Shown here in pieces: positions 1 through 24,220 of a stretch of DNA of 24,220 bases. A program made the position numbers and the translations under genes. Each line of letters starts with the position of its first letter. Position 1 is the stretch's first letter. Source of the stretch: a virus (taxonomy: Duplodnaviria; Caudoviricetes); the IMG/VR virus record IMGVR_UViG_3300035548_000196, positions 1-24,220 of that record; one strand, 5' to 3'. The notes below the pieces were generated by a model. That model was given only the letters and a program-made list of their open reading frames with translations. It made no database searches and had not been told where the DNA came from.

Positions 1-1
1 C

Positions 2-1183
2 TACACTCGTCAAAAGTGTGGAATCTGCGGCGGAAAACTGTTTCACAATGAGCGGTTAGGGGGTTTTTTCTGCGACAAGCATAAGCAAGTCCAGGCGACC
101 GCCGGTTTCATCGTCTCTTACGGCAGGAGTATCCGCAGGGAGTTCAGCAACTACGAAAAGGCATGGCGGTTCATAACCGGCCTTCGGTGGGAGGAGGACA
201 GGGGTGTCCTTGACCCTCGCGACCATCAAGCCGACAACCCGTTAGCCTTTGACAAGCTGGCCCGCGAATACATTGCCGAGAAGGAAGCCGACGACGATTT
301 AAGCCCCAATTACAAGCGAAAGGTGCGGTATCACATGACCCAGGCAATCGAGCTTTGGGGGGACCGCAACGTCAAGCATGTTGGACGCCGCGAGATTAAG
401 CACTTCATTCAAGGCTTGCCGTGCAACAGCAAGAAAACAAAGGCGAATTATCAGGGAACGTTGCACAACTTCTTTCAATTCCTTGTGCAAGAGGAGTATA
501 TTGAAAGACACAAAATCCCTGAATTTCCGAAGATCAATTACACATTGGGATGGAGGCCCGTAACGGACCTAGAGACACAGAGCGCCATACTCGACGAACT
601 ACGCAAGCAGTCTTGGGACGAAAACCCAAAGGTCTGGATCGGCGTGGACCTGCTCCGCACCTATACCAACCTTCGCCCCGGCGACCTGCTCCGCTTGGAT
701 GAAAAAGACGTGGACGTTAAAAACGGCGTGCTGACTCTATGGCACCCGACCAAAAAGAAGAACAACAGGAAAACCGTGCTCCTGCTGGACGAACACCGGG
801 AATTGCTCAAGGAAATGAAATCCATGTTCCCGGCCCTGCCAAATGTGAAGTTCTTCCGGCATCACACCCGGATCAACAACAATATCGAGCCGGGACAACC
901 GTTTAGCAACAAGTACATATACCGATGGTTCAAACGCGCTTGCAAGGCGCTGGGCGTCGAACAATTGGACCTGTACGGCAGCACCAGGCATACGACCGTC
1001 ACCGAACTAGCAAAGATGGTCGGACGTGAAGGAGCAAAAGAAGCCTCCGGCCACGAAACCAACAAAGCATTTGACCGATACTGCCAAATGCAGACAGAGG
1101 GCGCTCATGCGATGGCTAAGATAGTCCGGCAGGCTCAAAAGTCCGGCAAGCTCATCGACATGAGAAAAGCCCACAACGGCTAG
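2..1183 (+). CDS. int: Tyrosine recombinase/phage integrase, 5'-partial
   Basis: Frame is open from nt 2 (YTRQKCGICGG...) into the 323..1183 ORF. Catalytic-type motifs TNLRPGDL (R), LYGSTRHT, SGHET, AFDRY (Y). Ends directly at the att site. Confidence 0.9.
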   Translation, partial: YTRQKCGICGGKLFHNERLGGFFCDKHKQVQATAGFIVSYGRSIRREFSNYEKAWRFITGLRWEEDRGVLDPRDHQADNPLAFDKLAREYIAEKEADDDLSPNYKRKVRYHMTQAIELWGDRNVKHVGRREIKHFIQGLPCNSKKTKANYQGTLHNFFQFLVQEEYIERHKIPEFPKINYTLGWRPVTDLETQSAILDELRKQSWDENPKVWIGVDLLRTYTNLRPGDLLRLDEKDVDVKNGVLTLWHPTKKKNNRKTVLLLDEHRELLKEMKSMFPALPNVKFFRHHTRINNNIEPGQPFSNKYIYRWFKRACKALGVEQLDLYGSTRHTTVTELAKMVGREGAKEASGHETNKAFDRYCQMQTEGAHAMAKIVRQAQKSGKLIDMRKAHNG

Positions 1184-1227
1184 GGAATCTCCCACAACAT
1201 TCCCACAACGCCGCAGCCAACCACAAA
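1170..1227 (+). repeat. Left arm-type integrase binding repeats (CCCACAAC)
   Basis: CCCACAAC at 1170-1177, 1191-1198 and 1202-1209; CCACAAA at 1221-1227. Confidence 0.75.
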
Positions 1228-1259
1228 CAGCGCAACGCGCTGTATTCACAAAGAAAAAT

Positions 1260-1288
1260 TGGCGGAGAGGGAGGGATTCGAACCCTCC
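1260..1288 (-). other. attP: att core: 3' fragment of tRNA-Ser (T-arm, acceptor strand, CCA)
   Basis: Minus strand reads GGAGGGTTCGAATCCCTCCCTCTCCGCCA: T-loop TTCGAAT, G discriminator and CCA as in tRNA-Ser. No 5' half of a tRNA is present. Confidence 0.88.
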
Positions 1289-1297
1289 CTCTTTTTT
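1266..1297 (+). terminator. Perfect 10-bp hairpin plus T-run; core dyad that may double as the int terminator
   Basis: AGAGGGAGGG (1266-1275), loop ATTCGAA, CCCTCCCTCT (1283-1292), then TTTTT. Confidence 0.55.
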
Positions 1298-1300
1298 ATA

Positions 1301-1313
1301 TTTCAAGGAGTTA
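1301..1313 (+). promoter_or_regulatory. Putative IHF binding site in attP
   Basis: TTTCAAGGAGTTA has one mismatch to WATCAANNNNTTR, is preceded by an A/T tract, and lies between core and right arm. Confidence 0.55.
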
Positions 1314-1322
1314 TGCCTGACA

Positions 1323-1341
1323 CCCACAACATTGCCACAAC
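1323..1341 (+). repeat. Right arm-type repeats
   Basis: CCCACAACATTGCCACAAC is 18/19 identical to CCCACAACATTCCCACAAC at 1191-1209. Confidence 0.75.
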
Positions 1342-1450
1342 TATCGGGTGCGCGGCATGATCCAACAATTTGAATCCCGTAAATTCCGCCGGTTCGAATC
1401 CCTTTTTCCCTGTGCGCATGAAGGCATACCTCCCAACATATTTGAAAGGT

Positions 1451-1966
1451 CTACTCCGCCGGGGGAACCGGCCACTCCACCGTCGCCGGGAACCCGGGCT
1501 GGTCGGGGACGTTGCACAGCGCGGTCTGGTGCGCGTCCCACGCCGCGAGATCGGCTTCCATGGCGGTTGTGTCTATTCCGCCGCGCACCGCCTCGCGCAC
1601 CTGGCGGGCGAGCTGCAACACCCGCTTGTCGCCCTCACGCAGTCGTCGGTCACGCTCCTCCCGGACCTCATCGGCGGTCGGCGGGGCGGGCGCGGGAGGT
1701 GTGTCGCTCCAGCCGTCCGGCAAGGGCCCAAGGTCGCTGACGGTGATGGGCTCGCCGTCGAGGTAGCCTGATTCGCCGCGATGGTCTTCGACGATGGTCC
1801 ACCAGCCATCATCGACCCACACAGCGGCTTCGCCCTCGCGCACTGCGGGCGGCGCGGCGCTCGTAGAATGCGCGGGTACCACGGGGAGCTTTTCCAAAGG
1901 ATCGACCCGGGCCACGCCGCTGCACAGATATTCCCCGGTTTCGCGGTCAAAGTGATAGATGACCAT
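1451..1966 (-). CDS. Tail fibre assembly chaperone (Tfa-like)
   Basis: IYHFDRETGEYL...PAHSTSAAPP...WTIVEDHRG...LGPLP and C-terminal VPDQPGFPATVEWP; follows the fibre gene; GGAGG RBS. Confidence 0.85.
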   Translation of the reverse strand: MVIYHFDRETGEYLCSGVARVDPLEKLPVVPAHSTSAAPPAVREGEAAVWVDDGWWTIVEDHRGESGYLDGEPITVSDLGPLPDGWSDTPPAPAPPTADEVREERDRRLREGDKRVLQLARQVREAVRGGIDTTAMEADLAAWDAHQTALCNVPDQPGFPATVEWPVPPAE

Positions 1967-1974
1967 CTCGCCTC

Positions 1975-2892
1975 CTAGTAGACAATTATGGGCAGGTACT
2001 GCCTGTTTTTCGGCCGAGTTTCGTCGTCGCCGCTGTAGGATGTAGTAGTGGAAGTAGGCCGTTGCGCTCCAGTGTTACTTCCCGAACTAACACCTTTGTT
2101 GGAGGTAGAGGACGTGATCGAATGCCGATGAGAGGCAAACGCATCCGCCTGGTAGACTCCGACGTTTCCGCCAGCGGGGGCAGCCCTGTCAAAGAGATTA
2201 CGTGAATCAGGGACGTTGAACGTCGTCGCGCCGTCGCCCGCCCCGAAAATGGTGCCGATGACGGCGAACAACGACGCGTACACCGCGCGGCTGTATTCGC
2301 CCCCATCCTCGACCAAGCCCCAGACCGGCGGGGTGTCGCTCGGCCACATCAGCCTGGTTCCCGGAGGCATCCCCCCCGTGGTGGCGACCGCGTTGCCCTG
2401 TGCGTCCCATCCAAGATATTTGTTCGGCTTCCCTACCAACTCCACTGCGTTTCCGTCCGCGTTGCCGACAATGACACCACCTTTAGACAATTCTTCAATA
2501 TTTTCAATAAGTTTTGTGCGAAACGAAAGTTCATTAATTGCAGATTGCACATTTGTCGATTCCAGACTCGATTCGCTTGGATTAAAATTTAAATGAGCAG
2601 AGTTCGTGAAATAGGCAGGAGGTTGTCTGCCGAATGTAGATGCATCAATTCCAACTGAACCCGATTCGGTATTGACGGTCATAAGTTGGACATCAACGTT
2701 TCCGGTCCATATTTTCAACTTCAATACAGGCTCATCCGCCGAATCCACCCATGTCTCACCGCGTTGAATGTCGTTGGGCCGCACATCGCCAAAACGATTC
2801 GAAATCGATGATTCAAATAATTTAATGAGCCGGGCTATAAGTTGCGCCCCGGACAGCGGTGATTCCGGGAATGAAATAGGAACTTGCGACAT
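1975..2892 (-). CDS. Tail fibre protein with C-terminal phage tail collar domain
   Basis: Collar motif PPGT..W...PP.W...DG..YSR..Y..LFAVIGT.FGAGDG.TTFNVPD and ETRPKN tail. Start placed at ATG 2892 (MSQVPISF), just after the J stop. Confidence 0.85.
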   Translation of the reverse strand: MSQVPISFPESPLSGAQLIARLIKLFESSISNRFGDVRPNDIQRGETWVDSADEPVLKLKIWTGNVDVQLMTVNTESGSVGIDASTFGRQPPAYFTNSAHLNFNPSESSLESTNVQSAINELSFRTKLIENIEELSKGGVIVGNADGNAVELVGKPNKYLGWDAQGNAVATTGGMPPGTRLMWPSDTPPVWGLVEDGGEYSRAVYASLFAVIGTIFGAGDGATTFNVPDSRNLFDRAAPAGGNVGVYQADAFASHRHSITSSTSNKGVSSGSNTGAQRPTSTTTSYSGDDETRPKNRQYLPIIVY

Positions 2893-2893
2893 A

Positions 2894-5800
2894 TCAATAC
2901 CCTTGTGCAATAAAGTTAATCGTGCGTTCGGCATATACGCCGGACTTATCCTTTACTTTTACAGACATCCCAGTCTCAGAGACTCCTGATAACTCTACAT
3001 CCTCTCCGCCTTCGGCTTGAACAACTTGTGTAACGACAGTTGGGACGACATTGAATTTAGTGGAGAACTTGACGTCCAGTCCGAGCGGAGGAATGACAAG
3101 ATTATCTTTTCGTTCCCCTCTATCCGGCACATCAACGCAGAACGAAAATTCGGTAAGCAATGGGACCACATCGGGCATTTCGCTCGTCAAAAGAAGACGG
3201 AAATCGAATTGCTCGCCGTAATACGATCCTGGAATATACTTGCGCCATTCACCCCATGCCCCATCGACCATAGTTCTAATATAAACTGTGGCGTGTACAT
3301 ATTGCCCATATCCTCCATACAAATCTGTGATGTCGTAGATATTCACAACATCATAGATGTCCTCGTTAAGACCGGACCCATAGAGTTGATAGTCTACCGA
3401 TACGTTGCATAACGCCGGAGAATCCAAGGATACGACATGCTCTTCCGGGATGGTGTATGAACCGTCTGAAAGCGGATTTGAAAGGATGATGTTTCCGTCT
3501 GATTTAATGGCCGATCCGCCGAACGTGCCAAGCCAACCGTTCGCGGCTTCGTCATACTCGGCAAGAACATTGGCTGTAAGCCTGCCTGAACCGTCAACCA
3601 CCACCATCGCCGGATTGTCAGAATACGAACCACCGGCCACGGCCTTAACCATGTACGTCCCGTTAGTACCTACGGGATAGGTCAATTCATGCGTTTGCCC
3701 GAGCGGCATGGCGGTATCCCATAATGTTCCTTTGCGGATTTCGTAGTAAATCATTCGGCGCCAATCGACGACAGCGTCCCAGGCTATTACGCCTTGTCCA
3801 TTCCGTTGGCACATGACCAGATTCTGGACATCGTTAGGCGGCTGGTTCAGACCGACAACCTCGATGTTATCCATTGTCAGCCAACGTGATTGTAGACCTG
3901 TCGCGGTCAACGACCGTATGCGGAACCCATAGGAACCGTTGCGTGTGTTCTGGAAATCCTTTGATACCGTCGGAGTCGTGCCGCCAGGCTCCCACACCCC
4001 GTCAGGACGTTTTATCTCGACCTCGTAACGGGTTACCCTTTTGTCCTTCGCCGCAACCCAGGACAAAAGCACACCAGGGGAAACCCCGTCGCCGGAGGTA
4101 TACAGGTATTCGTCTATGGCAGGCGATGTCGGCTTTGCAACCGGTCCTGTCGGATAAACCGACACGGGTTTCGGATCAAACTGCACGCCTTGTTCAACTC
4201 GGAGAAATTTGTCGGGGTCGTGTTCCAGGGCCAGGAGTTCAAACTTGTGAATATCCTCATTCCGATTTGCGACGATGCGGAAAAGACGCTTTGCGGCGTT
4301 GGTTGCAGATATAACCCACATTGCGCCGAGTTGTGGCACAGTGCTCAATTCGTCATTGAAGGTGAGAACGTCCGTATTCCCCGGCGCGTTGGTCAAGACC
4401 CTGTCGGAGGTGGTGTTGTCCGGCAACACAACCGTCAAGACGTACCCTTCACCCGCTTCGATGGTTACCGGGGCATCTATGGTGATGCTTAATCCGTCGG
4501 CACTTTTGATCCGCCCGCCCATGCGAACCCCGGCCACGACCTCGTCGGCAATGGGGATCACCTCGCCGGGGACGGCGTTGGCGTGGTCAAGACCATTCAC
4601 CCATGATGCAATATCCGTCTCGTTTTGTTCGGTATCGAGAGTCCATTTCCCGAGGCGATGCGCCTGGCCGCGCGAGTCGCAGCCAATGGCGACAATATCT
4701 ATCGGCTGCCAGCCGTATCGCGCGATGCCCTCAGTATGCTCGACGACTTCGACGGCGGGGCGGCATGCATCATCCGGGTCATTCCAAGTGACCAGGGCGA
4801 CAGTATGACGGCTCCGCTCGCTCGTCCCCTGGTAATTAATATCGCCGTTCTCAACGTTTGCCGCAGAAATTGGGCTCAACGTGGGAAGATTTGGACTATC
4901 CTGCGAAAAGGCTACGGTTCCGCTCGCCCAATAGCACATTGCCCGCATGGAAGACACCAGCGAGTTGACGACATGGTAAGCCTCTTCTTGCGTCTGCAAA
5001 ACGATATTGAGGGTGAAACGCGGCTCGGTTCCCCCATATCCATCAGGAACAAGACCGTCGTTGTATTGGGCCATTTCGTAGAGAATCCACTTGTCGACAT
5101 CAACCAGACCAAGGCCGTACCGATCGGAGGTCAAAACGTCGCGGACGATCCATGCCGGGTTATTCGTCCAGGCAATCTTAAACGTTCCATCCCATATCCC
5201 GTCATAGGTCCGCGCTTGCGGATCGTAGTTATTCGGGACCTCGACCTTGATGCCGTAGATGTCAAAAGATACGGTCGGCACTGAATTGCCGAAGAGTTCG
5301 GCATCCACGGTAAGACAAATTACCGCCGTGTCGGGATAGGTGAGCTTCGCGTCAATGATCTCGGTAATAGCCTGCCAGGTCACCGAATCCTTGATGTAGG
5401 CGGAATCGGTATCGCCCGTCGTCCGGCGCACTCTGATATCCCAAGACGACCACGCTCTCGGCTTCTCTATTCTGTAAGACCTTTCGTATTCCGACATTGC
5501 CTTGCCAGCAAACGTATCAGCCTTGGCCTCGGTCCAGGCCCCGCCAGGTTCGCGGATGTCGATGGCGACCTTCACTGTAGCCGCTCCGATCCATCCACTA
5601 CTGGAACTCTGCGACAACAACCCTTCGGACAGGCGTATCCGCACCCGTGCCGCGTCGACCTCGCTGTTCGTGATGCTCCGAACGACCGGATTGTCATGGG
5701 TTACCATGGCGGCAACTTCGGTTTCGTTCTCTATTTCGGGAAATCCGGGGATATAATCCTGATCCGGCGTACCGTGCCGGATTTCCCAAGATACGCCGTC

Positions 5801-6613
5801 AAAATTGTATGTCCCATCGGACGCCATAAGGGGCGTATCTCCAAAAAATATGGATTTTGCGCCATCGACAAGCCCGCCGATTTCCCCTTCGCTCAAGATA
5901 CCGACGGCCCTGGTAACCGATTTGCTGCGGAGCGTATTATCGCGCTCTCTCCCGGTTCCTCCGCCCTTGGCCTCTATGTCCTCGACAGACGTACCGCTCG
6001 ATATAAGCGTCCATCCCGTGCGATGCTTTCCGTAGACCATGTTGACGGGGCCACCCTGCTCGCTGGTGTTCCGCGCACCATTGAACAGGAATGAGGGCTG
6101 GTCGTCGGCACTTTCCCTGCTCGCATAGCCGGAGGTAAGTTTCGGCGTAGGGCTCAACATATCCGCCACGCCGGACAAAGCCATCATGCCGCCCAATGTC
6201 GCCAGGTTGCCCCAGGTAACGCTTGCCCCGAACGCGGTAAACGCCGTGCCGTTCATGGCGATGCCCATGGGGAATAGAGACGACCCGGCGGTAACCACCG
6301 CAGTCGCGAGCAATGCAACCCCAAGGATGGCCTTGAAAAAACCGCCGCCCGAGCCGGAGACGGCCGGGGCGATATGCAGGTCGCTCGTTCCCAGGCCGAA
6401 ATGGCAAAGCTCCTCGGTTCCGAAATCTTCCCCATCATCGAGGCAATCCCCGGCCACGATATGCCACTCGCCGCCCTGGATGGTCTTGATGAAGTTGTCA
6501 CCCAAGATGATCCCGAGAGCCCTTACCGCTTCGGCTGGCGTGGTGACATCAATCCTGTACGGCCCCCCGAACAACTCGGCAAGCTGGCCATACAAGTACA
6601 CGGTCCGCATCAT
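2894..6613 (-). CDS. Fused tail assembly protein I plus central tail fibre/host-specificity protein J
   Basis: First ~213 aa are gpI-like (TPAEAVRAL, FNG..NT..QGGPV..VYG). The rest is gpJ-like (LSEGEIGGLV, WTNNPAWI, EPRFT, GCDSRGQAHRLGKW, FN3-like region). No internal stop. Confidence 0.9.
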   Translation of the reverse strand: MMRTVYLYGQLAELFGGPYRIDVTTPAEAVRALGIILGDNFIKTIQGGEWHIVAGDCLDDGEDFGTEELCHFGLGTSDLHIAPAVSGSGGGFFKAILGVALLATAVVTAGSSLFPMGIAMNGTAFTAFGASVTWGNLATLGGMMALSGVADMLSPTPKLTSGYASRESADDQPSFLFNGARNTSEQGGPVNMVYGKHRTGWTLISSGTSVEDIEAKGGGTGRERDNTLRSKSVTRAVGILSEGEIGGLVDGAKSIFFGDTPLMASDGTYNFDGVSWEIRHGTPDQDYIPGFPEIENETEVAAMVTHDNPVVRSITNSEVDAARVRIRLSEGLLSQSSSSGWIGAATVKVAIDIREPGGAWTEAKADTFAGKAMSEYERSYRIEKPRAWSSWDIRVRRTTGDTDSAYIKDSVTWQAITEIIDAKLTYPDTAVICLTVDAELFGNSVPTVSFDIYGIKVEVPNNYDPQARTYDGIWDGTFKIAWTNNPAWIVRDVLTSDRYGLGLVDVDKWILYEMAQYNDGLVPDGYGGTEPRFTLNIVLQTQEEAYHVVNSLVSSMRAMCYWASGTVAFSQDSPNLPTLSPISAANVENGDINYQGTSERSRHTVALVTWNDPDDACRPAVEVVEHTEGIARYGWQPIDIVAIGCDSRGQAHRLGKWTLDTEQNETDIASWVNGLDHANAVPGEVIPIADEVVAGVRMGGRIKSADGLSITIDAPVTIEAGEGYVLTVVLPDNTTSDRVLTNAPGNTDVLTFNDELSTVPQLGAMWVISATNAAKRLFRIVANRNEDIHKFELLALEHDPDKFLRVEQGVQFDPKPVSVYPTGPVAKPTSPAIDEYLYTSGDGVSPGVLLSWVAAKDKRVTRYEVEIKRPDGVWEPGGTTPTVSKDFQNTRNGSYGFRIRSLTATGLQSRWLTMDNIEVVGLNQPPNDVQNLVMCQRNGQGVIAWDAVVDWRRMIYYEIRKGTLWDTAMPLGQTHELTYPVGTNGTYMVKAVAGGSYSDNPAMVVVDGSGRLTANVLAEYDEAANGWLGTFGGSAIKSDGNIILSNPLSDGSYTIPEEHVVSLDSPALCNVSVDYQLYGSGLNEDIYDVVNIYDITDLYGGYGQYVHATVYIRTMVDGAWGEWRKYIPGSYYGEQFDFRLLLTSEMPDVVPLLTEFSFCVDVPDRGERKDNLVIPPLGLDVKFSTKFNVVPTVVTQVVQAEGGEDVELSGVSETGMSVKVKDKSGVYAERTINFIAQGY

Positions 6614-7329
6614 GCCGAAGCCCTCCTAACGACCAGACGGATGAACTTGCGCCACCGGTTGACCGGCTCTGTCCGCGACAGCCGGTTCCGCAGGTGGTGC
6701 AACATGAGCCCGTTGCCCAGGTAGACGCCGCAATGGTTCAGCTTGTCCCCGCCGATCTGCATGAGGAAGCCGTCACCAACCATGAAATTGAAACCAGGTT
6801 CCAGGCCATGCGCGACCGCTTCGAACCCGGCCTGTTGGAAATTATTCTTGAGCAGGTCGTCGTTTCCTTCCCACCACTCATCGGAGCGGGCGTAATCGAG
6901 GATGGTGACGCCCTGCGTCAACCTGTACCAGTCGCGGGCGCACGAATAGCAATCAGTGACGCCGTGACGCCACTCGCGGCCTTCCAGGTCGGGGATAGGA
7001 GTGTCGCCCCCCCAAAAGAATGGATGCCGGGCAACCCCCTGGACCATGGGCACGATACCCCAGGCGAGTCCGGTGTTGATTTGCCCGGCCATGTCGTGAT
7101 GGCTCGGGTGCGCCGGGCCGTTCGGGTGCGAGTGGATAACAGCCTTGATCTGCCCTTTGCATTCCGCAGCAACCCACCCTTGCGGCGAGATGCGGAAGTC
7201 CGATTCAGGGGCTTGCGCCGTATTCTTTCTCGGCAGATATTCTCCATTGACAATTACGCCACACGACTCCCTCGGATAGGCCTGCCGGGCGTGTTCCATT
7301 GCCGCTTCCATAGTGATTTTATCAATCAT
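6610..7329 (-). CDS. Tail tip assembly protein K (JAB/MPN plus NlpC/P60)
   Basis: YPRESCG, HSHP...PS..D (JAMM), GVTDCY, NHCGVYLG..MLHH; lies between L and I. Confidence 0.92.
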   Translation of the reverse strand: MIDKITMEAAMEHARQAYPRESCGVIVNGEYLPRKNTAQAPESDFRISPQGWVAAECKGQIKAVIHSHPNGPAHPSHHDMAGQINTGLAWGIVPMVQGVARHPFFWGGDTPIPDLEGREWRHGVTDCYSCARDWYRLTQGVTILDYARSDEWWEGNDDLLKNNFQQAGFEAVAHGLEPGFNFMVGDGFLMQIGGDKLNHCGVYLGNGLMLHHLRNRLSRTEPVNRWRKFIRLVVRRASA

Positions 7330-8024
7330 GATCTTACCCTCGCCACTCCCGGAAAGCCCCCAAAAGGCAACGGTCCCTTTCCGAAGCGCCGTTTGCAGTC
7401 AGAAACTTTTTTCCCGCACTTGTCGCCTGCCGCAGTCGTAACATTCCCGGAAGCATCAAAAGAGACAGAGCCGGTATATGGACACGTCGCCCGCCTGTAA
7501 TCGAAAGCGGAGCCATCCCATACGCGGTATATTTTTCCGCAAGCGTCACGCACGACCTGCCGCCCAGGTATCTTCTTGCCTTCCTGATCCATTGGCGCGG
7601 CAAGTTCCCATTCTATGTAAACCTTGTTCTGCCCGGATTTGCGGTCGATCTTGTATATGTCCAGATTGTAATATTCTTCGCCGTTCGCCTGCGTCCCGTT
7701 GTCGAGATAGTGGGCCAGGGTGCGCCACCGCGTCACGGTCGCCCCGACCAAGTCGTTAAACTCGTACACCGTGGCGACAAAGGCCGTATTAATGTGACAG
7801 ACGCGAAGTGTCGGCCTCGGCAATGTTCCCTGTCCGTTCGTCTCGAACCCGTCGGCCTCGAATTGGAGAGGGGCGTATGCGTTGCCACGCCAGACGACAG
7901 GCTCGCCGAAATCGGTATCCTTGACAAAATGATGCACGGCGCCGCCGATGGCCGTGGCGTCCAGGTCGTACAGTTCGACGATCTTGCCCGGCGCGGACCG
8001 TTGCGAATCGCTGCTAAGAGTCAA
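7326..8024 (-). CDS. Minor tail protein L
   Basis: VELYDLD, G.LPRPTL, TRWRTLAHYLD and C-terminal Cys cluster (C..CPY..DKCGK..SDC..RF..LPFGGFPG). TTG start at 8024 inferred from AAGGAGG RBS (alternative 8030). Confidence 0.9.
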   Translation of the reverse strand: MTLSSDSQRSAPGKIVELYDLDATAIGGAVHHFVKDTDFGEPVVWRGNAYAPLQFEADGFETNGQGTLPRPTLRVCHINTAFVATVYEFNDLVGATVTRWRTLAHYLDNGTQANGEEYYNLDIYKIDRKSGQNKVYIEWELAAPMDQEGKKIPGRQVVRDACGKIYRVWDGSAFDYRRATCPYTGSVSFDASGNVTTAAGDKCGKKVSDCKRRFGKGPLPFGGFPGVARVRS

Positions 8025-8376
8025 GGTCAAACGCCTCCTTGAAAGTGGCCGTGATGCTGTCCCGCCCCTTTGCTTTCCTCGGCACGCGCGTCCATTTGCG
8101 GCACTTCCACTTTTGCGGGGCGGCGGCACGCGGATATTGCCAGTAGAACGGCCTGACCCCGGCCCTTTCGGAGAAGAAATCGTCGAGTCTGTCGGCCTGT
8201 TCCTCGGTCAGGCCGGGCCAAGACAGCGAAACGGTGTCTTGAATCGAATTTAGGCCATCTTCGGAACTTTGGTTGTAGCCGTCGCCGAAAGTGAGTTCCC
8301 TGGCCCTGGCCTCCCTGTCCCTCGGCATGGACAATGACGGTTTGGGCAAATCGGTCGGAAGAAACGGAATGCTCAT
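8014..8376 (-). CDS. Minor tail protein M (distal tail)
   Basis: FGDGYNQ...DGLN, PFYW, ITATFKEAF; follows tape measure. Confidence 0.9.
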   Translation of the reverse strand: MSIPFLPTDLPKPSLSMPRDREARARELTFGDGYNQSSEDGLNSIQDTVSLSWPGLTEEQADRLDDFFSERAGVRPFYWQYPRAAAPQKWKCRKWTRVPRKAKGRDSITATFKEAFDLDS

Positions 8377-10532
8377 ATCTTCGGCCCTCCGTTCATAATC
8401 CCGCCGGGCCGTTGAGCCTGGCGAATCTTCGCGTTGATGGCCGCGTCAAGACGCTTTTCCAACGTCTTGGCGATGGTGTCGGCGTATCGTTCATCCTGCT
8501 CCTGATTGCCGGATGAACCGTCGACAGTGACGTCGATATCGAAATAGGCAACCGATCCGGTAGCCCCGTCCAGGGTCACGGGGATGGTCCTGCCGTCGGG
8601 CAAGGGGACGTGAGCCTCCTCCTTGTAGCGGCCCTCCGAAACCATGGCGAGGCCGGGACTGTTGGAAACACCGCCGTCGGCGAACCCAAGGAAACCAAGG
8701 CCGAAAAGCCCTTTCCCGGACTTGCTGCCGGAAGTGATAAAATTCTCAAACGGGTTCATCACGGCGACGTCCAACAGCTTGTCGATGAGCCCGTCAAGCA
8801 AATGGTCGCCGGTCTTGAAACTCGACGTCATGGACGACCCGATCTGCCCGAAGGCGTCTTCGCCCACGTCGCCGAGTTCGCCGAATTTATCTTTCCATTT
8901 GTCGGTTTGCTTGTGCGCCTTCTCGGCCTCATCCTTGAGGTATTCCGTCTCCTCCTCGCGGATGCGCTTCAACTCGGACGATTGGTAACGCTCTATGTCG
9001 GCGTAGGACGCGCCAAGCTCTCGGGCGTGGTCAACGTTCTCCTGCACTTTCTGGCGCTCATAGTCGAAACGGGAAAGCGTGTTCTGCTTGTAGGTGTCGG
9101 TCAACTCGTCGTTTATCTGCGCGAGTTCCTTGGCCGCTCTCTGCTCGACGGCCTTGGCTTCCTTGGACTTGGCCTCGGCCTCCTCGTTGCTGATCCTCTT
9201 GAGTTCGCTAGCCGTGTACCTTTCGATTTCCGCCACCGACACACCTTTCGCCCGGTAATCCTCGACCTCAAGGCGCAGTTTCTCGCGCTGATAGTCGTAC
9301 CGGTTGAGGGCATTTTTGTTGATGGCATTGGTCATGCGGTCGCTGATCCGTTCCAACTCCTCTGCGCTGGCCTTCTGCTCTTCGGTCGCGTCCGGTTTAT
9401 CATTGGTCCACGACATGTCACCGTACCCAAGCGTGTCGCCCTTGATGGCCTTCATGGCATTGAGCCGCTGCTCATCTTTGGCCGTCGCGAGTTCGGCTTC
9501 GAGTTCCTTGATCTGCGCCTCGGTGGCTTCCTTCTCGTCTTTGTACATCTGGCCGCGCTGCCGGAGTCGCAAGTCTGCGATGCGGTTTTCCAGCTTCTCG
9601 ACTTCGGTGACGGTTTCAAGCCAGTGCTCGGCCTCGTCGTGGCTCATGGTCAGCCACTCCCCGAAGCCGAGTTCGCCGCGCCACATGGCGGCGGTTGTCT
9701 CGTACATGCGGCCCAGCCCTTCAACACCCTCGGTAGCGCCTTCAAGGGCGAACGTTATGGCGTTGACGCCGCCGACAGCCGCCGAACTGCTGGACAGGCT
9801 CGTCTTGAAATCATCCCATGCGGTTTGCATGCGGTTTACGGCGGCGACCTGACCGTCGGCCATGGCTTCCGCGCCATCGACGTATTTGTCGTGCATAAGG
9901 TCGGCAAGGCGCGGGAGCAGGTCGTCGGCCATGACCTGACCGTCAGCGAGCATCTTGTCGAGTTCTGCGGTGGTCACCCCCATGGCCTGCGCCGCCATCT
10001 GGAAGGCTCCGGGCAACCGCTCGCCCAACTGGCCCCGCAATTCCTCGGCCTGGACCTTGCCTTTACTCATCATCTGCGTAACGGCATAGAGCGAGCCGTT
10101 GATCTCGTCGTTGCTGAGCCCCAAAGCCGTCCCGGCTTCGGTCAGGGCAATGAAGATCTTGCGGGTCGACTCGCCTTCCATGGCGGTCCCGCGCGAAGCC
10201 GCGAATAGGGACTTGTAAGCGTCGGCAGTGTCGTAGAAGACCAGGCCAAGCCTGTCGGCCTCTTTACGGACAAAATCCATTTCGACGCCAGCGTCACGGA
10301 TATTCCCGGTGATGGCCTCGTATGATTTCGCTGATCTTTCCGCTCTGACCCCGGCATCGAACACGGATTTTGCGAACTGCGCCACGGCAAGCCCGCCCAT
10401 AACCGCGCCGAGTCCGGTCACGGCCCCGTCGAGCCGCCTGACGTTGGACCATGCGCCCCGCATTTTTGCATCAAAATCGGTCGTATTGGCTGTCAGTCTG
10501 GTTTCTACGCTCGGGCCTTTAACTTTGGGCAT
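8373..10532 (-). CDS. Tail tape measure protein (~719 aa)
   Basis: Tape-measure motif QMMSKGKVQAEELRGQLGERLPGAF, Ala/Gly-rich helical body, C-terminal FADGG and RPGG. Start placed at ATG 10532 (MPKVKGP). Confidence 0.93.
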   Translation of the reverse strand: MPKVKGPSVETRLTANTTDFDAKMRGAWSNVRRLDGAVTGLGAVMGGLAVAQFAKSVFDAGVRAERSAKSYEAITGNIRDAGVEMDFVRKEADRLGLVFYDTADAYKSLFAASRGTAMEGESTRKIFIALTEAGTALGLSNDEINGSLYAVTQMMSKGKVQAEELRGQLGERLPGAFQMAAQAMGVTTAELDKMLADGQVMADDLLPRLADLMHDKYVDGAEAMADGQVAAVNRMQTAWDDFKTSLSSSSAAVGGVNAITFALEGATEGVEGLGRMYETTAAMWRGELGFGEWLTMSHDEAEHWLETVTEVEKLENRIADLRLRQRGQMYKDEKEATEAQIKELEAELATAKDEQRLNAMKAIKGDTLGYGDMSWTNDKPDATEEQKASAEELERISDRMTNAINKNALNRYDYQREKLRLEVEDYRAKGVSVAEIERYTASELKRISNEEAEAKSKEAKAVEQRAAKELAQINDELTDTYKQNTLSRFDYERQKVQENVDHARELGASYADIERYQSSELKRIREEETEYLKDEAEKAHKQTDKWKDKFGELGDVGEDAFGQIGSSMTSSFKTGDHLLDGLIDKLLDVAVMNPFENFITSGSKSGKGLFGLGFLGFADGGVSNSPGLAMVSEGRYKEEAHVPLPDGRTIPVTLDGATGSVAYFDIDVTVDGSSGNQEQDERYADTIAKTLEKRLDAAINAKIRQAQRPGGIMNGGPKI

Positions 10533-10860
10533 GTTTCGTCTCCAAGACTGTCCTTGCGATGTCCCTGACCTTTGACAGGCACTCCCGTTGATCCGGGACG
10601 CCTTCAAGGTCCATCACCGTTTTAACCGCGACGATGTCGAGGTCGATGCGCTCCCTGAGCCTGCCGACCGTGCGCCATTGCCCGGAACACAGACAGTAGA
10701 TATGCGCGGCCTCGATGTTCCCCGGCATGAGGGCCGGAGGGCGGCACTTATCGCACGGCGGTTCCTGCTCAAATTCGGCATAAATCTCCCGGCAGTCCTC
10801 GCAACTGCCTACCTTGTCGCCGCCTTCGCCGAGCCAGACGGCGTATTCCCGGAGTTTTTT
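10519..10860 (-). CDS. gpT-like C-terminal part of the frameshifted tail chaperone GT (Cys-rich)
   Basis: -1 frame after slippery site: KLREYAVW...CEDC...CDKC...QWR...LD..AV...; no own RBS/start seen. Confidence 0.75.
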   Translation of the reverse strand, partial: KKLREYAVWLGEGGDKVGSCEDCREIYAEFEQEPPCDKCRPPALMPGNIEAAHIYCLCSGQWRTVGRLRERIDLDIVAVKTVMDLEGVPDQRECLSKVRDIARTVLETKHAQS

Positions 10861-11243
10861 CTTTCCGCCTCCTTTTCCTTGCGAACATCGGCGTCGATCT
10901 TCTTTCCGCTCTGCTTCACGAAGTTGAAAAACCCGTCCATGCCGTCGAGCGCCTTGATCTTGTTTTTGTCGTTGCACTCCATGGGCCTGTCTCCCTCGTC
11001 GAGGAACGTTTCATCCCAGGAGACGACGCGGCGACAGACTGTCAACTCCATGTCGCGCCTGCGGTTGGTCAGGGCGGTAATGATGGGTTCGATATCGCCC
11101 GATTCGGTCACCCGGTATTCACGTTTGACATCGGTGGTTTCCGCGTCGATGGTCAGGGGGTCGCCGGGCAGGAAAGCACGAATTTCGACCTTCCCGTCCT
11201 CAAAGGGGAAAATGGCGGTTTTCTCGGCTTGAACTTTCGGCAA
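10809..11243 (-). CDS. Tail assembly chaperone G
   Basis: Between tail tube and tape measure; TTG start with AGGAG RBS; ends ...ERKNSG at the slippery site. Confidence 0.8.
   Translation of the reverse strand: MPKVQAEKTAIFPFEDGKVEIRAFLPGDPLTIDAETTDVKREYRVTESGDIEPIITALTNRRRDMELTVCRRVVSWDETFLDEGDRPMECNDKNKIKALDGMDGFFNFVKQSGKKIDADVRKEKEAERKNSGNTPSGSAKAATR
10854..10860 (-). promoter_or_regulatory. Programmed -1 frameshift slippery heptamer A AAA AAC
   Basis: AGA AAA AAC is in frame in G; the -1 frame stays open to 10519. Confidence 0.8.
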
Positions 11244-11260
11244 TGTATATCTCCTGAAAT

Positions 11261-11286
11261 CCGCCGGGCCTGTATTGGCCCGGCGG
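11261..11286 (-). terminator. GC hairpin after tail tube gene (attenuator or mRNA stabiliser)
   Basis: CCGCCGGGCC-TGTATT-GGCCCGGCGG; only a short U-tract. Confidence 0.55.
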
Positions 11287-11293
11287 TCTGTGG

Positions 11294-11986
11294 TTAAATG
11301 GTCATGCTTCCGCCGTGCAGGGCGAAGGACTCGCCCGCCCCCTCGTCGACCAGGTCGCCGGTGCTGGACAGGGTCAGCTCCCCGGCAGCCACTCCGGCAA
11401 CGGTGTATTGCCCGTCGTTGCGGTCGCTTCCTTCAACAATGACGGTCTGACCGATTTTGAAACCGGCGGTCAGGAAACCGGAGCCGGTATCGGTGATGGT
11501 GTCCCCCGTCTCGTCGGAACCGGAGACAAAGGCGATGCCGGAGCCGGTCAGGTGCGCCCCGAAACGGGCGAGGTTGCCCTGAACCAGGATGTCGCAGGAG
11601 AACGGGACAACGGCGTTTTTCTGCACCTCGGGCGGAGTGATCCCGACCAGCTTAAAGCAGGAAAAGGACTTAGCAGCGACATCAGGTGCCCAAAAATCCC
11701 TTTCATCCTCATAGAGCCGGAGGTCGATAAGCGGTTCGTCAGCGAACAGCTTGGCACGAAGCGCGGCCTGGCCGGTCGCGTCGTTTTTGATGTAGTTCCC
11801 GGCCATCTTTCCCCGCTCCCACTTGAGGTCGCTGGTTTCCTCGAAGTCGATTTCTTCGAACTCCTCGATTACGAAGGTGTCGCGAACGGGCTGCGGAATG
11901 GTCAGGGTGTTCAGCCCCTTGATCTTCACCCCGTCGAGCGTGGCCTTTGCCTTGGTCCCTTTCAGGTATTCGGGCTTTGCTTCCAT
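11294..11986 (-). CDS. Major tail (tube) protein with C-terminal beta-rich extension
   Basis: Position after tail terminator and before G; D.TGQ..L tube-like motif; acidic; strong RBS and downstream hairpin. Confidence 0.75.
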   Translation of the reverse strand: MEAKPEYLKGTKAKATLDGVKIKGLNTLTIPQPVRDTFVIEEFEEIDFEETSDLKWERGKMAGNYIKNDATGQAALRAKLFADEPLIDLRLYEDERDFWAPDVAAKSFSCFKLVGITPPEVQKNAVVPFSCDILVQGNLARFGAHLTGSGIAFVSGSDETGDTITDTGSGFLTAGFKIGQTVIVEGSDRNDGQYTVAGVAAGELTLSSTGDLVDEGAGESFALHGGSMTI

Positions 11987-11998
11987 TTTGATTGCTCC

Positions 11999-12436
11999 TT
12001 ACAAGGTTTCTTCGGGGTCAGAGTCGGCGACGTAGTTGACGCTGTACGTCATTGCCAACGACCCGAACGGCATTTCGCCGTCGAGGTTGACATCGGGCTC
12101 CGACCCGGTGAGGGTCGTGCTTTTTGCCAGACCGCCGAAGGTCTGGTCGGCCTGAACGGCGTTTTCGACCTCGACGGCTATTTGGTCCATGAAATCGTCT
12201 ATCCCATCCGCTCCGGCAAAGAGGGCCACTTCGACGACAACGTCATAATCGCGGTCCGTGGCCTCGTCGAAATCGACCGGCTCGGACGATTCCGGGCCGC
12301 TGTAGATGAGCAGGGCGGGGAGTTCTTCGGCGTTCCTCGGCCAATCCCTCGACTTGAAGACCTTCGCGCCGGTTGTCGGCAGCCCGGTCAAAGCCGCCTT
12401 CATGGCTTCTCTGATTTGCGTTCTGACGTGCGCCAT
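11999..12436 (-). CDS. Tail terminator/completion protein (gpU-like)
   Basis: HVRTQIREA, LPALLIY..E, acidic, 145 aa; synteny. Confidence 0.75.
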   Translation of the reverse strand: MAHVRTQIREAMKAALTGLPTTGAKVFKSRDWPRNAEELPALLIYSGPESSEPVDFDEATDRDYDVVVEVALFAGADGIDDFMDQIAVEVENAVQADQTFGGLAKSTTLTGSEPDVNLDGEMPFGSLAMTYSVNYVADSDPEETL

Positions 12437-12729
12437 TACTTGATGACCTCCAAGGTCAGTTCAACGAGGCCGGAATCATCGGTATCTATTTTCCCGACAA
12501 CGAAGGCCCCGCCCGCGATGCCGAGTTCGGTGCCCTTCCCCGCCCACTCGGGCAAGGCGGTCTGTTGACAGGTGAAGGTGTGGACCTTGGACATGACGAA
12601 CCCGTGACCGGCTGCCATTTCAACAGTCTCGACATCATAAATTCCGTCGACCGTGATGCCGCCGAAAGCGGCGACATCGCCAAAGTCCTCGGGGTCGAGC
12701 ATGTCGGCAAGGTCCTCGTTGAAGTCCAT
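12436..12729 (-). CDS. Head-tail joining protein (gpFII-like)
   Basis: 97 aa beta-rich; V.GIYD and D.SG...L.L motifs; synteny. Confidence 0.7.
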   Translation of the reverse strand: MDFNEDLADMLDPEDFGDVAAFGGITVDGIYDVETVEMAAGHGFVMSKVHTFTCQQTALPEWAGKGTELGIAGGAFVVGKIDTDDSGLVELTLEVIK

Positions 12730-13029
12730 TTATTCGCCCCGTTCTTCGATGGCGTCTTCGGCCAGGTCGAGGATTTCGGCGACCTTCATTTCATCGCCGA
12801 CGTTGAGGTCGAACTCGCTGTTCACCTTCTCGATGAGTTCTCCCTTGTTCAGCTTTTTCAGGTCGGCCATGGTCATGGGGCCGGAACCTGCGGACTCGCG
12901 ACCGCCGGGGCGGCGGGCCTTGTGCAAGCGAATCAAATTGCTGGCCTCGCGGTCGTTCAGTTCGATTTCCTGGCCGGGGAAAACGTCCTTGCCGTTGGCG
13001 ACGGTCGCTTCGATGATCTCGATTTTCAT
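12730..13029 (-). CDS. Small post-capsid protein (gpFI-position packaging chaperone-like)
   Basis: PG..IEL...EA..LI N-terminal module plus short helical C-terminal domain; directly after capsid gene. Confidence 0.6.
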   Translation of the reverse strand: MKIEIIEATVANGKDVFPGQEIELNDREASNLIRLHKARRPGGRESAGSGPMTMADLKKLNKGELIEKVNSEFDLNVGDEMKVAEILDLAEDAIEERGE

Positions 13030-13048
13030 GGTCTGTACCTCTTGGCTA

Positions 13049-13077
13049 CGGGGAGGGCTCGCGCAGAGCCCTCCCCG
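13049..13077 (-). terminator. 12-bp hairpin after capsid gene
   Basis: CGGGGAGGGCTC-GCGCA-GAGCCCTCCCCG; no U-tract. Confidence 0.5.
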
Positions 13078-13089
13078 CCTGATTGTCGG

Positions 13090-14988
13090 TTAGTTGGTAA
13101 GGGCGTCCTTCATGACGGCGAAGGACTCTTCGTGCCGGATGCCGATGTCGCACAGGGCGTAGCTGGTGACCTCGATAAGGCCCTGTTTCTTCTTGCTGTA
13201 CGGATCGGCCAGAATTTCGACGACGCCCCACTCGCCGATCATCAGGTCGGCCCAGTTGCCGAAGATGATGGCCGAGCAAACGGCGTTGGCGGTGCCCTTG
13301 GACAGGTCGCGGGGGACCTGGTTGGACGCCCCGGCGGTGTAGCCGTTCATCATGCCGAATCCCGGTTCGTTGCCGTCCTGCCAGATAAATTGCGCGGTTC
13401 CGGCAGCCTTCACGGTCTGCTTGAGCTTCCCGCGCGTCTTGGCGTTGGTCAGGTATGCCAGGGTGCCGACGTCGGCGTTCGCCGTGGCGACCGCGCTTTC
13501 CAGGTCGACGATGTCGCCCCAAACCGGGGCCGCGCCGTTGTCGCCGCCTACGACCATACCGATACCGGACGTGTTCAGGATGCCGGTAGGCTGGTAGCCG
13601 ACGCCGGTTCCGGCGATGGCCGCGAAATCCAGGCCCAGGGCGTTGATGGTGGCGAGGTCGTTACGAACGAAAAACTCGATGTCGGGCGACGACTGCGCGA
13701 GCAGTTTTTTCGTGTAGGCCGTGGTGGCGGTAGCAGCCTTCGGGCTCATGTCGAGCTGATCGAAACTTGCTTCGGATTCGTCGCCGTCGGAACCGGGATT
13801 TTCGCCCACCCACGACAGTTCAGCGCTTCCGGTGTTTTTCGGGAAAGCCAGGTCGCCGGTCAGCCCGGCCAGGACCATCGCGCCGAGCCGCTTGACCATC
13901 ATGCGGTTGCGAAGCAGTTCGATCATGGACATCTGTTCGGTCGGCACCAGGGCACCGCCGGTCGCCACCGTGCCGGTGTTCAGCGGGGCACGCTGCTGAA
14001 CCATGTCCGGGGTGAACCGCAGATTCGTCGGCACGAAAATGCCCTCGGTGTCCCTGCCGAGTTTCTTGGCGATGGTGTCGGAAATCTCCCGCTCGTAGCA
14101 GGAACCGCCGTTCAGGCTGGAACGGATGGCCGACAGGATGGAATACTGTCGGTTTTCCTTGTCGTTCAGTTCCGGGGCGACGGGGGTGAACTTGCGCGGC
14201 TTGCCCATCTTTTCGAGAATGTCCTTGCGGAAATCGGCGACGGAAGTGTCGCCGTTTACGGCTTCGGTCGCCATGTCGCGCATGTCGAACATCTCGCCGA
14301 TGGCGGTGATTTCGCGGATGCGGGCAGCCTCTTCGCGCTTGGCCTCTTCGCGGGCCGCGTTGACGTCGACCACCGGGGCAGCGGGTTCGCTGCGGACGTC
14401 GGTGGCGGGGGTGTGCTGGTCTTTCTTCTCGGGCATTTTCTTTGCTCCCTCGATGGTGATTTGGTTGATGTCGTTGTCTGCGTCCCTGCCGACGCCGACA
14501 GAAGTATCGGCGGGTATCGAGACGATGGATATTTCGTAGGGTTCCCAATCCATCGCTCGGTATGTCTCGTCGTCCTCGTCGGTCTTTTCCAGGATCATCC
14601 GGTAAATCCGATAGCCGACACTGACCAACGTGCGGATACCGTCTTTCACGTCCTGGAAGATTTCCTCGGCCCGCGCGCTTTTCCCAAAGCGTGCAACGGA
14701 CCGCCCCTTGCGGTCCGTCCCGATTTCAACCGATTTGACGACGCCGACTTGATCACGGCGGTCGTGATCCATGAGAATGGCTCCGCCGTTGCGCAAACGG
14801 GCAAGGCGGACGCTGCCGGGGGAATGGTCAAGAATTTCGTTCCCGAACCACCGCCCGACAGGCTCTTCCGAGGAAAAGGACAGTTCGACGGTCCGTTCCT
14901 CTTCGTTTACCGCCTCGCGGTTAAGGGCGAACTCGCGGTAAAGCGGGCCGGACTCAATCGTCCTTGTCTGAAGACTCTGCTTCGGCAC
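13090..14988 (-). CDS. Fused prohead protease (HK97/U35-like) plus major capsid protein
   Basis: N-terminus has ILMDHD, VSVGY, WEPYEISIVSIPAD..VGVGR. C-terminus is HK97-fold (GGALVP, WVGE, QPTGILN, IIFGNW, IRHEESF). GTG start at 14988 after AGGAGG. Confidence 0.92.
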   Translation of the reverse strand: MPKQSLQTRTIESGPLYREFALNREAVNEEERTVELSFSSEEPVGRWFGNEILDHSPGSVRLARLRNGGAILMDHDRRDQVGVVKSVEIGTDRKGRSVARFGKSARAEEIFQDVKDGIRTLVSVGYRIYRMILEKTDEDDETYRAMDWEPYEISIVSIPADTSVGVGRDADNDINQITIEGAKKMPEKKDQHTPATDVRSEPAAPVVDVNAAREEAKREEAARIREITAIGEMFDMRDMATEAVNGDTSVADFRKDILEKMGKPRKFTPVAPELNDKENRQYSILSAIRSSLNGGSCYEREISDTIAKKLGRDTEGIFVPTNLRFTPDMVQQRAPLNTGTVATGGALVPTEQMSMIELLRNRMMVKRLGAMVLAGLTGDLAFPKNTGSAELSWVGENPGSDGDESEASFDQLDMSPKAATATTAYTKKLLAQSSPDIEFFVRNDLATINALGLDFAAIAGTGVGYQPTGILNTSGIGMVVGGDNGAAPVWGDIVDLESAVATANADVGTLAYLTNAKTRGKLKQTVKAAGTAQFIWQDGNEPGFGMMNGYTAGASNQVPRDLSKGTANAVCSAIIFGNWADLMIGEWGVVEILADPYSKKKQGLIEVTSYALCDIGIRHEESFAVMKDALTN

Positions 14989-16498
14989 TGTTCTCCTCCT
15001 GCTTTTCAGGGTTTGCCGTTGCCAGGGTGACGCCCTTTTGTCGGGCGTAATCCTGAGCCTCTGCCATTTCGTCGACCATTTCGTAAAAGTCCCGGCCACG
15101 CTCAAGGCAAAGCTGTTGCGGCGATGCAGTGAGCCCCAGGTCTTCACGTTTGGCCTTGGTATCCTTGGCCGGGTCGACCCACTCCCACCGGCGCGGCTGC
15201 CAATGGGGGGCGTTGAACTTGTTGAATTTGGAAAAAGGCAGGGATATTTCCCCGGTCAGAAAGGCCATGCGCAGCCACCGGGGATACATCTGGTCGTGCA
15301 ACCCTTCGATGATCCAGGATTGCAGACTCATATAAAAATCACGATCTTCAAGCGTGAAGTGCCGGATGCTGGAAAAACTGACGCTTTCGGCGTCGGAGGC
15401 CAGGCCGTTATAAGACGGCCCGAGCCCGGCGGCGATGCCGCGCAATACGCCCTTGTGAAAATCCTTGAACGCGGTGGTCGGGTGCTGCGGATCGAACGCC
15501 TCGAACTTGACGTTATGGGGCAGCCGCTCCAACTGTCCCGGTGCAACTTCGGTGAGGATATTGCCGTCTTCGTCTTCGTCGTCGCCTTCGTAGGTATCGC
15601 CGTTTTCCCCGTCGTAGAAAAATCCCATCTTGCTCGCGCCGGTTCTCGCGGCCACAAGTTCGGCTTCCTCATAGCCGGACAGCATCCGCATCCGCTGCGC
15701 GGACGTCAGAAACCAAGGGATGCCGCGAGTCTGGCCGACACGTTCCACAAGATAAAGGTGGATCATCTCCTCAGCGGGTATGCGCTCATGTCGCTGCCCG
15801 GTCGAATACTGATAGTCGCCGGGATGGTTGGTCAAAACGTAGTAGGCAACAGGGCGTTGCCATTCGTCGATTTCCACGCCGAGACGGATTTCGTTGCCGT
15901 TTTTGGCGACCCCATTGAGTTCGTCGTCGATCATGTCGGCCTCAAGCGGTTGCAGGGCAAACCCGTACTTGTTCGGGAAATTCTCGATAACGCGAAAAAA
16001 GATTTCGCCGTCTCGGGGAACTGAGGTTATTGCCAAGGTCTGCAACGTCAGCCAGGACAAAAGGCCATTGGTCGAGGCTGTTCCTCTCCTTCCCCAATCC
16101 TTGAAGGAAGATTCGATAATTTCATTCGCACGCCGGTCGAGTTCTCCGCCAGGGTCTTTCGCCCGACTCTGAAAGCCGACACCGTGCGGGCCGACAACAT
16201 TGGTCGCCATGAGCCGCAGGAATTTCTTGGCAAACGGATCGTTCGCACACAGGTTGCGCGACAATCCGCGAGCCTTGCGCAGCTTCCCGCGAACGGTCAT
16301 GTCGGCGCTTTCAATGGGAGCAAGAAAATCGCTGGTCAAACGGTTTGTTTTCAACACGTCATAGGTTCGACGGCTTCCCCTCGACCTCTTGGCCTGGCGG
16401 GTCATGCGGCGGACATATCCGGGACGGTTGGAAACAACACGCCGGGGAGTCGGATATTTCCGGCGGGCAGGCTCCTTCTTCTTAAACAATCCGAGCAT
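14954..16498 (-). CDS. Portal protein, lambda family
   Basis: NVVG..G, DGEIF, GVEID..GRP-like, GQTRG.PW, FSSIR, WVDPAKD. Confidence 0.94.
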   Translation of the reverse strand: MLGLFKKKEPARRKYPTPRRVVSNRPGYVRRMTRQAKRSRGSRRTYDVLKTNRLTSDFLAPIESADMTVRGKLRKARGLSRNLCANDPFAKKFLRLMATNVVGPHGVGFQSRAKDPGGELDRRANEIIESSFKDWGRRGTASTNGLLSWLTLQTLAITSVPRDGEIFFRVIENFPNKYGFALQPLEADMIDDELNGVAKNGNEIRLGVEIDEWQRPVAYYVLTNHPGDYQYSTGQRHERIPAEEMIHLYLVERVGQTRGIPWFLTSAQRMRMLSGYEEAELVAARTGASKMGFFYDGENGDTYEGDDEDEDGNILTEVAPGQLERLPHNVKFEAFDPQHPTTAFKDFHKGVLRGIAAGLGPSYNGLASDAESVSFSSIRHFTLEDRDFYMSLQSWIIEGLHDQMYPRWLRMAFLTGEISLPFSKFNKFNAPHWQPRRWEWVDPAKDTKAKREDLGLTASPQQLCLERGRDFYEMVDEMAEAQDYARQKGVTLATANPEKQEENSAEAESSDKDD

Positions 16499-17034
16499 TA
16501 GAACCTCACAAGGATTTTGTTGCCGGGCTTCCTGCCTGCCCGGATTTTCTCAGCCCGCTTTTCTGCGCGGACTTCGCTCTTGTATTTGTCACGCAGGACA
16601 AGCAGGTCGGGCAAAGGCGTCCTGGAAAGACTCCGCCCCTTGATCGTGTATGATTCCTGGTCCTTGCTGGCCCGTTTCTCGATTACGGCCTCGATGGCTT
16701 CAAGCACGCGCTCGGCGTGCGTCCTGCCGTCGAACGTCGCGGCGGACGAAAAATCGGGGAGAATGTCGACGGTGCCCGTGCCGACCGTATGTCTGTCCGC
16801 ATCGCGGGCAACGTAGGCTTGAAACCGGTAGCGTCCAGGCTGCCATGCCGAAGTTGTCGACGCGGACAGACATACGGCATAGTCGTCGCCTTCGGAGGAG
16901 GCGGAAAACTTCACATTGCTCTCCCCGTTGACCAGGGAGAAACGCAACGTCCATCCGTCGGAGGCCAAATATTCAGCAACGGATTCTTTCCAGTTGAGGG
17001 AATCGCCCGAGGTAATTTCTTTCGCTATGTTCAT
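16498..17034 (-). CDS. Head closure protein (C-terminal gpW-like domain with N-terminal extension)
   Basis: ATG overlaps the terminase stop (TGATG). C-terminal SYTIKGRSL...L..LR..Y..EV. Between terminase and portal. Confidence 0.75.
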   Translation of the reverse strand: MNIAKEITSGDSLNWKESVAEYLASDGWTLRFSLVNGESNVKFSASSEGDDYAVCLSASTTSAWQPGRYRFQAYVARDADRHTVGTGTVDILPDFSSAATFDGRTHAERVLEAIEAVIEKRASKDQESYTIKGRSLSRTPLPDLLVLRDKYKSEVRAEKRAEKIRAGRKPGNKILVRF

Positions 17035-18926
17035 CACTTCCACCCGTTCACAAACCCTTTGCTTGCCGCTCTCATGCTGCGGCGATTGCCTGTTTTCTTG
17101 GTCGCTGAATCTTCCTTTTCCCGCGCCGGTTCGGCCCGCTCCTGCTGCACCTTTTTCAAAATCTTTTTCATGTCCGGGTTGATGAGCGCATAGGCAGCCA
17201 GGGCATAAACCCGGCAATCCAACACCTCGACCCGCCTGTTCGCGCTCTTCTTCACCCAACGCCGTTGCGGGAGTCCTTTGACGAACTTGGTGACCCGCTT
17301 TTCGCCCGTTAGCTGCTTGAAAAATTCCTCGTCGTACTCCTCCGGGAAGTGACAGAATCCCGGCCCAGGATCGGCGACCTTCAACCGCGCGTGTATGGTA
17401 TCCTTGGCCGTGTCGACTCCCAACATGACCGGCTTTCCGCGCAGGCTCCTTTTCTTGTCCATCGGGTTGGCGATGGGGTTTCCGTATGTGCTCGCACCCT
17501 TCACGGCCCACACGTTGCGGCGGTATCGGCGTTTGCAAAAATTGTATGTCTCGTCGGTAAAGTGCCCGCCCGAGTCCACGCATGTGGCCTTGATCCGCAT
17601 GGCCCTCCCCGATGCGTGCCGGTAGACGTTGAGCAACTTCTCGTCGAGTTCGTCCCATACGGCTTGCCGTGAAGGGTCGCCGTAGACGATCTCGTAGCCC
17701 ATCGACCAGCTTTCGCCCTCGTCGCCCCAGGCGACGACCTCCATTTCTAGCCGGTCGTCCTGAACGTCGACGCCTGCGGTCAACAACCCGGCCTCGAACG
17801 GCACTTCCGGGCCGTAGTCCTCACGCCGGTCGAGGAGGTCGTCTGACTTCGCGCTTTCGCCCTGCTCCTCCCACGTCTCCCCGAGGACCGTGTTGACGAA
17901 CACCTGTAGGGTGTCGGGATCGTCCTTGACGTCCAGGAACTCGGCAGCCAGTTTCCCCCAGGCCGCATTTGCGAACACGGAATAGGCTGCCCAAATGTGA
18001 AACCCGGCATGTCCCCTGAACGGTCTTGTCGCTCTCCACTCGCCCCCTTCGAGCATTTCCAGCTTGTATTTTTCCTCGATCACCGCCCCGCAGTTCGGAC
18101 AAATGAAATGTGCCGTCTCTGGATGGTGTTCGAGGACCTGGCCGTTTTCGTCATAGGTCTTGTCCCATGAGAAGTTTGCCCAGGTGAGCCGATGCTTGTG
18201 GCCGCAATGCGGACACGGAACGAAGTAGTACCGCTTGTCCGACCGCTCGAACTCGCGTTCGATCCGGCTGAAGCCCTTGATTGTCGGGGTCGAACCGACG
18301 ACGATTTTGCGGTTTGAGTATGTCTCGGTTCGCTTGACGCCAAGTTTGATTTGGTCGCCTTCCGAACCGGCACCGCCCACCGGGTAGCCGTCGATCTCAT
18401 CGAACAGGGCGACACGCTTGGTCAGTCTTCGGAAACCTGTGGGGCTGTTCGCGCCCACCAATGTCAAAGAGCCGCCGGGGTACTGCTTTTGAAGGATCGT
18501 GTTGTCCGAGTCCTTCGCCTTGGGATCACTGACCAGCCCCCGGAGAACCGGAGTGTCCCGTATCATTGGTGCTATTTCTGTCTTCGAGTAGTCGCGGGCG
18601 TCGTTTAGCGTCGGCTGAACACACAGGATCGGCGATGGATCGTGGTGAATGAAATAGCCGATGGCATGGTCGATTATCTTGGTGTAGCCAACGCGGGCCG
18701 ACTTCATGTAAGTCGCCTGCTCGACATCCTCGTTGGTGATGGCGTCGAGCATTCCCCGTTGATATGGAATCGTGTGCCACTTCCCAGGTTCCGCCGAGTT
18801 TTCAGCCGATAAATAGGCGTATTCTTCTGCCCACTCGTTCAAGCTGAGTTCCGGCGGAAGTGCGACCATTGCTAGAGCGCTACTCGTCACCTCCTGTAGG
18901 TTTTCGACATACATTTCCTGCGTCAT
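17034..18926 (-). CDS. terL: Terminase large subunit, lambda gpA family
   Basis: KSARVGYT (Walker A), LFDEID (Walker B), STPT, CPHC/CPNC, NTVLGETW, GVDVQ, DSGG, E.LDC.VYA. Confidence 0.96.
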   Translation of the reverse strand: MTQEMYVENLQEVTSSALAMVALPPELSLNEWAEEYAYLSAENSAEPGKWHTIPYQRGMLDAITNEDVEQATYMKSARVGYTKIIDHAIGYFIHHDPSPILCVQPTLNDARDYSKTEIAPMIRDTPVLRGLVSDPKAKDSDNTILQKQYPGGSLTLVGANSPTGFRRLTKRVALFDEIDGYPVGGAGSEGDQIKLGVKRTETYSNRKIVVGSTPTIKGFSRIEREFERSDKRYYFVPCPHCGHKHRLTWANFSWDKTYDENGQVLEHHPETAHFICPNCGAVIEEKYKLEMLEGGEWRATRPFRGHAGFHIWAAYSVFANAAWGKLAAEFLDVKDDPDTLQVFVNTVLGETWEEQGESAKSDDLLDRREDYGPEVPFEAGLLTAGVDVQDDRLEMEVVAWGDEGESWSMGYEIVYGDPSRQAVWDELDEKLLNVYRHASGRAMRIKATCVDSGGHFTDETYNFCKRRYRRNVWAVKGASTYGNPIANPMDKKRSLRGKPVMLGVDTAKDTIHARLKVADPGPGFCHFPEEYDEEFFKQLTGEKRVTKFVKGLPQRRWVKKSANRRVEVLDCRVYALAAYALINPDMKKILKKVQQERAEPAREKEDSATKKTGNRRSMRAASKGFVNGWK

Positions 18927-19392
18927 GTGAACTCAACTCGTCCAAAGCCTCCCGGACGTATGCGGCCACAAGCCGCTTGCATTCTTTGGGGTCGGTCATG
19001 TTCGCCACTTTGTTCGCCACCTTGTCGGGCAGTACGGCCATACGGGACCGGAAAATTGAAAGCACATTTGTCCACGTCAACTTGACGTCTTCCGCTCTGA
19101 CCAATTCCCTGCGCTTTTCCGCTAGTTCCACCTCTTTTAGCTTCCGGTTGACCTCGGCCAGGCGTGTCCGCTCAATGGTGAGACTGTCGGTTTCGGTTTC
19201 GCTGGTCTGGTTAACGGGCTGTGAACGGGGGTGAACACTCCCACCGCCACATATCAGCGCCCGCGCTGCACCTAGCTCAACCTGCTTCTTTGAATTTGTC
19301 CTTAACCCTTTTTTTTTAATCAGCTTTTGGATGTAGGCCGGTGAACAACCCAACTCTTTTGCGCAAGCTCGCTGGCTTAACCATTCCGCCAT
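18880..19392 (-). CDS. terS: Terminase small subunit (Nu1-like)
   Basis: N-terminal HTH (SQRACAKELGCS..YI), coiled coil then ELV...V, R.....LP. Directly upstream of terL. Start uncertain. Confidence 0.85.
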   Translation of the reverse strand: MAEWLSQRACAKELGCSPAYIQKLIKKKGLRTNSKKQVELGAARALICGGGSVHPRSQPVNQTSETETDSLTIERTRLAEVNRKLKEVELAEKRRELVRAEDVKLTWTNVLSIFRSRMAVLPDKVANKVANMTDPKECKRLVAAYVREALDELSSHDAGNVCRKPTGGDE

Positions 19393-19453
19393 TGCTTCAT
19401 CCAATTCGTGTTCACCGTTCACCTCTGAATTTTTTCCCCTGCCTAGCCACATC

Positions 19454-19498
19454 CCGAGGTGGCGCGTTACCCTCGGCTCTCAACCCCTGGAAGTACCT
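19454..19498 (-). other. Putative cos region (cosQ-like AGGTACT and cosN-like dyad)
   Basis: Minus strand AGGTACT-23 nt-AACGCGCCACCT-CG, with CCGAGG/CCTCGG dyad, immediately upstream of terS. Confidence 0.65.
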
Positions 19499-19507
19499 TT
19501 TTTTAAT

Positions 19508-19522
19508 TGATAATCGTTATCG
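19508..19522. promoter_or_regulatory. Fur-box-like 7-1-7 palindrome next to cos
   Basis: TGATAAT-C-GTTATCG matches TGATAATnATTATCA at 12/14. Confidence 0.5.
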
Positions 19523-20122
19523 CCTGCCGGTCCTGACGGCGAAGGCGAACGCCTTGGCAAAGTGGCCCGCGAAGGTTTTGTCGACGACGCGGCGGGCGTC
19601 TTCGTAGAAGTCAAAGCGTTGCTCGACGCGGGCTTTCGGCTTGAGGACGTAAGCAAGGCGGATATGCTTACCCTTCCGTCCATACCGCTGATAGACGGCC
19701 TTGCCGCGCCCATGCAGGTCGGCCACAAATGAGTTTCGCAGGTTGCGCGGACGCTTGGCCTTGCCGATTCGGCCTGAGGCCGTGCGCTTCATATTCCTGG
19801 TAGGTATGGCGAGGTTGCTGCCCTCGGGCGTCTTGGTTCCGCCTTGCGCCTGACGCTCAAGCCATTCTCGACCAAGACGGTCGTAAACGCGGCCTTCCAG
19901 CTTGCGCTTGCTGGCCTTGCCCACGCGGAAGGATGCACGGGCGAAATTCCTGTTTCTTACCTTGAACGCTTTACGGTAGGTGCGCTTGACCGTATTCTCC
20001 CGGATATCAAAGCACGTCGAGTTGATGGCCGAAGCAGTTGCATACGGCAGTTGTTTACGAGACAGCCCGAGGAGAAACGGGCCGAGGACTCGACCGATAT
20101 TGCTTTTGACATTGATTTTCAC
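19517..20122 (-). CDS. Basic phage protein, gpZ/neck-completion-like
   Basis: KQLPYATASAIN motif, very Arg/Lys-rich, 201 aa. Confidence 0.6.
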   Translation of the reverse strand: MKINVKSNIGRVLGPFLLGLSRKQLPYATASAINSTCFDIRENTVKRTYRKAFKVRNRNFARASFRVGKASKRKLEGRVYDRLGREWLERQAQGGTKTPEGSNLAIPTRNMKRTASGRIGKAKRPRNLRNSFVADLHGRGKAVYQRYGRKGKHIRLAYVLKPKARVEQRFDFYEDARRVVDKTFAGHFAKAFAFAVRTGRR

Positions 20123-20391
20123 GGCCTGTTGCCCCGCCTGTACTCGTCTTTGAACTCTTTCATCAGACGATAGATGCCATCGACTCGTTCCATGACAACG
20201 TTGATCTTGATGGCGTTATCGCGTCCTCTCTGTTGCTCCTGTTTGATCTCGCAAATTGCGGCCTCGGCTGCGTCCATGCGCACGGAATACGACGCTTCCA
20301 TTCGCCCGACGTACAGCCCAAGGGCGATAGCGACCGCCAGGATTGAACCGACGGTCGCCACGTTGATCCGCGTGTCGATTTGCAGGGCCAT
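20119..20391 (-). CDS. Single-TM coiled-coil membrane protein (holin/antiholin- or i-spanin-like)
   Basis: TM VATVGSILAVAIALGLYV followed by coiled coil; lysis-module position. Confidence 0.6.
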   Translation of the reverse strand: MALQIDTRINVATVGSILAVAIALGLYVGRMEASYSVRMDAAEAAICEIKQEQQRGRDNAIKINVVMERVDGIYRLMKEFKDEYRRGNRP

Positions 20392-20565
20392 CTATTCGCC
20401 TTCGGCCAGGTCGGGAAGGTCGCGCACGTCCTCGGTGCGGGCCTCGTACTCTTCCAGGGTCGGGACCTCGTACCCGTCGGCGCACAGCCGTTCGGTGATT
20501 TCAGCGAACGTGTAGCCAACCTTGATAGCCGCAGAAATGAACGTGATGATTTCGGTAGCGACCAT
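20392..20565 (-). CDS. Small hypothetical protein, 57 aa (below ORF-track cut-off)
   Basis: MVATEIITFISAAIKVGYTFAEITERLCADGYEVPTLEEYEARTEDVRDLPDLAEGE; fills the gap between neighbours; AAGGGGG RBS. Confidence 0.75.
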   Translation of the reverse strand: MVATEIITFISAAIKVGYTFAEITERLCADGYEVPTLEEYEARTEDVRDLPDLAEGE

Positions 20566-20567
20566 GA

Positions 20568-21203
20568 CTATTCCCCCTTCTCGGTCAGTTGTGCGATCTT
20601 GGCCCAGGCGTCGGAGATGAGAACGCGGATGCGAGCCAACTGCCCGTCGTATTCACCCGGCTTGACCTGCGTAGCCTTCCAAATGGCAACACTTTCGCGC
20701 ACCATGACTAGGGCATCGCGCCCCTCGTCGAGGATGGGGGCCACGTTGGTCTTGATCCACTCGGCCTTGTCGGGGCCGAGCGTATCGACGAGGTCGACAT
20801 ACTCGGCTCGTACAGCCTCATAGGCATTCGTGGCCTCGTCGGTCACAACGATGGCCTTGTCGACGGGGCTGAGATTTTCCAGGGCCGGAGCGACATTCTT
20901 GACGCACCCGGTACAAACCATGACTAGGAGAGCCAGGAGGGCAAACCCGGCGATGAGCGGCGGGCGAATAAACCCGCTCTTGTACTTGTCAAAGTCGACG
21001 GCGACCGTGCCGTCCTTGGACTTGGTCAGGATCGTCGGCTTGCGGAAGTTCAGGGCGATGAAGTCAACCACCTTGAGCAGGTAGAACAAGACACGATTGT
21101 CCACCTTGTTCGGGGTGATCTGCGCCACGACGGAGAACAAGGCAACGGCCAGACAGACGGCCAGCCACCAATGTTCGATTAACAGGGCAATAACGTTGTC
21201 CAT
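20568..21203 (-). CDS. Membrane protein: holin-like N-terminus plus internal lipoprotein signal and helical domain
   Basis: TM1 then ITPNKVDN...KVVDFIALN; second hydrophobic run LIAGFALLALLVMV-CTG-C100; AAGGGAG RBS. Confidence 0.7.
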   Translation of the reverse strand: MDNVIALLIEHWWLAVCLAVALFSVVAQITPNKVDNRVLFYLLKVVDFIALNFRKPTILTKSKDGTVAVDFDKYKSGFIRPPLIAGFALLALLVMVCTGCVKNVAPALENLSPVDKAIVVTDEATNAYEAVRAEYVDLVDTLGPDKAEWIKTNVAPILDEGRDALVMVRESVAIWKATQVKPGEYDGQLARIRVLISDAWAKIAQLTEKGE

Positions 21204-21218
21204 GTCTCTGCTCCCTTG

Positions 21219-21380
21219 TTAGGCATAGATGAGCCAGCCGACGGCGTGCTCCCACCACGAAGAAAGAAGGCGGGCCGTCATTTCGGACAGACCCGCCCCC
21301 CGGAGGCGGCAATACACATGAAGGCCGTTGCACGTATGCTGTAACTTTTGCTTGATGCGTTTCATCACGGTCAAAATCAT
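21219..21380 (-). CDS. Small hypothetical protein with LQH..N.LHVYCRL motif
   Basis: Co-oriented ORF ending 15 nt before the next gene; start uncertain (21434, 21380 or 21365). Confidence 0.6.
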   Translation of the reverse strand: MILTVMKRIKQKLQHTCNGLHVYCRLRGAGLSEMTARLLSSWWEHAVGWLIYA

Positions 21381-21495
21381 ATCAACGGAACGCGCACGCG
21401 AGCCACGGACATTAGGCTTGCATACAGGATACACCGCGCTAACATCCGTTCACGGCGGCGATAATCAGGGCGGTTTTTCTCGCCCGGACAGGCAC

Positions 21496-21525
21496 AAAAA
21501 AAGCCCGTCGATTACGACGGGCTTT
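21496..21525 (-). terminator. Rho-independent terminator
   Basis: AAAGCCCGTCG-ATTA-CGACGGGCTTT stem with a 7-U run on the minus strand, just downstream of the 21551 stop. Confidence 0.85.
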
Positions 21526-21550
21526 CAGGGGGCTTTGATGGTGTAGAGAG

Positions 21551-22051
21551 CTATTTCTTGTATTTGGCCTTGGAATCAAGCTTGACCGGGATACTCCCAC
21601 TGGTTTCGGGGCTCTCAAAATAGAGCGACACCGGCCATTCGTCTTTTTCTCCTTTGTCGAACATCAAAAAGCCCTCCACGGATGTCCCCGGCAATACCTT
21701 TGTCGCCTTGAGGGCATGCAGCTTCATCCACGGAAGATTGTTCTTCAGGCCAAACATCTCGGAACTGAAGCTGTAAGACTTCCTGGCAGACGACGCCAAG
21801 GTGAAGTATCCGGGGTTGACGTTGACCGGCTTATTCATGCCGTTTTCTATGGTCACGTATACGATTTGGTATTGCGACAGGTAACTCCCTTTAAAGTCCT
21901 TTGTGTTGTCGTTCGCCAGGCCGTAACTCAAATCCTCGCGGAACAACATCGGCTCAATGTCTGTCGCAGATATGGACACGCCACCAGCCAGGACTGGGGC
22001 GGCACATATCAAGACAATCGCGAGCGACAGGATAGCGGATAAAAAGCGCAT
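21551..22051 (-). CDS. Exported protein, DUF4352-like beta-sandwich (moron)
   Basis: Sec signal peptide (MRFLSAILSLAIVLICAAPVLA); V.VTIEN......VNP..FTL and VLPG.SVEG.L.F pattern; AAAGGAGG RBS. Confidence 0.72.
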   Translation of the reverse strand: MRFLSAILSLAIVLICAAPVLAGGVSISATDIEPMLFREDLSYGLANDNTKDFKGSYLSQYQIVYVTIENGMNKPVNVNPGYFTLASSARKSYSFSSEMFGLKNNLPWMKLHALKATKVLPGTSVEGFLMFDKGEKDEWPVSLYFESPETSGSIPVKLDSKAKYKK

Positions 22052-22071
22052 GATGGTCCTCCTTTACAGCG

Positions 22072-22101
22072 GGTATAAAGGAAGACCAGGAGAAAAGGCA
22101 A
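22072..22101 (-). promoter_or_regulatory. Putative sigma70 promoter of the exported-protein gene
   Basis: TTGCCT-N18-TATACC in the short intergenic gap. Confidence 0.35.
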
Positions 22102-22108
22102 GGCGGCT

Positions 22109-22528
22109 CTACCGTCGCTTGGGCAGGCGTATCAGCTTGGCGAGCGGTTCAAACACTTTGGCAAGCTCGTCCAAGAATGCGCGATCGGCTTTACCTAGAT
22201 CGTCGGCAGCATCGGAAAATGTAGCTTCTTGGCATTGTATGGGCACACCTAAAACGCGAGCTAATATTTCCGAGTGTGCCCTTGCATTGTCCGGGTAGAT
22301 CAAGGTTTGACCATGCTCACGCATAACGTCTAAAAGTTCACGCAAAAAGACGGCACTTATAACCGTCTCTTCCTCTATCTGGACAAAAAAGCCTTGTGTG
22401 TCTGTATCACATATCGCGGCAGCAACTTGGACAGCTTCCGGCATGGAGTTCAACACATGCCTAAAGTCATCTTTTGTCACAACACCTTTTTGCAACATCA
22501 AACGATATGCCATTTCAACTTCGTTCAT
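22109..22528 (-). CDS. Hypothetical protein, AT-richer than neighbours
   Basis: 139-aa ORF filling the gap in operon orientation; no recognised motif. Confidence 0.65.
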   Translation of the reverse strand: MNEVEMAYRLMLQKGVVTKDDFRHVLNSMPEAVQVAAAICDTDTQGFFVQIEEETVISAVFLRELLDVMREHGQTLIYPDNARAHSEILARVLGVPIQCQEATFSDAADDLGKADRAFLDELAKVFEPLAKLIRLPKRR

Positions 22529-22537
22529 AGTTTTACC

Positions 22538-22759
22538 CTACTCCGGCGGCGTGGCCGGTGTCCAGTTCCCGTTTATCAAGCCGTGAATCTCGCTCTTAGG
22601 TATCAGCCGCTTGTGGACCGGGCGGCAACTCGAAACCCGCCGGTCGCGGATCATGCGTTCCACTGTGGACGGATGCACGCGGAGGATGTCCGCCGTTTCC
22701 TTGATCGTGTAGAAAGACGTTTCCCCTTTTGCGGGGGTGTTCCTGCCTCTGTTTTTCAT
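22538..22759 (-). CDS. Excisionase-family/HTH_17 DNA-binding protein
   Basis: FYTIKETADILRVHPSTVERMIRD...RLIP..EI. Confidence 0.82.
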   Translation of the reverse strand: MKNRGRNTPAKGETSFYTIKETADILRVHPSTVERMIRDRRVSSCRPVHKRLIPKSEIHGLINGNWTPATPPE

Positions 22760-22787
22760 CGCTGTTTTCCCTTTCGCCTCCGGGAAA

Positions 22788-23411
22788 TCAGGAGTTCATA
22801 AAAGCGTCCTGGACGTCCTCGTCGGCAAACTGGACATAGGCCATAAGTGCCTCTTGCGTCTTGTGCCCGGTACAGCGTTGCAGGACATGGAAAGGCACCT
22901 CTTTGCCCGGCGTCCAATTCTCCGTCAGGTAGTCCAATTTCTCTTTGGCAAAGGTCTTGCGCATGAGCCCATGCGTCCCGACCTGCCCTTCGATCCGGCG
23001 CAACCGCACCGGGGCCACGCAGTCGCGCCAGGCTTGAACCCGGTCTATCGGGTGGTTCCCCTTGGCCCGGCTCTGAAAAAAGTAGTCGTCGGGACGCCAG
23101 TACCCGCGCTCCTTCAAGTCTTCGAACTGCGCAAGCACATGGGGCGCGACATCGGGGTGAATGGGCACGGTCCGCCCGTCCGCCTTGCCCGCCTTGCCGC
23201 CCTTCATGCTCTGCCGCTCGACGGTCACGGTCTGCCGGACCTGGCCGTCGTGTATCAGGTCGCGGATACGCAGGCTCAAGAGTTCCGACACGCGAAACCC
23301 GGTCTTGCGCCCCAGGATCAACAAAGCCTTGGTCCGCAACCGGTTCGGCCCGCGCACGGAATGGAAGACCAGCGACCATTCCTTTTTGCTGAGAGGGCGA
23401 CAACCCTTCAT
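22788..23411 (-). CDS. Second tyrosine recombinase, catalytic domain only (207 aa)
   Basis: TGFRVSELLSL, MKG, THGLMRKTFA, TGHK, AY; ATGA overlap with upstream gene. Confidence 0.88.
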   Translation of the reverse strand: MKGCRPLSKKEWSLVFHSVRGPNRLRTKALLILGRKTGFRVSELLSLRIRDLIHDGQVRQTVTVERQSMKGGKAGKADGRTVPIHPDVAPHVLAQFEDLKERGYWRPDDYFFQSRAKGNHPIDRVQAWRDCVAPVRLRRIEGQVGTHGLMRKTFAKEKLDYLTENWTPGKEVPFHVLQRCTGHKTQEALMAYVQFADEDVQDAFMNS

Positions 23412-24190
23412 TCCTCGAATCCTCGGTAATATGCCTCTATGTATTCTTCAAATGAGTCGTGTTTTCTGTTGGTTAATTGTCCATCAGCATTGATAAAACG
23501 GCGTTGAAACCATTTCTTACACGCGGCTTCAAATGCTTTATACATCCCAGGCCAGCGGTCACGATGTAAAGCCACTTTTTTTCTAGCTGCCGGATAATTG
23601 TGAAAGATAAACGGACAAATAACGCAACCGATCCGGTCAAACCCCTCGTCATAAAGAGAGGGATAGGGCAGCTTATGAAGCTTAATAAACTCCCACACAT
23701 GCCATTCTTTCCAATAAAATATAGGCTTATATGTCCAAGAGTTATAACGCTTGAGCACGTCCGTCCTCGGTCTAGAGGCTCTAGACATAGATTCCTCGGC
23801 ACGCTGGCCCATTACACGATGTTTCAATGGGACAGATTTTCCGGGGTCTTTTTTTAGAACATCACAACACCAGCGGCTTACGCGCAGAGGCGGGGCCTTC
23901 TTTTTTATCCCTTCCCAAAAGGTCATTTCAGGATAGACGAACTCGACATCAGGATAGTGTTTTTTTATGTGCCGCACGACTTCGGGGGGATCAATCCGAG
24001 TGCATGAATAGTACATCCAGAAACGGACATTCGCCATATACGCAAGCTGGCGTATGACAATCGAGTCCTTTCCACCGCTGAATCCAAGATAATACCCCTC
24101 TGGTGGTTCGTTCTCCCGAAGATAGTTTATGGCCTCGGCGACCATGTCTTCCAGCGGTATCAAGCTGGCTTTGAGTTCTGATTTAGACAC
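23408..24190 (-). CDS. PAPS-reductase-family (PP-loop, Fe-S) protein; may start outside the window
   Basis: FSGGKDS, RWCC..LK, G.RAEES..R, PI..W...VW, RIGCVICP. Frame stays open to the window edge. Confidence 0.88.
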   Translation of the reverse strand: MSKSELKASLIPLEDMVAEAINYLRENEPPEGYYLGFSGGKDSIVIRQLAYMANVRFWMYYSCTRIDPPEVVRHIKKHYPDVEFVYPEMTFWEGIKKKAPPLRVSRWCCDVLKKDPGKSVPLKHRVMGQRAEESMSRASRPRTDVLKRYNSWTYKPIFYWKEWHVWEFIKLHKLPYPSLYDEGFDRIGCVICPFIFHNYPAARKKVALHRDRWPGMYKAFEAACKKWFQRRFINADGQLTNRKHDSFEEYIEAYYRGFEE

Positions 24191-24220
24191 CTTTCCCCCA
24201 CTCCGCCATTCCCCATCACC

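Follow-up and report, generated by a model that had tools for sequence, protein, structure and literature searches.

Can a single phage gene deliver both an inner-membrane protein and a separate lipoprotein, with the host's own lipoprotein-processing enzymes making the cut? The question is raised by a 211-residue protein encoded in a viral record of 24,220 bases, which was analysed in its entirety and is called the window here. The window carries lambda-like head and tail genes, and its homologues with a taxon name belong to Pseudodesulfovibrio, Desulfovibrio oxyclinae and Halodesulfovibrio; these taxa point to a host among the Desulfovibrionales, and the phage likely infects sulfate-reducing bacteria. 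Sequencing runs with at least half of the sampled words of the window were oil-field metagenomes, and no RNA run was among the runs listed for these words. Metagenome contigs showed no differences from the window, with the fusion junction spanned only in the one run that may be the source of the window. On the minus strand the fusion gene is followed by genes for a 57 aa, a 90 aa and a tail-type protein and then by the terminase genes (Table 1).

Table 1. Features of the fusion gene and its neighbours in the window
Feature	Coordinates	Strand	Description	Basis
Fusion gene, 211 aa	20568..21203	(-)	Membrane module, internal type II signal and helical lipoprotein domain	ORF and homologues
TP..DN membrane module, residues 1-56	21036..21203	(-)	Putative membrane module	phrog_9685 (unknown function), stand-alone relatives of ~60 aa, charge pattern
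Internal signal-peptide-II-like n- and h-region, residues 73-99	20907..20987	(-)	Predicted type II signal	Aligns with true N-terminal signals of stand-alone relatives
Lipobox C97-T98-G99-C100	20904..20915	(-)	Predicted lipobox	Cys in 82/82 rows; Gly/Ala/Ser at -1 in 81/81
Predicted mature lipoprotein, 112 aa	20571..20906	(-)	Three-helix bundle, net charge -6	Model, pLDDT 93
57 aa partner protein	20392..20565	(-)	Amphipathic N-terminal helix, acidic tail ending LPDL; no signal peptide	Alignment
90 aa TM and coiled-coil protein	20119..20391	(-)	Candidate holin (or i-spanin)	Slot comparison with relatives
53 aa upstream gene, H-x-x-C motif	21219..21380	(-)	Module membership uncertain	Tied to TP-type loci

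The fusion gene and its internal lipobox

The fusion gene starts at an ATG preceded by a ribosome-binding site (duplex -8.0 kcal/mol), and in its product a basic linker joins the membrane module to the internal type II signal. According to hydropathy and charge scripts, the source of all topology calls given here, the protein has hydrophobic segments at residues 14 to 30 (mean Kyte-Doolittle 2.36) and 83 to 99 (2.53), and a borderline segment at 37 to 53 (1.52) that is amphipathic and includes Lys44 and Asp47. An initial annotation, made from the letters alone, had described a transmembrane segment with a TPNKVDN...ALN stretch in the N-terminal ~55 residues, a full signal peptide II at about 73 to 100 with no start codon just before it, and ~110 aa of helices after Cys100. 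Each of these elements was recovered: TPNKVDN occupies residues 30 to 36 and ALN residues 50 to 52, K73-Y-K75..R80 lies ahead of the h-region and C97-T-G-C100 at its end, no in-frame ATG, GTG or TTG occurs between codons 45 and 95, and residues 100 to 211 model as a three-helix bundle from an 82-row alignment. The full-length model, built from 5 rows, is unreliable before residue 110. Three other viral records, at 90-92% identity, carry the same open frame, and the fusion is therefore not an assembly artefact.

Searching 1.84 billion representatives with a profile produced 121 matches; 67 extend to the C-terminal domain and were taken on, and the remaining 54 cover the N-module alone. Among 74 proteins (these 67 plus seven closer homologues), the lipobox lies far from the start in 45 and near the start in 29. 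One or more of the 29 are fused proteins with a wrongly called start, and the 90% cluster of P0021, which appears solo by its protein, includes a fused member of 194 aa. Since solo calls from proteins alone are unreliable, architecture counts are restricted to loci with DNA. The alignment used for conservation (A6, 82 rows) includes 14 added locus-derived rows and excludes six fragments or very long rows. G99-C100 was invariant among the first nine homologues, and in A6 the Cys is present in every row, at the column of the lipobox that stand-alone relatives carry in an ordinary N-terminal signal. As in Sec/SPII lipoproteins, this Cys comes after a basic n-region and a hydrophobic helix. The initial annotation had named a Cys100 that is not conserved as the observation that would speak against it; the invariance found instead lends comparative support to its proposal of an internal lipoprotein signal that Lgt and LspA could process. 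The residue at +2 is Ala in 59 rows, Ser in 11, Gly in 6, Val in 3, Thr in 2 and Pro in 1, with Asp in none. In E. coli, lipoproteins with Asp at +2 stay in the inner membrane, a rule that may not apply in the present host.

The lipoprotein domain belongs to no family in Pfam, PHROGs or NCBIfam. A tblastn search of 50,697 annotated phage records returned no match, as did a phylum-wide sample of 400 further genomes at E 1e-5; matches in the ESM Atlas were unnamed clusters only, and a metagenome scan with the stand-alone protein P0011 gave one short partial locus. Structurally, a fold search with the domain found no PDB match at E 0.001. The best VIA Z, 11.6, was to a designed three-helix bundle, an ordinary score for helical bundles, and the one BFVD match (A0A0F7L4W3, TM 0.82) is an uncharacterised protein.

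Fused, split and exchanged architectures

Among 401 genomes of the host order, matches were found in 36 genomes at 40 places, 32 of which were examined (two further copies in G269 and the six weakest were excluded); with the window added, this gives 33 loci. The two parts are fused in 24 of them, split in 7, and in 2 the lipoprotein is solo. In all seven split loci, a TP- or LPxP-type membrane gene of 56-63 aa overlaps (TAATG/TGATG) the ATG of an ordinary lipoprotein gene, with the two parts in the same order as in the fused loci. These are the split homologues that the initial annotation had proposed to look for, and the fusion proteins are fusions of genes that are normally adjacent. The overlap of stop on start in 7/7 split pairs is also comparative support for the annotation's idea of a 1:1 output from one gene. 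Two features were absent from that annotation: the N-part is swappable, and a third small gene, here called the partner, lies directly downstream. An unrelated two-helix module (SKT..YGR type) replaces the N-part in 18 fused loci, with TP-type fusions numbering 6 across the 33 loci.

In a tree of the mature domain (39 rows; the trees quoted are quick trees), the split loci group together in a single clade (support 98) with a fused TP protein as neighbour (95), and as one lineage the seven count as a single event. A single clade of TP-fused rows was rejected (AU p 0.025, with an earlier tree already viewed and long branches present), and the architecture changes at least 10 times on the quick tree. 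Because the tree is unrooted, fusion and fission are not distinguishable.

A search for longer relatives of the TP module gave 20 new proteins, 11 of them with an internal lipobox. The mature parts of these proteins fall into six groups that have no BLAST match at E 0.001 to one another or to the window lipoprotein. Since the TP module and an internal lipobox serve six unrelated cargo groups, the layout is a reusable design and not a single accident. The lipoprotein cargos of P0146, P0149-P0156, P0158 and P0159, all behind a TP module and an internal lipobox, are without a Pfam match. Further arrangements were observed in individual proteins and loci. In P0141-P0145 and P0147, the TP module is in frame with a coiled coil and a C-terminal TM of the type found in the holin slot, either a real fusion or a read-through gene call. 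In P0014 and L046, a low-complexity linker of more than 100 residues separates the SKT module from the internal signal, which indicates that linker length is free. In L045 (2001-2204), a 68 aa two-helix membrane gene follows rather than precedes a solo lipoprotein, possibly a reversed pairing.

The N-part had been annotated as holin-like, a description that found no support: the TP module matches only phrog_9685, of unknown function, and no holin family in Pfam, PHROGs or NCBIfam, a separate holin is present in related loci, and the likeness is one of size and context. The SKT-type module weakly matches PHROG holin families (E 3e-5 to 0.04).

The TP module has one TM followed by an amphipathic helix and is predicted to be N-out, C-in. 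In 43 of 45 fused proteins, K/R outnumber D/E in the loop ahead of the internal h-region. In the TP/LPxP types the N-terminus is acidic or neutral (15/15), with one upstream helix in 10/15 and a borderline second segment in 5/15, including the window's protein; in the SKT types it is basic or neutral (25/25), with two upstream helices in 23/25. From these charge patterns, the linker would lie inside and the Cys outside in both layouts. Six of 16 N-module relatives, picked mainly by length, have by eye an apparent cleavable leader before the module, consistent with N-out. A different cleavage, by type IV prepilin peptidase at G77|F78, was considered and rejected. The consensus for that enzyme is a conserved Gly|Phe site with Glu at +5; here there is no Glu at +5, and G-F/Y occurs 14-32 residues before the Cys in only 11 of 45 fused proteins.

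Lysis-region setting and the partner gene

For the genomic context, 197 neighbouring ORFs were listed, and 77 chosen by eye plus 13 more were scanned. Across 29 loci (L018-L046), an SLT, GH108, M15 or Hydrolase_2 match is present in 9, DUF5675, which we take to have an endolysin role, in 3, and a holin match (LydA or holin_4_1) in 9, with three below the Pfam cut-off. An endolysin or holin Pfam match lies within 1.5 kb in 19 of the 29 loci, in agreement with the candidate lysis polyprotein of the initial annotation. The order in L014 is holin, GH108 endolysin, fusion, partner. In the group closest to the window, an M15-type gene lies 2 to 5.5 kb upstream (Pfam E 2e-5 in L010; the gene of L012 is 66% identical to that of L010). 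The window ends 3 kb upstream of the fusion gene, and no endolysin lies within it.

The partner has no family in Pfam, PHROG or NCBIfam. Of the 33 loci, 28 have a partner-type gene of 57-94 aa, with an amphipathic helix at the N-terminus and an acidic tail, after the lipoprotein, and 5 lack it; the partner profile was built from 24 of the 28. Partner-like genes with no lipoprotein nearby occur in 10 places in 6 genomes, and visual inspection suggests that they no longer have the LPDL motif at the end. These copies (L088-L090, L092-L098) mostly have a zinc-ribbon gene on one side and a Mor-like or tail gene on the other, at similar sites in the 6 genomes, and are possibly domesticated prophage remnants. 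On the other side of the fusion gene, the 53 aa H-x-x-C gene, which has no family match, lies just upstream in 12 of 13 TP/LPxP loci and in none of 18 SKT loci.

Proposed mechanism and competing readings

The findings are best read as a processed lysis module, to which we assign a probability of about 0.5: the host would lipidate Cys100 and cut before it, giving an inner-membrane piece and an outer-membrane lipoprotein that would act with the partner to breach the outer membrane at lysis. Judging from the charges, the chain would insert with the linker cytoplasmic and Cys100 on the periplasmic face. Processing at Cys100 by Lgt, LspA and Lnt, along the pathway outlined in PMC8689077, is quite probable given its conservation, and the +2 residue would, by the E. 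coli rule, lead to Lol sorting to the outer membrane. Context makes a role of the module in lysis likely. The last step, in which the module instead of Rz/Rz1 would disrupt the outer membrane once holin lesions have let the signal-less partner into the periplasm, is a hypothesis that we hold to be nearly an even bet. The lipoprotein would wait in the outer membrane until the arriving partner completes or opens its bundle to break the membrane, and the membrane module would meanwhile act at the inner membrane. The reading as a polyprotein is well supported by the comparison of relatives, and the outer-membrane role of the lipoprotein is our best guess.

Rather unlikely, in our view, is that the protein is processed as proposed but that the product is a lysis accessory or regulator (of timing, endolysin release or superinfection exclusion) and not an outer-membrane breaker. 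A six-frame lipoprotein scan for Rz1-like genes found none in the window, in three related, larger viral records (G402-G404; 27-35 kb; 80, 70 and 37% complete) or in 28 of the 29 loci; the same scan did pick up Rz1 in L044, as well as seven of the nine stand-alone lipoproteins already known. This lack of another spanin candidate argues against an accessory role, as does the position of the module after the endolysin or beside the holin in most loci. The remaining locus, L044, is the main result against spanin replacement: there, a distant solo lipoprotein stands beside an ordinary Rz/Rz1 pair (NCBIfam P2_Rz1, Pfam LysC), and the lipoprotein can therefore coexist with spanins. An accessory role would also fit the many different cargos that pair with the TP module, the 2-5.5 kb between module and endolysin-like gene in the window's own group, and the action of small membrane proteins such as LambdaSo Lcc6 at the holin step, as described in 10.1101/2024.01.23.576932.

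The chain might instead stay uncut, as a single and perhaps lipidated protein of the inner membrane with its helical bundle held in the periplasm. The mean length of lipoprotein signals is 16-26 residues according to PMC8689077, a length found in the split relatives and exceeded in the window, where the Cys is at position 100; the literature search found no tested internal lipobox in a phage; and Cys at -3 is off the [LVI] consensus (Cys in 6/82 rows of A6, Leu in 32/82). This reading is nonetheless improbable. The same box sits on an ordinary signal in stand-alone relatives, and an uncut anchor would not need Gly/Ala/Ser-Cys at a fixed place across relatives of ~15-35% identity.

Quite improbable is a separated two-component spanin in unusual order, with the lipoprotein as o-spanin and the 90 aa protein two genes downstream as i-spanin. 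By its context the lipoprotein is linked to lysis genes, as an o-spanin would be, and the 90 aa protein combines an N-terminal TM and coil with a weak match to the Rz-like phrog_7686 (E 0.042). Against this, LydA holins fill the slot of the 90 aa protein in 8 loci, head or tail genes directly follow the partner in L014/L026 and L021, and the lipoprotein has no sequence match to any Rz1 family. Finally, it is very unlikely that an internal restart makes the lipoprotein and that the fused frame is a by-product of a lost stop codon: of 22 fused loci, 13 have a possible start 15-35 codons before the Cys, and in a few of these a good ribosome-binding site goes with it (L034 -10.7, L014 -6.6), but the window and 9/22 fused loci have no ATG, GTG or TTG there, so that restart is not general, whereas each of the nine split or solo loci offers an ATG whose site scores -5.5 or better.

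Returning to the processed module, its closest known relatives in design are found in several systems. In Bradyrhizobium FbcH, a membrane and an exported domain of a respiratory complex are made in one chain and separated by host signal peptidase I. The present proteins would share this arrangement of one chain separated by a host signal peptidase; unlike in FbcH, the gene is a phage gene and cleavage would take place at a type II lipobox. The two-component spanins (lambda Rz/Rz1; PMC6139136) are likewise an inner-membrane protein followed by an outer-membrane-type lipoprotein, translationally coupled and in the slot after the endolysin. Unlike in Rz/Rz1, a periplasmic coil is missing from the membrane part, the lipoprotein, a predicted 112 aa helical bundle, has no Rz1 match, the two parts frequently share one chain, and a small third protein is encoded next. 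The TP module cannot bridge the periplasm as Rz does, with almost no periplasmic part: the region after its TM is basic and predicted to be cytoplasmic, in contrast to the N-terminal TM and periplasmic domain of an i-spanin. The unimolecular spanins (T1 gp11; PMC6139136) also give an inner-membrane anchor and a lipoprotein from one gene. Their order is opposite, an N-terminal lipobox and C-terminal TM in one spanning chain, whereas here the lipobox is internal, no C-terminal TM follows (hydropathy after residue 100 is below 0.7) and cleavage would separate the parts.

The partner resembles the disruptin phiKT gp28 (10.1101/515445) in size (57 vs 56 aa), in being amphipathic without a signal and in occurring in phages with no detected spanin. 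Disruptins are small cationic amphipathic peptides and gp28 acts alone, whereas the partner has a net charge of -10, making it acidic, and is linked to a lipoprotein. The TP module, for its part, is comparable by description to LambdaSo Lcc6 (10.1101/2024.01.23.576932) and to small holins, as a ~60 aa membrane protein of lysis regions; unlike small holins, it has no holin-family match and separate holins are present.

The lysis-region module is real and conserved, and apparently undescribed. A full-text literature search, mostly without subscription papers, found no account of it, nor of any phage lysis gene with an internal lipobox; the spanin tables that accompany PMC6139136 could bear on its novelty. 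In that spanin survey, 91 of 677 phages had no recognisable outer-membrane step, and other topologies, including N-out/C-in membrane proteins, were left aside. The module is a concrete, small and clonable candidate for phages with no recognised outer-membrane step, and its internal lipobox is invisible to searches for an N-terminal signal. Speculatively, and at odds that lean against it, the module may represent a further class of outer-membrane disruption, in which an inner-membrane module, a helical-bundle lipoprotein and a holin-released partner would replace spanins in phages of sulfate-reducing bacteria, the first two repeatedly made as a polyprotein cut by LspA at an internal lipobox, in a design serving several unrelated cargos. 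With fused and split versions both occurring in nature, it can readily be tested if Lgt and LspA act on a lipobox that follows one or two additional membrane helices.

Other features of the window were recorded beside the module. A 207 aa short tyrosine-recombinase gene and an HTH_17 gene (22538-23411, minus strand) precede it, an arrangement that recurs in many relatives (L018-L020, L023-L025, L028, L060), and the window also has an integrase at 323-1183. A DUF4352 secreted protein (21551-22051, minus strand) occupies a variable slot that holds an unrelated small lipoprotein in L010. A single fused gene at 13090-14985 (minus strand) combines the prohead protease (S78) and the major capsid protein.
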